A stretch of DNA of 64,000 bases from a virus: positions 1-64,000 of IMG/VR virus record IMGVR_UViG_3300025012_000049; one strand, 5' to 3'. The notes below the pieces were generated by a model, which saw only the letters and a list, made by a program, of their open reading frames with translations, had not been told where the DNA came from and ran no database searches. Shown here piece after piece: positions 1 through 64,000 of this stretch (the first letter of the stretch is position 1; each line of letters begins with the position of its first letter). The translations under genes were made by a program, and so were the position numbers.

Positions 1-6
1 TAGCAG

Positions 7-1230
7 GTGATTACGTTAGCAAACACAACGAGATATACTTGGAGTGTTTTTGCGAAAAAAGGGACGACTAATTTCATCGCTGTAAATTCAGCGAATGGAG
101 GGAATTTATTCACTTATTTTGACTTAAACACTGGTGCAGTTGGGACAACGGCAAGCGGTGTAACAGCGACAATTGCTCCGTATGGAGATGGATGGTTCCG
201 GTGTTCATGCTCGGTGATAACGGTCGGGACTAACGGCTATTTTGCAGTTTATCTTGCCAATGCAAACGGATCACTTGCGGTCACTAGCGGTAAAACCGCT
301 TACCTCTGGGGCGCACAACTCGAAACCGGCTCCGTCGCCACCTCCTACATCCCCACCACCACAGCCGCCGTCACCCGAGCCGCACGCTACACGACCATCG
401 CCGGGGCCGAACTCGGTGAGGACATTCGCTTCGACGCGGTGACGAAGGAGTTGGGCCGGGAGCAGTGGTTCCTTGGCGACCCGACGAGTCTGGCGGGAGT
501 GTATAAGAACGCGGCGGATAAGGTGGTGTATAGGGGGGTGTCGCTTGGGGCGGAGTTGGTGACGAATGGCGGGCTTGATAGTGATACGGCGTGGCAGAAG
601 GGAACAGGGTGGGCAATAGGGTCGGGGGTTGCTACACACTCCGGCAGCACCAGCGGAGCATTTACCCAAAATATATCAGTGACCGCAGGGAAAACGTATA
701 AGATTTCTGTAACTGTTAGCGGTAGAACTTCGTCACAAGTGAATGTAGCACTCGATGATGACGCGACCATTCTCGTAATTACAGCTAATGGAACTCATAG
801 CGTATTAAAGACAGCAGTAACTACAGGATCAAGGCCGCTCCAGTTTAATGCTATTACAACTTTCGATGGATCAATAGACAACATCTCCGTCCAAGAAGTC
901 AAAGAATTCACCTCCACCACCTCCCTCACCGCCAACACCCCTATGGTCATCGGCGTGCATAACGGCACGGACGGAGCCACGCTATACATTGATGGCACGG
1001 CAGAAGCCACCGACGCCACAATGACGACTCCGGTCACTTGGGGCACCACGGTCAGGATTGGCGCGGATACGGCAGCGACGGCGGGGAATGTGCTGAACGG
1101 CAGCGTGAGCAATATTTTAAGTATTAAAAGAGGTCCGTCAAATTGGATAAAGAAAACTACCAAAAATAATATTATCAATTTGTATGATAAAAAACGTTCT
1201 ATTTATTCCATTGAAGATCTAGCTGCATAA
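7..1230 (+). CDS. Fibre/adhesin-like protein, probably the 3' part of a longer gene: CBM-like domain, then a LamG/concanavalin-like domain with an inserted CBM-like module
   Basis: Motifs YTWSVFAKKG, GDGWFRCS and WGAQLETGSVATSYIPTT are typical of phage fibre CBM-like domains. LYIDG...RIGAD...LNGSVSNI resembles LamG. GAELVTNGG...IDNISVQEV is a second CBM-like module. GC content is far above the flanks. In-frame TAG at 1-3. Confidence 0.7.
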   Translation: MITLANTTRYTWSVFAKKGTTNFIAVNSANGGNLFTYFDLNTGAVGTTASGVTATIAPYGDGWFRCSCSVITVGTNGYFAVYLANANGSLAVTSGKTAYLWGAQLETGSVATSYIPTTTAAVTRAARYTTIAGAELGEDIRFDAVTKELGREQWFLGDPTSLAGVYKNAADKVVYRGVSLGAELVTNGGLDSDTAWQKGTGWAIGSGVATHSGSTSGAFTQNISVTAGKTYKISVTVSGRTSSQVNVALDDDATILVITANGTHSVLKTAVTTGSRPLQFNAITTFDGSIDNISVQEVKEFTSTTSLTANTPMVIGVHNGTDGATLYIDGTAEATDATMTTPVTWGTTVRIGADTAATAGNVLNGSVSNILSIKRGPSNWIKKTTKNNIINLYDKKRSIYSIEDLAA

Positions 1231-1243
1231 AGGAATACACAAC

Positions 1244-1684
1244 ATGAAAAAATTAATATTTCTTTTATTCTTTTTACTTTTACCATTCATATCTTTTTCA
1301 GAAGAAATAAAAACTGTTGATATTGTTTTACAAATCAAAGCCCCATACAATCAGAATATTGATGAAGCCATGAGTTTATTGGCACAACAATCTATCCAAT
1401 TATTTAATTCAGGGGGCAACCCAAATGCTCAGAAATTTGAAGAGTATTTGGGTTATGTAAATACCCCAGTAACAGCAAACCATATCAGGGTCAGGGTTGG
1501 TCAAGAATATGCCCGTATTATTGAGTTAATTGGGGAAAATGAGATAGTTAAATTGGTAAGGGTAGAATGGCCGGATAAAACACCGGAAGGAGGATGGGAA
1601 CCAATTACCTTTATTGTGCAATGTTATGATCTGAATAATCAACCTTATCCTTGTATCGTGGAATTGGGTAGGATAAGTCACTAA
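1244..1684 (+). CDS. Secreted/signal-peptide hypothetical protein
   Basis: MKK plus hydrophobic stretch LIFLLFFLLLPFISFS; AAGGA RBS upstream. Confidence 0.7.
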   Translation: MKKLIFLLFFLLLPFISFSEEIKTVDIVLQIKAPYNQNIDEAMSLLAQQSIQLFNSGGNPNAQKFEEYLGYVNTPVTANHIRVRVGQEYARIIELIGENEIVKLVRVEWPDKTPEGGWEPITFIVQCYDLNNQPYPCIVELGRISH

Positions 1685-1699
1685 ATAAACAACAAATAA

Positions 1700-1746
1700 A
1701 AATAATAATGGCGTTACCCAATATAAAGGTAACGCCATTATTATTT
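1700..1746. terminator. Bidirectional intrinsic terminator between convergent transcription units
   Basis: Perfect 19-bp inverted repeat AAATAATAATGGCGTTACC / GGTAACGCCATTATTATTT between the stops of convergent genes. Confidence 0.85.
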
Positions 1747-1933
1747 AGAAATCTTCTTGATAATAAACAATAAAATCACCCACATATTTTTTTCTGATAA
1801 TAGTTCCTTGAATAGGAACTATAGTGGTTTGAAACTTGGTGTTTATTTTAAATCCCACACCAATTAGTTTTTTCTGTAATTGTGGAACATCTTTTTCTTC
1901 CAGTTTATGTATTCTCAATTTTACTTTTTTCAT
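1745..1933 (-). CDS. Hypothetical protein (basic N-terminus MKKVKLR)
   Basis: Last ORF of a tightly packed - strand operon. Confidence 0.6.
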   Translation of the reverse strand: MKKVKLRIHKLEEKDVPQLQKKLIGVGFKINTKFQTTIVPIQGTIIRKKYVGDFIVYYQEDF

Positions 1934-1936
1934 ATT

Positions 1937-2233
1937 TTACCCTGTGAATTTCCGATAATAATCATAATCAAACTTTTCATAATATTCTATAGTTTTACAT
2001 TTTTTTTCAATAACAAAAGCTCTGAAGGTTATTGAATCATAATTTTCCTGTTGTTTAATGGCTTTATGAAAAGACAAATTGGCGAAACCTACTGGAATGG
2101 CAGAACCATAAATAATAGCATGTAATCCATCCTTGGCATATTGACCACAAGATTTGCCGCACCAACAATAACGAAAGTTTTCAATCCTTAGTTTTACAAC
2201 ATCTTGACAATGTGGGCAAAATATTAATTTCAT
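1937..2233 (-). CDS. Zn-ribbon hypothetical phage protein
   Basis: CPHCQD...CWCG motif; overlaps the upstream stop. Confidence 0.65.
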   Translation of the reverse strand: MKLIFCPHCQDVVKLRIENFRYCWCGKSCGQYAKDGLHAIIYGSAIPVGFANLSFHKAIKQQENYDSITFRAFVIEKKCKTIEYYEKFDYDYYRKFTG

Positions 2234-2664
2234 AATTTTTTACTTTTAATAGTGGTGGTAGTTCCATCAGGGAAAATAATTAAAATAGGAATATTATATT
2301 CTTGAGCAACCTTAACAATAGACCAACACCCACTACGGATATTATTGATGTAGTTATCTGATACTACCAATAGAAAATTGGTTTGTTCCGCCATATTTTT
2401 TCTACGTTTATCATAACTGGTTGGATTATGAATAATTGGAGCTTTGCATAAAGCTCTATTTTTACGATTATTCAAAGGATGGATGATGATTTTATCCATT
2501 AAATCATTTTCAAAACAAAGAGTATGAAATAATTGTTCTGAACCAATCTCATCGCCATGATGGATTTCCTTGATAATCTCTTTATTTTCTTTTAGAAAGC
2601 CTAAAACTTTATTTCTTTGAATAGTAGTCATGCCCTGTCTACTTCCTGAAAACCATAACTTCAT
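2230..2664 (-). CDS. SLOG-superfamily (DprA/Smf/YspA-like) nucleotide-binding protein
   Basis: FSGSR, HHGD-x-GS and RSGCWSIVKVA...IPILIIFPDG pattern. Confidence 0.65.
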   Translation of the reverse strand: MKLWFSGSRQGMTTIQRNKVLGFLKENKEIIKEIHHGDEIGSEQLFHTLCFENDLMDKIIIHPLNNRKNRALCKAPIIHNPTSYDKRRKNMAEQTNFLLVVSDNYINNIRSGCWSIVKVAQEYNIPILIIFPDGTTTTIKSKKL

Positions 2665-2676
2665 AAGTTATCCTTT

Positions 2677-2874
2677 TTATTTTTTAATTATTTGTTTAGC
2701 ATCAGGCCAATCATTTTTTAATTCTTGTTCATTTTCATAAATAATAAATACACTATCTTTAAACTCACAATATTCTTTAAACTCTTCATCAGTTAGAAAA
2801 ACAACTGTTTTATTTCTATCAATGCACCAAGAGAGAATTTTTACACAAATAGATGCGATAATAGATTTAAACAT
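2677..2874 (-). CDS. Hypothetical protein
   Basis: ORF in operon with AAGGA RBS. Confidence 0.55.
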   Translation of the reverse strand: MFKSIIASICVKILSWCIDRNKTVVFLTDEEFKEYCEFKDSVFIIYENEQELKNDWPDAKQIIKK

Positions 2875-3070
2875 ATTATTTATTATCCTTAGAAAGATTT
2901 TCTTTTTCTCCTAAACGTTTCTTTCTGGAATCATATTCTGTAAAAACACCATCACAAATACCAACTAATTCATTGGTTAACTTGGTAGGATAAGCCATAC
3001 ATTTTTCTTTTATGATCTTTAAAGCTTCAATAGCTTTTTTCTCTAGGGTACTCATTCTTCATTATCTCCT

Positions 3071-3643
3071 TTATTTTTGATATTTTAAACATTGAATATT
3101 AAATGGTTTGGCTACCCCAGCAGAGTATTTTTCGACAACGGATAAAGCATCAATAATTCTTTGTTCTGGTGTGAGTTCTTTGTCTATAAAATCTAGTTTA
3201 GAAAGAATTTCCATTGCTCCCATTGCATATGATTCACCACAACCACAAGCATCAAACCTATCTCTAATTTGGGCTACCTGAAAATCACATTCAATTTGAT
3301 ATAAATCACCTTTATAACCAACTAAAAAGAAACCACCCGTTATTTCATTATTATTTATTTTAGCATAGCCATGTTTTTTAAAACATTCAATAACTGCTTC
3401 AATAAAATCAGTACACATATAAGTAAAATCATCTTTGCTTGGTAATTGTTCAGGAATAACAAGTTGGTATCTAATCAATTGGCCCATACGAAAAGAAGAA
3501 GTAAATCCAAAAATCATGTTGTTTTTGATAAATACTTTAGAATCAATTCTCTCCCTTATATTAAAATGACCATCTACCCCAGCAGAATCAGCACCAATAT
3601 AAATATCTTTGTTTTTGTCAACAAAGCCAATAATACAAGTCAT
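3071..3643 (-). CDS. Ntn-hydrolase / HslV-proteasome beta-subunit-like peptidase (start moved to MTCIIG)
   Basis: MTCIIG with Thr2 as candidate nucleophile, IGADS, KVF, ACGCGESYAMGA; AGGAG RBS before the ATG at 3643. Confidence 0.75.
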   Translation of the reverse strand: MTCIIGFVDKNKDIYIGADSAGVDGHFNIRERIDSKVFIKNNMIFGFTSSFRMGQLIRYQLVIPEQLPSKDDFTYMCTDFIEAVIECFKKHGYAKINNNEITGGFFLVGYKGDLYQIECDFQVAQIRDRFDACGCGESYAMGAMEILSKLDFIDKELTPEQRIIDALSVVEKYSAGVAKPFNIQCLKYQK

Positions 3644-3644
3644 A

Positions 3645-4043
3645 TCATTTATTCTCCTGTTGAGACATATATTTTTCATATCCCATCTGTATAAAGTGCG
3701 CTGCTTTTAAAAAATCCAATTCCTGCTGGCCTTCCCTTGCATTTTTACCATAACGTTTAATATATTTTTCCGCTTGTCTAAGACATTCTTCAATAGAATA
3801 CTCAGTACAAATATCCTGTCCTTTATCCCCATATTGACTGACTGTATAATTTTCTATATGTTCAATAACTCTTGCGGTAAAAGAAATAAAATCCTTGGTT
3901 CTTTGACTAATGTTTTTAATAATGCAAGGAATTACTATTTGGTGAATATATTTATCACTTTCTGGTTTGTTTTCAATTTTATCCAGTTCATCTGATAATT
4001 TTATAATCTCTTCTATAAGTTGTTCTTTACTATCGTCTGACAT
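3645..4043 (-). CDS. Hypothetical phage protein, possibly all-alpha nucleotide pyrophosphatase/DUF3310-like
   Basis: QYGD...KYIKRYGK...DFLKAAHF pattern. Confidence 0.45.
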   Translation of the reverse strand: MSDDSKEQLIEEIIKLSDELDKIENKPESDKYIHQIVIPCIIKNISQRTKDFISFTARVIEHIENYTVSQYGDKGQDICTEYSIEECLRQAEKYIKRYGKNAREGQQELDFLKAAHFIQMGYEKYMSQQENK

Positions 4044-4281
4044 TGACTTTTACCTTTCCTTCATTGATTTTATCATTTAGTGATTTTTTCAATTCCTCTA
4101 GGAAATCAATGATTACTTGTTCAGCTTCTTCCTTGGTATCAAAAATCAAGGGTACATTATCTTTTTTAGCTTGTATCCATTCAGTCTTACCACGCATTTT
4201 TAATTGAACCGCATAACGTGTTTTGTTCATACCATCTTCTCTTGAATATAATTTTATAGTTCTTAAGTTATGTCTTTTCAT
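4030..4281 (-). CDS. Hypothetical protein
   Basis: Overlapping ORF in operon. Confidence 0.6.
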   Translation of the reverse strand: MKRHNLRTIKLYSREDGMNKTRYAVQLKMRGKTEWIQAKKDNVPLIFDTKEEAEQVIIDFLEELKKSLNDKINEGKVKVNVRR

Positions 4282-4564
4282 TACTCTTATTCCCCTTCTT
4301 GTTTAACACATAAAAAGCCCAAAAAACTAAAACAATAAGAATTACCAATTTATATTCTTTTAAAAAGTAATAAATATAAAACCCATCTCCATTGTAGATT
4401 TCATTTACCAAGGTGTAAGCCAACATGAAACCAAAACCCAAAAGAAAACCAAAAAAAATCACCAATAAACAAACCCAGAAGAAATTAACATGAATTTCTC
4501 CTGTTTTATCTTTTTTAATTAATTTCCAATCCATTTCAGGCTCCTTCTTCAAGTTGTTTTGCAT
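4268..4564 (-). CDS. Two-TM membrane protein
   Basis: Two hydrophobic segments. Confidence 0.6.
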   Translation of the reverse strand: MQNNLKKEPEMDWKLIKKDKTGEIHVNFFWVCLLVIFFGFLLGFGFMLAYTLVNEIYNGDGFYIYYFLKEYKLVILIVLVFWAFYVLNKKGNKSNEKT

Positions 4565-4763
4565 ATAGTTTCAAACATTCTGCTAAATGTTCTGGTTGAC
4601 AATCAAGTTTTGTTTGAAAATAACTTGTAATTTCTTCAACGGCATTTAGATAATTGCCATAATGATAAGACATACAAACATCACCACAATTAATATGTAT
4701 AAAAGTTTGTGGGTTAACAAAAGTATCATCTTTTGTTTTTTCTATACATTTAGTTTTGCTCAT
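4536..4763 (-). CDS. Hypothetical protein
   Basis: Overlapping ORF with GGAG RBS. Confidence 0.55.
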   Translation of the reverse strand: MSKTKCIEKTKDDTFVNPQTFIHINCGDVCMSYHYGNYLNAVEEITSYFQTKLDCQPEHLAECLKLYAKQLEEGA

Positions 4764-4942
4764 AATTTATTATCTCCTACAACAGTCATATCTCTTCGTT
4801 TGGCAGGAATACCGATAAGCCGTACTGATCTTTTAAAACAACATTGATTATAAAAATAATCAGGAACACCTTCACCAGATTTAAAAATTTTCTCTTCTAC
4901 TTTACCACATGCAGGACATTTAAAATCATAAAGTGGTGACAT
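4760..4942 (-). CDS. FmdB-family zinc-ribbon protein
   Basis: MSPLYDFKCPACGKVEE signature. Confidence 0.7.
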   Translation of the reverse strand: MSPLYDFKCPACGKVEEKIFKSGEGVPDYFYNQCCFKRSVRLIGIPAKRRDMTVVGDNKL

Positions 4943-4954
4943 TTGTTTTCCTTT

Positions 4955-5791
4955 CTAACTTTCATTGGTATATTGGTGTTTATCAGGATCATTTAAAGCG
5001 TTAACTAATAACATTAAACGATCATCGTTATCATCGTCAATTATATTATGCCATAATTGTTTTTTACGTTGTTCTGGATCAAGTATCCATTTATCCAAAG
5101 GCCATTCTTTATTATCAAATGGATGACAATAGACTGGTTTCCATTTAGGATTGGTATGCTCAACCCCACCCCATTTTTTGTGCATATATTTTCTATTTAA
5201 ATCAAAACTTCTTCGGCTTCTTAACTGTAATAATGGATTACGTCTAACCGTGGCACTTTCATAATGGTAAAATAAATTACGATCACCACAGTTATTAATG
5301 TATTTTATTCCTGTTTTTTTGACTCTGATACGGTAATCATCATCCTCGACATAATTGAAGAAATTTTCATCAAATAAACCAACTTGTTCAAAACAAGTAT
5401 TACTGATTATAAAACAATTAAATTGATGGGAAGATTCTACAAAATCATAAGCTTCATGGTAGTTTGATTCTATTGTATTCCAAAATTTATTATTGAGAAA
5501 AGCCGTATCACTACCAACAATAACAACAGCACTGTAATTATTTTTTACAAACGCTTCCCTTAACAGAATATTCCAACCACCAGCCACAGCCCAATTGTTT
5601 ATCCTACGTTGATATACATTTAATTTATCAAGATATTTATTAATGGTTGGTTCCATTTCTGGATTAGTATACCCTTGCCACAATAAACCTTTATCTACTT
5701 CAGCAGGAATATGTTTATACCATGAATCAAGACATTTATCCAATAAATCTGGATTGGAATAAGCTAAAGTGGTTAATAGTATTTTTGACAT
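4955..5791 (-). CDS. Glycosyltransferase family 2
   Basis: AVAGGWN, VGSDT (DxD-like), VGLFDENF-x-YVEDDDY, HYESAT. Confidence 0.85.
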   Translation of the reverse strand: MSKILLTTLAYSNPDLLDKCLDSWYKHIPAEVDKGLLWQGYTNPEMEPTINKYLDKLNVYQRRINNWAVAGGWNILLREAFVKNNYSAVVIVGSDTAFLNNKFWNTIESNYHEAYDFVESSHQFNCFIISNTCFEQVGLFDENFFNYVEDDDYRIRVKKTGIKYINNCGDRNLFYHYESATVRRNPLLQLRSRRSFDLNRKYMHKKWGGVEHTNPKWKPVYCHPFDNKEWPLDKWILDPEQRKKQLWHNIIDDDNDDRLMLLVNALNDPDKHQYTNES

Positions 5792-5793
5792 AA

Positions 5794-6354
5794 CTAGATA
5801 ACCTTTGGAAAATGACCATAATATTGATTACTAAATTTTAAACAACCTTTTTGTATAATTAAACTACAATTATAATCGTTATTCTCAAAATGTTCTTGTG
5901 CATGAATAATATGTAATCCACAATAATAGTCTTTAGCAATATCTTCAATAATGTTTTTTACATATTGTAATCCAAAATCAATATGTTTGTGGTTTTGGTT
6001 AATATTAAATCCCCTTTGCCGATAAATTTGTTCATTTGGAAATAAGAGACAAAGATGACCCCCTTGTTTAATAACTCTTAACCATTCAATTAATACTTTT
6101 TTAGTGTCTTCAAAGTCTTCTATTAAATGTGACGAATAAAGATAATCTATACCTTCATCGGCAAACATATAAAGGTTACTGGCATCACATTCTATGTTTT
6201 GTGCATTATCTCCTTCAAAAGCATAGCGTTGACCTTGGGGCAAATCTACACCAATGGCTGATGGAACAATTTTATCACCACCATATCCAAGGTCTAGTCC
6301 ATTTCCTTTACAATATGGTAAAAACAATGAGCGGTGTTTTGCTGTTTCAGACAT
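5794..6354 (-). CDS. Class I SAM-dependent methyltransferase (Methyltransf_11-like)
   Basis: GLDLGYGG, YSSHLIED, EWLRVIKQGG. Confidence 0.85.
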   Translation of the reverse strand: MSETAKHRSLFLPYCKGNGLDLGYGGDKIVPSAIGVDLPQGQRYAFEGDNAQNIECDASNLYMFADEGIDYLYSSHLIEDFEDTKKVLIEWLRVIKQGGHLCLLFPNEQIYRQRGFNINQNHKHIDFGLQYVKNIIEDIAKDYYCGLHIIHAQEHFENNDYNCSLIIQKGCLKFSNQYYGHFPKVI

Positions 6355-6355
6355 T

Positions 6356-7885
6356 TTATCTCCTTATATTTTCAAATGTGTTTATAAGGTGTTCAACAGT
6401 TATATTTTCACAACAATAAATTTTATCTTTATTACATTCCGTGAATGTTCTTGGTGCTGGTAATTTATGATGACAACCAACACATTCTAATTCATCCAAC
6501 CAAACAACCGTGGTTTTATCCCAATCATGAATACGGTAATTAGGATTGATACAACCAAAGAAAGCAAATATAGGTGTTCCAATTGCTTGTGCAAAATGCA
6601 TCAAGCCTGAATCCCAAGATAGGAACATTTCAGATTGATAAATAACTTTAACTGTTTCATTGAAAGGTATTTTTCCAATCAGATTTAAACCAATCCCAAG
6701 ATAGTTTTCAGGATTAATACCAACCTCAACAATATAATATTTTTTCTCTTCTTTAAGATATTGTATAAATTTTTTCCATATTGTTAAAGGTATCATTCGA
6801 TTTTTCCAAGTATTATCTGAACAAACCACCAAGGTGTTTTCAGCTTTTTGCACTGTAGATTTATCAAACCCATAATAACGTGGAATCATTTCTTCAGGAT
6901 ATAACGCAATGTTAGCGGCTTTGCAATAAGCTTCAATAACGTGCATTTCCGGACGTTTTTCATAAGCCATATTCAAATCCACCATTAAATCATATTGCAT
7001 TTTATGTTTTAGATTTTTACCATATTCAGTAATATATGGGTTATTTAAAAAAGGTTGTGGACAAGCGGTATTTACAAAAATCTGACATTGGGGATATTTT
7101 TCTTTTAAACCTCTGATAATAGGTTCAACCATTAATACATCACCTATGGCTCCTTGTCTATCTATTAATATTTTCATAGGATCAAACTTTCTGGTTTTCA
7201 GATATTTTTTCCATCTGGTTCTAAGAAAATAATTATTTTCCTGTTCATATTTTTTAAAATCAATTTCTACTTTTTCATGTTTAAATGATTGGTGGTGAAA
7301 ATGTAAAATATCAATATCTTGACATTCTGCAATTTTATATCCTGCACTGCGTAACCTTAACGATAAGTCAGCATCTTCACAAAAGGCAAAGTACATATAT
7401 TTATCTTCAAACAAACCACCAACATTATTGACTGTTGCCCGATCTACAATGAAACAAGACCCCTCAATATAATCAATTGGATTACCTTTCCTCGGTTGCC
7501 CTTTGCCTTCTTCCCCAATATAACCAAAAGTTTGTTTGTTGCCTATTTGTGCTAATCCATGATTGTTTTCCAGTAATTGAACAAGTTGGTTATCCCAACC
7601 TTTTGTTTTAATAATCAAGTCATTATTTAAAACACAGAAGTATTTAGAGTTAGTAGAATTGAAAATATTATTATGGGCAGAAATAAAACCTAAATTTTCT
7701 TTATTTCTGACATATTTGATACGTTTATCTTTTAATTTGGACAAGTAATCTTGGGTATCTTTTCGAGAAGCATTATCGGAAATAATAAGCTGATAATCAG
7801 ACGTAGAATTTTCTAAAATGGATTGTATGCACTTTTTTGTTACATCAAGTTGGTTATAAACCAACAATGAAATAATCAATTGCAT
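6356..7885 (-). CDS. Fused GT2 + GT9 (heptosyltransferase-like) glycosyltransferase
   Basis: N-half: ISDNAS, NLGF, VLNND, FCEDADLSLR. C-half: GAIGDVLM, WDSGLMHFAQA, FFGC, C-terminal Cys cluster. Confidence 0.88.
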   Translation of the reverse strand: MQLIISLLVYNQLDVTKKCIQSILENSTSDYQLIISDNASRKDTQDYLSKLKDKRIKYVRNKENLGFISAHNNIFNSTNSKYFCVLNNDLIIKTKGWDNQLVQLLENNHGLAQIGNKQTFGYIGEEGKGQPRKGNPIDYIEGSCFIVDRATVNNVGGLFEDKYMYFAFCEDADLSLRLRSAGYKIAECQDIDILHFHHQSFKHEKVEIDFKKYEQENNYFLRTRWKKYLKTRKFDPMKILIDRQGAIGDVLMVEPIIRGLKEKYPQCQIFVNTACPQPFLNNPYITEYGKNLKHKMQYDLMVDLNMAYEKRPEMHVIEAYCKAANIALYPEEMIPRYYGFDKSTVQKAENTLVVCSDNTWKNRMIPLTIWKKFIQYLKEEKKYYIVEVGINPENYLGIGLNLIGKIPFNETVKVIYQSEMFLSWDSGLMHFAQAIGTPIFAFFGCINPNYRIHDWDKTTVVWLDELECVGCHHKLPAPRTFTECNKDKIYCCENITVEHLINTFENIRR

Positions 7886-7890
7886 ATAAG

Positions 7891-8169
7891 TTATTTTTTC
7901 CCCCTTACCTTTTCCATGAGTTTTCTTTTACGATTATTATAAGCGGTTTTATTTTTTACTTTTTTACATTTTTTACAAACTCTACTGGAAGTTTTAACCA
8001 TTGATGGCACCCAATTGACACCTTCTTTTAAAGGATCTTTACAAATACGACATCTTGGTTTGGTTCCTTTGACATGTACACTTTTATGGGATGTATATTG
8101 TTTTAATCGGAAAAATACAGCACCACAAATTTTACACTCATATTCTTTATAAATTTCTTTTTTATCCAT
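7891..8169 (-). CDS. Zinc-finger protein: classical C2H2 finger plus C4 finger (start moved to MDKKE)
   Basis: YECKICGAVFFRLKQYTSHKSVH = C-x2-C-x12-H-x3-H, then CRIC...CKKC; GAGGAG RBS before ATG 8169. Confidence 0.7.
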   Translation of the reverse strand: MDKKEIYKEYECKICGAVFFRLKQYTSHKSVHVKGTKPRCRICKDPLKEGVNWVPSMVKTSSRVCKKCKKVKNKTAYNNRKRKLMEKVRGKK

Positions 8170-8437
8170 TACGCTCCTCTCCAATAAAGGTAATTTTCCA
8201 ACCCATTTTATTACATAATTCTTTAGCTTCATCTTTTGTTTCTTTAGCATCCATCCAGAAACCCTTATCATCATCTACAATAATTGCCCATACCCAATAA
8301 CCAAGATCACTATTGTTATTAAGATATACTTCAAGGTTTGGTTTTAAAGCATAATCAATTCCTTGTTCATAACTTATCGGGGCATCCCATTTAAACTCTT
8401 TTGCCCATTCAGTTTGTTCTATCTCTTCTCGGGTCAT
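8162..8437 (-). CDS. Hypothetical protein
   Basis: ORF with AAGGA RBS. Confidence 0.6.
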   Translation of the reverse strand: MTREEIEQTEWAKEFKWDAPISYEQGIDYALKPNLEVYLNNNSDLGYWVWAIIVDDDKGFWMDAKETKDEAKELCNKMGWKITFIGEERNG

Positions 8438-8480
8438 ATCTCATTTCCTTGGAAATTAATTATAGATAACAAGGTTAATG

Positions 8481-8515
8481 AAAAGGCCACACACCTCATA
8501 AATGTGTAGCCTTTT
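8481..8515 (-). terminator. Intrinsic terminator after the Hc1-like gene
   Basis: AAAAGGCTACAC...GTGTGGCCTTTT hairpin on the - strand. Confidence 0.65.
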
Positions 8516-8546
8516 ACTACCTCTCTTCTAATACATAATAATCAAA

Positions 8547-9011
8547 TTATTTAATATTTACTTGTTTCATATTGACTTTAGCGTCCTGCAAGGTCTTACG
8601 GAAATTTTTACCCATGCGGCAAATGGTCTGGATACTCTTACGGGCTTTACCAACTGCCGATTTATTTCCGCCAAGGAACTTATTAATGTTTTCTGCCAGT
8701 TCATCAAAGGCATTCTCAACAGCAGAGAATTGATTTTGGATTTGGTCAGCATCCTTTTTAGTCACCTCACTACGAACACCGGCAACTCGACCACGACCAC
8801 GGGGTTTGGTTTCTTTCTTTGCAGCTTCCTTCTTGGCCGGAGCCTTGGCTTTCCCTTTACCTTTAGCTTCAACCTTTTCTTTGCCTTTTACGGCTTTTTC
8901 TTCAACTGGTTTTTCAGCAGCCGCCGCTTTACCTTTTCCCTTTGCCTTCGGTTCCTCTTTAACAGTTTTCCCTTTAGCTTTTTTAACTTCTTCTTTTTTT
9001 ACTTTTGCCAT
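8547..9011 (-). CDS. Histone H1-like (Hc1-family) nucleoid protein with Lys/Ala-rich N-tail
   Basis: KAKGK repeats; C-terminal GNKSAVGKARKS...KNFRK resembles the Hc1 family motif GNKAAG.RARK. Confidence 0.7.
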   Translation of the reverse strand: MAKVKKEEVKKAKGKTVKEEPKAKGKGKAAAAEKPVEEKAVKGKEKVEAKGKGKAKAPAKKEAAKKETKPRGRGRVAGVRSEVTKKDADQIQNQFSAVENAFDELAENINKFLGGNKSAVGKARKSIQTICRMGKNFRKTLQDAKVNMKQVNIK

Positions 9012-9029
9012 GACTTTTCTCTCTTTCAG

Positions 9030-9470
9030 TTAGTGGGTTTTGAGTAAACCAACTGGTTTACCATGCTCTTCGTGCAAAACAATAATCAATGAATTTACAG
9101 TTTGCCCGAAAAAACTTTTTAGCTGATGAAACGTACTGTCTGGATATAAACTTTTAAACACATTAAAAATATCACGCTCCACAAATCCGACACCATTAAA
9201 AGTAACTTGTTTCACCCCCTTGCTTGGTTTGATTTCCTGTGAACGGTCAATCTCCATATCTAAATCAACTTCATCGAACTTAAATTTATTTAAAGCCTTT
9301 ACTTGTATATTGTCAACAAATATTTTTGCGTCTGCATAGAAAAAAGCAAAGTTTAAATTATCGGTGAGACAAAAAGTTGAATAAAATAGCGGATTTTGCT
9401 TCAGTATTGGTTGTAACGGGTTATCTGTTTTTTTTGTGTTCCTGCTTTTCAATAGTGGTTTTTTTGCCAT
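9030..9470 (-). CDS. Hypothetical protein
   Basis: ORF with GAGG RBS. Confidence 0.65.
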   Translation of the reverse strand: MAKKPLLKSRNTKKTDNPLQPILKQNPLFYSTFCLTDNLNFAFFYADAKIFVDNIQVKALNKFKFDEVDLDMEIDRSQEIKPSKGVKQVTFNGVGFVERDIFNVFKSLYPDSTFHQLKSFFGQTVNSLIIVLHEEHGKPVGLLKTH

Positions 9471-9488
9471 GATAACCTCTCTCCATAG

Positions 9489-10184
9489 TTAATAATCAGT
9501 GTAAGGACCGCTGGCGTCCTCAGCCATAAAATCATAAACATCCAATTTGTCTTGTTCCTGCATATATTGTTCAAGTGTATAACCATGTTCATTATCTTCT
9601 GTCAAAATTTTAAAAAGTCTTATTTTCAATAAATGCTCATAAAAATTCATAGGCTCCCAACCACGACACCGGAAATTTGGCATAACGTGATTGTTATGTT
9701 TATAAATACTGAGAAAATTACGGTTATTCTTGCTACTTATTTTATGTTTTACACATAAACCAAATAAACTGATAACTTTCCTTTTTAAAGAATGGAATTG
9801 TTTATAATGTCCTTTCTTTTCACCTTTAAAATGTTTACAGGCAAAACAGAAACCTATTTCCTTGGTAAACCATTCGCTAGGAATTAAATCAAATAGTTTT
9901 GGAGTCATGAACATACTGAAGTATTGTGGCCAATGGGCATACAGATTTTCCATCTCCCGATCTTTGGCAATGGTTGCAAAATGTTCACACAAATCTAATA
10001 TTTTATTTTCTCGGTATTCTTTAGTTTCTTCATCCATCAATGGCATCATAAACAAATCTTCACGATACCGTTTGATACGGCGTTTATAATTATCATCCTT
10101 AGCCAGAAAGCGTTGTTCTTTTTTGAAAGCATTCCGCTGCATAAGACTTTCAAAAAATTCTCTTTGTTTATTTTTTTTCGTCAT
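9489..10184 (-). CDS. Hypothetical protein with Cys cluster (CFAC...C...C)
   Basis: 231-aa ORF just downstream of a sigma70-like promoter. Confidence 0.7.
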   Translation of the reverse strand: MTKKNKQREFFESLMQRNAFKKEQRFLAKDDNYKRRIKRYREDLFMMPLMDEETKEYRENKILDLCEHFATIAKDREMENLYAHWPQYFSMFMTPKLFDLIPSEWFTKEIGFCFACKHFKGEKKGHYKQFHSLKRKVISLFGLCVKHKISSKNNRNFLSIYKHNNHVMPNFRCRGWEPMNFYEHLLKIRLFKILTEDNEHGYTLEQYMQEQDKLDVYDFMAEDASGPYTDY

Positions 10185-10219
10185 AGCATCGTCCTTATAT
10201 AAAAACAGTTTATGAATTT

Positions 10220-10248
10220 AAAATAAACTGCCATTATTCCATTGTCAA
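10220..10248 (-). promoter_or_regulatory. Sigma70-like promoter for the leftward operon
   Basis: TTGACA-N17-TATTTT on the - strand. Confidence 0.65.
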
Positions 10249-10260
10249 CGATTTTTTATA

Positions 10261-12009
10261 TTATACTGGTTTTTTGCATATTTTCCAGAAATTAAACGCC
10301 TCCTCTTCCTCACACATATAATTTTCCACAAAATCTAACCAACGTTTCGGACTGACAATATCCTTGACCATTGGAATATCTCTGCCGGTGTTATCCACAA
10401 TATAATTCAGATACATTTCCATGACAGGCTCATGAATTCCATCATTGCTTTCATAGAAAAGTTTATAACCACAGCGATCCCGTTCATTAATCACCAAATC
10501 GTCAATTGTTTCCTCTACAAAACCTTTGATCCGGTAACTGTAGCACTTGTAGTCATTTAGCCCTTCTTCTTCGTCATAATAGAACTCAAGAAACATCTTT
10601 TTAAATATTTCCTGCTCCTTGGGATATTTGGTTTTGAATTCTTTTAAGGCTGAAAAAATAGCCCCATCTTTTTCTTCTTTTAAAAATACCTGCAAATATT
10701 TTTCATTATATGGATTAACTAAAAATTCTAGGATATTTATTTTATTCTTATATTTAAATTTGGTTAAATGACTGTAGTTATGTAAACGGTCAATGGCTTT
10801 CCTGAAATCATCTACAGTATGACCAATAGACATAAAATAAGAAACACTAACAACCAATTTTTTAAAGGTCTTGGTAGGGGTTTTAAAATTACTATTTGTT
10901 TTGGAAAATTTACGATTGTTTTTATTATTAAAATATTCAATAATCTTTACAGTATTAAGAATTTCTAATTTACCGTCTTTCTTCAATAGTTCAAAAAATC
11001 TGAATAAAGTTTTAATATCTATTCTACCGGCAAATGAGTCAAAATTTTTCAAACTTATTAAACTATTTAAATTATATTCAAAACCATATTGAGTTTCCAA
11101 TAAACGATTTAACTGATTGACCAATTTACTGTCAAATGTTAGTTCGTTCAAAGGTCTATTCAAAATATCAACAAATGTAGGGTCAAGTTGTTCAATAGTT
11201 TTTTGTTTATCTAATGGTTGTTTTCTTCTTTTAAATTTTTCAGCAACGCTGGATTTTTTCAAGGGAGGTGGCAAATGATTTGTGCTTTGCCGTTTAAGGT
11301 TTAGACGCATAATTTTTTTCTCCTTTGCAGGGCAAACAGAAACAGAACTCTTGGAAGCGACGGCAGGAGCTTCAATAAGTTTCGTAAGAAACTTATTAGT
11401 AATAGGTTTATAAGTATTATAGTAAATACTAGTATTATCAGTAGCAGTGGATGAATTGAGTAAAAAGTTCTTTAATTTTGAACGCTTACAAAGAAATTTT
11501 ATTTGTTTGGACAAGTATTTTACTTTATTTTGGTCAAGTAATTTTGGTTCCAAAAAAATTTGATAAGCTAATGGGTTGTTTGGAAAATTAGGAAGTAAAA
11601 TGACTTGGTGCTGACCACCTTTGTTAACTGATTTAAAGTTTTCTCTGACAACCAGTTGACAGTCTTCCAGAGACTTGATGACTTTGGCTATATTAGTTGG
11701 GTTGATTTCCAGACGGGCAGCAATAGTGTTGTAGTTGAAATAAACAGGACGACCATTTTTAAAAAAGTCATGGAGAAAATAAATTAGCTTCTTTTGATTT
11801 TTACCTATCTTGGTAAAACCCATTTGCTTGATAACATATATAGGGTTGGCCTTCTTAGACCAAGGGGAGTTTTTCAGGAAGGAAACTTTACGGGTATAAC
11901 TTTTGCAGTGGTAGAGGAAGTTTTTTATTTCAGGTTTGTTCTTATTGATAAATTGATTTTTTTCTACTTGCTTTTTCTTGGTAATGCACTTAGTATTTTT
12001 ATTGACCAT
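10261..12009 (-). CDS. Putative replication initiator / wHTH DNA-binding protein
   Basis: wHTH-like YFNYNTIAARLEINPTNIAKVIKSLEDCQLVVRE, then a Ser/Thr-rich linker and a C-terminal domain (phage replisome-organiser architecture). Confidence 0.55.
   Translation of the reverse strand: MVNKNTKCITKKKQVEKNQFINKNKPEIKNFLYHCKSYTRKVSFLKNSPWSKKANPIYVIKQMGFTKIGKNQKKLIYFLHDFFKNGRPVYFNYNTIAARLEINPTNIAKVIKSLEDCQLVVRENFKSVNKGGQHQVILLPNFPNNPLAYQIFLEPKLLDQNKVKYLSKQIKFLCKRSKLKNFLLNSSTATDNTSIYYNTYKPITNKFLTKLIEAPAVASKSSVSVCPAKEKKIMRLNLKRQSTNHLPPPLKKSSVAEKFKRRKQPLDKQKTIEQLDPTFVDILNRPLNELTFDSKLVNQLNRLLETQYGFEYNLNSLISLKNFDSFAGRIDIKTLFRFFELLKKDGKLEILNTVKIIEYFNNKNNRKFSKTNSNFKTPTKTFKKLVVSVSYFMSIGHTVDDFRKAIDRLHNYSHLTKFKYKNKINILEFLVNPYNEKYLQVFLKEEKDGAIFSALKEFKTKYPKEQEIFKKMFLEFYYDEEEGLNDYKCYSYRIKGFVEETIDDLVINERDRCGYKLFYESNDGIHEPVMEMYLNYIVDNTGRDIPMVKDIVSPKRWLDFVENYMCEEEEAFNFWKICKKPV
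11968..11996 (+). promoter_or_regulatory. Putative antisense promoter inside the 5' end of the rep-like gene
   Basis: TTGCTT-N17-TAGTAT on the + strand, pointing at a + strand terminator about 100 nt downstream. Confidence 0.45.
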
Positions 12010-12046
12010 GACTCTTCGCGCTCCTTCTCAAAAGGTTAGGGTTCAT
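11999..12046 (-). CDS. Putative 15-aa leader peptide (MNPNLLRRSAKSHGQ) overlapping the rep start
   Basis: GAGAGG RBS 6 nt before ATG 12046; the ORF overlaps the rep ATG (12009) and stops at 11999. Confidence 0.45.
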   Translation of the reverse strand: MNPNLLRRSAKSHGQ

Positions 12047-12098
12047 GGTTTGCCTCTCTTCTTGGGGAACTCATTTGGTGGTGGGTTCCCCTTTTTTT
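12003..12098 (+). ncRNA. Putative ~95-nt antisense RNA covering the rep RBS, start codon and leader
   Basis: Lies between the predicted + strand promoter and terminator, in a region where all genes are on the - strand. Confidence 0.4.
12064..12098 (+). terminator. Intrinsic terminator on the + strand (antisense to rep)
   Basis: GGGGAACTCA-loop-TGGGTTCCCC plus T7; the U.G wobble pairs only in the + strand RNA. Confidence 0.7.
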
Positions 12099-12185
12099 CT
12101 TTGAAGAAAAGAAACAACCCAAAAACAATAACCTTCAAATAGTTTAGTTAACATCGTGAAATACAAGTATAATTAGGACAGTATT

Positions 12186-12677
12186 TTAAGTCAACAAAAT
12201 ATTCTTATAATAAGGGGAAAATTGTTTTTTGAATTGTTTGTACATTTTTCTTTCTTTTTTTACCTTTATTAATGGTGCATAAATTCTATTTTTATTATTT
12301 TGACTATAGTACTGATAAAACCATGTTAACAATAAATTAATCACCTCATTCATTGGTTTATATTGTCCAGTTAATATTTTAATTTGTTCTTGTAATAAGA
12401 TATAAAATTCTGCCTCAATTACAGTAGATAGAATGAAACCACCAGCAATATCAGTATTTATATCTTTTGAATTTCGATGAAATTTCTGATTTTTGTTGTT
12501 TTGAATTATATCTTTAATATTGTCAGGATGATATTCTTGATTATGATTTAAGATTAACCGTTCAAGCATGATGGTTTGAAAATCTTCAAGGAACTCAAGT
12601 GAACCATTGAAACGGTTGACAAGATTATATCTTTCCACTTTTGACATATTTTTTTTCTGTAGTTTTTTATGTAACAT
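12186..12677 (-). CDS. Hypothetical protein, first gene of the leftward unit
   Basis: GAGG RBS; divergent from terS. Confidence 0.65.
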   Translation of the reverse strand: MLHKKLQKKNMSKVERYNLVNRFNGSLEFLEDFQTIMLERLILNHNQEYHPDNIKDIIQNNKNQKFHRNSKDINTDIAGGFILSTVIEAEFYILLQEQIKILTGQYKPMNEVINLLLTWFYQYYSQNNKNRIYAPLIKVKKERKMYKQFKKQFSPYYKNILLT

Positions 12678-12761
12678 AAGAGTTACCTCTTGCCTTTTGT
12701 TAGTGAATGGAATAAAAATAATATAATGATTTATTTTATCAGATAAATAGGAGAGATTTAC

Positions 12762-13280
12762 ATGCCGCCAAGATTAAGATTAAGTTCAAAACGTGAAAAA
12801 AGCAATAGAATAAATGCCAAAAAACAAAAAATGGCTAAATACCTTTCTAAAGGGTTGAAAGTCAATGAAGCTTGTCTTTTGGCTCAAGTAACCAAAACAG
12901 AACTTGCTGAAATGCGTTCTGATGTAACTTTTGAAGATTTTGTACAGCTTAGTCAGGCAAAATTGGAAGCAGATCAGTTAGAAAACATAACTGATGCAGG
13001 AATTATTGATTGGAAAGCTTCAGCATGGTTCTTGGAAAGAGTATACCCTGAAAAGTATGGTAAAAAAGATACTATTGAACATAAATATCAAATACAAATT
13101 GAAACCTTCCAAAACGTTGTTCTTCAAGTTATCAATGAGTGCTCCCCGCAACTGAAACAGAAAATTATGCAGAAACTAAAAAAGGTAGACTTAGGTAATC
13201 CATTAATGTTGGAACAGAATACAAGTGTACCAATTATTGATGTATGTGATAATCGGATTGTTGATGTTGAATATGTTTAA
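12762..13280 (+). CDS. terS: Terminase small subunit
   Basis: HTH-like N-terminus, DWKASAWFLER-x-YPEKYG motif, directly before terL. Confidence 0.75.
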   Translation: MPPRLRLSSKREKSNRINAKKQKMAKYLSKGLKVNEACLLAQVTKTELAEMRSDVTFEDFVQLSQAKLEADQLENITDAGIIDWKASAWFLERVYPEKYGKKDTIEHKYQIQIETFQNVVLQVINECSPQLKQKIMQKLKKVDLGNPLMLEQNTSVPIIDVCDNRIVDVEYV

Positions 13281-13292
13281 AGGGGTTATATA

Positions 13293-14864
13293 ATGATATC
13301 TAAAAAAAGACACCAAGAAACAGCATCATCTTTGTTGGGAAAGGATACTAAAACATTCCTAAAGAGTGGTGTGTCTGATTTAATATCAGGTATTGATTTG
13401 CCCATATCAGAGTTATTGCCTAGAAAATCAGAAGATTTTGTTCAAAAGGTGTTAAAAGATACAAAAGGAAATCTGGTTGTAAATGAACCTGTGCATAACA
13501 TAATGCACAGGTTCATTCGTATAGCAAAGAAAAAAGGATTTAATAAGCAAATGATTTTGGGGGCGTATGGTTTTGGAAAAACAGAACAAATGTGTATAGG
13601 CTATTCTTTGTATAGGATAGCACAAAACCCAAACCTCCTTGTGAAAATTGTTCATGTATCTGACACAGAGGCTACAAAACGTTGTAGAGCTTTGCGGGAT
13701 TATATAGACCGTGATGAAGATTTTCATAACATAGCACCACATATACAACCAACAAACATATGGGGTTCAGAGCGTTTTACAGTAAATAGAGAATCACCAT
13801 CTGCTAACTGTACTGTAGAGGCTTATTCAGTTTTGGGAACAGGTATTGGTGGTCGTGCTAATCTTATTATTTTTGATGATCCACAAGATCTAAGAACAGC
13901 AGTATATGAACCAACAACCAGAATAAAGATAGAAGACACAATAAAAAATATTTGGATAACTCGTTTAATACCAGAAGATTCTGAAATAATATTAATGATG
14001 AATAAATGGCATAGTAATGATGTAGCAGCTTATGTAAAGAAAAATCCATCATGGGCGTGGATGAGTATATCGGCAGATGAAACGCTTAATCATTTAAATT
14101 TTGAGGATTCTTTTGGTAGAAAGTTTAAATTACCTTTGTGGTCTAAGTTTAATAAAGCAGCATTAGAAGATCGTAAGATGACGTTAGGAGAAAGGGACTT
14201 TAAACGTGGTTATTGTTTAATACCCTATACTGATAATGATAAAACTTTTGGTAATTTTGAAAAATGTTGTCATTTTGGTGTTTCCCCAAGAGCATTATTG
14301 GAAAATGAAAATAACTGGTTTTTTGTTGGGGGTATTGACTTTTCTGGTCAAAAGCGTCCCGGTACGGTTTTATCCATTGTAGCTGTTCATAGAAAAACTG
14401 GATTGAAACTACCTGTGGAAATTGTTACCATTAAAAAAACCTCGGATTTGACAGGACATATAGTTAGAACTTTTAGGGAATATGGTCCTGATTTATATTT
14501 AGCAGAAAACAACGGGGTGCAGGATGCTATTATTGATTTATTACAAACAGCGTTAGGAGAAGAAAAGTTTAAAAAGTATAATATTAAAATTGAAGGTTTT
14601 TTAACTGGAAAAGCAAAGATGGATATAAACTCTGGTCTTCCTTCAATGGATAAAGAGTTCGAACAAAAAGAATGGATGTTTTGTTTTAATGATAAACCGG
14701 ATATTGCTGATGATATGGAAAATAATCCGTGGTCGAGAATGTATTATGAGATGTTTAACCATCCTTTTTATGAAACATCAGACATAGCAATGAGTTTATA
14801 TTTTTGTAGAGAAGCTGGAAAGAAGCTTATTCGTGGTGAAAATGGTGGACCTAATGTGTATTAA
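13293..14864 (+). CDS. terL: Terminase large subunit
   Basis: Walker A GAYGFGKT, GGRANLIIFDDP, nuclease GGIDFS, LAENNG, SDIAMS. Confidence 0.92.
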   Translation: MISKKRHQETASSLLGKDTKTFLKSGVSDLISGIDLPISELLPRKSEDFVQKVLKDTKGNLVVNEPVHNIMHRFIRIAKKKGFNKQMILGAYGFGKTEQMCIGYSLYRIAQNPNLLVKIVHVSDTEATKRCRALRDYIDRDEDFHNIAPHIQPTNIWGSERFTVNRESPSANCTVEAYSVLGTGIGGRANLIIFDDPQDLRTAVYEPTTRIKIEDTIKNIWITRLIPEDSEIILMMNKWHSNDVAAYVKKNPSWAWMSISADETLNHLNFEDSFGRKFKLPLWSKFNKAALEDRKMTLGERDFKRGYCLIPYTDNDKTFGNFEKCCHFGVSPRALLENENNWFFVGGIDFSGQKRPGTVLSIVAVHRKTGLKLPVEIVTIKKTSDLTGHIVRTFREYGPDLYLAENNGVQDAIIDLLQTALGEEKFKKYNIKIEGFLTGKAKMDINSGLPSMDKEFEQKEWMFCFNDKPDIADDMENNPWSRMYYEMFNHPFYETSDIAMSLYFCREAGKKLIRGENGGPNVY

Positions 14865-14882
14865 TTTTAAAAGGAGTTAATT

Positions 14883-15266
14883 ATGAAAAGTATACTTTTA
14901 TTTTTGTGTTTTTTGTTTTTATCGGTAACTATTAGCCAAGCAGAAGTTATTCATGAATATGATAATTCAACTTTTTTACATGTTGGTGTCAGTGCTTTAA
15001 TTGGTGCCGGTGTTGATGGATTTTTGTATTATGCAACAGAGCCAGAAGTAAGGAAACAAACCAAAATTCCTCGCAGGGCTTTTTCTTTTATTAGTTGTAG
15101 TGCTGTTGGGGTGGTAAAAGAAAAATTAGATTATGATTTTAATGTTGGTGATCTTATTGGTGATTTGGTTGGTTGTGGTTTAGGTGTTTATGGCGGTGAT
15201 GAATTCTATATTAGTGTTGATTCTGATAATGATAAAACTGTAGTCAGCTATACTCAGCATTGGTAA
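14883..15266 (+). CDS. Signal-peptide membrane protein (YfiM-like), moron between terL and portal
   Basis: Signal peptide; H-x-GVS...VGVVKE...GDLIGDLVG pattern. Confidence 0.55.
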   Translation: MKSILLFLCFLFLSVTISQAEVIHEYDNSTFLHVGVSALIGAGVDGFLYYATEPEVRKQTKIPRRAFSFISCSAVGVVKEKLDYDFNVGDLIGDLVGCGLGVYGGDEFYISVDSDNDKTVVSYTQHW

Positions 15267-15346
15267 ATAAAACATTCGTATTTTGTTACAAACTTTGATA
15301 ACATACTTTTTAGTTAAAATATCAAAGTAATCAAGGAGGAAAAATT

Positions 15347-17287
15347 GTGAAATTTGGCCCTTTCCAAATAGATATAGGGGATAGCACCAAGAGTTATGAA
15401 GAACTGGTGCAGATTATTAACCGGGAAAAGGGGGCTTCTTTAGAAAACCTTAAAGGAAGCCCCAATCAACAATTGTCTGAATATAAATCATGGGTATTTT
15501 CCTGTGTCAGTTTAATTTCTGAGCGGGTTTCCACCATTCCTTATTATTTTTATCGTACAGATACAGGTGAAGAAGTTACCAGTAAAAATAAAGCTTATAA
15601 AATTTTTACCAAGCCATTTTTTAAACCAAATGATTTAATGACCTTTCGTTTTTTAAAATCCTTCTGTTTATTGCAGTTGGATTTGTGTGGTATGACCTGC
15701 ATCTATAAAGCCAGAAATAAATTGGGCCAAGTTTGGGAATTATGGCCTTTGAATATGAATGATTTTGTTAATATTGAAATTAATAATGATTTTTTAAAAC
15801 CAAAATTAACTTATACTTTCAGATTTGATGACCGGCAGGTAGAGTTTGATAATAGTGAATTGATTGTTATCAATTATCCTAATCCGAAAAACCCTTATTG
15901 GCCCATGAGTCCAATACAGGCACAAGCCTATTCTGTGGATATTGATACTTATGTGGAAATCTATGAGCGGGATTTCTTTAAAAATTCTGCTCGTATTGAT
16001 ATGGCTTTATATACGGACCAAGATATTAATCAGGAAAAAGCTGATGAAATCAAAAATCGTTGGAAATCAAAATATTCGGGGAATTATCATGATGTTGCGG
16101 TTTTAACTTCTGGTTTGAAACCTGTTCCTTTGAAATTTACCAATAAAGATTTTGAATTTTTAAATCTGGCTGGTTGGTCTAAATCTAAGATTTCTTCTTG
16201 TTATAAAGTGCCACTATCTAAATTAGGTGGTGAGGGTGATTCTAATCGGGCAAGTTCAGTAATTGCTGATATTGCTTTTAACCGGGAATGTATTCAACCC
16301 CGTTTAACCTTAATTGATGAAGAATTAACTTATGGAGTTTTGCATGAGTTTGATGAACGTTTAGCTATTCGTCATGAAAACCCTATTCCACGGGATAGAG
16401 ATTTGGAAGTTAAAGAGGCAAGGGTTTATTTATCTTCTCAACCATCAATGGCAATCAATGAATTCAGAAAAGAAATACATGCTCTTCCTCCGGTTAAAGG
16501 CGGAGAAGAGATTCTTGTATCTATTAAAGGTTCTTTGGTACCTTTAAGTCGGGCCAAAGACTTTGTGGATTTATTATTATCGGAAGCACAAGATAATCAA
16601 AATACCTCGACCGATGGTGGAGATGATGAAACTGATCCTATTCGCCACGACGATGATGAAGGCAATGGTAATGCTGATGGCACAGATGATCGAGATGAAA
16701 ACCCGACAGATGGCAGAGCGTTGAATGGGGAAGAAACTATTAATCAGAAATTAAATAAATTTTCTGAGTATGAGCAAGAATTACGAGAAACATGGAATAA
16801 ACTGGTTTTACATATTTTAAATAACACCAATGAACAAACCATCAAACAAGATTTGTCGATGGGTTTATCCAAGATAATTGATAAAACCATCGGGGTTTTA
16901 TTTTTTGGTATGGGAGTAAAACCAATTAACTATGATAGTAAAAATTGGGTATCTCCTATTTCTGAGAAAATGGCATTTGAATATAAAGAATCCATTTTCA
17001 AGTTTAATTCAATGGAAGGTATTGTTTGGGAAGATGTTATCAAGGAACAGTTTAATGGTAATCCACGCATTTCTAAAATAACCAATACTTTATTAAAAGC
17101 TACTATTAACTATGCAAAATGGTTGGTCATGGTCAATCAAGGAATCCCCTTTGATTGGAAAATTAACAGTAATGAGTGTGGTCATCGTGGCCGATTGGAT
17201 AATATCAAGAGCAAACAATTATTCCCTAACCAAGTGCCTAATTTTTCCTGTGATTGTACCATTACGTCAAGAAGTGATGGAGAATAA
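15347..17287 (+). CDS. Portal protein (HK97-like) with C-terminal extension
   Basis: WVFSCVSLISE, ELWPL, MSPIQA, FFKNSAR, DFEFL, YKVP; acidic linker and extra C-terminal domain. Confidence 0.92.
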   Translation: MKFGPFQIDIGDSTKSYEELVQIINREKGASLENLKGSPNQQLSEYKSWVFSCVSLISERVSTIPYYFYRTDTGEEVTSKNKAYKIFTKPFFKPNDLMTFRFLKSFCLLQLDLCGMTCIYKARNKLGQVWELWPLNMNDFVNIEINNDFLKPKLTYTFRFDDRQVEFDNSELIVINYPNPKNPYWPMSPIQAQAYSVDIDTYVEIYERDFFKNSARIDMALYTDQDINQEKADEIKNRWKSKYSGNYHDVAVLTSGLKPVPLKFTNKDFEFLNLAGWSKSKISSCYKVPLSKLGGEGDSNRASSVIADIAFNRECIQPRLTLIDEELTYGVLHEFDERLAIRHENPIPRDRDLEVKEARVYLSSQPSMAINEFRKEIHALPPVKGGEEILVSIKGSLVPLSRAKDFVDLLLSEAQDNQNTSTDGGDDETDPIRHDDDEGNGNADGTDDRDENPTDGRALNGEETINQKLNKFSEYEQELRETWNKLVLHILNNTNEQTIKQDLSMGLSKIIDKTIGVLFFGMGVKPINYDSKNWVSPISEKMAFEYKESIFKFNSMEGIVWEDVIKEQFNGNPRISKITNTLLKATINYAKWLVMVNQGIPFDWKINSNECGHRGRLDNIKSKQLFPNQVPNFSCDCTITSRSDGE

Positions 17288-17289
17288 AC

Positions 17290-17505
17290 ATGAAATATTT
17301 TATTCTTCTTTTATTTGTATTTTTATCGGGTTGTGCTTCAGTGCATGTGAAAACTGAAAATTGTCAGGCTGATTATTATTCATTGTTTAAAGATATAGAT
17401 GCTGCTACGATTATGGTATGTGGTGGCAATATGGAAATTATAGAAAGTAATAGTAATGTTACAACCATCAATACTGCTTTGGAATTATTAAAATCAGTAC
17501 AATGA
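17290..17505 (+). CDS. Small lipoprotein
   Basis: Lipobox FLSGC after a hydrophobic signal. Confidence 0.65.
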   Translation: MKYFILLLFVFLSGCASVHVKTENCQADYYSLFKDIDAATIMVCGGNMEIIESNSNVTTINTALELLKSVQ

Positions 17506-17613
17506 GGTTGATATGAAAAAAATAAAGGATTACTTAGTTTGTTTTTGGTTGGTTATAGTAAGTATTATCGGTTATATTATTGGTTGGTTTGCATTTAATA
17601 AAAACAGGAAAGG

Positions 17614-19113
17614 GTGAAGACAATGGCTTATAGAATTAAAGGTAAAAATGGTTTGCCTATTAAAAAAGATGGGCATTTTCTTTTAGGGTCCGATATGCCA
17701 GTTGTTAAGATTGAACAATTGGATGAAGAAAACATGTCTTTCTTGGCAATTGGTTCCACGGAAGATGAAGATCGAGATAAAGATATTATCCGTATTGCTG
17801 GATGGCAATTGGGTAATTTCAAAAAGAATCCAGTACTCCCATGGAGTCATAATTATTGGGAACCGCCGGTTGGCAAGGCATTGATGGTTAAAAAAGATGT
17901 TGAAAAGAAACAATTGGTGTTTAAACCCCAATTTGACAAGGATGACGATAAAGCCCGTTTGATTTTCAATAAATATAAAAATGGATTTTTGAATACTTTT
18001 TCTGTTGGTTTTATTGGTGTTGAATGTTGTTTACGGGAAGAGGGAAATTATTGGGGTGGTCGGGAATTCACCAAACAGGAACTTTTGGAGATTTCCCCGG
18101 TAACGGTGCCTTGTAATCCCAATGCCAATATGGATGTAAGATCCTTGACGGATGATCTTCCGCCAAATCTTACTCAAATGGGCTATAAGCAATTTATGTG
18201 TAAAACTGAGTCTGGTTTATTTATTCCGGTAACGGATACGGAAATTTACACCAATCCATTTATTATTCCCTTGTGGAACGGTATCAAGGGAATTTATGGT
18301 TCCATGATTGATACCCCTGAAAGTGGCGATAAACAACTGGTTGGTTATGTTTTCCCTGAAGATATGGATGAACAAACTGCTAATGAATTTGTGAAAGCAC
18401 ACACAGACAACAAAGCAAAAGTTAAATATTTTGATATGGGTAAGAAACAAATTGGTGAGGAAGAGTTTGATTTGGAAGTCGTGGAGGAAGTGGAAGAAAA
18501 GGAAATTTCCGATGACTCTATTGAAACGGAAGAAATTTCAACTGAGGTTGAAGAAGAAAAGACAGAGGAGAATGTTGAAAATAAGGAAGAGTTGGAAGAA
18601 GAACAAAAAGAACCGTTTATTGAAGTAACAATATCTATTATTGATACAGAAGGTAAAGAGGTTAAATCCCGTAAGGAAAAAATTCAAAAGGAGGATATTA
18701 AGGAAGAAGATATTGATAAATTGTTTGAATCTGTTTTAGCTGAGGATACAGCCGATGATGGAGAAATGAAAATATCTGATAAACAAATGGATGAAATTGT
18801 AGAACGAGTAAAGAAATCTGTTGAAAAAGAAAACGAAGTAGATAATAATGACAATAGTAATTCTGAGATTGTGCTTGCTGAAGAATCAGAAGAGTCAAAA
18901 AATGGTGAAGTTTTAGAATTTGATGAATCACTGTTCTCCCCTGTCAGTGATGATGATAATTCGGAAGATTTCATCGAAATTGACGATAAAGATTTTTCAG
19001 AGGTTAAATCACAGATGAAAAAAGGCAGTATAGGTAGTATTGGTTTAAAAGAAGTTTTGGAACAATCGGTAAAATCGGTGTTAGATAATTTTTCTGGAAA
19101 ATTGGAAGACTAA
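17614..19113 (+). CDS. Prohead maturation protease (HK97 gp4-like) with acidic scaffold-like C-terminus
   Basis: STEDEDRDKD, KKNPVLPWSH, FSVGF, LLEISPVTVPCNPNA; long Glu/Asp-rich tail. Confidence 0.9.
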   Translation: MKTMAYRIKGKNGLPIKKDGHFLLGSDMPVVKIEQLDEENMSFLAIGSTEDEDRDKDIIRIAGWQLGNFKKNPVLPWSHNYWEPPVGKALMVKKDVEKKQLVFKPQFDKDDDKARLIFNKYKNGFLNTFSVGFIGVECCLREEGNYWGGREFTKQELLEISPVTVPCNPNANMDVRSLTDDLPPNLTQMGYKQFMCKTESGLFIPVTDTEIYTNPFIIPLWNGIKGIYGSMIDTPESGDKQLVGYVFPEDMDEQTANEFVKAHTDNKAKVKYFDMGKKQIGEEEFDLEVVEEVEEKEISDDSIETEEISTEVEEEKTEENVENKEELEEEQKEPFIEVTISIIDTEGKEVKSRKEKIQKEDIKEEDIDKLFESVLAEDTADDGEMKISDKQMDEIVERVKKSVEKENEVDNNDNSNSEIVLAEESEESKNGEVLEFDESLFSPVSDDDNSEDFIEIDDKDFSEVKSQMKKGSIGSIGLKEVLEQSVKSVLDNFSGKLED

Positions 19114-19140
19114 AAAATAAATACATGGAGGAAATGAAAA

Positions 19141-20379
19141 ATGAAATTGACTAAAGAAGACCTTATTAAGATGTTGGACGAGCAACTTAAATCTCATGTT
19201 GCCGGTGATGATTTTGGGAAAATGGTACAGGATGTTATTGGCAAACACATTGCTTCTCTGCAAAGTGATGTAGCACAGCCGTTTGGTACGACTTCTAAAG
19301 CTATGTTGGCTGGTCTGCCGTTTATTAAGATGGATGGTGATTTTATTTCCACCAAGCAGGGTTCCATTATTAATATGAAGAATAAACAGAATCCTTGGGT
19401 ACAGGTTTCCGAAGAACTTGGTGCATGGGCTAAAGATTTTGCTAGTTATTTGAAAACTGGCAGTGTTTCTAAACTGCTGTCGGAAGGTGTTGATAGTGCT
19501 GGTGGTTATCTGGTTCCTGCTGAATTCCGTGCCATTATGATTATGTGGGATGCTCTGCCGACTTTGGTTTGGCAGCGGGCTACCGTGTGGCCGATGAATG
19601 GTGAAAAACTTGGTTTCCCGAAACTGCAACAGGATGCCGATGTAGAGTCTGCCAGCTTTGATCCGTTTGCTGGTGTGTCGTTCAGTTGGACGGAAGAAGG
19701 TGGTGAAAAAGGTTCGACGCAGCCTAATTTCGGTCTGGTGGAAATGGTGGCTCACGAACTTTCTGGTTATACGGAAGTTACCAATACTCTGCTTGAGTCT
19801 TCGGCGGTCAATCTGGTGAATTTCTTGACCCGTATTTTCCGTGCCGCTTGGTACTGGATTACGGACAAAACATTTATTCAAGGTACTGGTGGGAAACAAC
19901 CGTTGGGGATTATCAACGATCCTTCGGTGTTCACGGTTAATCGTCAAACCGCTTCCAATGTTGAAGTTGATGACGTTCTGAATATGGAAGCCAAACTTCC
20001 GGCAGTGTTTGATGAAGGTTCGGTATGGTTTATTTCCAAAAAAGCCCGTGCCAATCTGCGTGGTCAGAAAGTTTCTGCCAATAGTAAAGAATTGGTTCTT
20101 CAGGAAACTTTTGGAAATATTTCCGATGGTTATAATATGACCATTCTTGGTCGTCCGGCTGTTCTGGCGGATGGTAAGATTCCGACTCTTGGTACTGATG
20201 GTGATGTTATCCTTGGTAACTGGTCGCATTATTACATTGGTTTCCCGCAGGAATTCGCAATGGATTCCAGTAAACATTTCCAATTCCGTAAAAACCGCAC
20301 TTCGCTCCGTTGTGCTGGTCGGGTTGATGGCGTGGCAGCTCAGGCACAGGCGTTCGTGATCTTGGGCGGTGTCTCTTAA
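19141..20379 (+). CDS. Major capsid protein (HK97 fold)
   Basis: GGYLVPAEF, WTEEG, GTGGKQPLGI, ILGRP, RVDG; follows the protease; highly biased codons. Confidence 0.93.
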   Translation: MKLTKEDLIKMLDEQLKSHVAGDDFGKMVQDVIGKHIASLQSDVAQPFGTTSKAMLAGLPFIKMDGDFISTKQGSIINMKNKQNPWVQVSEELGAWAKDFASYLKTGSVSKLLSEGVDSAGGYLVPAEFRAIMIMWDALPTLVWQRATVWPMNGEKLGFPKLQQDADVESASFDPFAGVSFSWTEEGGEKGSTQPNFGLVEMVAHELSGYTEVTNTLLESSAVNLVNFLTRIFRAAWYWITDKTFIQGTGGKQPLGIINDPSVFTVNRQTASNVEVDDVLNMEAKLPAVFDEGSVWFISKKARANLRGQKVSANSKELVLQETFGNISDGYNMTILGRPAVLADGKIPTLGTDGDVILGNWSHYYIGFPQEFAMDSSKHFQFRKNRTSLRCAGRVDGVAAQAQAFVILGGVS

Positions 20380-20402
20380 TAGAAAACAAATTTTTTCATA
20401 GT

Positions 20403-20432
20403 GTGGGGATTTGAAATACAATCCCCACTTTT
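20403..20432 (+). terminator. Intrinsic terminator after the capsid gene
   Basis: GTGGGGATT...AATCCCCAC-TTTT. Confidence 0.7.
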
Positions 20433-20463
20433 CAAAAAATAAACTGATGGAGGATATAGAAAA

Positions 20464-20907
20464 ATGTACGATATTATTTCCAATAATAAGGTTGAAATTA
20501 TTCGTTCGGTGGCTGATGAAGCTGCTGGTGCAGCCGCCAATTCCCCGACTACTGAAATTGATCTTTATACTGGTGGTCTTGCTAATCGTGCTTTGTTGAT
20601 TATTGATGTTACTAGCGTTGGTACGGGTGGAACTTTGGATCTGGTTGTTCAGGATTCCGATGATGATTCCACCTATGATGCGGACTTTATCACCATTCCG
20701 CAAATTACTGAAACTGGTCTTTATCTGGTGGTTATTGATGATCCTAAACGGTATCTGCGGGTGAATCATGATGTTGATACCGATACGGTGAATTGGGGTG
20801 CTTATCTGGTGACGTTTGAAGAGCAACGTTGTCCGGTAACGCAAACTGGTACGGTTCTGACGGGTACTTATGGTTCCGGCCGTAGCCCGAAAGTTGCCAC
20901 GGCTTAA
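20464..20907 (+). CDS. Capsid decoration/cement protein
   Basis: Position after the capsid gene; VQDSDD...KRYLRV motif; high-expression codons. Confidence 0.7.
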   Translation: MYDIISNNKVEIIRSVADEAAGAAANSPTTEIDLYTGGLANRALLIIDVTSVGTGGTLDLVVQDSDDDSTYDADFITIPQITETGLYLVVIDDPKRYLRVNHDVDTDTVNWGAYLVTFEEQRCPVTQTGTVLTGTYGSGRSPKVATA

Positions 20908-20935
20908 CGCATTAACAGTTGTAATGCAGTATGCA

Positions 20936-20966
20936 GGGGTGTGGGATTTTCCTGCACCCCTTTTTT
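20936..20966 (+). terminator. Intrinsic terminator
   Basis: GGGGTGTGGG...CCTGCACCCC-TTTTTT. Confidence 0.75.
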
Positions 20967-21000
20967 AAAATTAATTTATCAGAGAGATAGAGAGGCAAAA

Positions 21001-21252
21001 ATGAAGGTAAAAATCCTAGATGTTGATTTAATCAGGCGTTATGGCAATAGTATTATTGATATGAATGACATGCTGGCATTTAGTTTACAGAAACAAAATA
21101 AAGTAAAAATCATTGACACATTACCAGAAAAAGAATTACCTGATAGTGGTACTGTTCTGATTTTTGCTAATGGCAATAAAGAAAAAGAAATTGATAAAAA
21201 TAAAAGAATACCGGATGTTGATGAACCATTATTTCCACAAATAAATATGTAA
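21001..21252 (+). CDS. Small head-region hypothetical protein (start moved to MKVKIL)
   Basis: GAGG RBS before ATG 21001. Confidence 0.6.
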   Translation: MKVKILDVDLIRRYGNSIIDMNDMLAFSLQKQNKVKIIDTLPEKELPDSGTVLIFANGNKEKEIDKNKRIPDVDEPLFPQINM

Positions 21253-21264
21253 AGGAATAAACCA

Positions 21265-21921
21265 ATGTCTCTTCTTTCCTTTGCTTTAATAGATACAGAT
21301 TATTATAAAACCATGATGGGTTTATCCAGTTTAGACCAAGCAACCACGGATAAAGTCATCAATCTAATAAATAAGGCAACTGTAGCCTTTGAGGACTTCT
21401 GTAATCGGCCTTTAAAAGCTAGAACCTTTGATTATGCTCCTTTGGATGGTCAAGGACAGGATAATGCTGATTACAGTGAACGTTATGCCATTTTTGACGG
21501 TATAACGGGTGTTGAGTTTTATTTCCCCACCTATCCGGTTAACTCAGTAACCAGTTTTTATATTAATGATGTAGAAATTATTGCTGCTACAGATTACAGT
21601 GATTTGACCGGATATCATCTAAAAAATGCTGTGGGTAAATTGGTTTATTACGGAAGTTTTTATTATGGTTATGTAAAGAATATAAAAGCCAAATGGAATG
21701 GTGGTTATACGGCCAATCACGCTGAATTGGAAGAATTAAAATACTTATGTTTTGATATGGTTAGAACCTTGGTTAATGTGCCAAATAATCCTAATCTACA
21801 GTCTGAGAAAATAGGTAATTATTCTTATACCAATTATTCTCCATTGATGTTGAAAGAAATGCAGGGATTAAATGCACAGATTTTTTCTGATTTAAGACGA
21901 TATCGGAAAGAGGTCATCTGA
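21265..21921 (+). CDS. Head-tail adaptor (gp6/gp15-like)
   Basis: LINKAT..FEDFCNR, SEKIGNYSY, LRRYR. Confidence 0.8.
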   Translation: MSLLSFALIDTDYYKTMMGLSSLDQATTDKVINLINKATVAFEDFCNRPLKARTFDYAPLDGQGQDNADYSERYAIFDGITGVEFYFPTYPVNSVTSFYINDVEIIAATDYSDLTGYHLKNAVGKLVYYGSFYYGYVKNIKAKWNGGYTANHAELEELKYLCFDMVRTLVNVPNNPNLQSEKIGNYSYTNYSPLMLKEMQGLNAQIFSDLRRYRKEVI

Positions 21922-21922
21922 T

Positions 21923-22261
21923 ATGAATCTTTTAAATCAAACCTGTAAAATTGAACGGGCAACCGTTACCAAGAATGATTATAAACAATCGGTAAAAACA
22001 TGGAGTACCATTGGTGCTACTGTTTCCTGTAATATTCAGCAGGATCGTTCTGTGGTGAGTAATTTTAATCAGGAAAATTCAGGTCAAGTTACCACGGGGA
22101 GATATTTGGGATTTTTTGAAACAACCCAAGATATAAGGAAAGGAGATAAAATTACTTGGTCAAGTATTGTCTTATTTGTGGATGGAATACCATCACCAAT
22201 ATTTGCATCTGGTAGTTCTTCACACCATCTGGAAGTAGCTTTATCAGTTGAGGAAACCTGA
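21923..22261 (+). CDS. Head closure/stopper protein
   Basis: LLNQTCKIER...DIRKGDKI...HHLEV. Confidence 0.75.
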   Translation: MNLLNQTCKIERATVTKNDYKQSVKTWSTIGATVSCNIQQDRSVVSNFNQENSGQVTTGRYLGFFETTQDIRKGDKITWSSIVLFVDGIPSPIFASGSSSHHLEVALSVEET

Positions 22262-22264
22262 TAA

Positions 22265-23011
22265 ATGACTATTAAACATGACATAGCAGAAGAACGTATC
22301 CGCATAGGTAAAGCTGTCCAAAAAAGTAAATTGGGCAGAGCTATAGCTGAAAATATTCTAAATCCAATTTTAAATTCAATAGATTTGGAAATGGAAAAAA
22401 CAGCACAATGGATAGGTGAATTTGTAGTTGCTACAATAAGGGAAAATATATTAAACAGCACACCGTCTGGTAGAGAATATACAGTGGTATTGGTTGAAGA
22501 TAATGGTGATAAAAATAAATACACTGAATTAGGCTCTTATACAGCTTCAGCACCGGGACAACCACCAGCATCATTTGATAGTGGTCTAGGCGTTCCAACT
22601 GGTACATTATTTGATTCCATATCATTTGAGATAGATGAAACAGGCAGAGTCAGGGTTGGTGTTTTTGATTCAGTTGGAACAGAATATCAATCTTTATTTT
22701 ATGCGGGTGGAAAAATATTTATATCCAGAGGTAAAGGTAAAAAAACCCCGGTAGAAATATATGCTAATGCTTTAGATGTTGGTGCTGCTTCTGATGGATG
22801 GTCAGTTGATGAACGTCCTTGGTTTCGTAGCATTATGGAAGAATTAAGACCACAAATAAGAACTATAATCAGAGATAGATTACATAGAGCAATGAAAAGA
22901 GCAACCAGAAGTAAAGGTGCAAAAACTGCTATTTATTTCCGTGTCTACTTTGATAATAAAAAGGCTTTGGATGTTTCCAAAGGTTATGATAATGAGTGGT
23001 GGGAGGATTGA
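22265..23011 (+). CDS. Neck/tail completion protein (HK97 gp10-like)
   Basis: ASAPGQPPA, TGTL..SI, YANALD.G, RPWF. Confidence 0.7.
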   Translation: MTIKHDIAEERIRIGKAVQKSKLGRAIAENILNPILNSIDLEMEKTAQWIGEFVVATIRENILNSTPSGREYTVVLVEDNGDKNKYTELGSYTASAPGQPPASFDSGLGVPTGTLFDSISFEIDETGRVRVGVFDSVGTEYQSLFYAGGKIFISRGKGKKTPVEIYANALDVGAASDGWSVDERPWFRSIMEELRPQIRTIIRDRLHRAMKRATRSKGAKTAIYFRVYFDNKKALDVSKGYDNEWWED

Positions 23012-23014
23012 GTT

Positions 23015-23455
23015 ATGTTGGAAATCCAAGCTGAAATTGTCGATATATTAGTCAATGATGCTATTCTTCAAGGTTTAACTGGATATACTCTATCCGATGA
23101 ACGAGTTTATGCTTGGAACCCTTCAGAAGATGTTATATACTCAAGTAGTAAAAAAGCAGCTATATTTTATCGAATGGCATTAGGAAAAAGACCTAATAGA
23201 TGGTCTTATCCTAAACAATTTGTCAATGGCTCTTTGTTTTTTAAAGTTGTTTCCATAGATCAGGAAACTACGGATAAAGTAGCTGAACGATTAACTGATT
23301 TATTTGATACGCAAAAAATAGAAACAACCAATTGGCGCATTAACCATTGTGAGTTGGTATCCAGAAATGATGCACAAACCGAAGGAGCACCATCAAATAC
23401 ACAATGGGTAAAAATGGTAAGTTTCATGTTGTCTAATATTTTTAAAAGAACTTGA
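23015..23455 (+). CDS. Tail terminator
   Basis: Size and position before the tail tube gene. Confidence 0.65.
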   Translation: MLEIQAEIVDILVNDAILQGLTGYTLSDERVYAWNPSEDVIYSSSKKAAIFYRMALGKRPNRWSYPKQFVNGSLFFKVVSIDQETTDKVAERLTDLFDTQKIETTNWRINHCELVSRNDAQTEGAPSNTQWVKMVSFMLSNIFKRT

Positions 23456-23578
23456 TTTATTTTTTACTGGTAAATGCTTTTCAGCTAAATACTATTTAAA
23501 AAATAAATCAAACAAAGGGGAGAAACAAAAAGTAGTTACAGGGGAATAGTAAGATAATAAAAAATACAATAAAGGAGA

Positions 23579-24097
23579 ATGAACATGACTGTATATGCAA
23601 CTGCATTTGATTCTGATAATATTTCGATTGGTCCTGCTTATATCTATTTTGCTGGACGGCATATTGGACATACCTATGGTGGTGTGTCTATTTCCATTAC
23701 CCAAAACGTTTATGAATTGAAATCTGACCAATACGGGGAAACCCCGGTACGTGTGTTGGATGCCGGTCTGGTTTTGGAAGTTACGGTTAATCTGACGGAA
23801 TCCACCTTTGATAACCTGAAAATGTTGTTTGCTTCAGCTACTGACCAAACGACTTATCTTACTTTTGGTAAGCCGGTTGGTGGGGCAATTACAACGGGTG
23901 AATTGGTTATTGAGCCAATTGATGGTTCTGATATTTTCCAGATTTATAAAGCGGCTCCGAATATTGGTGGTGCGGTTGAAGTGGCATTTACCACGGATTC
24001 GCAAAGAGTATTTGCCTGCAAGTTTGTTGGGCTTATCGATGACTCAAGGGCAGCTGGGGACCAACTCTTCCGAGTTAGTGGGTTTTCAAGTCCCTGA
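23579..24097 (+). CDS. Major tail (tube) protein
   Basis: ISIGPA, GHTYGGV, DQYGETPV motifs; high-expression codons. Confidence 0.85.
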   Translation: MNMTVYATAFDSDNISIGPAYIYFAGRHIGHTYGGVSISITQNVYELKSDQYGETPVRVLDAGLVLEVTVNLTESTFDNLKMLFASATDQTTYLTFGKPVGGAITTGELVIEPIDGSDIFQIYKAAPNIGGAVEVAFTTDSQRVFACKFVGLIDDSRAAGDQLFRVSGFSSP

Positions 24098-24126
24098 TTG
24101 ACTTTCTACTAAAAGGGGTGTATAAA
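24098..24126 (+). promoter_or_regulatory. Sigma70-like promoter for the HNH gene
   Basis: TTGACT-N17-TATAAA with extended TG. Confidence 0.6.
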
Positions 24127-24184
24127 GCATATAGGTCAGTTAGCCTATTTCTTTATACACCTCTCAGTGGAAAGGAAAATTATC

Positions 24185-25225
24185 GTGAAGATTAGAAAAA
24201 AGAACTTAATCGGTGATAGGTTTGGGAGGTTATTGGTTGTTGGGCATTATGAAGGAAAGTATTGGTCTTGTGTTTGTGATTGTGGAACAGAAAAAAAGGT
24301 AAGGGAAGATAGTTTAGAAAATGGGACAACTAGAAGTTGTGGTTGTTTAATGCGTGAATTAGCAAAAGAAAGAGAAACAGACAACTATAAAGATAAAACA
24401 GGAAAAAGATTTGGAAGATTAACTGTTGTAAAATGGGTTGGTTCTGGTAATTGGTTATGTAAGTGTGATTGTGGAAATGAGAAGATAGTTCTTACAAGTA
24501 GTTTAATGTCTGGAGGAACAAAAAGTTGTGGTTGTTTGTGTGATGAGGCCAGAAGAAAATCAAAGGATAGAAAACCAAAAGAGAATTTAATTGGAAAAAA
24601 ATTTGGAAGGTTGCTTGTTAAAAAATATAATAAAAAGGGTAGTTGGGTTTGTTTATGTGATTGTGGCAATAAACATATTGTAAAAACATTTAATCTTAAA
24701 TCAGGAAACACAAAAAGTTGTGGTTGTTTATATGTGGATAGTAGAGGACAGGTAAAAAACATAAAACATGGCTTAACCAAAACTCCATTTTACAATTTTT
24801 GGAGGAGACTAAAAGCAAGATGCAACAACCCAAAAAACAAGAGTTATAAAGATTATGGTGGAAGAGGAATTACATACGATACACGATGGGAAGAATTTGA
24901 AAACTTCTATAAAGATATGTATTTTAAATATTTGTATGCAATCAAACAATTAAAGATAAAAAAACCTAGTATTGAAAGAAAAGACTTTAATGGCAACTAT
25001 TGTAGAGAAAACTGTTGTTTTATAGAGCATAGCGATCAAAGTAAAAATACAAGGCATGTTATTGTTTTTGAGGCTATTTCCCCAGAAGGAATAAAAACAG
25101 AAGAATTGAATGTAAATGAATTTGCCAAAAAATATGGATTAAATACAGGACACATTTGTAATTGTATAGGAGGTTTAGAGAAAACCCATAAAGGTTGGAA
25201 ATTTAAAAAAATCAACAATGTATAA
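24185..25225 (+). mobile_element. Free-standing HNH homing endonuclease with three N-terminal CDCG zinc-binding repeats
   Basis: Three copies of G.RFGRL.V...W.C.CDCG...SCGC; DYGGRGI; IERKD.NGNYC.ENC; C-terminal DNA-binding HTH; inserted between tail tube and chaperone; GGAAAGGA RBS favours GTG 24185. Confidence 0.85.
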
Positions 25226-25271
25226 GTATTTTGCTTATACAATTTAAAACAAAGAAAAAGGAGAGGCAACA

Positions 25272-25631
25272 ATGAGTGAAATCAAAAGTTTTGATGATCT
25301 GGCGCAAGACACCAAGTTTCAGTTTAAAGGAAATACCTATGTTATCCCGGCAATATCCAATGAAAAAGCGGAAAAACTGTTTAAAATGGGTAAAAAGGCA
25401 AACAAGGGTAAACCTGAATTTGCCAGTGCTGAAATGGAACAGGAAGAAATTAATTTTGTGGAAGAACAGAATAAATTTATTTGTGCTGTAGTGGTTGATG
25501 AAAATGGTAGTCCAGTAAATGAAGCAACTGTGGCACAATGGCCAATGAAAGTTAGTTTGGCAGTGGTCAAACTTATCAATGAATGTGTTTCCGGTATTAA
25601 GGAAGATACCCCTGAAGAAAAAAAGCAGTAA
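25272..25631 (+). CDS. Tail assembly chaperone (gpG-like)
   Basis: Position before the tape measure; ends in slippery A-AAA-AAG. Confidence 0.8.
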   Translation: MSEIKSFDDLAQDTKFQFKGNTYVIPAISNEKAEKLFKMGKKANKGKPEFASAEMEQEEINFVEEQNKFICAVVVDENGSPVNEATVAQWPMKVSLAVVKLINECVSGIKEDTPEEKKQ

Positions 25632-25936
25632 GTCAGATTCGGGAATACATTCAGATAGTCAAAGCATTTGATGGGGGAATAAGTTTAAAGGATATACAGG
25701 AACTTCCTTATTCCCAATATAAAATTATCAGAAAGGCGGCAGAATTGGAGGAAATCAGGGAACGCACTTCTCGGATAGCCGAAATGAATGCCGCCTTTTC
25801 TGGTAATAAGAAATTAGTTGATGCTTTGGAAAAACGTTTTCAGGAAATCCAGAATAACAAAGGCATGGTAGCTGTTCTGGAAAATACTAAACCCGATTCT
25901 GACTGGAAAGAACGATTATCACGTTTTAAACGATGA
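25619..25936 (+). CDS. -1 frameshift extension of the tail chaperone (gpGT-like)
   Basis: Heptamer AAAAAAG at 25619-25625; -1 frame open (AVSQIREYIQ...ELEEIRERTS...RFKR) to 25936. Confidence 0.8.
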   Translation, partial: KKAVSQIREYIQIVKAFDGGISLKDIQELPYSQYKIIRKAAELEEIRERTSRIAEMNAAFSGNKKLVDALEKRFQEIQNNKGMVAVLENTKPDSDWKERLSRFKR

Positions 25937-25951
25937 AATATAAAGAGGGAT

Positions 25952-28900
25952 ATGGTCATGAGCAAAAAAGGAACCTCAGCAGGTAATGAAATCAGTGAAG
26001 ATATTGTATTGGAATTACGGACTAACTTTGAAGAAGAGTTAAGACGCAGTGCCACACAATATTCTAATTTCCAGAAAAAGGCCGGAGATGTTTCCCGGTC
26101 ATTGGAACAAAATGTAAATTCTATGTTCCGGCAGGTTTCTGGAAATCTGTCTTCCATGATGAATGGAGTACAACGTACTGTTGTTTCTTCTGTGAATTTA
26201 ACCCGTGGAGCCATGCGGGAAATCATGGCTGACAGCGTAAAGCTTAGTCAGACCTATGAGAATTATTTAAAACGCAGTGAAGTTATCAAAAAAGGTATGC
26301 TGGATACCCTTGACCGTATCCCCAAAGCTTCAGGAAAAATGGCAGCAATTAATGCTTGGCAAAATGTTGGTAATCCTTTTGATAAGGAAACGGTACGTGC
26401 TGCAAGTGATATGTATTTCCAATTGGGAAACATATCTAAAAAAGCTTCTACCAATATTTTACAAGCTACACAGGATTCTTTAAATTCTGTTAAACAATTG
26501 GTTATTGGTACAAAGAATACTCTGGTTGATTTGGAAGTAGCAGTAAATAATAAAGGAACCTTGGAAAGTGCTTTATCGGCTAAATCAGGTATTGAGAAAG
26601 TTGAAAAGCAATTAAAATCTGGACAGGATGCGATTAAAGAACAAGCCAAACGTGTAGTTGTAGCAGAAAAAGAAGTACAAAATGCACGTTTGGCAATGAG
26701 TAAACAAACAGATGATAAATTAAAAGCGCAACAACATGATTTTTTGATGCAAGCTGTTCAGAATTTAACCAAGGTACAAAAAGCTTATGCTGATACGGAA
26801 AAAGAAGTTGCTAAATTATCCAATCAATTTGAAGAAGCCAAAAAACGTATTTCCAAAGAAATATCGTCAGTGGTAACACAGATTTCCAATAGTACCCAAG
26901 TGAAAAATTCTAGGGGTTTATTTGAAAACATTGATAAAGCTTATAACAATTTGGCAGAGAAATACAAAAAGTTATCTAATACCAAACTTTTGAAACGTGA
27001 AGTGGTTGAACAGTTTAAAGCTGATGTTAAGTCAATGAATGAATCTATTCATGCTTATAATATAAATTTGAAAAATATTCGAGAAAATATCTTTGCTTTG
27101 GAAAAACTACACAAAGCAGGATTGGCACCAAATGCAGCACCACTTATAAAAGAACGAAAAGAACAATTAAAAGAATTGGAAGCTAATGTAAAACAAATTA
27201 CTGCTATGAGTAATAAGGCTACTAATCAGTCTGAATTACTTGCCAGACGGCAATCTAAATCCTTGTTTGCTACCAGTTGGGAAATGGTTCGTAATTTCCG
27301 CTGGCAGGTGGCTGGTTTGATTTATTTGGCATCGAAAGCCACCTCTACAATCAGGAATACATTTTTTAAAGTATTAGATGATATTCAAAAATTCCGTACT
27401 GATTCAATGGCAATTGCTGCTTCCATTACCTATTCAATGATTGGGGATGTTTCTCAGAACTTTAATAAAGCTTTTGAATATTCCAAAGATTTAATGATGA
27501 AATTGGAAATGGAAGCAGCAAAAACTATTTTAACTCTTGAAGATATGACCATGCTGACCAAGACTTTTGTTCAGGCTGGTATTATTCCCAATACAGACGA
27601 AGATGTTAAAAAGATTTCAACCATAGGTACAGCTATTAAGATTTTGACTGAGGGTATGGCAAATGCCGGGGTGCAGATGCGGCAGGAATTATATGCCATT
27701 ATTCAAGGGCGGCAACGGGCAACGGATCAGGTTGCCATGATGTTTAAAATGATTGGTATTAATATTAATGATACTTTGAAAAAAGCCAAAAAAGAAGGTA
27801 AAGATTTATTGGATGTTTTATCAGAAGCTCTTGTGCCATTTAATGAAGTCAACAAATCAATGGCACATGATTATTCTGTGCAATTAGAAGCGTTGCAAAA
27901 AATATGGGATAAAATTAAACGTATTGGAGCAGAGAACACTTTTAAAGAGTTTTCTGCTTCAATGGAACGCTTTAATGCTTCTTTAGCTGATGTTGATACA
28001 GGTAAATTAACAGAAGATGGGCGTCAATGGGCGTTTTATCTTGGTATGGCGATGGAAACCATGCGTTTAATTGTTAAAGAGCTTGGTAATATAATTTCCA
28101 GCCTCTCTGGTGCTGCAGATAAAACAAGTAGTTGGTTAATAGTTTTTAGAGGTATTCACGGAGCTGTATGGGGTATATCCTCTTTAATAAAAATGATAGC
28201 TGTTTCAATTCATGCAATGATTTCTAGTGTGGTTGGATTGACGGCTTCTTTGGTTACTTTAGCAACAGATGGGCCAAAGGCAGCATGGCAGGTTTTGAAA
28301 GAAATGGCTAAAGATGTAACCGATAAATTTAAATCAGTTATGGATGGAAATATTAAAGCCTTTGATGATATAAATAATTCTGCTGAAGCATTGAATAAAA
28401 CTCTTGAAGATACGCAGATAAATGCTAATGGTTTAGATAATATATTCAATACCTCATTATTGAAAGCGGCAGAAGATATTTCTAAAATAGATAAAGACAT
28501 TGAAAGTGTTACTAAACAATCCCTTGATGGTGTGGCTAAAATTAATTATGAATATCAACTTGGTTTAAAGAAAACAGAAGATGCTGCTTATTCTATTGCT
28601 AAAGCTATTGATGCGATTAATGTTGAAATTAAAAAATCTGGAAATGACCCAAAGAAAAACAAACAACTAAATGAGATGCTTCAAGGACAAAAAGAAGCAA
28701 TGGGTAAAATTGATGAATACCGTAGAGTGTTATTGGCTAGAAAAACAAAAGAGGAAGGTGCTTTTTATGATGAACAAAAAAGAAAAATAGAACAAGTTAA
28801 AGTTGAATATGAAAATCTATTAGAATCATTTGAAGTAGCCCCAAAAACACCATTTGAAGAATTAGGTAAGAAATATGATAAATTAACTATTTCTCTTGAG

Positions 28901-30394
28901 CATTTTATTGAAAAAAACAAAAAGGCTTTAACTGGTGGTCAGATTAAGAATTTATGGGGTACCTTTGAAAAAGGTGTAAATGATTCTATTGATAGTATCA
29001 ATGAAGATTTTGAAAATGTTTATACTTCTTTTTATGAGTCCATGTCATCCCATCGGGTTTTAAATCCGTTGGCAGCTATAGATAATGAATTTAATAAGAT
29101 AATTAAAAATATTAATAAATCAACAACATTAATGGATGATCCCACACGAAGGGATGCTTTATTAAAAGAATTGGAAATAATGCGAGAAGAACGTAAAGCT
29201 TTAGCCGAACTTACAATGGAATTGGAAAAACAGGAAGCATTGGCAGAAGCTAAAAAATCCTATGCTGATGTTTTGAAACTGTCTATTCGACCAATTGACC
29301 AGCAAAAAGCGGCTTTAATGGATTTAGAAGGAGAATATATTGATAGCGTTGCTAATATTAAAAAGAAAATAGATGAAATAAATAAAAAATGGAAGGGTAT
29401 GGATTTACCCCCTGTCATTCAAGACCATATTATTTATTTAGAACAACAAATGGAAAATTTGGGTGTTGTGTTTGAACAACATAAAAAAGATATTCAAGAA
29501 CCATTCTGGAAAGACTTAAAAGATATGGCACAAGGGTGGGCTGATTCTTTTACAGATGTTTTAAATGAAGCAGCTTTCAATCTTGATTCTTTTAAAGGTA
29601 ACTTTAGAAATTTTATTACAGATATAGCTAAAGATGCTTCACGGGCATGGATAAAAAGAAATATCACTGACAACATTATGAATTTACTTCCTGACTTTTC
29701 AGGGAGAAAGAAATCTGAAGAAGGCACTGAGGAAAATACTAATTTTATAACTAGCTTTAAAGCTGTATTTGATAAAATAGTTATTGGTATAAAAGGTGTT
29801 GGTGAGTGGTTTACAAAAGCTTTGGAAGACCCATTTACAGCTATTGTAGATGCCTTTTCAGGTTTATTGAATTGGGTAACAGGCATATTCAGCGGTGGTT
29901 TTTCTGGTGGTGGCGGTGGTGTCATGTCTTATAGTGATAATGCTGCTGGTAGCGGTGCCATGTGGAGTCAACTTGGTGGCATGGTTTTAGGTATGCTTGG
30001 TGGTGGGGGTGGTGATAGTGGTGGAAGTAATGGCAGTAATACTATTAGTTCTGGTGGTTTTTCCATAGATGCCAGTAATTATGGATTAGATTATGGTGGT
30101 GCTTTAGATGGAATGGCTGGTTGGAATAGTTTTGCTTCAGGTGGTTGGATTACAGAACCAGTTATAGGTAAAGGGTTACGTACCGGAGAAAATTATTCGT
30201 TTGGAGAAAAAGAAAGTGAATTTATAACACCAAGAAGTAAAATGAATGGTTCCGGTGGTGTTGGCTCTTTGTTAATTAATATACCTATAACTGTAGAAGG
30301 AAATGCAAATAATAAACTTTTAGGACAATTAAGAAATGAATTGGAATCAGTGGTAAAAACTACCACTTTAAGAGTTATTAAGGAGCAAATGTAA
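25952..30394 (+). CDS. Tape measure protein
   Basis: 1480 aa, coiled-coil, Gly-rich C-terminus with FASGGWITEP. Confidence 0.9.
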   Translation: MVMSKKGTSAGNEISEDIVLELRTNFEEELRRSATQYSNFQKKAGDVSRSLEQNVNSMFRQVSGNLSSMMNGVQRTVVSSVNLTRGAMREIMADSVKLSQTYENYLKRSEVIKKGMLDTLDRIPKASGKMAAINAWQNVGNPFDKETVRAASDMYFQLGNISKKASTNILQATQDSLNSVKQLVIGTKNTLVDLEVAVNNKGTLESALSAKSGIEKVEKQLKSGQDAIKEQAKRVVVAEKEVQNARLAMSKQTDDKLKAQQHDFLMQAVQNLTKVQKAYADTEKEVAKLSNQFEEAKKRISKEISSVVTQISNSTQVKNSRGLFENIDKAYNNLAEKYKKLSNTKLLKREVVEQFKADVKSMNESIHAYNINLKNIRENIFALEKLHKAGLAPNAAPLIKERKEQLKELEANVKQITAMSNKATNQSELLARRQSKSLFATSWEMVRNFRWQVAGLIYLASKATSTIRNTFFKVLDDIQKFRTDSMAIAASITYSMIGDVSQNFNKAFEYSKDLMMKLEMEAAKTILTLEDMTMLTKTFVQAGIIPNTDEDVKKISTIGTAIKILTEGMANAGVQMRQELYAIIQGRQRATDQVAMMFKMIGININDTLKKAKKEGKDLLDVLSEALVPFNEVNKSMAHDYSVQLEALQKIWDKIKRIGAENTFKEFSASMERFNASLADVDTGKLTEDGRQWAFYLGMAMETMRLIVKELGNIISSLSGAADKTSSWLIVFRGIHGAVWGISSLIKMIAVSIHAMISSVVGLTASLVTLATDGPKAAWQVLKEMAKDVTDKFKSVMDGNIKAFDDINNSAEALNKTLEDTQINANGLDNIFNTSLLKAAEDISKIDKDIESVTKQSLDGVAKINYEYQLGLKKTEDAAYSIAKAIDAINVEIKKSGNDPKKNKQLNEMLQGQKEAMGKIDEYRRVLLARKTKEEGAFYDEQKRKIEQVKVEYENLLESFEVAPKTPFEELGKKYDKLTISLEHFIEKNKKALTGGQIKNLWGTFEKGVNDSIDSINEDFENVYTSFYESMSSHRVLNPLAAIDNEFNKIIKNINKSTTLMDDPTRRDALLKELEIMREERKALAELTMELEKQEALAEAKKSYADVLKLSIRPIDQQKAALMDLEGEYIDSVANIKKKIDEINKKWKGMDLPPVIQDHIIYLEQQMENLGVVFEQHKKDIQEPFWKDLKDMAQGWADSFTDVLNEAAFNLDSFKGNFRNFITDIAKDASRAWIKRNITDNIMNLLPDFSGRKKSEEGTEENTNFITSFKAVFDKIVIGIKGVGEWFTKALEDPFTAIVDAFSGLLNWVTGIFSGGFSGGGGGVMSYSDNAAGSGAMWSQLGGMVLGMLGGGGGDSGGSNGSNTISSGGFSIDASNYGLDYGGALDGMAGWNSFASGGWITEPVIGKGLRTGENYSFGEKESEFITPRSKMNGSGGVGSLLINIPITVEGNANNKLLGQLRNELESVVKTTTLRVIKEQM

Positions 30395-30771
30395 TGAACA
30401 AGATGATATTAGGTGGGGTAACTTTTACCTATAATCCAAAAATAGAATTTCCATTTATTGCTCCACGAAAGAGAAATTCAACTGTTGATACTTATGATGG
30501 GGTTGCTTATTTTGCTTTGGCACCAACTATCAAAGGTGTGGTGGTTCCGCTTGAGTGGGAATGGATGCCAGCAGCACAGTATGATTCACTTAATACGCTT
30601 TATCAGGCAGACGATCTAATTGTATTTGATCCTTCTGGGGGTAGTGTAGGTGCAACCACATATAACGTGATTATAAGCGAGTTGGAAGGTACTTATTGGT
30701 TAAATATGGATACCAGTGAATCTTATCGAAAAAATATTAAAATGAAGTTATTGATAATGAGTGCAAATTAA
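30394..30771 (+). CDS. Distal tail-like protein
   Basis: Small gene immediately after the tape measure. Confidence 0.6.
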   Translation: MNKMILGGVTFTYNPKIEFPFIAPRKRNSTVDTYDGVAYFALAPTIKGVVVPLEWEWMPAAQYDSLNTLYQADDLIVFDPSGGSVGATTYNVIISELEGTYWLNMDTSESYRKNIKMKLLIMSAN

Positions 30772-30788
30772 AAGAGGAATATAATATA

Positions 30789-33700
30789 ATGATTACTCTT
30801 GATGCTACTTTACAAGCAGCAATGGATGGGGATGTACATCATCCTATTATCAGATTATTATCTAAAAAATCTGTGGATGATATTCCTTTTATTGGAAATG
30901 TTTTCACAACGTCTGAATATGAAACCAAACCCAAATTTATTGTACACTCTTCAGGGAGAATCATTGGTTTTAATTTAAAATATTTTGATGCAAACAATAA
31001 TCATCTGTATATGTTTAAAACTGATACAGATAGGTTGGAATTTACAATTGATACTCCTATTTTAACTAATCTGGTGCCAACAGTTACAGGAAGAAATATA
31101 CTTGATTTTGCTTTGGTGGAATTGACCAATGGTGATATAGGTATTGTTTATATTCGTTTAAATGGCAGTAGTTATGAATTAAGGGCAACTGCGATTGATG
31201 TTAATGGCACAGTTAAAATAACTGATTATTTGATTGTTAGTGATACCCAAATAAAACGATCAGTTGCAATTAATCAACAACCAGATAACAGTTATTTTAT
31301 AATTTATAATGCTTGGGTATCAGGTACACCTATATGGGGTGTTCAAACTAGAACATCTGCAACGTTTGCCTCTGCTTCGTGGAGTGCAGCGAGTAATATT
31401 GTAACATCGTTAGCTGTTACGCCAATTAACACGGTTTATAATATCCCGGCTGACTTTTGTTTAATTCAAGATGGTACAGATTTACTGTTGTTTTTTTCAT
31501 TTCCAGAAATATTGGATGCTAACAATAATCCTCTTTACAATGTTTATTATGCAACTTCAAGCGATAACGGGGTTACATGGGGTGCAGCAACCATTTTAAC
31601 TGATTATACGGTTTTTGGTTCAACTGGAAAATATCCATCGGCTGTAAAAAATACAGATACAGTCATGTATTTATCATATACAGAAGAAGCAGGTTCTTTA
31701 GTATTGGGTTATGAAGACGCTGGCTGGAATGGTGGTAATGCTAGTGGGCCAACTTATTGTATGCTGGATATAGCAGGGCAAAAAATTTATGTGGTTTTAG
31801 GCGTAATCAATCAAAATACTGAATGGCAGGTTGCAGCTATATTGCAGATTGATATAGCAACTTGGTCAGTAACCAATAAAATAGATTATACCACGGTTCC
31901 GGCATTACCTTTGCATTTTCAATCATATTGGGGTAGTGGTGCTCAACGATATTCACAAACACAATATGGCAATAAAGTGGTGATCGGTAATGATGATACG
32001 GTAGGGTTGTGGGATGCTAATGCAGATACATTTAAAACTTATTATTTTGGTGATAATCCTACGTATGGCACAGTAGTTAATGTTTCCAATATCCCTTTTC
32101 CGGGTGATAACACTATTAATATTTTGACTGATTTTGATGAAGAAAGAATCTATTTGATTTTGATTCATACTTATTCGGGAAATTTTTCGGCCAATGTCAC
32201 ATATGGTTATATTGATATGAATGATGTTGGGCCAATGTATACACTTAATGTGTTATTTAATCAAGATCTTGTTCGTACAGCCTTTGGAGGCAACTTTAAA
32301 CATTATGGAGAAGAATTATGGTGTAATTATGGTTATTACAGTAACGAGCTAATTTGTTGGTCAAGTTCTGGTTCTATTATTTATGATTTTACTAGAAATC
32401 CAACAGGTATTTCCTATAATATATTTAATGATTATGTAAAATACCAAGATAAGATTTATTTTACCTTTGCCTATAAGGGTGACACGGGGTATGAAAATCA
32501 GAAGGGTTTAGGTATATTCGACCCTGCAACTGAGACTTCACGATTTGTTATTCCCAGCTATAAAACAGCAGATGATTATGGTTTTTATAAAATGACCCTT
32601 AATGAAGATTTAGGGGAAATATATATTGGTACAAATGTAGATGGTATTGTCATATTCAACATCATTACGGAGCAATTTACTCGTTTAAGTAATGAGGAAA
32701 TTACAGGAATCACACCAAATAATACAGATAATTTTTATGGTAATGGTGGTGGTCCTGTATATGATTCAGCAAATGATCGTTTTTTCACTTGTTCTTATAA
32801 TTATCGTGCAGTGGTTTCTTTTTTAAGAGAAGGAAAATTTAAACAGACACTATATAAACTTGGAACTAAAACAACTGGATGGGCTTTTTCTGCTGATGCA
32901 CAATTAATCAATGGTTCTACAGCTCTTAATGCTTGGCTTAACATGGATGAAGGTAACAAAGTATGGTGTTTTTGGCAGAAAGATACCAATAATTTCACTG
33001 ACCATTTTCTTGCTTGGGATGTTATTGAACCATTTTTTGATATAACCAATTATGTAGTAACCAGCAGAGATATTGAATTAAGAAGAACTGTTGATGGAAA
33101 ACCCAATGAGTTAAGTTTTGCTTTGTCTCATGGTCATTTATTTGATCCAAGTAACCAGTTATCTATTTTTTCCTCTTATGCTAGGAAAGGTCGTAAATTA
33201 ACTTTTGAAGCAGGAGAAATGATTGGTGGTGTAGCCTATTATCAAAATCAAGGTACATTTTTTATAATTGAAACAAGTATAGAATATTCGGTAAATGTTT
33301 ATCCTGAAATAACTATACGGGCAGAAGATAAAAGATATTTGTGGAGTGAAGATAATCAAACAGCAATAGGATATGTTGAAGAAACACCAGAAAATATCTT
33401 GAATGATTTTTTAACAGGTGAAATAATTGGTTTACTTACTGAAGAGGTAAGTATTCCAACAATGCAGGGAAGTATTTCTATTGATGCACAATGGGCTGAA
33501 GTAGATGCTGTAGAAATCATTAATACTATTGCTAAACGCTTTGGTTATTTCCCAAAAATAACTGTGGATGATATTTTTACTCTAGGTTTAATTTCAGATA
33601 GTGCAAGTGTAGTTCATACATACACAGATAAAAAAGCAATTATGAAATATACACCGGATGATAATTATTCATCGTTTATTAATCGTATAATTGTTACCGG

Positions 33701-34493
33701 AGAAGAAAAAGAAGAGATAGATGTACTTTTTGCAGAAGAAAGAGTAGCTACTTTAAATGGTACTGCTGGTTGGTGGGGTCATAAAAAGACTTATGATATT
33801 TACTATTCAGATGATGGTAGTCGCAGGGTAAGGTATCCACGATTGGTAAAGTTGGAAACTACCTCAAGTATCATGTTTGAGTTGGCTGGTTCTGTTGATG
33901 AATCCATTAATTATATAGACCCCAATGATAAATATTGTACTGTAAAGATTGATTGTCCAGATTTAATTCCATATTTTGCAGCAGCTTTAGGTATTATTGT
34001 TGGTAGTTATTGGATACCAGATCTTGATGTTAGTATTGGTCCAAACCCAACACTACCTATTGGTCGATACATTGGTGATGGTGGTATTTTCCTAGCTTTG
34101 AATATATTAGGTTCAATGGTTAATTATCAATATGAAATTTGGGGTGTTCCTGTAGGCAATATCCGTAGATCAGTACAATATACAGAAAATGATGAATTAT
34201 TACAGCAAGAAATTGGCAGAATAATAAGAGATATGATTGAAGGATTTGCTTGTTATACTGTAGCTGATTGCCGTTTTGTTGCTGAATTTGAAATGATGAT
34301 ACAAAAATTACAAAGAAAAAGGGTTACTTTTTCCAAGATAGCTCATCTACAGGATGAAGAGGGGGATACAATACAAGTACCACACCCTTATACAAATTTA
34401 CCAATTAAGTTGTTTATTAGCGATATAAAAAGAAAATGGAAATTTGGGGAAAACGGTTATTGTATTGATGATATAGAGGGTTGGAGAATTTAA
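30789..34493 (+). CDS. Tail tip / baseplate hub protein with beta-propeller-like region
   Basis: 1234 aa; BNR/Asp-box SSDNGVTW; hub-like C-terminus (NRIIVTG, EEGDTI). Confidence 0.7.
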   Translation: MITLDATLQAAMDGDVHHPIIRLLSKKSVDDIPFIGNVFTTSEYETKPKFIVHSSGRIIGFNLKYFDANNNHLYMFKTDTDRLEFTIDTPILTNLVPTVTGRNILDFALVELTNGDIGIVYIRLNGSSYELRATAIDVNGTVKITDYLIVSDTQIKRSVAINQQPDNSYFIIYNAWVSGTPIWGVQTRTSATFASASWSAASNIVTSLAVTPINTVYNIPADFCLIQDGTDLLLFFSFPEILDANNNPLYNVYYATSSDNGVTWGAATILTDYTVFGSTGKYPSAVKNTDTVMYLSYTEEAGSLVLGYEDAGWNGGNASGPTYCMLDIAGQKIYVVLGVINQNTEWQVAAILQIDIATWSVTNKIDYTTVPALPLHFQSYWGSGAQRYSQTQYGNKVVIGNDDTVGLWDANADTFKTYYFGDNPTYGTVVNVSNIPFPGDNTINILTDFDEERIYLILIHTYSGNFSANVTYGYIDMNDVGPMYTLNVLFNQDLVRTAFGGNFKHYGEELWCNYGYYSNELICWSSSGSIIYDFTRNPTGISYNIFNDYVKYQDKIYFTFAYKGDTGYENQKGLGIFDPATETSRFVIPSYKTADDYGFYKMTLNEDLGEIYIGTNVDGIVIFNIITEQFTRLSNEEITGITPNNTDNFYGNGGGPVYDSANDRFFTCSYNYRAVVSFLREGKFKQTLYKLGTKTTGWAFSADAQLINGSTALNAWLNMDEGNKVWCFWQKDTNNFTDHFLAWDVIEPFFDITNYVVTSRDIELRRTVDGKPNELSFALSHGHLFDPSNQLSIFSSYARKGRKLTFEAGEMIGGVAYYQNQGTFFIIETSIEYSVNVYPEITIRAEDKRYLWSEDNQTAIGYVEETPENILNDFLTGEIIGLLTEEVSIPTMQGSISIDAQWAEVDAVEIINTIAKRFGYFPKITVDDIFTLGLISDSASVVHTYTDKKAIMKYTPDDNYSSFINRIIVTGEEKEEIDVLFAEERVATLNGTAGWWGHKKTYDIYYSDDGSRRVRYPRLVKLETTSSIMFELAGSVDESINYIDPNDKYCTVKIDCPDLIPYFAAALGIIVGSYWIPDLDVSIGPNPTLPIGRYIGDGGIFLALNILGSMVNYQYEIWGVPVGNIRRSVQYTENDELLQQEIGRIIRDMIEGFACYTVADCRFVAEFEMMIQKLQRKRVTFSKIAHLQDEEGDTIQVPHPYTNLPIKLFISDIKRKWKFGENGYCIDDIEGWRI

Positions 34494-34495
34494 TC

Positions 34496-35569
34496 ATGGG
34501 CTTATTTAATAATAAGAGACTTATACGAAAAAATGCGTTATCTGTTTCCAAATCAAGACAAGAAACCAGAGATGCTATTATATGGGAGGTACTACCAACA
34601 CAACGTTTATGCAAAATAAAAATACAAGGATCAACTAATTTTCTTTATGCGAGATATCCACAAAATTGGGAATCAACCCCACAATACTTAAAAGCTGGTA
34701 ATGCGGTAAGAATTGTGCATCGTGGAGGGAATAGAAATATTCTGGAAATAGTGGGGCATGGTAGAAATATACCCACATTTCCAGATTCAACAGACGTAAT
34801 AGTTCCAATTGGTTCAAATAATGCAGTGTTAAGTGGTTTGGATATTTATGCTATAAGTGGTGTGATGAGGGTGGAGGTCTATAATGGAACATACAGAATA
34901 AATGATGTAACTTACAGTGTTGGTGGTTTACTGCTTGGTAATGATTATAATACAATGGTTTTGGGTGATAATGTTATTTTAGGCGAATCTGTTGGGGTGT
35001 TTACATTTACTGCACCATCGGCAGGTTATTGGCGCTATGATATGCTTGTAATTGGCGCTGATGGAACAATAGATAAAGTTGTTGGTACACAAACAATTAG
35101 TGATCCAGCAATGCCAGCAACCCCAAGTAGCCATATAAAAATAGGTCATGTTTTGTTGTATGGTGGGATGACAGAAATAACTCAGGCTTATATTAATAAA
35201 ATGTGGGAAGTATCTGTGCCTACATCAATGTTGGTTTCTCCGGTTTACTCAGAAATGGATTGGTTGGATAATCCGTTAAATATTACAGTTACAATCAAAG
35301 ATCAAAATGGGATAAATCTTTCTGGTAATTGGAATATAAGTGTATCATTTGATGTTGGTAACGGATATTTTGATAATAATCCTGACTTTACAAATGGTAT
35401 AAAAAGTACAGGGGGAACAGCTTCAGTAACATTTGCTTATTACAGATTAAATGATTTAATAGGTGAAACAGATGTTTCTCCACAAATAAGATTTAGTTTA
35501 AATGGATATCCATTTAACATAGTTGTTGTAGTTATGTTATATGATTCTTTAGGCGAGTATATGTTATAG
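34496..35569 (+). CDS. Minor tail protein
   Basis: Position; OB-fold-like N-terminus; RYDMLVIG...P..P motif common in fibre N-termini; start moved to ATG 34496. Confidence 0.6.
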   Translation: MGLFNNKRLIRKNALSVSKSRQETRDAIIWEVLPTQRLCKIKIQGSTNFLYARYPQNWESTPQYLKAGNAVRIVHRGGNRNILEIVGHGRNIPTFPDSTDVIVPIGSNNAVLSGLDIYAISGVMRVEVYNGTYRINDVTYSVGGLLLGNDYNTMVLGDNVILGESVGVFTFTAPSAGYWRYDMLVIGADGTIDKVVGTQTISDPAMPATPSSHIKIGHVLLYGGMTEITQAYINKMWEVSVPTSMLVSPVYSEMDWLDNPLNITVTIKDQNGINLSGNWNISVSFDVGNGYFDNNPDFTNGIKSTGGTASVTFAYYRLNDLIGETDVSPQIRFSLNGYPFNIVVVVMLYDSLGEYML

Positions 35570-35583
35570 AAAGGAAAATTAAA

Positions 35584-35817
35584 ATGACAGATAGAGAACT
35601 GTTGGAGTTTATTTTGACAAAAGTTATAAATATTGAACAACAATTAACAGAAAGCAAAGCAGAACAAGAACGATACAAACAAAAATCCATAAGAATAAGG
35701 CAACGAGCAAAATTGCAAATGGAGGCACAAATGAGCCATATGCCTCCAGCAATAAGACAAATAATGCAAGCAGCAATTCCTACAAATATAGATGATGAAG
35801 ATGAAGGAGAAAACTAA
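35584..35817 (+). CDS. Small coiled-coil hypothetical protein
   Basis: ORF with AAGGA RBS in the tail module. Confidence 0.6.
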   Translation: MTDRELLEFILTKVINIEQQLTESKAEQERYKQKSIRIRQRAKLQMEAQMSHMPPAIRQIMQAAIPTNIDDEDEGEN

Positions 35818-36587
35818 TGTATAATTTTATTACTGCTTTGGTTGAGGGAACAACAAGATTTAATAAAGTGGATATGGAGGCACAAACCAAAGACTTAGAT
35901 AAAGCTATTACTTATAAACATAATTTTCTTTTTCATTGTGATGGGGATATTACTTGGTCAAGCGGTACACTCACTTGGTCAGATAAAATGAGGATTATTT
36001 TCATATCTGATGCCGGGAATGCTATTGCTAATGAAATCGCTGCTGGTAATATTGCTTTAGCGGATAACGAATATGCTTATGTTGATTTAAATGAAACCAA
36101 CAATAGTGTATTGACCGTTTCCAAAACCACCATTACTACCGGGGCCGCTGCTGGATATATTGGTGTTGGTCGAGTAGTATTAGGTTATCGAAATACCGCC
36201 AGTGATAATTTTTATCCAGTTGCTATTAAGAAAAAGTTTGAAACGGCTTTAACCGGGATTGGTTTGGAATTAACTGGTTATTCTGAAACAGAGGTTGGAC
36301 CTGTTGATGCCTCTGGCGGAACGGCTAATATTGATTATGCAGCAGGAAATGTGCAGAGAGTCACTATTGGCGATGGTGTGGATGCAGCACTGACCTTTAC
36401 CAACTTACCTACAGGAAAAAGTTGTTCGGCAACACTACGATTAGAAATGGCAGGAGCAGTGCCAACAACCATTACATTACAAGGGACAACCATTGATACT
36501 ACCGGAGTAACTGCCACGGGAGAAATTCTCGTAGAAGCTATTCGGATTAGTACGGATTGGTATATGGCGGTGCATCATGCCTCTTAG
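35817..36587 (+). CDS. Tail fibre / minor tail protein
   Basis: Beta-rich, Thr/Gly-rich; ITWSSGTLTWS; IDYAAGNVQRVT. Confidence 0.6.
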   Translation: MYNFITALVEGTTRFNKVDMEAQTKDLDKAITYKHNFLFHCDGDITWSSGTLTWSDKMRIIFISDAGNAIANEIAAGNIALADNEYAYVDLNETNNSVLTVSKTTITTGAAAGYIGVGRVVLGYRNTASDNFYPVAIKKKFETALTGIGLELTGYSETEVGPVDASGGTANIDYAAGNVQRVTIGDGVDAALTFTNLPTGKSCSATLRLEMAGAVPTTITLQGTTIDTTGVTATGEILVEAIRISTDWYMAVHHAS

Positions 36588-37245
36588 TCATCGTGGAAGA
36601 ATGATGGGTGGTGGAGAATTATCGCCACCAACACCACCAGAAGATGTCGTTTTTGATTATACAACTTTTACTGAGGTTGATCCTAATAGTAGATATACTG
36701 TTGGTGTTGCCAGCATAGCTTTTGCAGCATTACCTAGAAATGAATCTTCCTATATTTACAAAGATATGGGTGTTAATTATTATTCAGGTAACTTTAAATT
36801 TGACTTTGATTATATAGCTACAGCATATGGTTCTGCTGGTCATGCTGAACCGTGGGCTTTAGCTAATGCGGTAAATAATGTTTATACACTGAGAACTTCA
36901 GGTGAATCATTGTTGCAATGCTCTGCTTATATATTCAGTGGTGCGATTCGTTTTGAAGTATATGAAATAATTGGCACAGTGGTTAGGTCGTCTGGTAATT
37001 ATCAAGGTACATGGAATAGTCAATACTATTTAACAGTTGAGCGGGATGAAAGTATTGGTACTTATGGAAGATTGTATCTTAGGGTTTATTCTGATGCAGC
37101 ACGCACTACACTGTTATCAGAGGTCTATCTTGATTTAACTGCAAAATTGGATTTTAGATATTTATATGGGATTAGTTCAATTAATACGGGGGAAACAGAT
37201 TGGTTAACTGGTTCTGTTTCTAATCTTACACAAGTAAATACATGA
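36577..37245 (+). CDS. Lectin/concanavalin-like receptor-binding protein
   Basis: Beta-sandwich pattern YYLTVERD...LYLRVYSDAARTTL. Confidence 0.55.
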   Translation: MPLSHRGRMMGGGELSPPTPPEDVVFDYTTFTEVDPNSRYTVGVASIAFAALPRNESSYIYKDMGVNYYSGNFKFDFDYIATAYGSAGHAEPWALANAVNNVYTLRTSGESLLQCSAYIFSGAIRFEVYEIIGTVVRSSGNYQGTWNSQYYLTVERDESIGTYGRLYLRVYSDAARTTLLSEVYLDLTAKLDFRYLYGISSINTGETDWLTGSVSNLTQVNT

Positions 37246-38150
37246 TAAACAATATGAAAAAACTAATATTTAGAAATAAACGAGCAATAGGTGACAATTT
37301 AATATTTACCACCACAATTAGAGAATTACATAAACAATATCCACAACAACATCAAACAGGAATAGCAACATATTACCCCGAAGTTTATTATAATAATCAA
37401 TTTATTACCTTGTTTGATTTATATGATAAACACCAAAATATACCAATAATTGATATTGATTACGGAGATAATTTTCAGCATAGAAAAACTTCGGGAAAAC
37501 ATTTTGCAGAATTTTACATCAATGAAGTAAACAAAAAACTAAATTTAAACATTGAATTAACCGATTGTAGACCACACTTAACTATTACTGTAGAAGAAAT
37601 AACTAAAGCTAAAGAAATATTGGAAAAACAAAACATACCAGAAAAGTTTTGGTTATTATCACCAGCCATTAAACAAGATATACCGTTAAAAAATTATTCC
37701 GCAAAACGTTGGCAGGAATTTTGTAATCTGGCTAAAGAAAATAATATTAATATTGTGCAAACCGGAGATAGCACAGCACTTAATCCTTGTTTAAAAAATA
37801 TAATTTCTCTGGTTGGAAAATTAAATCTCAGAGAGTATTTTGCTGTTGCTTTATTATCAAGAGGAATGATTGGGCATGTGTCTTTACAAACTCATTTGGC
37901 GGCAGCTTTAAATAAACCCTGTATCACTGTTGCCGGTTCCAGAGAAGGAAATCACCTATATAGTTATCCAAAACAACATTATCTTCATTCTATTGGTTTC
38001 CTTGAATGCTGTAAAGAAACTGCTTGTTGGAAAAAAACCATTCAAGATTGTGAAAATTATGATTACCAAAAAGGTATTAGCGGTTGTATGCAATTAATTA
38101 ACCCAAAACAAATTGTAGATATTGTTTTAAAGTATGAAGGAAGATACTAA
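37242..38150 (+). CDS. Glycosyltransferase family 9 (heptosyltransferase-like)
   Basis: RAIGDNL, SLVGKLNLRE, HVSLQTHLAAALNKPCITVAG. Confidence 0.85.
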   Translation: MINNMKKLIFRNKRAIGDNLIFTTTIRELHKQYPQQHQTGIATYYPEVYYNNQFITLFDLYDKHQNIPIIDIDYGDNFQHRKTSGKHFAEFYINEVNKKLNLNIELTDCRPHLTITVEEITKAKEILEKQNIPEKFWLLSPAIKQDIPLKNYSAKRWQEFCNLAKENNINIVQTGDSTALNPCLKNIISLVGKLNLREYFAVALLSRGMIGHVSLQTHLAAALNKPCITVAGSREGNHLYSYPKQHYLHSIGFLECCKETACWKKTIQDCENYDYQKGISGCMQLINPKQIVDIVLKYEGRY

Positions 38151-38191
38151 TATTTTGGTTGGCAAAAGAAAAGATAACATGATAATATTAC

Positions 38192-39019
38192 TTGAATTTA
38201 ATAGAGGCAGAAATGAGGTTAATAGACAGGTTAAAGAATGAACAACGTAGTCTTTTATCTTTCAGGCATGGTCTAGGTGATATAATTCAGTTTTTTCCCA
38301 TATATAAAGAGATTTGCAGAATAACTGGTAAACGAATTGATTTAGGTGTAGAAAATAAACGGCAATTTCAACTATTATTTCCTAATGTGGTTTCAATTGA
38401 CAAAATGAGGGATGATGTTAAATCACGTTATTCCTTTATTCATCGAGTTGCTTATAGGGAACCACAAGGAGAGTTATCTAAACCCTACGAATGTGCAATC
38501 AATGAATTTGGTTTAAAAGATTTTGTATGGGAACCATACCAATTTAAAACAGAATTAAATAATGAAAACAGTAAACAGATAGGTATTAATTTTTTTGGAA
38601 TTACGGGCAGTAATAAAGAATCTAAGTTTTGTTCTTTGACAACCGCATATAGTATTTGGGAAGAGATTCAACAAGCTGGTTATAATCCTTTTGAGTTGTA
38701 TCAGAGAGTTGGTTTTATCACTGACTACTATCGTGAAGGGTTACAAGTACCTGACGAATTCCCACTTGCTGATAATGTCAACTCTCTGCGTTTTCAAAAA
38801 CCCGATCTTGGGTTGATTATAAATGAAATAAAAAAAAGTAGAAAGGTCATTTCCACTGATTCAGGAATCCTTTATTTAGCTATCATGTTGCTAGGAAAGG
38901 AGAATGTTATTGGTTTAGAAAATGAAAAGAAAATCAGTAAATATTTGCCCATTGAAATTATCAAGGTTAATATTAAATGTTATAAACGAGGTACAATTTA
39001 TAATTTATTAAAATATTAA
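38192..39019 (+). CDS. GT9-like (GT-B fold) glycosyltransferase
   Basis: HGLGDIIQF, ISTDSGILYLA. Confidence 0.7.
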   Translation: MNLIEAEMRLIDRLKNEQRSLLSFRHGLGDIIQFFPIYKEICRITGKRIDLGVENKRQFQLLFPNVVSIDKMRDDVKSRYSFIHRVAYREPQGELSKPYECAINEFGLKDFVWEPYQFKTELNNENSKQIGINFFGITGSNKESKFCSLTTAYSIWEEIQQAGYNPFELYQRVGFITDYYREGLQVPDEFPLADNVNSLRFQKPDLGLIINEIKKSRKVISTDSGILYLAIMLLGKENVIGLENEKKISKYLPIEIIKVNIKCYKRGTIYNLLKY

Positions 39020-39067
39020 GGAGGTTAGAATGAAACATGATTTTCATTGTGGTGGAGGGATTGTGTC

Positions 39068-39478
39068 ATGGACGTGGTAAAAGAATGGTTATCTAATCCA
39101 ATACTATTTGCTTTGGCCGCTTTATTTTTTTATATGGGTAAGAAACTATTTGACCATATGTTTGATTATCTAATAAAGAAAACCAAAACAGAATATGTAA
39201 CCGCTGAAGATTTTGAAAAATATATAGAAAAAACTAAGGAAGCCTTTGAAAGTTATATCAAAGAATCTAAAAAAGATTTTGAAAAAACTTGCAAAGAAAA
39301 TATGGATGCTTGTTCTCTTCATCGACATGAATCAATTGCATGGCTAGAACCAACTATGAAAAAGATGATTAAACAAAATGTGGAGATAAAAAAAATAATG
39401 CACTTGTTTGGTACAAAAATAGGTGTAGATGAATCCGTGCTGGCTAAATTGATAAATGGTGACTCTGAGGATTTTTAA
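39068..39478 (+). CDS. Single-TM membrane protein (holin/lysis-associated)
   Basis: N-terminal TM plus soluble helical domain; GGAGG RBS before ATG 39068; upstream of the lysin. Confidence 0.55.
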   Translation: MDVVKEWLSNPILFALAALFFYMGKKLFDHMFDYLIKKTKTEYVTAEDFEKYIEKTKEAFESYIKESKKDFEKTCKENMDACSLHRHESIAWLEPTMKKMIKQNVEIKKIMHLFGTKIGVDESVLAKLINGDSEDF

Positions 39479-39498
39479 TATAATCAATGGAGATATAA

Positions 39499-39663
39499 AT
39501 GTCTGACACCAAGGAATATGATTGTTTTAAAAATACTAAGAAACACTGCATAAATTCACCAAGCGGTTTTTGTTCCAACAGAGGTCATCTCGATAAATGT
39601 ATCCATCAACAAGGCTGTATTGTTCCAGAAAGACCTTTTGAACAGAAGATTATTAAGAAATAA
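39499..39663 (+). CDS. Small Cys-rich protein (not in the ORF track)
   Basis: GGAG RBS; MSDTKEYDCFKNTKKHCINSPSGFCSNRGHLDKC... Confidence 0.5.
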   Translation: MSDTKEYDCFKNTKKHCINSPSGFCSNRGHLDKCIHQQGCIVPERPFEQKIIKK

Positions 39664-39674
39664 AGGAGGTATTT

Positions 39675-39908
39675 ATGGAGGGTATTATTACCAATATTGA
39701 ACAATACATGAATCATGTTTTTGTTATCCTTACTATTTTATTTATTATCTCAGAAGGACTGGCACAAATTCCATCTATAAAAGCCAATAGTGTCTTTCAA
39801 GCATTATCCAACATTATAAAAAACCTTTATGGTTTGTTTGGTAAAAAACAATTGGTAGTAAAAGAAAAGGAAATAAAGCAGGAGGGAGAGAATGTCACAA
39901 ATACTTGA
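39675..39908 (+). CDS. Putative holin
   Basis: TM plus ISEGLAQIPSIKANSVFQ, a motif seen in small phage holins. Confidence 0.6.
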   Translation: MEGIITNIEQYMNHVFVILTILFIISEGLAQIPSIKANSVFQALSNIIKNLYGLFGKKQLVVKEKEIKQEGENVTNT

Positions 39909-40128
39909 GGAACGTTTACATAAAGCTATATCCCTAGCTAAAAGTAAAGGCATAAAGGTTATTAACTGTTCACGATTTTTCTTTGAGTATTACTATCCTC
40001 ATGAACGTATGGATGCTAATAGTCGGGAACGATTTTATTATTTACAAGTATTTGACAAACTAAATTCTATGGGTGTATTAAAAGAAGATGGGATGGTATG
40101 GAGAGTGTTTTTAAATGAACAGAAATAA
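39892..40128 (+). CDS. Hypothetical protein
   Basis: GGAGGGAG RBS; overlapping ORF. Confidence 0.55.
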   Translation: MSQILEERLHKAISLAKSKGIKVINCSRFFFEYYYPHERMDANSRERFYYLQVFDKLNSMGVLKEDGMVWRVFLNEQK

Positions 40129-40136
40129 TACATACT

Positions 40137-40172
40137 AAAAGAGCCTATCAGAATTAGCTGATAGGCTCTTTT
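40137..40172 (+). terminator. Intrinsic (possibly bidirectional) terminator before the lysin
   Basis: AAAAGAGCCTATCAG-loop-CTGATAGGCTCTTTT. Confidence 0.75.
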
Positions 40173-40199
40173 GTTTATCTACAATTTAAGGAGTTAATT

Positions 40200-40781
40200 A
40201 TGTCAGATTTTGAAGATAGCTATAAGAAACTGATTGGTCATGAGGGAGAATATAGTCATGACCCCAATGATAATGGTGGAGAAACGTATAAAGGTATATC
40301 AAGGGTACACCATCCTGATTGGGAAGGTTGGAAAATTATTGATGAAGCAAAAAACAAACCAAATTTTCCAATTAATTTAAGGAGTAATCAAGAATTGGAA
40401 AATTTGGTTATGGTGTTTTATAAACAATATTATTGGGATAAAATAAAATTGGATAATATAAATTCCCCAAAAATAAAATATGAATTGTTTGAAATTGGGG
40501 TAAATATGGGTTTAGGTATTGCTGTTAAATTTTTACAAGAATCTATAAATTTACTGAATAGAAACAAAAAGAATTATACTAATATAGAGGTTGATGGTAA
40601 TATTGGTACAGATACCTTGTTAAAAACTCAGAAACTACTAGATATAGGTGATGAACATATCTTGTTTAATTTAATAAACATGTTGCAAGGAGAACGTTAT
40701 ATAGAAATTTGTCGTAGAAATGAAACCCAAGAAACATTTATCCGTGGATGGTTAAATAGAATTGATATAGTTAAAAATTAA
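40200..40781 (+). CDS. Endolysin, glycoside hydrolase family 108 with peptidoglycan-binding domain
   Basis: HEGEYSHDPNDNGGETYKGIS; VDGNIG; FIRGWLNR. Confidence 0.9.
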   Translation: MSDFEDSYKKLIGHEGEYSHDPNDNGGETYKGISRVHHPDWEGWKIIDEAKNKPNFPINLRSNQELENLVMVFYKQYYWDKIKLDNINSPKIKYELFEIGVNMGLGIAVKFLQESINLLNRNKKNYTNIEVDGNIGTDTLLKTQKLLDIGDEHILFNLINMLQGERYIEICRRNETQETFIRGWLNRIDIVKN

Positions 40782-42870
40782 TTTGTTTTTTAAATATTTG
40801 TTTTAATTGTTTGAATGTAAGGCTATTTGGGTCAGCCTCTTTACCATTTACATCTGGCAAAATAATAAAATCAACATCCATTGGAAAAGTATCTTTATAT
40901 TTTTTATAGTCAAACCATGCTTTAGAATCTAGTATAAATATAACCTGTTTAGGATTTTTTTCAATCAATAATTTTATCTGGTTTCTGGATAATGATTTAA
41001 CAAATCCCGTGGTAACAGAAAATTTATCAGGGTAATAATGTTTAACAAAACTTTTTAAATGTAAAGCATCCAAATAACCTTCAGTTACTAATACAGGTTT
41101 ACTTTCAATAATATCATCTTCCCATAAAAGATAATGTGCCAAGTTTGGTGGGATATGATATTTTTTAAAAGTAATAAATCGCCATTGATAACTGACAAGT
41201 TTACCACCAACATAAACAGGGAAAACAATCTTATTTGTATGCTGTTTTATTCCTATTCTGAGGTCATGTTTGACTATATCCCAAGGTTTGATCCGCCTTT
41301 CCTTGAGAAAGGCTTTTAATAGAGGATTTCTTGAAATAATACCTTGGGTAATAGGTCTATTTTCAGGGAGTTCATCCGTTCCTCGATAACTATATTCCTT
41401 TTCTTTCTTATTACCACCATAAAGTATTTGTTTTACTCGATCTTCTAAATCCATTTCTTGATTATCTGATAAGGATATTAAATATTTCGCAGCACCAATA
41501 ATGGAGGTGTTTTTTAATAAGGCAACAGTATTTAAAGGACCATAATTACATTTACAAATAAAACAGGTGATGTTTAAAGAATCTTTATTTAAAGCAGCGT
41601 GAAATCGAGAATCAGCACAATTCTTAACAACAGAACCATTTGCAGTGTATGTATGGTCATTTTCAATGGTTAAATTATAGACAAATGTATTTACATTTCT
41701 TAATAATTTTGTTTTTTTCAATTTACCATACCACTCACCATTTATAAAACGTATATTTTTATGTTTTTTAGCACTCCGATGTTTTGGGTTGTACCCAATA
41801 GTAACACAAGGTTTTCTTACTATACCATCTGCACCTGTTCTATAATTAGTAAATGTGTTTATAGAGGTTGGAAAACCAAGCCGCCTCAACAATATAGATG
41901 TTTGTAATGCTAAATGAAAACTGGTTGTAGTTAATGTTTTATGTCCTGTTTTTGTGGTACAACCATCACCGTCAAACAAACCCTTTAAAAATTTCCGAAT
42001 AGAATAAACATTTGAATTATATAAAATTTCATCAGGTACAATTTTATTTGTTGAGCCTCTTCCACACTTTATGAAATTTGGAACTTGTTTTACATCATTT
42101 AAATCTACAAACATACCAAGGTCATTTTTTTTATTATATTTTTTTCCTTTTTTATAAAAATTTATAATTTTGTCTGCTATATTTTTTTTTGTTGTTTGAT
42201 TCAAAGAAAAGGAAATTGTTCGTAAATTTTTTCCCCCACCAATTGAGCCTTCTGCACAATAAAGACCTAGAAAATAGGCATTATCAACTATTTTATTAAA
42301 TTTTGTTTTTATATCGGGAAGTTTTACCCATAAATTGTTTTTGTTAAATGCGTTGTTTGAAAAATCCCCAGCTTTGATTTTATTAAATAACCAAGTTTGG
42401 TGTGTTCTTGTTGTACTGCCTTGTGATTTTTTTTCTACATAACCATAAATATGTTTACCATTAATAATTTCAGCACAGTATATTTCATGATTTTTTGTAC
42501 ATTTGGTTGGCTTCACCATACCATACGCAAAATACTCTATTAAATTTTCTCTTTCTATTTTTCTTTTCCAAAATTTTAAAATTTTATTAAAATGACCATT
42601 TTTGGACAACACACCACCATTATATGATTCTAAATTTTCAATTGGAATCATGCCATTTTCAGTAAGGATTAAAGTATCACCAGTAAAACAATTAGGGCAT
42701 GGAGAGATACCAATAAAACCTTTGGAACTAGAAATATTTTTACCTTCCAAAGAATATTCTAAATTACTATTATCCAATAATTCAAAAATATCTATTTTTT
42801 CTAAACCCTGTTGTATTCTATAATCATTAAAATCAATATCATGATGTTTTTCTTTATTATATTTCTTCAT
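40771..42870 (-). CDS. DNA primase (Zn-finger + Toprim) containing an intein
   Basis: After splicing: CPNC...H...CFIC Zn finger; Toprim VTEGYLDA. Confidence 0.85.
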   Translation of the reverse strand: MKKYNKEKHHDIDFNDYRIQQGLEKIDIFELLDNSNLEYSLEGKNISSSKGFIGISPCPNCFTGDTLILTENGMIPIENLESYNGGVLSKNGHFNKILKFWKRKIERENLIEYFAYGMVKPTKCTKNHEIYCAEIINGKHIYGYVEKKSQGSTTRTHQTWLFNKIKAGDFSNNAFNKNNLWVKLPDIKTKFNKIVDNAYFLGLYCAEGSIGGGKNLRTISFSLNQTTKKNIADKIINFYKKGKKYNKKNDLGMFVDLNDVKQVPNFIKCGRGSTNKIVPDEILYNSNVYSIRKFLKGLFDGDGCTTKTGHKTLTTTSFHLALQTSILLRRLGFPTSINTFTNYRTGADGIVRKPCVTIGYNPKHRSAKKHKNIRFINGEWYGKLKKTKLLRNVNTFVYNLTIENDHTYTANGSVVKNCADSRFHAALNKDSLNITCFICKCNYGPLNTVALLKNTSIIGAAKYLISLSDNQEMDLEDRVKQILYGGNKKEKEYSYRGTDELPENRPITQGIISRNPLLKAFLKERRIKPWDIVKHDLRIGIKQHTNKIVFPVYVGGKLVSYQWRFITFKKYHIPPNLAHYLLWEDDIIESKPVLVTEGYLDALHLKSFVKHYYPDKFSVTTGFVKSLSRNQIKLLIEKNPKQVIFILDSKAWFDYKKYKDTFPMDVDFIILPDVNGKEADPNSLTFKQLKQIFKKQINF
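41620..42690 (-). mobile_element. Intein (357 aa) with LAGLIDADG homing endonuclease
   Basis: Block A CFTGDTLILT, block B CTKNHEI, LAGLIDADG motifs LGLYCAEG and LKGLFDGDG, blocks F/G VYNLTIENDHTYTANGSVVKN/C. Confidence 0.92.
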
Positions 42871-44270
42871 AGGAGTAATCTTTTCTTAAACCACCCTTTT
42901 TCTTTATATAATTCTATTCTTTTTTTAGAATATTCAAGGAAGTAACTATGATATTTTTGTTTGCCAATAACTGTATCATAGGAATCAATAATTATAGCTT
43001 TATCTTTCCCTTCTGAGACACGCCTTGCTCGACCAATGGATTGTAGAATGGATATTTCTGATTTTCTTGCTGAACCAAGTACCAAACAATCCAAGGATAC
43101 AATATTTGTTCCAGTTTTAAAAATTCCGGTAGCTATGACTAATTTTATTTTTTTATCTTCCAATGTTTCTTTTATCTGTTCATTTATTTTGGAATGTTTT
43201 CTACCGTGTGCTATTTTATTCTTAATCCCCATTTTTGCTGCTAAATAACCCACTTGTTCCGCCTGACTGATTTCATCCACTAAGAATAAAACTGTTTTGC
43301 CTTTATTAATAGCTAAATATTTTGCTGCTTTCAATAATTTAATGTTTCTTTTTTCTGATAAACAAATGTCATTTCTAAAGACTCCATGATAGTTTTTACC
43401 TTGTGGTTCCTTACATAAAAAATTAACCATATAAACATCACAAGAAACAACTCTTGATTTAACAACATCATCTTCCAATTCTTTTAGAGAGGAACCAATA
43501 TTTCCAGTCATTTCTAAAAATGCCTGTTTATTATTTTCATATTTTTGAGTGGTGGCCGTCAAACCATAACGATAATGAACATTGGTCAATTGTTTGGAAA
43601 TCTTCGACAGAGAACTTGAAGCAGCATGAACTTCATCAGCCAGCCATAAATTACAAATTTTATTATATTTTCGTAAATCGTATTTAGCAACACTTTGATA
43701 TAAACCAATGGTGATATGGGATATATCACAATGACCATCCCCTACCCTGCCAATTTCAATATCAGGAAACCATTTACAAAAGTCTTTATAGAATTGATTA
43801 AAGATAGTTTTATTTATGGTGGTTATTAGAGCTATTGGAAAATTCAATTTAGCAATAATACCAGCAGCTATGGCAGACTTACCACTAGCTGTTGGGGCTA
43901 TAAAAATACCACGTTTATTTTTTCTAGTGCTATCAATAACTTTAATCTGATAATCTTCAAAGGTTATACCATTAAGTTTTGGGTTTTTTATTGTTTTTAA
44001 AGTTTTATCAATTTCCTGTATAACTGTTTCATAACCAAGTCCATCAAGTTTTTCTAAGATAAAATCAATTAGACCATAAGGGAACTTGTTATTACGGCGA
44101 TCTAAAAGAGAAAAAGTAACCTTTTCTGGTCTTGGTTTATATTTTAACTTTATTATTTTCTCATAGGATAAAGCTTCCCATACATCCATAATTTGTTCTT
44201 CTGTGCCAATAACTTTACCATAATGACCATCAATTTGTTTCAGGGTGATTGTTTTCATATTATTTAGCAT
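42867..44270 (-). CDS. SF2 DNA helicase (UvsW-like)
   Basis: APTASGKS, DEVH, GLTAT, QSIGRARR. Confidence 0.88.
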   Translation of the reverse strand: MLNNMKTITLKQIDGHYGKVIGTEEQIMDVWEALSYEKIIKLKYKPRPEKVTFSLLDRRNNKFPYGLIDFILEKLDGLGYETVIQEIDKTLKTIKNPKLNGITFEDYQIKVIDSTRKNKRGIFIAPTASGKSAIAAGIIAKLNFPIALITTINKTIFNQFYKDFCKWFPDIEIGRVGDGHCDISHITIGLYQSVAKYDLRKYNKICNLWLADEVHAASSSLSKISKQLTNVHYRYGLTATTQKYENNKQAFLEMTGNIGSSLKELEDDVVKSRVVSCDVYMVNFLCKEPQGKNYHGVFRNDICLSEKRNIKLLKAAKYLAINKGKTVLFLVDEISQAEQVGYLAAKMGIKNKIAHGRKHSKINEQIKETLEDKKIKLVIATGIFKTGTNIVSLDCLVLGSARKSEISILQSIGRARRVSEGKDKAIIIDSYDTVIGKQKYHSYFLEYSKKRIELYKEKGWFKKRLLL

Positions 44271-44461
44271 TCATGTATGTCGGTACTACCACAAGTACAA
44301 CATTCTAAATCATAATCACCAGCAAAGTATTTAATAGTTTTAAATCCATGCAAATTACCACACTCATTACAGATATATTTTGGCTTTCTATGTTTTTTAT
44401 CTTTGTTTTTTTCAACATTAACATCAAACATACAATTAATACCTTTCAAAGAGTTCTTCAA
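44264..44461 (-). CDS. Zn-ribbon hypothetical protein
   Basis: CNECG...CCTCGS. Confidence 0.55.
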   Translation of the reverse strand: MKNSLKGINCMFDVNVEKNKDKKHRKPKYICNECGNLHGFKTIKYFAGDYDLECCTCGSTDIHEC

Positions 44462-44633
44462 GTTTATTCAATTGGTTTACAGTCAGCTTAAAACCTTTAT
44501 AAAAACGGGTTTTAATATCATAAATAAAATCTACTGACCAATCACTATCAATAAACCCCCTATCACATTGTTCTACCAATTTATCAATCATCAGTTTTGT
44601 TCTAGGATTCAATTCAAGTATTGTTTTCATCAC
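44436..44633 (-). CDS. Hypothetical protein
   Basis: SDWSVDFI...LT..Q...L pattern; AGGAG RBS. Confidence 0.6.
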   Translation of the reverse strand: MMKTILELNPRTKLMIDKLVEQCDRGFIDSDWSVDFIYDIKTRFYKGFKLTVNQLNKLEELFERY

Positions 44634-44647
44634 TTTCTCCTATTATA

Positions 44648-45115
44648 TTATTTCAAAATAAAACCAGTACCAGAACTACCAAAACCACCTTTACCACGAT
44701 CTGTTGCTTCTGGAAATAATTCATCCAAAGAATTAACAATTTTTATTGGTGAACATAAGATAGGCATAAGAATAAACTGAATAACTTTTTCCCCAGCATA
44801 AACCATAACTTTTTCATCAGAGGTATTAAACAAACAGATACCTATTTCCCCCATATAACCACTGTCAACTACCCCACCAATATATTTCAGACCTTTCTTT
44901 GTACCAACACCTGATTTATCTTCAGCTTTTAACATATATCCATGAGGTATTCTTGCATGTATCCCTGAAGGAATCATGTGGCGTTGATGCGGAAAAAAAC
45001 CAATAGGATTAACAAAATTAGGCACAAAAAAATCAAGACCAGCATCGTGTTCAAAAACACGTTCAGGGCTTCTTACACATTTTGATTTGTATATCAGTAA
45101 TGGTAGATAAGACAT
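44648..45115 (-). CDS. dut: Trimeric dUTPase
   Basis: DAGLDF, KSG, GVVDSGYMGE, RGKGGFGSSG. Confidence 0.93.
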   Translation of the reverse strand: MSYLPLLIYKSKCVRSPERVFEHDAGLDFFVPNFVNPIGFFPHQRHMIPSGIHARIPHGYMLKAEDKSGVGTKKGLKYIGGVVDSGYMGEIGICLFNTSDEKVMVYAGEKVIQFILMPILCSPIKIVNSLDELFPEATDRGKGGFGSSGTGFILK

Positions 45116-45116
45116 T

Positions 45117-45374
45117 TTAACATACCCCTGATTTATTATTATAATAAATAGATTTTTTAAGATTACTTACAGAGTATGGTTCAATTTTATCCAATTTTTT
45201 CCAACCTTTTTTTAACATAGGGTCAGTCGGAAAGACAGATTTAGTATTAAATACCAACCAATCTTTTAAATAAACAAACCCATCTTCTTCAAGCTTATGA
45301 ATAACAATTTTCAAATTACCTTTTTCTAAAACATCACCAATATTCCAGCTTTTTTTCAATTGTTTTTTAGTCAT
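45117..45374 (-). CDS. Hypothetical protein
   Basis: ORF in operon. Confidence 0.55.
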   Translation of the reverse strand: MTKKQLKKSWNIGDVLEKGNLKIVIHKLEEDGFVYLKDWLVFNTKSVFPTDPMLKKGWKKLDKIEPYSVSNLKKSIYYNNKSGVC

Positions 45375-45382
45375 GATGATTT

Positions 45383-45685
45383 CTACAGAAAAATTATTTG
45401 TTTGTTTAGGGATATAGCATAATGTAATTCTTTCTTTGTAGATTCACCAATATATCCATTTACATTTAAAATCAAAACTTCATCTGCCAATTCTATTTTC
45501 TTTAGATGTAATTCATCTAACATTTTCTTTATTGGTCCGTTCATATCTATATTTTCTTGGTGCCCAAATAAACCAACAGATAAAACAATTTTACCTTTGA
45601 GTGTTTCTTCTTTTTGTGCATTTATAAATGCTTCAGGAAAACGTGTAGAGCCACACAAACAGATTATAGTTGGAAAGCCAGTCAT
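45383..45685 (-). CDS. Nucleoside 2-deoxyribosyltransferase-like / DUF4406-like protein
   Basis: ICLCGSTRF...HLKKIELADEVLILN..GYIGEST..E..YA. Confidence 0.7.
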   Translation of the reverse strand: MTGFPTIICLCGSTRFPEAFINAQKEETLKGKIVLSVGLFGHQENIDMNGPIKKMLDELHLKKIELADEVLILNVNGYIGESTKKELHYAISLNKQIIFL

Positions 45686-46023
45686 GATGATTTTCCTTTC
45701 AGTTGTCGATAAATAATTAAAATTTCATTATTACTCATTTTTTCAAAATGGCTTCTAGGAATAATACTTTTACCATCATTTGTAATGTAATCAATCATCT
45801 TGGATATAACCTCCTTAGAACGTTTAAAGTTATTAAAATGGATAATATCACCAGATAATATATTTTCAATGGTTGCTTTTCTTTGTTTGACAATATTATG
45901 ATGTTTTCCGGTTTTACAGATTAAACATACAGGTGGTTTTTTTTCTATATAATATTGGTCAAAGAAACCACATAAAGAGGTTTGGTCAATCATTTGACAT
46001 TGTGCGCATATGAATTCTGGCAT
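45682..46023 (-). CDS. Zn-binding hypothetical protein
   Basis: CAQC...CLICKTGKHH. Confidence 0.6.
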   Translation of the reverse strand: MPEFICAQCQMIDQTSLCGFFDQYYIEKKPPVCLICKTGKHHNIVKQRKATIENILSGDIIHFNNFKRSKEVISKMIDYITNDGKSIIPRSHFEKMSNNEILIIYRQLKGKSS

Positions 46024-46035
46024 AATATTCCCTTT

Positions 46036-47469
46036 TTAATAACTTTCAACTTTGCTTTCATCTTCTACATCTTCATAATCATCACAAGGCATAGAATCTA
46101 AAGCTATTTGACCAATGGTTAAATCTCGGATAATACGAATTGTCCAATGCTGTTTTCCATGACGGAAATTAGCACAATATAAACGATAGCTATTTTCTTT
46201 TTCTTCTTTTTTAGTCTGGCACATAGTTAGTATTAAATCTGAATTAAATATTGTATCAATATCATCAGCAATCATATGGGAATGAAAGACCTTTGCCATT
46301 AAAGCTTTTCTGTTACCCTGCATTGCAGTAATACCAATTATATTTCTTTTACCACATATCTCTTTAAGACCAAGGCAATTTTCACCAATCCTATCTTTTT
46401 TTGATTGTCCTGATGATGTTTCACGCATAAGCCCTAAATAATCAACTACCAATACATCAGCAATAAAACCATCATTTAGCTCTGCTTCATTTAAAACTCG
46501 CTCAATATCCATATAATTCATACGACCACGGTTGAAAGCAATAACTTTCAAAGAACCACCACCAATTTTCTTTATACGTTTACGGTTTTTTTCAACCTCA
46601 TTAATATCATAAATGGATTTTACGTTATCGTTCACCTTTGCCCATTTTCCACGTTTATATTCCATTGTTTCCTGTGTACTATCAGTATCTTTTGATGACA
46701 TAAAGCCGGTTATTTGGTCTAATCTACCATCAATAATTTCTTTATTCATCTCCAATGAAACAAATAAAACATTTAATCCCTGTAAAAGTGCAGAAACAGA
46801 TAACTCTAACAAAGCCCAACTTTTACCAACCTTTGTTCCTGCAAGGATTGTGATAAGCCAAGGAGGATTAAAACCACCAACAAACTTATCAAGTTCTTCT
46901 ATTTTTGTTTTCATTTTGTATTTTGTTTCATTTAATCTTTTAAAGATATAACTTTTATCTGAAAAATAATCATAATACTCTTCTTGTTCTTCTATTTCAG
47001 ATTTTTTCATTGCTGCAAGTATAGTCATTTTTGCATCATCATATTTTTTACGTTTAATTAGAGAAGCAAATTCAACACTAGCTTCCTCCAAATAAAAATG
47101 ACGTAAAGCATCAGATAATCTGGAAAGAATATATTCATGATTTGAACCAGTAATACTTTTTAGTGTTTTTATTAAAGCCATGCACTGATCATATAATTCT
47201 TCAGACATGGTTTTTTCATGTTCTTTAAATAAATCATAAAAATTATCTTTGGGACTTATTTTAAAATCATAATAAAAATCATACAACATTTTCATGATGT
47301 ATTTTTTTTCTCTTGATTTAAAAGTATCCAAGGGGATAATCTTAACTACTTTACCTAAAAAATCATCATTTTTTATGCAATGGAAAATAACTTGGTTCCA
47401 ATATCTATTATTAAAATTCTCGTTTAGAAAATCTATTTTTGAACTTTGGTCATCATCATATTCAGGCAT
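46036..47469 (-). CDS. Replicative DnaB/gp41-like helicase
   Basis: Walker A AGTKVGKS, VSLEM, VVDYLGLM, TAMQGNR. Confidence 0.9.
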   Translation of the reverse strand: MPEYDDDQSSKIDFLNENFNNRYWNQVIFHCIKNDDFLGKVVKIIPLDTFKSREKKYIMKMLYDFYYDFKISPKDNFYDLFKEHEKTMSEELYDQCMALIKTLKSITGSNHEYILSRLSDALRHFYLEEASVEFASLIKRKKYDDAKMTILAAMKKSEIEEQEEYYDYFSDKSYIFKRLNETKYKMKTKIEELDKFVGGFNPPWLITILAGTKVGKSWALLELSVSALLQGLNVLFVSLEMNKEIIDGRLDQITGFMSSKDTDSTQETMEYKRGKWAKVNDNVKSIYDINEVEKNRKRIKKIGGGSLKVIAFNRGRMNYMDIERVLNEAELNDGFIADVLVVDYLGLMRETSSGQSKKDRIGENCLGLKEICGKRNIIGITAMQGNRKALMAKVFHSHMIADDIDTIFNSDLILTMCQTKKEEKENSYRLYCANFRHGKQHWTIRIIRDLTIGQIALDSMPCDDYEDVEDESKVESY

Positions 47470-47504
47470 TATAATACCCTCAATTTATTTTTACATATTA
47501 GTTT

Positions 47505-48398
47505 TCAGGAAATGCTGAAGTATTTTTCAAATTCCCAAAGATTATCAAGAAATTGTCTGAATCCATTTTTCTGACAGAATTTAATAAAACCATCTGGTTC
47601 CATATCACTTTGCTTAAATTTAAACTTATAATTTTTTAAAGAGGGATGGGGTAAAGAAACTGCTGTTAAATATCTTTCTATTATTTTCCAATTTTCTTCA
47701 ATTTTCTCCTTTTGCTTTTGTGAAATTGAATCATTTAAATATTTAATTGCCGTCTTTTCACCAATGCCTTCTATTGGTTTCAAATTGTCAGAGGTGCAGC
47801 CTCCAATTGCTTTCACCATATTCCAATCAGTAGGTTCCAACTGATGTTCTTTTCTAAACCATTTGTCAGTTCTTTTTTGTTTTTTATCAACATCATAAAG
47901 TGACACATTTTCTTTTAGGCACTGAAACAGGTCTTCATCCTTTGACACAATATAAATTTCTTCATCGTTTTCAAAATAACAATATAGAGCAATCAAATCA
48001 TCAGCTTCATACCCCTCTAAAAAGTTACCATAAAATCCCACTTCATTGCAGTAATTAACTAGATTATGGTATTCCTCCTTGAACTGTTTATTTAGTTCAA
48101 TTTCATAATCTGTGAGTTTTTTATTTTGTTTTTTACTTTTATATTCTGGAAATTGTTCTCTTCTTACTGACTTTTCACCAATGTCCCAAGTAATAACACA
48201 CTTATTTGTTTCTAGTTTTTTAGCACATGAAAGTAATGTGTTAAAAAATGTATAATACATTGTTGTGTTTACTGAATTATATGATAAATCAATGTTACTG
48301 GTGTATTTTGACCTGTATGCCAAGAATTTTCCGTCTACTAAAAGAGTTTTTGTTTTTTCTTTTCTTTTGGGTATTTTTTTAAGATTTAGTTTTTTCAT
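47505..48398 (-). CDS. 5'-3' exonuclease / T4 RNase H-like flap endonuclease
   Basis: LLVDG, YEADD, SKDEDL, SDNLKPIEGIGEKTA. Confidence 0.9.
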   Translation of the reverse strand: MKKLNLKKIPKRKEKTKTLLVDGKFLAYRSKYTSNIDLSYNSVNTTMYYTFFNTLLSCAKKLETNKCVITWDIGEKSVRREQFPEYKSKKQNKKLTDYEIELNKQFKEEYHNLVNYCNEVGFYGNFLEGYEADDLIALYCYFENDEEIYIVSKDEDLFQCLKENVSLYDVDKKQKRTDKWFRKEHQLEPTDWNMVKAIGGCTSDNLKPIEGIGEKTAIKYLNDSISQKQKEKIEENWKIIERYLTAVSLPHPSLKNYKFKFKQSDMEPDGFIKFCQKNGFRQFLDNLWEFEKYFSIS

Positions 48399-49101
48399 TT
48401 GTCTCCTCTTCAGTCAAAAATCTAAATATCCAGCCTTTATATGTTTTTATTTTTCCAAGGATATAAGCACTTATTAAATTTTGTGATAGACCGTGCTTTT
48501 TAGCAAAATCAGTTTGATTATTGCTTATATATTTTACCCCTTCTGGTGAAGTAGCTTCAAACCATTTATTTTTTCTGGTATTTTTATTTTACTCACTCCG
48601 AGGAATCCAACAACAATTCTCTTTACAGTAGTTGCCGTTTATATCTTTTCTTTCAATAGTTATTGGATTGTTTTTTGATAATACATCTCTATATGTTTGT
48701 TTTATAGCAATTAAATAAGACATATACATATCTTTTTTGAATTCCAAAAAATCTCCCCACCTTGGGTCATAGGTTATACCCCTTCCACCATAGTCATTGA
48801 AAGATTTACAGTTTATATCATTGCATCTTTGTCTTATTCCTTTCCACAAAATATAAAATTTAGATTTTCCTGACCTTTTAGCGAACCCATGTTTTGTGTT
48901 TACTTCTTTTATTCTTTCTATTGTATAACAACCACAACTTTTTGCTTTACCTGTTTTTAGGGTTGCTGCTGTTACCTTTACTTTGTTCCCACAATCACAC
49001 TCACATAACCATACATTTTGTCTATATTTATTTTTACCAATAATCATTTTAGCGGTTAACCTTGTAAATTTTTTATCAGTTAAGTCCAGAGGCATAGCCA
49101 T
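48379..49101 (-). pseudogene. HNH homing endonuclease interrupted by an in-frame TAA at 48589-48591
   Basis: Paralogue of the HNH at 24185. The frame continues past TAA as NKNTRKNKWFEATSPEG...FAKKHGL...YKGWIF, aligning to SKNTRHVIVFEAISPEG...FAKKYGL...HKGWKF; TAA sits at the paralogue's Gln. Confidence 0.8.
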
Positions 49102-49102
49102 T

Positions 49103-49162
49103 TTATGTTTTCCTTTTCAATTGATGCCTTTTTGTTTTCTTTTTTAGCACCATACGTTTCAT
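49103..49162 (-). CDS. 19-aa basic peptide MKRMVLKKKTKRHQLKRKT
   Basis: ATG overlaps the upstream TGA (ATGA); AAGGA RBS; stop 1 nt before the HNH ATG. Confidence 0.4.
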   Translation of the reverse strand: MKRMVLKKKTKRHQLKRKT

Positions 49163-49671
49163 GTTTTCTTCCTTAGTTTTATTCTTTTTACGTTTTTACC
49201 TTTTGATTTTAAAGTTAAACGTTTTGTTGTTTTTACTTCGGTTGTTTTTCTCTTCAATACAGGCTTTCTACTAACTACATGGAAAGAACCAGTACCAGTT
49301 TGCATCAATTGTTTATAGGCTTTGAGAAAATGATTATGTGTTTCTGGATTAAGTTCTAATTCTTTTATAGCTTTTTCTGATGGGTAGAAAAAATCATCTG
49401 TGCAACGTTCTTTGTTTTCAACATCAATGAAATATCTTTTTATTTTCCACTTATCAATACGAATAAAAAACTCTTTGGTTTTTTCTTCTATTTTTAATAA
49501 TGGAAAATGATCTCTTATCCAAGGACCAACAGAACTAAGATTGCTTTTGTTTTTGGCTTGCTGATAACTGCTTCCATGCACCCTTAACAACGCTTCTTGT
49601 TGTTCCAATCTTTCAGGGGTCATCAATTGTTTGCGTAAAATAGAACGTTTAAATTTATTGACCATTTTCAT
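49159..49671 (-). CDS. Hypothetical protein with basic C-terminal tail
   Basis: ORF in operon. Confidence 0.7.
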   Translation of the reverse strand: MKMVNKFKRSILRKQLMTPERLEQQEALLRVHGSSYQQAKNKSNLSSVGPWIRDHFPLLKIEEKTKEFFIRIDKWKIKRYFIDVENKERCTDDFFYPSEKAIKELELNPETHNHFLKAYKQLMQTGTGSFHVVSRKPVLKRKTTEVKTTKRLTLKSKGKNVKRIKLRKKT

Positions 49672-50245
49672 TATCCATTTTCAAAGAAAAAATTTCATGA
49701 CTAATATCTTTGTAATTATCAATAATCAAGGCCCATGCAGCTACAGATACCCAATCATTGTCATTTATAGCACTATCCAACATGGCTAAACATTGGTCTT
49801 TAGACAACATATGATTATCTACATCATTTACATCATGATGTTTAATAAATTTTTTCTGCATATCAAAACAGAATTTTTTAAAGTATTTAAAAATAATTTC
49901 CAAACGACAAGTTTTGATATTTTTGTTGTTTTTATATTGTTTGTCTTCCTCAGTAAAATCCCTAGTCTGAATAATAAAACCTAACTGATCTTCTCTTTCA
50001 AGGTATTTGCTATTAGCAAAATCTCGAAACATGGACATTTTAAATTTGTCCAAAGTACCGAAAACTGTTCCTTCAGGGTCATTATCTTGTTGCATCAACA
50101 GTTCCGTTTTTTCAATATCATCATAATATTTTAGAGTTAATGCCAAACCCAAAGGATGAAAAAAGGTACGGTTAACTTCATGTAAAACTCCATTGGAAAT
50201 TAACAAATCTTTTAACGCTTCATTTTGCAAGTAGTTCATTGTCAC
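49655..50245 (-). CDS. Hypothetical phage protein
   Basis: GVLHEVNRTFFHPLGLAL motif recurrent in phage proteins. Confidence 0.7.
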   Translation of the reverse strand: MTMNYLQNEALKDLLISNGVLHEVNRTFFHPLGLALTLKYYDDIEKTELLMQQDNDPEGTVFGTLDKFKMSMFRDFANSKYLEREDQLGFIIQTRDFTEEDKQYKNNKNIKTCRLEIIFKYFKKFCFDMQKKFIKHHDVNDVDNHMLSKDQCLAMLDSAINDNDWVSVAAWALIIDNYKDISHEIFSLKMDNENGQ

Positions 50246-50519
50246 TGCTCCTTTTGAGTTTTTTGCGTTTGATTTTGAACATGGAATAATCCATACGTCT
50301 ACAGTAATCTTTAACCATTTTACTTTTTAAACTTACTACATCTAAATCTTTTAATTTTTTATTTTTTACATTATGTATATTATTTCCTTGTGGGCAGTTA
50401 AAACAAAATATCAAGGATTCACAATAGGCTATGGTTGTTTCCGATTGGTTTTTAGCTTTTTCCTGTCTGTTTAAACAACATTCGGTGGTAAGTGTTGTTC
50501 TAAACCTTTCGCAGTACAT
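50220..50519 (-). CDS. Cys-rich hypothetical protein
   Basis: C...CC...C...CFNCPQG. Confidence 0.6.
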   Translation of the reverse strand: MYCERFRTTLTTECCLNRQEKAKNQSETTIAYCESLIFCFNCPQGNNIHNVKNKKLKDLDVVSLKSKMVKDYCRRMDYSMFKIKRKKLKRSSDNELLAK

Positions 50520-50543
50520 TACTCTACCCCCTTGGATAGAATT

Positions 50544-51347
50544 CTATTTTTTACTTCTATTATATTTTAATAATTCAGGAAGGAAAACCATATCTTCTTT
50601 GAGGGCATTTCCGGTAGAACAGATAGGACAATTATTGTTTTCTTCAGTTGTGAAGATATTAGAAAAACAAGCAATACAACGTTTGTATTTATTGATGGGC
50701 ATTTTTCCTTTAAAGACAATCCCGTATTGCGGGCCTGTTCGATTAATATTAAGACTATGTGTGATTTCATCGGCTAAGTGATCCGGAGTCACACCAAAAT
50801 ATTTGTAATCACGCAAACCAGCACCAAATAGAAACTTTGAAACCAATTCACTACATACCAATCTATTCCAATGAATGATATGGGATAGATTAAATAAATG
50901 AAGAGCTAAACGATGAAAAGGATACCATTGACCTATATGTTCTTTGATTTTTTCCATACCTAAATCAAAGGATTTGTTAGTCATACCAACAAGACGACCA
51001 ATTAAAACATTATCTCCCTCATATTTAGTAATAAAATTATCTTTTGATACTGTATAAGAGGCTTCAAGTATTTCAATGTCATTAATAAAAAAACCAGAAT
51101 GAGAAAACTCAGATTTACGGTCAACGCTATACATGGTTGATACAGCATTAATCATTTTGCCTAGCATCATTGGGTTAGTGGATAGAAAAATATCACCGCG
51201 TTTAAACTTATTAAATAGAGGATGATGTTCAATTCCAAAAACTACTTCAGGTCTGTCCAAAATGATGTTACTGGCTTTTTCGTATTTTCCGGGCTTTACT
51301 AAGGGAAGGTTTTTCATTGACACACTCCTTGGAAATTTCAATGACAT
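50544..51347 (-). CDS. Permuted papain-like (YiiX/YebB, NlpC/P60-related) enzyme with C-terminal Zn ribbon
   Basis: RGDIFL, SHSG, IGQWY, LVCSELV, VTPDHL; CIAC...CPIC. Confidence 0.8.
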   Translation of the reverse strand: MSLKFPRSVSMKNLPLVKPGKYEKASNIILDRPEVVFGIEHHPLFNKFKRGDIFLSTNPMMLGKMINAVSTMYSVDRKSEFSHSGFFINDIEILEASYTVSKDNFITKYEGDNVLIGRLVGMTNKSFDLGMEKIKEHIGQWYPFHRLALHLFNLSHIIHWNRLVCSELVSKFLFGAGLRDYKYFGVTPDHLADEITHSLNINRTGPQYGIVFKGKMPINKYKRCIACFSNIFTTEENNNCPICSTGNALKEDMVFLPELLKYNRSKK

Positions 51348-51903
51348 TATCAGCTATCTCAATTAGTTCCGGTATATGCGTAACCATAATCAATTGTATA
51401 TTTAATTCTTTTATCAGTTTTTTCAACATATCTGCTACAGCAGGTAAATGTTCTTTACTGACATTTTTCAACATAGGTTCATCAGCAATTAATATAGGTG
51501 GTGACTTTTCTAGTATTAACACTAACACATGCAAAGCTAATGCTGCAACATCAATTATACCCCCACCCATTGTATCGGAACGTGGTTCAAGTAATAATCC
51601 ATTTTTATTAACATAGAAATGACATTCAGGTTGATCCCGTTTCATTTCAAAGACAATTTTGAAACTATATTCTTCTCCAAAGATACTTTGTAAAGCTAAT
51701 GTAATGGTTTCCTCCATATAACCAATGACATTTTGCTGGGATTGTTGTCCAACATCAATAACTAATCTTTGTATTTTTTCTAAATTTGAAATGGTTTCTT
51801 TTACTATTTCAATTTTATCCTTGTTACTTTTATAATTGTTGATTGTTAGATTTAATTCGGTATTTTTGCTTTCTAGTATTTTTATAGCTTTATCTAAATT
51901 CAT
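51268..51903 (-). CDS. SbcC/Rad50-like C-terminal ATPase half
   Basis: Signature-like MGGG, Walker B ILIADEP, H-loop IMVTH. Confidence 0.8.
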   Translation of the reverse strand: MNLDKAIKILESKNTELNLTINNYKSNKDKIEIVKETISNLEKIQRLVIDVGQQSQQNVIGYMEETITLALQSIFGEEYSFKIVFEMKRDQPECHFYVNKNGLLLEPRSDTMGGGIIDVAALALHVLVLILEKSPPILIADEPMLKNVSKEHLPAVADMLKKLIKELNIQLIMVTHIPELIEIADNVIEISKECVNEKPSLSKARKIRKSQ

Positions 51904-52166
51904 TCCATAAGTCCTTCCTTTCTCATATCAGCAAGCATTTTTTCCGTTCTTTTGGTTATATCTTTTTCTAATATTTCTATTTCCTCTTCTAGTTCCTCCA
52001 ATAGTTTTTCAGCATCCTCCAAGGTTTTACATTCATAATCTTCATTTAGTTTTTTCATAAGATGTTTTTTTTCAGCTTCAGACTCCCTTTGTTTTTCTTT
52101 TAATTGTTCTAACTGATCTTTAATACTCTCTAAACGTTTTCGTTCCTTGACTACATTGATAGCCAT
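51900..52166 (-). CDS. Coiled-coil protein (probable part of the split SbcC complex)
   Basis: Heptad-rich; translationally coupled to the SbcC C-half. Confidence 0.6.
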   Translation of the reverse strand: MAINVVKERKRLESIKDQLEQLKEKQRESEAEKKHLMKKLNEDYECKTLEDAEKLLEELEEEIEILEKDITKRTEKMLADMRKEGLME

Positions 52167-52186
52167 AAAATACCTTTCTCCTTATA

Positions 52187-52903
52187 TTAAATAAACAAAT
52201 CGTCAAAGAATACTGGATAACGTAATTTAAATTCTTTAAGTAATGGAAGCATGACCTCCACCATTTGTGGATGGGGTTTACCTGTAGTACCCAATGCCCT
52301 TTGTTGCATTATCAAACGCCACTCCCTAAGATTTGCTGTAATACGAATTTTAGTAGCTAAAGAATTAGGAAGGACAGAACGAGCTTCTTGTGCTGTTGCT
52401 CCCATATTCAGCAACAACATATAGAAGTATTCTGCATAAAGACAAGCAATAAACCATGCGTCAAATTTAGACATTTTCAACATTGTTTCAGATGAAACAA
52501 GTTCCCATTTATTTTTTGAATCATTATAAATAGGAATAGGCAAGTCTACTGCTTTGGTAGGCAGGTCTTCTCTGTTAAAGAAGATGGGGGAAATTACTTT
52601 TATTTCATTGCCAAATTTATCTTTATTGTATGAGCAGAATCTTGTACTTTCATGGGAAAAAGAACAAATTCTATGACGGACTTGCTCATGTGAAATTCCT
52701 CGATCATTAATAAAGTCAACAGAAATAATACAATGTTCAAGTGGTGTGTAGTGACCTAGTTTCATTTTGGTTCTGATAAATTCTTCACTATCTCCTTTCG
52801 GTTCTGAAGCATAACAAATACGATAAGCACTTTCAATAATATGTAGCATCTCCTGATAAGACAAAGCTTGTACAATTTCAAATGAAGGATTTAATACTTG
52901 CAT
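52187..52903 (-). CDS. thyX: Flavin-dependent thymidylate synthase
   Basis: GHYTPLEH, SHEQVRHR..SFSHESTR, EARSVLP, NLREW, HPQM. Confidence 0.93.
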   Translation of the reverse strand: MQVLNPSFEIVQALSYQEMLHIIESAYRICYASEPKGDSEEFIRTKMKLGHYTPLEHCIISVDFINDRGISHEQVRHRICSFSHESTRFCSYNKDKFGNEIKVISPIFFNREDLPTKAVDLPIPIYNDSKNKWELVSSETMLKMSKFDAWFIACLYAEYFYMLLLNMGATAQEARSVLPNSLATKIRITANLREWRLIMQQRALGTTGKPHPQMVEVMLPLLKEFKLRYPVFFDDLFI

Positions 52904-52945
52904 TGTGACTAAATCTCCCTTAATTAAAATAAAGTTTATTGTTTG

Positions 52946-53209
52946 TTACTCAGCTTTTTTTACTTCCTCTAATTTAGTAATAACGTGAATCATTTGCCGT
53001 TCAAAGTTTTTAAAGTTTTTATTAGGTACGCTAAATGGCCCCAATTTAAAAGTAATTAAATCAAGATGTCCCTCAAGAATAGCTTGTTCCTGTTTCTCAT
53101 ATATAATAAGGAAGAAGATATGTCTCTTGTGAACATATGTCACAATATCTTTGTTATTATTACTAGAATGTAAGGTATAATCTTTTTCAATCATCTGTTT
53201 AAATGTCAT
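52946..53209 (-). CDS. Hypothetical protein
   Basis: ORF overlapping the sbcD stop. Confidence 0.55.
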   Translation of the reverse strand: MTFKQMIEKDYTLHSSNNNKDIVTYVHKRHIFFLIIYEKQEQAILEGHLDLITFKLGPFSVPNKNFKNFERQMIHVITKLEEVKKAE

Positions 53210-54126
53210 TTATTTTTCCTTTCTTCAACCTTTGCTAAGATATTTATTAGTAATTCTTTTAATTCATTATCTAAATCATCATCAAGCAACAGCCTGTTTA
53301 ATTCTTCCATAAAGGTTGAACTATATTTTCCACTTTGTTTAGATATAGCTTCGATGAATTTCTTTACATTTTCTGAATTATTCTCCTTATTAGCAAGATG
53401 CTTGGAAGATAAAACTTCTGTGAAAGGTTTAGCCGATTTTAAAGGAAATCTTTGAAAAATTCCAGATTTTAAATTTATTAAACAGATGGATGGATTTACT
53501 TTATCTTCAACATTAATACGAGATACTGGACCGGCATTGATAACCCTTGTATCTTTATATTTAAAACTATAAGGAATGTGCCAATGACCACATAAAATTA
53601 TCTCATATTGTTTAGACCAAGAACCAACAACATTAGCAAAAGATATATCATTAGCAATCCAATAATTTGATTGTTCTTGTTCTTTACTAATTACAGCTTT
53701 ATGGGATAAAAGAAGTTTAGATTTGTTATTTGTAATTTCTTGATCCCAATCTTGATAATCCCAAGATATACCATAATCATTTTTAAATTCAGAGATATGT
53801 TTAATGTTGGGGTTATTTTGTAATAACACTCCAAGAGAGGTTTGCTTCCATAGATTTAGCGAATGATAAAGTAAATCATGATTACCAAAAACACAATAAA
53901 GAGGGTTATTTAATTCATTAAGTATTTCTCCAAAACGATTGACAATGGAATTAGCAACAACTGAGACATGAAATAAATCACCACAAGAAATAATAGGGGT
54001 ATTTTTATCATTAGCAAATTTGACTATTTCTTCCCACTTATCCCATTGGGTTTCAGTCAAATCATCTAAACGCGCTATTGGGTTTTTTCCGGTAAGGTGT
54101 GCATCGCCTGCAAAGGTAATTAACAT
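53206..54126 (-). CDS. SbcD/Mre11/gp47-like metallophosphoesterase nuclease
   Basis: GDAH, GDLFH, GNHD, GHWH. Confidence 0.9.
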   Translation of the reverse strand: MLITFAGDAHLTGKNPIARLDDLTETQWDKWEEIVKFANDKNTPIISCGDLFHVSVVANSIVNRFGEILNELNNPLYCVFGNHDLLYHSLNLWKQTSLGVLLQNNPNIKHISEFKNDYGISWDYQDWDQEITNNKSKLLLSHKAVISKEQEQSNYWIANDISFANVVGSWSKQYEIILCGHWHIPYSFKYKDTRVINAGPVSRINVEDKVNPSICLINLKSGIFQRFPLKSAKPFTEVLSSKHLANKENNSENVKKFIEAISKQSGKYSSTFMEELNRLLLDDDLDNELKELLINILAKVEERKNK

Positions 54127-54144
54127 AATTAATCCTGAAACAAA

Positions 54145-55179
54145 TTAAAGTAATGGGCATTCACAACACATACCCATATTTTTTACCACTTCCTTTTTTT
54201 CTTTTTCTTTGTCTACCAAATCACTTTTTGTTTTGTTTAATTCACTGTTTAAATGTTTAAGTGCTACTGAGGTTTGTTGGACTTCATTATAGGCTGTTAC
54301 TTGTTCATTTAAGGCAGGAAGCAATTTTAGAATTTGCTTTGTTTCAGATAGATAAGATTCAAGAATTGTTGCTGGAATGTTCTCAGTGTCTTTCAACTTA
54401 TCCAATATGTCAACAAGATTTTGCTGCTGCTGAATATTTTCTTCAAAAGTCTTTATAAATTGCAGGGTTTCCTTTATATATGACAGGTATTGTTCAATAT
54501 CACATTTGCTTTTTTGTGTGTCCAATTTTTTTACTTTGGAAACTATTTCTTGTATGTCTGATATTTGTTCTTGTAATTCTTCTAATTGATTTTGTTTTCC
54601 TTTAGTATTTCTAGCTTGTAGTAATAAACTAACAACTGGTCTAAGTTCTTTTATTTTCCTTTTGTTATCATAGTTGTTTTCTTGCAAGCGTTTTAATTCA
54701 GATTTACTGTCTGATAATCTGGCTTTTATTTCTTTTATAATCTCTTCCTGTTCTTCCAGACCTGTTGATACTCCCAACTGTTTTGCGGCATTTCCAGAGG
54801 TATTTAAAATCAGAAAATGACCATCTAATTGTTTATGCCAGTTGATGGTTTTTAAAGGAAACAGTTTACGGATAGGTTGAGGAACGTCTTTATTGAAAGC
54901 TTTGAATAATTCTCCATTTAAATAATATTTTTTCTTTTTACGTTTAATAATGTTACCTTGGAAATCTTCAACAATTATTTCCATAGGTTGTTTGGAATTA
55001 TGTTTATGAAATATTTTATCTGCTCCCCTTGGTAAGTTTTCAAGAATTAAATAAAGTGCTCTAACAATAGCTGATTTACCTTGATCGGTTTCACCAATGA
55101 TAGCATTAATACCTTTGGTGAAATTTAATTGTTTTTCTTTGTGTTTCTGAAAGTTTTTAACAATCAGTTTTTTTAACAT
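54145..55179 (-). CDS. SbcC/Rad50/gp46-like N-terminal ATPase half ending at the Zn hook
   Basis: KNFQKH, GETDQGKSA, Q-loop, coiled coil, terminal CCECP. Confidence 0.85.
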   Translation of the reverse strand: MLKKLIVKNFQKHKEKQLNFTKGINAIIGETDQGKSAIVRALYLILENLPRGADKIFHKHNSKQPMEIIVEDFQGNIIKRKKKKYYLNGELFKAFNKDVPQPIRKLFPLKTINWHKQLDGHFLILNTSGNAAKQLGVSTGLEEQEEIIKEIKARLSDSKSELKRLQENNYDNKRKIKELRPVVSLLLQARNTKGKQNQLEELQEQISDIQEIVSKVKKLDTQKSKCDIEQYLSYIKETLQFIKTFEENIQQQQNLVDILDKLKDTENIPATILESYLSETKQILKLLPALNEQVTAYNEVQQTSVALKHLNSELNKTKSDLVDKEKEKKEVVKNMGMCCECPLL

Positions 55180-55190
55180 TTGTATTCTCT

Positions 55191-55427
55191 TTAATTTTTA
55201 AAGTATTTTTGAATAATATCATCAATTATTTCATTAACAATATTTGTTTTATCAATTATGAATTGTTGTTGTGATAAATTATTAGCAAAAAGAAGAAGAA
55301 ATAAAGCTATTGCTGCTTCAATACTTGTTGTATAACCAAACCAAATAAAAGATGGTACACCTACAATTAATGCCACAATATCTCTTGCTTTCATTTTTCC
55401 CTTTCTTTTTCCCAAATAGGCCACCAT
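55191..55427 (-). CDS. Small membrane protein
   Basis: Two hydrophobic segments; real start probably MKARDIV. Confidence 0.5.
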   Translation of the reverse strand: MVAYLGKRKGKMKARDIVALIVGVPSFIWFGYTTSIEAAIALFLLLFANNLSQQQFIIDKTNIVNEIIDDIIQKYFKN

Positions 55428-55591
55428 ACATAATATTTAGTTGCCCAATGTAATCCTTCCATACAACCTTTACAACCACTAGCATTCTGTCTTCTACGCT
55501 CTGCACAACGTTTCAAAGGGAAATTTGGTTTTCCTTTATTTACTTTATAATTTATTTTTTCTATATCTGGACAAACTATTTCATTTTTCAT
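55391..55591 (-). CDS. Cys-containing hypothetical protein
   Basis: CP...C...CKGC. Confidence 0.5.
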   Translation of the reverse strand: MKNEIVCPDIEKINYKVNKGKPNFPLKRCAERRRQNASGCKGCMEGLHWATKYYVWWPIWEKEREK

Positions 55592-55842
55592 TTGTGTAAA
55601 GAAATAACTTTAGAATCAAACTCTTCTTTTTGTTTATTTTCAAAATGTTGTATTGCATCAGCTTCAGGTTTACCACACTCTAAACATACCAAACCAATTA
55701 CTTTAAGAACACCTTCACTACCATCAGGACTTTGTAATTTAGAAACAAACTTCAATCTGGTAATTTGTGAAAATAAAATAGAACCACACGGGCAAGAAAT
55801 ATCTTTCAAATTATTTACATCGAATTGCATTTTTTGATTCAT
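55588..55842 (-). CDS. Zn-ribbon hypothetical protein
   Basis: CPCG...CLECG; AAGGAG RBS. Confidence 0.65.
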   Translation of the reverse strand: MNQKMQFDVNNLKDISCPCGSILFSQITRLKFVSKLQSPDGSEGVLKVIGLVCLECGKPEADAIQHFENKQKEEFDSKVISLHK

Positions 55843-55843
55843 G

Positions 55844-56200
55844 TTACTTTCTCCTTAGTTTAATTTTATTATTTTTCTTTATCATCCAATATGGGTATAA
55901 CACTTTAAATTTAAACCATTCTCCAACTGTAATAAGATGTTGTAAATAAACTGCTGAAGGAAGTTGAGTCTCTCCAAATTCTGAAAATATAGTTATTTTA
56001 AGTTTAAAATCATTAGGTGGCATCCTTTCTTTATAATGATATTTTTTATTGTTTTCTAGTGGTGGTAATTTTTTGAACTGTTCATCATAAAACAATAATC
56101 GTTTATCGAGAAAATTATGAAAAGCATCTGCACCTTTATATTTTTCTTTTTTAAATAATTTAATCCTTTTTGGTTTTTTCTTCAGTATCAATTTTTTCAT
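55844..56200 (-). CDS. Hypothetical protein with basic N- and C-termini
   Basis: MKKLILKKKPKRIKLFKK...KIKLRRK. Confidence 0.65.
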   Translation of the reverse strand: MKKLILKKKPKRIKLFKKEKYKGADAFHNFLDKRLLFYDEQFKKLPPLENNKKYHYKERMPPNDFKLKITIFSEFGETQLPSAVYLQHLITVGEWFKFKVLYPYWMIKKNNKIKLRRK

Positions 56201-56654
56201 ATTCTTCTTCTTTTTTATATTTTAGCCATGCTTTATAGAAAATTGTTTCAAATAACAAACTACTGAAAGGAATATAATTCTCATTGAAACCATCAGTAAT
56301 TTGTTTAATTTTAGTAAAGGTGGAAATACTACCTGTTTCTAAATAACAATCTGGATAAAGCTCCACATGAAAATAACCTAGTTTTTCCGAAAACACTTCT
56401 ATATCAGTTTTATATATGTCTTGCCAAGGAAGAACTGTTACCAATTCTTTTTTTCTTTTATTAATAATTACTTTAACAATTTGGGTATCAGACAAATGAA
56501 CATAAGCCATTGTTCTTGTTTCAGTTAATTTTTTGAAATATTGAATTTTCTTAGTATCCTGAATAGCTTTTATAATTTCTTTTTTAGAAGCAATATCAGG
56601 ATGGATTCTTTCCAGATAACGTTGATTAGCATGATTGTTTTTAAATATATTCAT
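56160..56654 (-). CDS. Hypothetical protein, possibly RelE/DUF4258-like fold
   Basis: HANQRYLERI...LVTVL pattern. Confidence 0.5.
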   Translation of the reverse strand: MNIFKNNHANQRYLERIHPDIASKKEIIKAIQDTKKIQYFKKLTETRTMAYVHLSDTQIVKVIINKRKKELVTVLPWQDIYKTDIEVFSEKLGYFHVELYPDCYLETGSISTFTKIKQITDGFNENYIPFSSLLFETIFYKAWLKYKKEEEYEKIDTEEKTKKD

Positions 56655-56656
56655 GA

Positions 56657-56854
56657 TTATTTTTCCAATTCAAAAATGGCTAGACCATCTTCTTCATATC
56701 TAGTACGATAGAAAATTTTAATTTTATTATCTAAACAAAATAATCTGATTGCATCAATACCTTTTTGCACAGGTAGAATTGTATCTGCAAAGCCTTCTTC
56801 CCGCACAATTATTCTTTCTCGATTTATCTTTTTTTCTTCTGAGAATATAGACAT
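56657..56854 (-). CDS. Hypothetical protein
   Basis: ORF in operon. Confidence 0.55.
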   Translation of the reverse strand: MSIFSEEKKINRERIIVREEGFADTILPVQKGIDAIRLFCLDNKIKIFYRTRYEEDGLAIFELEK

Positions 56855-56859
56855 TTTAT

Positions 56860-57057
56860 TTAGTCCTTTTGAATTATTTCCACGATCATCTTATATTTAT
56901 TAGTGTCACCCAAAATATTTGGCTCTATTGTTCTGATTGACCAATTAGTTTTACCATATTTTACATCCAGATAATTTTCAACATTACGTCTATTTAAAAT
57001 AGTTGGTTCATACTCAATATCTAATATTTTTACATTTTTTTCAGAAAGTATTTTCAT
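56860..57057 (-). CDS. Hypothetical protein
   Basis: ORF in operon. Confidence 0.55.
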   Translation of the reverse strand: MKILSEKNVKILDIEYEPTILNRRNVENYLDVKYGKTNWSIRTIEPNILGDTNKYKMIVEIIQKD

Positions 57058-57060
57058 AGG

Positions 57061-57552
57061 TTATTCCTTGTCGAGTTCGCGGAGAGCGTTAATTAATTGT
57101 AAATCGTACCAATCATCATCATTTAAAGTTACAGCTATCGGTTTTACTGCTTCAACCACCCTCTCGTACTTGACAAGAAGGGCTTCGGCTTTCTCAGATC
57201 GTTTGTTTGCAGAAATAACATTACTGTTATCGCTATTCCCCTGTACCCATATCATTGCATTTAAACTGACAATTTTCTCGCTCGCTTCTGCCAATTCGGT
57301 TTCAAGACTGGCAATAATTGTAGATAGGTCAATAATGTGCATTTGTAGTGTATCTGTTTCAGCTTGTTTAAGCATATCAGATTGCTGTGATCTCACTAAT
57401 TGAGACTCTGCAAGTTCAGCACGGAGTTGGTCGATGACACAGTGTGGGCATTTAGTTGGGTTTCTAGCATTATCAACGCTGTCAATGAACCGCCAGTTGT
57501 GTTTTTTACACTGCCTAAATAGGCTGTATTTTTTCACGTCTTCCTCTGTCAT
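57061..57552 (-). CDS. Mosaic coiled-coil hypothetical protein (start moved to MTEEDV)
   Basis: GC-richer blocks than flanks; C..H...CPHC plus coiled coil. Confidence 0.6.
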   Translation of the reverse strand: MTEEDVKKYSLFRQCKKHNWRFIDSVDNARNPTKCPHCVIDQLRAELAESQLVRSQQSDMLKQAETDTLQMHIIDLSTIIASLETELAEASEKIVSLNAMIWVQGNSDNSNVISANKRSEKAEALLVKYERVVEAVKPIAVTLNDDDWYDLQLINALRELDKE

Positions 57553-57566
57553 AACTCTCTTTCTTT

Positions 57567-57806
57567 CTATGTGTTCTGATGATTTATTAATCCACGAATA
57601 TAATTTATTGTGAACCAAATGGATACAGCAAACATTCCCCATAGTTTTTCTGACCAAGTTGAATATAGCCAAAAAGGTTGCCCACATAAACCGCAAATAA
57701 AGCCAAGTTTATGACGTTTACCAGCGAATGCCCATATAGAAGCACCAGACAAAATGAGAATTATTACTTGTGAAATATCTACCATTATTTCAATCCTTAT
57801 CATCAT
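57567..57806 (-). CDS. Small PnuC-like membrane protein
   Basis: GFICGLCGQPFWLY...WGMF; three TM segments. Confidence 0.55.
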   Translation of the reverse strand: MMIRIEIMVDISQVIILILSGASIWAFAGKRHKLGFICGLCGQPFWLYSTWSEKLWGMFAVSIWFTINYIRGLINHQNT

Positions 57807-57962
57807 TAAATATTGATATCACTCCACAAATAATCAAAATTATAAAAATAGTTGTACCTGTTATTATACCTACAAAACCCAAAGCTGAAGGATGTTTAAA
57901 ATTTATAAGATCATAAAAGAAAGCATAAACCCATGCAAAAATTAAAGCATTAATAATTTGTT

Positions 57963-58652
57963 TCATTTTACACCTCGATTTCTTTTATAAACAGTTCTTT
58001 TTAAATTAAAAACTATAAAAGGACATTGATAAATACCATTATCCATTTCTACTGTTTTTATTTTTCCCTTAGTCCACTCAAAAAATTTATAAAGGTTACA
58101 AACACTGATAGAAGGAAAACACATATTTTTTGAACAAAAATTCAATGTTAAAAATTCAAAATCAGGATAACCACATTTTCTAATAATGGTATTGAAAATA
58201 TCAGAATATAAGGAAATACATGGTTGTTTGTTATTTCTTCTAAAGATTAACATGGGTTCTTTAGAAGCTGCTAGAGCGTCTTTTTCACTTTGTTCCCAAA
58301 ATTGATAAAACATAGGCTTACCTTGGTTAGAATCAACCATATCCAAAATATCCCAATTGGTTATTTTAATAACTTCCTTACCATCATGTTTTTTAGCTTT
58401 AGATTTGGCTTTCTTAGCGTAACCTGTTTTTAGTTCTATAGAAAAGAAATCAGTTAATGGTTTTCCAAGGGGTGACTCGGCTTTAATATCACCAAAGTCA
58501 TCTATTTGAACATCTTTATTTCCCTTTCTTCGCATAGTGGCTCTAGCACCACTTGCAGATGTGCGCCAGAAAGTTGACTCCTCTTTATCTTCTGTGAACC
58601 ATAAAGATAATTGTTTACTTATTGACCCTTCAAAGTTTGCTCCTTTTGCCAT
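57963..58652 (-). CDS. Holliday junction resolvase (Hjc-like PD-(D/E)XK)
   Basis: KGANFE..ISKQLSLW, FWRTSASGA, GDI, SIELKTG. Confidence 0.8.
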   Translation of the reverse strand: MAKGANFEGSISKQLSLWFTEDKEESTFWRTSASGARATMRRKGNKDVQIDDFGDIKAESPLGKPLTDFFSIELKTGYAKKAKSKAKKHDGKEVIKITNWDILDMVDSNQGKPMFYQFWEQSEKDALAASKEPMLIFRRNNKQPCISLYSDIFNTIIRKCGYPDFEFLTLNFCSKNMCFPSISVCNLYKFFEWTKGKIKTVEMDNGIYQCPFIVFNLKRTVYKRNRGVK

Positions 58653-58853
58653 TTATTCCTCCTCCACATTTTTAAGATAACCAAATTCAATACATATATT
58701 TCCAAAAGATAAGCTTATAGAATTTGAATATTTACTAATGGATACAAAGAGTGTTGGCAATAAAAAAATAGTATCTTCCATCTCCTCACTACAGTTGTCA
58801 AAAGCTGTTCTTTGGAAACTTACAAAGATGATATCAAAAATATAAAATTGCAT
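58653..58853 (-). CDS. Hypothetical protein
   Basis: ORF in operon. Confidence 0.5.
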   Translation of the reverse strand: MQFYIFDIIFVSFQRTAFDNCSEEMEDTIFLLPTLFVSISKYSNSISLSFGNICIEFGYLKNVEEE

Positions 58854-58867
58854 TTTAAATACCTTTA

Positions 58868-59407
58868 TTATTTAATAAATACAGCTTTACCATTTTCAAT
58901 AATTTGACGTTCTGGACAAAATTCATCTATGGCTTTGGTAGCACCATCTAAACAACCATAATCATTAAAGTACATAATTCCACCAATTGTTAAAAAAGGA
59001 ATTAAAATTTGAATACAGTTTTTAATACTTTCATATTGGTCACAATCAATATGTGCAAAAGAAATATCAGGAAGAAAAATATCTTTAATTGTTTCTGGAA
59101 AAAACCCTTTAAATATTCTAGCTTCAGGAACCAATGATTTTACAGTTTCATAAGAACAATCGGAAAAATCACCCACATTATGAAGATCAATTCCTTCAGT
59201 TTTTTCAGGCATACCTTCAAAGGTATCAAATAGCCATAATTCAGTTTTCCTTTCTTTTGTTATCTCATTTAAATAATAAGCTGTTCCACCTTTATAAACA
59301 CCTACTTCAACAAATATACCATTATTAGGCGTTTGTTTGGCATATTTTAAAAGTATGGAAACATTTTCTGGTGATACTAAAGTCATTATCTCATTTGGAT
59401 TTAACAT
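58868..59407 (-). CDS. TylF/MycF-family sugar O-methyltransferase (start moved to MLNPNE)
   Basis: FVEVGVYKGG, LFDTFEGMP, KGFFPET, FAHIDCDQYES, YFNDYG. Confidence 0.88.
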   Translation of the reverse strand: MLNPNEIMTLVSPENVSILLKYAKQTPNNGIFVEVGVYKGGTAYYLNEITKERKTELWLFDTFEGMPEKTEGIDLHNVGDFSDCSYETVKSLVPEARIFKGFFPETIKDIFLPDISFAHIDCDQYESIKNCIQILIPFLTIGGIMYFNDYGCLDGATKAIDEFCPERQIIENGKAVFIK

Positions 59408-59726
59408 GCAGTTTTCCTTGATGATAGATTGACCAACGAATATCATGTTTATATTCAAAACCATAAACAAAATCTCTGGCTTTTTCTGGCGATTCAAAAA
59501 CAATAAATCCAAATTCTGAATTAGATCCCAACATATATATTTTAAAATTATCTCGTTTCAAAATATTCAATGCCGGTATTTTATCAAAGGCATCTTTAGC
59601 ATCAAACAAAACCAATACGGTTATATGGTTATAAAAATAAAGACACCACAATGCCACCAAGTTTTCCAATGAATAAAATTGATAATTGCCACATTCACTG
59701 GATTTCAATTTTATTTTTGGCATCAT
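59391..59726 (-). CDS. Hypothetical protein
   Basis: GAGGA RBS; MMPKIKLKS N-terminus. Confidence 0.6.
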   Translation of the reverse strand: MMPKIKLKSSECGNYQFYSLENLVALWCLYFYNHITVLVLFDAKDAFDKIPALNILKRDNFKIYMLGSNSEFGFIVFESPEKARDFVYGFEYKHDIRWSIYHQGKLHVKSK

Positions 59727-60040
59727 TCATCCTCTGATTCTATATAGAATCTATCATCGTCAATTTTATAAATTTCCTGACCATCTCTAGTAATATAGGG
59801 TCTACCATTGGTTTCCAGATTAAGCAATTCCTCAGCTAATACAGGTTCATCATTGGGGAGAATAATACCATTATCCTTGTCTACATTGGAATAATAAAAA
59901 GAATCTTTCTCAGTGTAAATAACTAAATCTTCAGCTTTAGCAGAATTGCTAAAATAAAGAATTATAAAAAGCAATACTAGACCAAGTAAAGTAGTTAGCT
60001 GCAAAGCTGTAATCATACTTTTAATAATTTTTTCTTTCAT
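59723..60040 (-). CDS. Secreted/membrane-anchored hypothetical protein
   Basis: Hydrophobic N-terminus ending in AKA. Confidence 0.6.
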   Translation of the reverse strand: MKEKIIKSMITALQLTTLLGLVLLFIILYFSNSAKAEDLVIYTEKDSFYYSNVDKDNGIILPNDEPVLAEELLNLETNGRPYITRDGQEIYKIDDDRFYIESEDE

Positions 60041-60315
60041 AGACTTTCTCCTTTTTTAGAGAGAGTATATAAATCGTAATATTCAACATACCTGTTAAAG
60101 TCTTTATCTTTAGAAGTTACTTTTTCTAAGGCACCAACACTGATAAGATTATTGATTGAGTTTTTATTAATACGAATAGCGGTTCCTTTTATTTCATCAA
60201 TAATAACCCACATGAAAGTAAAACGATCCTGTTTCAAATACCATCCTTTTTTCAATTTATCAATTAAATTCCTTTGAGTTTCAGATAGCATATAAGGTTT
60301 GATTGTTTTATTCAT
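60037..60315 (-). CDS. Hypothetical protein
   Basis: ORF in operon. Confidence 0.6.
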   Translation of the reverse strand: MNKTIKPYMLSETQRNLIDKLKKGWYLKQDRFTFMWVIIDEIKGTAIRINKNSINNLISVGALEKVTSKDKDFNRYVEYYDLYTLSKKGESL

Positions 60316-60317
60316 AA

Positions 60318-61472
60318 TTAGTCATCCCACCTGTTTTTTCTTTCTGGTTTAATGGCTTGTTCTATTTCATTCCAATCTTTCTCTACAGCATCAACCAATG
60401 CCTCATATTCATCTTTATCATTTTCAATCAGCTCAATATATTCTTCTCGTTTATAATTTTCATCATTCCATTTAATAATTTTTACTTCTGGACCAAACAA
60501 ATAATCAACCATTGAACCAATATTATCCAAACCATAATCAAATAAGATACAGAATTCAGCATCACGATATGGTTTGGCACATTTATTACGTTTAAATGTA
60601 GCTTCAACCCTAACACCGTAAACTCTTTCCTGTGACCTAAATGTTTTGCTTAATTTCTTTTTGGTTCTTAACCAAGGAACTTGGTGAGTATAAAAGTCCA
60701 AAGCTTTTCCACCAGTTCTTTTATATTTATCACCAAACTTAACACCAATGTTTTCCCTGATTTGTGAAATAGCAAATATGGTTGCATCTTTACCTTGCTG
60801 CAATTCACAAAGGTGATTGAAGAAACCGCCTGAAAAATATTTAGCTTTTTCTGTACCATAAGCATCTTCTTCATCTTTGTCTTTTTTTAACGATTGTACA
60901 TTACGTTCTTTTTGGGCGGAAGAAATTGTAGCGTCAATTGAATCCCACGCATATAATAAACATTCTCCATCTTTAAGGTTTTGAATTCTCCTTTGAATGT
61001 TTCTTCCTCCTGCTTCACAAGTTGGTGAAGAAATCCATTCAACTGCATCAACAAAATCCTTACCATACATTTCTTCAATTGGAAAATCCATCACTCCTTC
61101 TGCATTGTCATAAACCATAAGCAGTTTTTTAACTTTTGGAAATGCATACGAAGGAATATCACCAAACTTTTTAAGAGTGTAAAAGGCATTAGCAAAGGCT
61201 TCCAATGTTAATAGTGTTTTCCCTGAACTACCATCACCAACTGGATTGATAATTCTACCCCTTGCCCAACCACCTCTACGACCTTTTTGAGATGCAGCAA
61301 GGTTAAGAATAACTGAACCTGTATTCAAATAATCAATACGCTTGTTTTCTTCTTTTGGTTCTTCTGTAAGAGTTTTCCTTAGAGATTTCTTTTTTACTGT
61401 TCTAACTTCAGCAGTAGCTAAAGTAGTTTTAGCTTTATCAGATTTTAAATTAAGGCGTCCCATTGTTTTCAT
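60318..61472 (-). CDS. recA: RecA/UvsX-like recombinase
   Basis: TGSVILN, GRI...GDGSSGKT, DNAEG, WDSI, ISQIRENIG, TGGKALDFY. Confidence 0.9.
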   Translation of the reverse strand: MKTMGRLNLKSDKAKTTLATAEVRTVKKKSLRKTLTEEPKEENKRIDYLNTGSVILNLAASQKGRRGGWARGRIINPVGDGSSGKTLLTLEAFANAFYTLKKFGDIPSYAFPKVKKLLMVYDNAEGVMDFPIEEMYGKDFVDAVEWISSPTCEAGGRNIQRRIQNLKDGECLLYAWDSIDATISSAQKERNVQSLKKDKDEEDAYGTEKAKYFSGGFFNHLCELQQGKDATIFAISQIRENIGVKFGDKYKRTGGKALDFYTHQVPWLRTKKKLSKTFRSQERVYGVRVEATFKRNKCAKPYRDAEFCILFDYGLDNIGSMVDYLFGPEVKIIKWNDENYKREEYIELIENDKDEYEALVDAVEKDWNEIEQAIKPERKNRWDD

Positions 61473-61479
61473 TTTCTCC

Positions 61480-61698
61480 TTATTGGATTACACGTTTTTG
61501 AATATCATAAACTTCACCATTAAAAATCATACCTTTTAATTGAATACTATCAGACATTTTTTTATCGTATCGTTTTTCAAAAACTACCATACCACAAAAA
61601 AAACCAATTAGAAAAACTATCAAAGTCCACAAGCCATAAGTATGAAATTTATTACTTAGACCGGTTGTGAATTTCCTTACATCGTTTTGGATTTCCAT
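61480..61698 (-). CDS. Small single-TM protein
   Basis: Hydrophobic LWTLIVFLIGFFCGMVVF. Confidence 0.6.
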   Translation of the reverse strand: MEIQNDVRKFTTGLSNKFHTYGLWTLIVFLIGFFCGMVVFEKRYDKKMSDSIQLKGMIFNGEVYDIQKRVIQ

Positions 61699-61726
61699 TT
61701 TCCTCTTCCTTTCTTTCCCTAGTTGT

Positions 61727-62257
61727 CTATAGGCTTCTGTATAATTGAATAACGTGTTCCGCTTGTTTCTTAGCCAAAGGATTATTGCCGCCCTTATACA
61801 AAGCTAAAGCTAAACGTATATCGCCTTTGGCATAACCTATTTTTTCCTCTAAAATTTTACAACCAATTAATATATCAACATCTTCCCATTGTTTGGTGGC
61901 TATCGGGGTTTGCATTAAACCTTTATAGCCTTTTTCTGATACAGCTTTCTTATCAAAGTCTGATTCAGTTCTAATCAATGCTGCAATCAATTTTGGATCA
62001 ATTTTGATTTTATCTGCTCCTTCTAAAATTGCTGTGGTTATCTTATCAACAGATTTATTGGCACAACCTAGCTTTAATAACGTGTCTTTTATTTCTTGAA
62101 ACCTTGGATCATTTACTGATTTTTCTACAATAACAAAAGGTAAAGGCATTTTTTCCTCAATATGTCTAAATTTAATAAACACATTGAAAGACAAAACAAA
62201 GATAATCAGCAGTTTAAAGACAACAGATAAAAAGTGTAGAACAATGATTTTTTTCAA
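61727..62257 (-). CDS. Membrane-anchored lytic transglycosylase (SLT domain)
   Basis: AALIRTESDF, AVSEKGYKGLMQ, ALALYKGG; N-terminal TM. Confidence 0.85.
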   Translation of the reverse strand: MKKIIVLHFLSVVFKLLIIFVLSFNVFIKFRHIEEKMPLPFVIVEKSVNDPRFQEIKDTLLKLGCANKSVDKITTAILEGADKIKIDPKLIAALIRTESDFDKKAVSEKGYKGLMQTPIATKQWEDVDILIGCKILEEKIGYAKGDIRLALALYKGGNNPLAKKQAEHVIQLYRSL

Positions 62258-62277
62258 ATCATATTCTCCTTTTTATA

Positions 62278-62324
62278 AATAAACAGGTATGGTTTTATTA
62301 TTGCATTATCCATACCTGTTTATT
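62278..62324 (-). terminator. Hairpin/terminator after the SSB gene
   Basis: 15-bp inverted repeat AATAAACAGGTATGG / CCATACCTGTTTATT. Confidence 0.7.
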
Positions 62325-62341
62325 CTTATTTTAATTACACA

Positions 62342-63502
62342 TTAGAATGGCAAATCATCTTCTTCAATTTCACCTTCGACGATTTTAGAATACAAATCAT
62401 CAACAATAGCTTCAACTGCTTCTTCCCGTTCTTTTATTTCAAGGGCTTCTTCATAATCATTTTCTTTACACCATTTTTTAAACTTGAAGTCTTTCATTTC
62501 TGTCAAATCTTCTTCTAACTCTTCAAGTTTAGCTACCATATCTTCATCAATATCTTTGTTCTTTTTCTTTTTATCTTTTCCTTTAGCCGGTTTTTCATCT
62601 TCTTCATCTTCTTCATCTTCTTCTTGTTTCTTATTCTTTTTGCTTTTACTTGGTTTTTCGTCTTCCTCTTCATTATCCATAGCAGTCATCATGGATACTT
62701 TAACCTCTTCAGAGGTAGGAATGTGCAGAAACATTTCCAGAGGATGTTTATAATTGCCTTCCTCAGCAGCAGAAATGATTTCATCCAATTGTTCAAGAAT
62801 TTCATCAGGAATGGGTTCTTCTCGATCCAAAAGAGCAAATCCTTTATATTCAGGAAAATCACCCTTGTTCTTTTGAATCATTTCAAAATTAATAGTTCTG
62901 CCTTCTCCGTCTTCTTCAACATCAGAAATATCCAAAGTAGTTTTTTTACGTTTATCTCTGACAAGGATTTGAATTTCAGCATGTGCTTTGGTTTTAGGTG
63001 CTGCCCAAATACTCAATTGATATTCGGGGTCTTCATTTTCTGCTAATTCAGCAGTACGATCCCACATAAGCCAGATAGCCCGATCAGTGGGGTACAAAGC
63101 TTTAATTTCTTCGGTGGGTTTAGTTCCTTTAGGGTGTTCCCGATACATCTTTTGTTGTTCTTCACAACGATAACATTTTTTACCGTTATATCGTTGCAAG
63201 CAAACAAACTGGTCAAAGGAAGCACCAACACTATAATGTATAGAGCATTCAAAAACATAAGGTGTATCTGCATCATAAGACGCCGGAAGGATTTCAATGT
63301 AATTATCACCAATATGAGGACGAAATTCTTTTACATTGAATTTTTCCAGTATTTCCTGATTGAAGCAGGATTTACCACCACCACCAGCTTTACTTTTTTC
63401 TTCCCTTTCATTATACATTTTTTCAAGTATTGTCGTGTCCCGTTTTTTAAATTTGCTCCTTAATCCACCAGACTTTTTACCAAGTGATTTTTTCAGTGCC
63501 AT
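62342..63502 (-). CDS. Single-stranded DNA-binding protein (T4 gp32-like)
   Basis: IEILP, H...C...CYRC Zn site, EGRTI, acidic tail ending DDLPF. Confidence 0.8.
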   Translation of the reverse strand: MALKKSLGKKSGGLRSKFKKRDTTILEKMYNEREEKSKAGGGGKSCFNQEILEKFNVKEFRPHIGDNYIEILPASYDADTPYVFECSIHYSVGASFDQFVCLQRYNGKKCYRCEEQQKMYREHPKGTKPTEEIKALYPTDRAIWLMWDRTAELAENEDPEYQLSIWAAPKTKAHAEIQILVRDKRKKTTLDISDVEEDGEGRTINFEMIQKNKGDFPEYKGFALLDREEPIPDEILEQLDEIISAAEEGNYKHPLEMFLHIPTSEEVKVSMMTAMDNEEEDEKPSKSKKNKKQEEDEEDEEDEKPAKGKDKKKKNKDIDEDMVAKLEELEEDLTEMKDFKFKKWCKENDYEEALEIKEREEAVEAIVDDLYSKIVEGEIEEDDLPF

Positions 63503-63530
63503 TGTTTTACTTTCCTTTCAGTTGGTTGTT

Positions 63531-64000
63531 TTATTCCTCTGAATCATCCAGAGAAAGTGGTTTTTTACGTTTTTTAACAACATATGTTTCTGAAGTATAA
63601 TAATTATTCAACCACAATTCTGTAAGTGTTTTTATCATCCTTCCCCGTTCTTGAATAGTATTTAAAAGAATAGATAGTTGTTCTTCCTTGGTTTTAGCAA
63701 ACAGATAAGAAGAAAACGCTCGTTTATATTCTGGCTGTGTTTTTGTCTCTTTGTAGACCACTGTGTCTGTTACTTTATCTAATTTGTATTTTTTGGGGTT
63801 TTTTCTTATTTCCTTGGCTAAATCAGACTCAATAACTTCTAATCTATTCTTAGCAGCTAGGGATAATTCTCTGGCTCTAGGTAATAAATTGGAAATCTTC
63901 TCCATAAGTGTAACCTGTTTGGTGGCTTCTTCTTCTAATTTAAACTTATCAATTGGTAGATTATTTAAAATATAATCCAGTATTCCTGATTTATCTTCCT
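63531..64000 (-). CDS. UvsY-like recombination mediator (5'-truncated by window edge)
   Basis: Frame open to the window end (…IDKFKLEEEATKQ…); helical; next to SSB and RecA. Confidence 0.55.
   Translation of the reverse strand, partial: EDKSGILDYILNNLPIDKFKLEEEATKQVTLMEKISNLLPRARELSLAAKNRLEVIESDLAKEIRKNPKKYKLDKVTDTVVYKETKTQPEYKRAFSSYLFAKTKEEQLSILLNTIQERGRMIKTLTELWLNNYYTSETYVVKKRKKPLSLDDSEE

Follow-up and report, generated by a model that had tools for sequence, protein, structure and literature searches.

Can the silent positions of a phage gene mark the places at which its host-binding modules are exchanged? The question arises at a tail-protein-like gene in the window, i.e. the whole stretch of 64,000 nucleotides analysed here (positions 1 to 64,000 of IMG/VR record IMGVR_UViG_3300025012_000049), for which an original prediction had proposed that synonymous-codon blocks of opposite polarity bracket swappable modules. 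The phage record is 96 kb long, with 30% GC and 98% completeness, and the 607-aa ORF spans its two ends: the ATG is located at position 95573 of the record (G000) and the frame reads through a 137-bp terminal overlap, in whose end copy the TAG found at window positions 1-3 is TAC. Between its two copies, this overlap has 2 mismatched bases, a hint of variants within the sample. The best terminase matches of the phage were about 25% identical.

One-sided codon blocks in the tail-protein-like gene

The product of the gene is probably a virion fibre; its parts are listed in Table 1, together with the recombination genes of the window. The modules had been described as CBM-like with unbiased interiors. 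The interiors (7-297 and 628-876) were unbiased or nearly so in their third positions, but the resemblance to CBM_4_9 and CBM31 remained below the Pfam thresholds (15.4 and 15.9 bits, under cut-offs of 25.9 and 25). An AlphaFold model of a 407-aa part had a mean pLDDT of 50.5, too poor for structural comparison.

Table 1. Features of the tail-protein-like gene and recombination genes in the window.
Feature	Position	Strand	Remarks
Tail-protein-like gene, 3' two-thirds of the 607-aa ORF	1..1230	+	PHROG 5939 'tail protein', E 1.8e-29
Module 1 interior, third positions unbiased	7..297	+	Variable among relatives; divergent in P0002-P0005
C/A-ending block 1, conserved module 1 end (WGAQLETGSVATSYIPTTTAAVTRAAR...)	298..402	+	35 codons: 26 C, 6 A, 2 G, 1 T
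G/T-ending block, scaffold part (KELGREQWFLGDPTSLAGVYKNAADKVVYRGVSL)	430..546	+	70-84% aa identity in P0002, P0003, P0005
G/T-ending start of inserted CBM-like module (GAELVTNGGLDSDTAWQKGTGW...)	547..627	+	Contains G-tract cluster 601-630; absent from P0003/P0005
Inserted module 2 interior	628..876	+	Third positions near unbiased except C run 637-655; weak CBM_4_9 / CBM31 resemblance
C/A-ending block 2	877..945	+	23 codons: 17 C, 4 A, 1 G, 1 T
Remaining conserved GC-rich scaffold domain	946..1107	+	Mixed C and G third positions, G-biased 1060-1107
AT-rich C-terminal tail, genome-like composition	1108..1230	+	Common to the sister phage only
UvsX-like (RecA-family) recombinase	60318..61472	-	PHROG 97, E 4.8e-35
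Phage exonuclease, candidate end-resection enzyme	54145..55179	-	PHROG 16465, E 1.7e-20
Second exonuclease	47505-48398	-	PHROG 107, E 4.6e-28

When the third positions were recounted, the figures on which the prediction was based were reproduced exactly: 26 C, 6 A, 2 G and 0 T in the 34 codons of 301-402, 27 G, 10 T, 2 C and 1 A in the 40 codons of 481-600, and 17 C and 4 A in the 21 codons of 877-939. The further G-biased run at 1060-1107 was also present (9 G, 4 C, 2 T and 1 A in 16 codons), but weaker than the other blocks. A codon check likewise confirmed the use of GAA/CAA for Glu/Gln in both C blocks and of TAT/GAT for Tyr/Asp in the G block, and the same opposition was found for Ser (TCC in the C blocks vs. 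AGT/TCG in the G block), Leu (CTC vs. TTG/CTT/CTG) and Arg (CGA/CGC vs. AGG). The G/T run is longer than originally seen, extending over about 430-627, and the short C run at 637-655 is additional to the blocks first described. Across the record junction, a further C run (window -290..-195) and a further G/T run (-190..-95) lie upstream. A cluster of G tracts is located at 601-630, inside the G/T-ending start of the inserted module. The second C/A-ending block is made up of the module's own end (IDNISVQE, 877-889) and of the resumed scaffold (VKEFTSTTSLTANTP...).

The significance of the blocks was assayed over 298-1107 with 20,000 shuffles, in which each amino acid kept its own set of synonymous codons and only their positions were exchanged. 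Amino/keto concordance reached 106 of 124 codons, compared to 62.4 ± 5.3 in the shuffles (z 8.3), and C-minus-G concordance gave a z of 9.4; the number of amino/keto switches, counted with no blocks predefined, gave a z of -4.5. None of the 20,000 shuffles attained the observed value in any of these three statistics, and the skew is thus far beyond chance with amino-acid content controlled. At the scale of the genome, third positions are C in 10.8% and G in 13.6% of cases, and of all 30-codon windows of the 96-kb genome, the two richest in C/A and the sole G-rich keto one fall in the tail-protein-like gene. The blocks have 58-67% GC vs. 30% for the genome, in which there is no other such region. 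The one-sided codon blocks are real and non-random.

Module swaps and family-wide skew at the junctions

A protein search of IMG/VR for close relatives yielded only two distant loci, and a metagenome scan one locus. A scaffold formed by amino acids 99-178 plus 296-372 was kept in the relatives P0002-P0005, and the site between its two parts carried three unrelated inserts or none. The insert was absent from P0003 and P0005, which thus miss the region 547..627 and retain 78-84% aa identity over 946..1107, and P0004 carried a third insert; in P0002/L126 and in P0004, unrelated sequence was found at 547..627. The sister phage and three other relatives therefore keep the skewed segments, and the inserts between them differ or are missing. 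A distant relative of the CBM module (L004/L005) was without clear arms.

Codon alignment with the sister phage, represented by contig L126, showed that the same C, G and C runs are retained. Nucleotide identity was 0.76-0.81 in the blocks vs. 0.34 over 547-889, stopping at about 546 and picking up again at about 890, so that turnover between the blocks exceeds turnover within them, and identity breaks at block edges, as had been predicted for blocks flanking exchangeable modules. Each block has accumulated 16-20 synonymous differences between both phages with its class retained in both, the turnover taking place within the class (e.g. TTG/CTT, CGG/AGG or CTG/TTG). An assembly chimera was ruled out by the independent JGI contig L126, which aligns without interruption over the GC-rich scaffold, the AT-rich tail and the downstream genes, and by the protein P0002.

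The skew was then followed in 119 junctions from viral contigs with a WGAQLE..TSYIPT motif. In 114 of them, C/A-ending codons gave way to G/T-ending ones at the domain boundary, as they did in 65 of 67 representatives with less than 60% third-position identity (p 3e-17), the mean third-position identity among junctions being 0.37, near saturation. At four-fold sites, C amounted to about 0.5 and G to 0.05-0.1 in codons -10..+25 from the W of WGAQLE, and G to 0.5-0.67 and C to 0.1-0.2 in codons +30..+50, with about 0.15-0.2 of each in the flanks. Two-fold codons (NNY and NNR) moved likewise in all four GC classes. The skew was present in every class: phages below 36% GC showed A>T and then T>A, and those above 53% GC had GAA/CAA in the left block in spite of a dominance of G-ending codons across their genes. 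Synonymous first positions tracked base composition as well (Leu CTN vs. TTR, Arg CGN vs. AGR, Ser TCN vs. AGY). At a second module-start motif, EPxxTNLxxxSExF, G was 0.43-0.56 vs. about 0.1 for C. Therefore, the mirror polarity of the original prediction, with keto before the module and amino after it, holds both in the window and family-wide, and the C run of block 1 is a family-wide feature.

The C/A run and the G/T run together form an island of nucleotide identity of about 148 nt that is common to otherwise unrelated genes. Fifty-nine pairs, involving 45 junctions, share the island only, with a median identity of 89%; identity ends at +131..+147 nt in 9 pairs and begins at -8..-1 nt in 3 pairs. 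When the downstream sequence was not a conserved family there was no G run (C 37 vs. G 41 at +28..55, 15 junctions), and the C run on the motif persisted in those 15 junctions. The signal was weaker in bacterial genome contigs (37 junctions vs. 18). No start-to-end codon gradient was detected in 351 other ORFs of the same loci, and the K half of the C-terminal island past the stop codon gave no clear signal in 10 usable cases.

Possible origins of the skew

The above results are consistent with the blocks being in-frame homologous-recombination linkers of a mosaic tail-protein gene, whose asymmetry would be tied to the polarity of recombination intermediates; our confidence in this reading is about even. 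Most likely, the codon switch marks the place and the direction of the exchange of host-binding modules by ordinary homologous recombination. The variable binding modules lie between conserved linkers, and in such a scheme phages would swap them by using the linkers as shared homology. Either the host RecA or the UvsX-like recombinase and exonucleases encoded by the phage could serve as the enzymes, and neither a reverse transcriptase nor an invertase would take part. In fact, the phage encodes a general recombination system with a UvsX-like recombinase and two exonucleases. The linkers are GC-enriched and strand-asymmetric at every synonymous choice, C/A-rich at the end of a module and G/T-rich at the start of the next one, and each strand of a cassette reads 5'-G/T-rich arm, module, C/A-rich arm-3'. 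With this layout, a break presumed to fall inside the module, followed by 5'-to-3' resection, would leave both 3' single-stranded tails carrying the G/T-rich strand of the adjoining linker, which may be the composition that RecA-family recombinases hold most stably. The stability of RecA filaments, as described for E. coli RecA and not for UvsX, is highest on TGG repeats and lowest on CCA (PMC3763553). On the top strand, TGG-type hexamers occurred in the G block only; those of the bottom strand lie in the two C blocks, with one more, a GTGGTG, at 1049 in the mixed GC-rich scaffold.

As for the cause of the skew, second-order selection appears the most likely, in which well-invading linkers would end up in successful recombinants, although it would have to be strong enough to fix almost all synonymous sites; alternatively, repair of these intermediates that is biased by strand could have left the skew as a footprint. 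A more specific proposal, which we offer only tentatively as one possibility, is that the synonymous sites constitute a Chi-like, host-independent recombination address, where opposite amino/keto choices at the start and the end of each module would provide unstructured, G/T-rich 3' tails preferred by RecA/UvsX and so steer the exchange of modules among phages that are otherwise unrelated, with no dedicated enzyme required. Besides the weaker signal in bacterial genome contigs and the distant relative without clear arms, two observations stand against the linker reading: the 5' half of the invading-strand homology is C/A-rich, the least favourable composition for RecA, and the GC enrichment of the linkers is explained by neither the selection variant nor the repair-footprint variant alone.

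One of the two options originally put forward was that repeated cassette replacement exposes resected 3' tails (top strand on the left, bottom strand on the right), where damage to C and A would leave keto-rich and amino-rich scars. The geometry of this option was right, its polarity fitting both the window and the family, and on the resected flanks of human meiotic hotspots, C>N and A>N changes do occur in a strand-asymmetric, mirror-image arrangement, A>G and C>G among them (PMC7615360). The spectrum, however, was wrong: spontaneous deamination should raise T on one side and A on the other, whereas the observed increase is in G, from about 0.15-0.2 up to 0.5-0.67, and in C, up to about 0.5, with T/A falling or level. 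This gain of G/C and not of T/A was clearest in the class above 53% GC, and in the window nearly all four-fold sites of the G block are G. Moreover, heterologous exchange should be rare relative to replication cycles, and therefore mutation of the tails should not outweigh background pressure in genomes of 26 to 68% GC. A mutational footprint of this kind thus seems unlikely. One-step deamination from an AT-rich ancestor was also rejected, as the four-fold sites are nearly all G or C, with no purine/pyrimidine split.

Selection on decoding would attribute the C/A-ending codons to fast reading by Watson-Crick pairing at the wobble base and the G/T-ending ones to slow reading by wobble pairing, a slow-down after the domain aiding its co-translational folding. 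The switch does sit at a domain boundary, and the axis is amino vs. keto rather than GC vs. AT, in all GC classes and in both NNY and NNR codons, as would be expected from the near-universal G34/U34 decoding rule. We nevertheless consider this explanation distinctly improbable. The G/T run begins 3-25 codons past the domain end, when, with the length of the ribosome tunnel taken from general knowledge, the last strands of the domain would still be inside the tunnel. A slow run would be expected whatever follows the domain, but the run was lost in the 15 junctions where no conserved family lies downstream. In addition, decoding speed predicts none of the first-position choices for Leu, Arg and Ser, which follow composition, nor does it suit the GAA/CAA of the left block in phages above 53% GC, despite the dominance of G-ending codons. 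The effect would also be far bigger than the rare-codon clusters on record.

It is very unlikely that no local force exists and that the blocks are recent imports from a GC-richer phage that retain the codon habits of the donor. Their GC content, unique in a 30% GC genome, and the sharing of linkers as islands would agree with this, as would block 1, which is 83% identical at the nucleotide level (window 300-383) to a tail fibre gene of the 55% GC phage MW202748. Ordinary codon usage, however, never gives GGG, AGG, TAT and GAT and then GGC, CGC, TAC and GAA for the same amino acids. The skew is also found in phages below 36% GC, and it is retained in 65 of 67 lineages with nearly randomised third positions; the window and L126 keep the class of each block despite their synonymous differences.

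Finally, the second option of the original prediction, that complementary arms pair and loop out the module, or more generally that an RNA/DNA structure (rut site, R-loop or G-quadruplex) loops out or marks it, is extremely improbable, and the pairing arms are largely refuted, because, even if any G/T-rich arm pairs with any C/A-rich arm (duplexes of -58 to -104 kcal/mol) and the G-tract cluster at 601-630 would suit a structure, RNA folds of 290-640 and 420-960 had no extra stability compared to dinucleotide shuffles (MFE z-scores of -0.08 and +1.11), arm-to-arm duplexes no excess energy compared to codon-order shuffles (z -0.58 to +0.26), RNAalifold gave an energy of 0, no consensus structure and no covariation supporting pairing between arms on 38 diverse junctions, no inverted repeats of at least 14 nt were found in the gene and no Rfam family matched, and the rut site, R-loop and G-quadruplex models make no prediction of the A-vs.-T skew of AT-rich phages.

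Comparison with known exchange systems

The original prediction knew of no named system for these blocks. The exchange itself, however, does have a known counterpart, modular homologous recombination between conserved linkers. The novelty lies in the synonymous composition of the linkers, which is strand-asymmetric; no report of such a composition was found in the literature searched, and none is known. Work of Tetart in 1998 and of Trojet in 2011 is said to describe 'His boxes' and glycine-rich motifs in the module exchange of T-even gp37/gp38, and work of Haggard-Ljungquist in 1992 and of Sandmeier in 1994 reportedly showed horizontal transfer of fibre segments among P2, Mu and lambda; localized recombination has reportedly been described for R-type syringacin fibre genes as well (PMC6331570). 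As in these mosaic tail-fibre genes, the variable receptor-binding modules are here separated by short in-frame segments that are conserved; relatives have these segments in common, what lies between them differs, and no dedicated site-specific enzyme is involved. Unlike in them, the linker is an island of about 148 nt with a C/A half and a G/T half.

Diversity-generating retroelements (DGRs) and Gin/Rin-type fibre shufflons also diversify phage receptor-binding proteins, but here there is no reverse transcriptase, template repeat, invertase or crossover repeat. In agreement with what had been stated for this DNA, no match to reverse transcriptase (PF00078) or to serine and tyrosine recombinases (PF00239 and PF00589) was found in the 98%-complete genome. 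Neither DNA nor protein comparison revealed a duplicate of any portion of the gene elsewhere in the genome, and no repeats were found. Silent donor cassettes, a DGR and a shufflon were ruled out by these absences.

A further parallel is offered by Chi sites and by the 'universal pairing sequences' preferred by RecA/Rad51 (Tracy and Kowalczykowski 1996, 1997, as cited in PMC3763553), which are also G/T-rich and orientation-dependent, and act on the 3'-ended strand after a break. Here, the G block and both C blocks have TGG-type words oriented as predicted. Unlike Chi, there is no single octamer, and the bias extends over 20-60 codons and involves synonymous choices only. The only Chi-like word, GNTGGTGG, occurs on the bottom strand (353-360 and 914-921) as a result of Pro/Ser-Thr-Thr codons. 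The meiotic break hotspots mentioned above (PMC7615360) share an opposite skew on each side, tied to the strand that is single-stranded after resection. Their signal, however, is eukaryotic, kilobase-scale and made of de novo mutations, whereas here it is a fixed composition of coding linkers, which surrounds exchangeable modules and is accompanied by GC enrichment.

Exchange linkers carry a strong and reproducible signature that is independent of genome GC: their silent sites are rich in C/A where a module ends and in G/T where one starts. The host range of tailed phages is largely set by the swapping of receptor-binding modules. If the signature is selected, it would represent a new class of cis-acting recombination signal in synonymous codons, and it could be used to predict and engineer the exchange points of fibre genes. 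Should it instead be a repair footprint, the polarity of recombination intermediates in phages would be naturally recorded in it, together with biased repair in both bacteria and phages. Either way, it provides a simple finder of module boundaries in the genomes of uncultured phages.

The tail-protein-like gene at the record ends

The window covers the initial 64 kb of a viral record of 96,303 bp (98% complete, about 30% GC). The record closes with a second copy of its opening 137 bases, altered at two positions, and this terminal overlap falls within the tail-protein-like gene. At overlap position 3, G or C gives TAG (window 1-3) or TAC (end copy, record positions 96167-96303), and at position 128, A or G encodes Asn or Ser. 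As the end copy reads TAC, the ORF stays open further upstream and starts with the ATG at record position 95573; it encodes 607 amino acids with a hydrophobic, signal-like N-terminus and ends at window 1230. The record probably ends inside this gene because coexisting variants in the sample broke the assembly.

The ORF matched phrog_5939 ("tail protein", E 1.8e-29), its CBM matches in Pfam were all below threshold, and an AlphaFold model of part of it was all-beta with low confidence (pLDDT 50.5). Since the gene sits outside the main structural block, which runs from terminase to tape measure (13-35 kb), we only infer that its product is a virion fibre. A signal-like start is unusual in such a protein, so the product might instead be secreted or membrane-anchored. 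Similar hydrophobic starts were seen in the 146-aa downstream gene (window 1244-1684) and in the protein relatives P0002 and P0003.

Elsewhere, an HNH endonuclease gene (window 24167-25225, PHROG 374, E 1.4e-85) lies within the structural block between head and tape-measure genes. Glycosyltransferase-like genes (PHROG 3692/2456) and a radical SAM protein (PHROG 9298, E 1e-54), at window 4955-7885 and record positions 92630-93616, may serve in modification of DNA or surface structures.

Codon blocks and the modules between them

The third-position profile of the whole ORF is summarised in the table. The hand counts of the original prediction proved exact on recount, and opposite codons were used in C/A and G/T blocks for Tyr (TAC/TAT), Glu (GAA/GAG), Gln (CAA/CAG), Gly (GGC/GGG), Ser (TCC/AGT), Leu (CTC/TTG) and Arg (CGC/AGG).

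Third-position profile of the tail-protein-like ORF
Feature	Window position
Native AT-rich N-terminus	start of the ORF, before the GC-rich stretch
C run in GC-rich stretch	-290 to -195
G/T run in GC-rich stretch	-190 to -95
Module 1, unbiased third positions	to 297
C/A run	298-402
G/T run	about 430-627
Short C run	637-655
Module 2, near-unbiased third positions	to 876
C/A run	877-945
Mixed GC stretch	to 1107
AT-rich tail	after 1107, to 1230

When the codons of each amino acid were permuted 20,000 times over the sites it occupies in window 298-1107, the concordance of amino (A/C-ending) and keto (G/T-ending) codons reached z 8.3, C against G z 9.4, and a block-free count of amino/keto switches z -4.5. 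None of the 20,000 shuffles matched the observed values, so the skew is significant with amino-acid content controlled. No comparable skewed windows were found in any other gene of the 96-kb genome, nor was such block structure seen in its second-richest GC region (window 19000-21000, 0.42-0.43), which spans the major head protein gene. At 601-630, where the G/T run ends and adjoins the module interior, the coding strand carries the tracts GGG-N4-GGG-N1-GGG-N5-GGG-N2-GGGGG, which fit a G-quadruplex motif, possibly as a simple consequence of G richness.

In protein searches, the sister protein P0002 was 51% identical overall and had both termini in common, and P0003, P0004 and P0005 matched only residues 99-178 and 296-372 (70-84% identity). 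These two parts align as a single scaffold. In P0003 and P0005 only six residues separate them, and at that site the window protein, P0002 and P0004 each carry an insert of about 100-130 residues, none of them related to the others. The DNA source of P0002 is L126, a JGI contig of 34% GC on which the gene is followed by the same neighbour as in the window; codon by codon, it retains the C/A, G/T and C/A runs. This alignment rules out an assembly chimera. Nucleotide identity to L126 was 0.76-0.81 in the blocks, 0.34 at 547-889 and 0.85-0.94 in the backbone. Each block carried 16-20 synonymous differences, mostly within class (TTG/CTT, CGG/AGG, CTG/TTG), so something keeps the composition while the sequence drifts. 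Judging from these alignments, the blocks are conserved linkers and the stretches between them are swapped, which supports the original prediction that the blocks bracket exchangeable modules.

The junction across phages

The motif WGAQLExGxxxTSYIPT...TR, which closes a jelly-roll-like module found widely in phages, is encoded by block 1. At the DNA level, block 1 is 83% identical to a fibre gene from a phage with 55% GC. Viral contigs were scanned with a motif pattern degenerate at all third positions, giving at least 123 motif matches in at least 120 stretches. Among the matches listed, counting from the W codon, four-fold sites had C up to about 0.5 and G 0.05-0.1 at codons -10 to +25, then G 0.5-0.67 and C 0.1-0.2 at codons +30 to +50, with each at about 0.15-0.2 in the flanks. 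Phages below 36% GC showed the equivalent switch (A>T, then T>A), and two-fold codons agreed with it whatever the GC class; at 45-53% GC, A ended 90% of left-hand and 24% of right-hand NNR codons, and C ended 64% vs. 29% of NNY codons. The C/A to G/T switch was found in 114 of 119 listed junctions and in 65 of 67 representatives with third positions less than 60% identical (p 3e-17). Averaged across every pair of listed junctions, third-position identity was 0.37; thus, the signal is not carried by common descent.

At module starts, a second motif (EPxxTNLxxxSExF) had G at 0.43-0.56 vs. C at about 0.1, and the C-terminal motif of these proteins was again C-rich. The effect was weaker in an independent set of 57 matches from bacterial genome contigs of many phyla (37 junctions vs. 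18). Among phage genes, 351 other ORFs of the loci that hold the junctions had no start-to-end codon gradient. The skewed blocks first noticed in one gene are confirmed and generalised. The WGAQLE..TSYIPT motif turned up often in MAG contigs of Bdellovibrio, Pseudobdellovibrionaceae and Micavibrio, which are predatory bacteria, and occurred also in Saccharibacteria and Parcubacteria bins (bacterial-contig loci L129, L133, L134, L139, L144-L146, L152, L156, L167, L172, L179, L183); it may belong there to prophages or to cellular adhesins.

All-against-all comparison of the listed matches revealed 59 pairs (45 junctions) that align solely between -2 and +145 nt relative to the W codon, an island of median length 148 nt and median identity 89%. 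Nine pairs had the left module and the island in common, with identity stopping at +131 to +147, and three the island and the right module, with identity beginning at -8 to -1. This homologue alignment, proposed with the original prediction, favours block-bounded exchange, and the C/A and G/T runs together are the unit of shared homology.

Origin of the asymmetry

Most can be learned from the geometry: on either strand, the cassette reads 5'-G/T arm, module, C/A arm-3'. If a module is broken and the ends are resected 5' to 3', each of the two resulting 3' tails would expose the G/T-rich strand of the linker next to it. TGG repeats give the most stable RecA filaments and CCA the least stable (PMC3763553), and for both RecA and Rad51 the selection experiments cited in that paper yielded "universal pairing sequences" rich in G and T. 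Within the window, hexamers of the TGG type were confined on the top strand to the G block; on the bottom strand they lay in the two C blocks, with a single further GTGGTG in the mixed scaffold at 1049. The phage itself encodes a UvsX-like recombinase and two exonucleases. On the grounds of cassette geometry, RecA preference, hexamer placement and these enzymes, a recombination-linked origin of the skew is favoured. Linkers that invade well could be carried along when a new combination of modules succeeds, or repair of the same recombination intermediates could be strand-biased; a precedent for the latter comes from human meiotic hotspots, whose resected flanks show C>N and A>N changes in mirror-image asymmetry (PMC7615360). 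The GC enrichment of linkers is reminiscent of what GC-biased gene conversion would produce. The Chi-like word GNTGGTGG, which may not be the Chi of the host, occurs on the bottom strand once per C/A block (353-360 and 914-921), in the orientation that a RecBCD-type enzyme arriving from the preceding module would encounter; it is there because of Pro/Ser-Thr-Thr codons.

Deamination on resected 3' strands, as originally proposed, agrees with the polarity but not with the base spectrum, as G and C were gained, not T and A. A positional translation pause was rejected: junctions followed by sequence outside the conserved families lack the G/T run, the run begins too near the domain end, and first-position synonymous choices track base composition. 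Among the matches listed, CTN made up 84-97% of left-hand vs. 39-52% of right-hand Leu codons in the two classes with more than 45% GC, and in AT-rich phages CGN made up 58% of Arg codons on the left vs. a 13% baseline. A rut site, R-loop or G-quadruplex leaves the A/T skew of AT-rich members unaccounted for. The alternative of pairing arms looping the module out found no support, with no excess stability, arm-specific complementarity, covariation or inverted repeats. A DGR or shufflon was dismissed, the genome lacking reverse transcriptase, resolvase and integrase, as first noted for reverse transcriptase and invertase, and the gene lacking a second copy or repeats.

The original prediction knew of no named system for this. 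The exchange itself is of a known kind, modular homologous recombination at conserved linkers; the silent-site asymmetry is new, no earlier description of strand-asymmetric linker composition having been found within the literature searched. This silent-site strand asymmetry of the linkers merits experiment.
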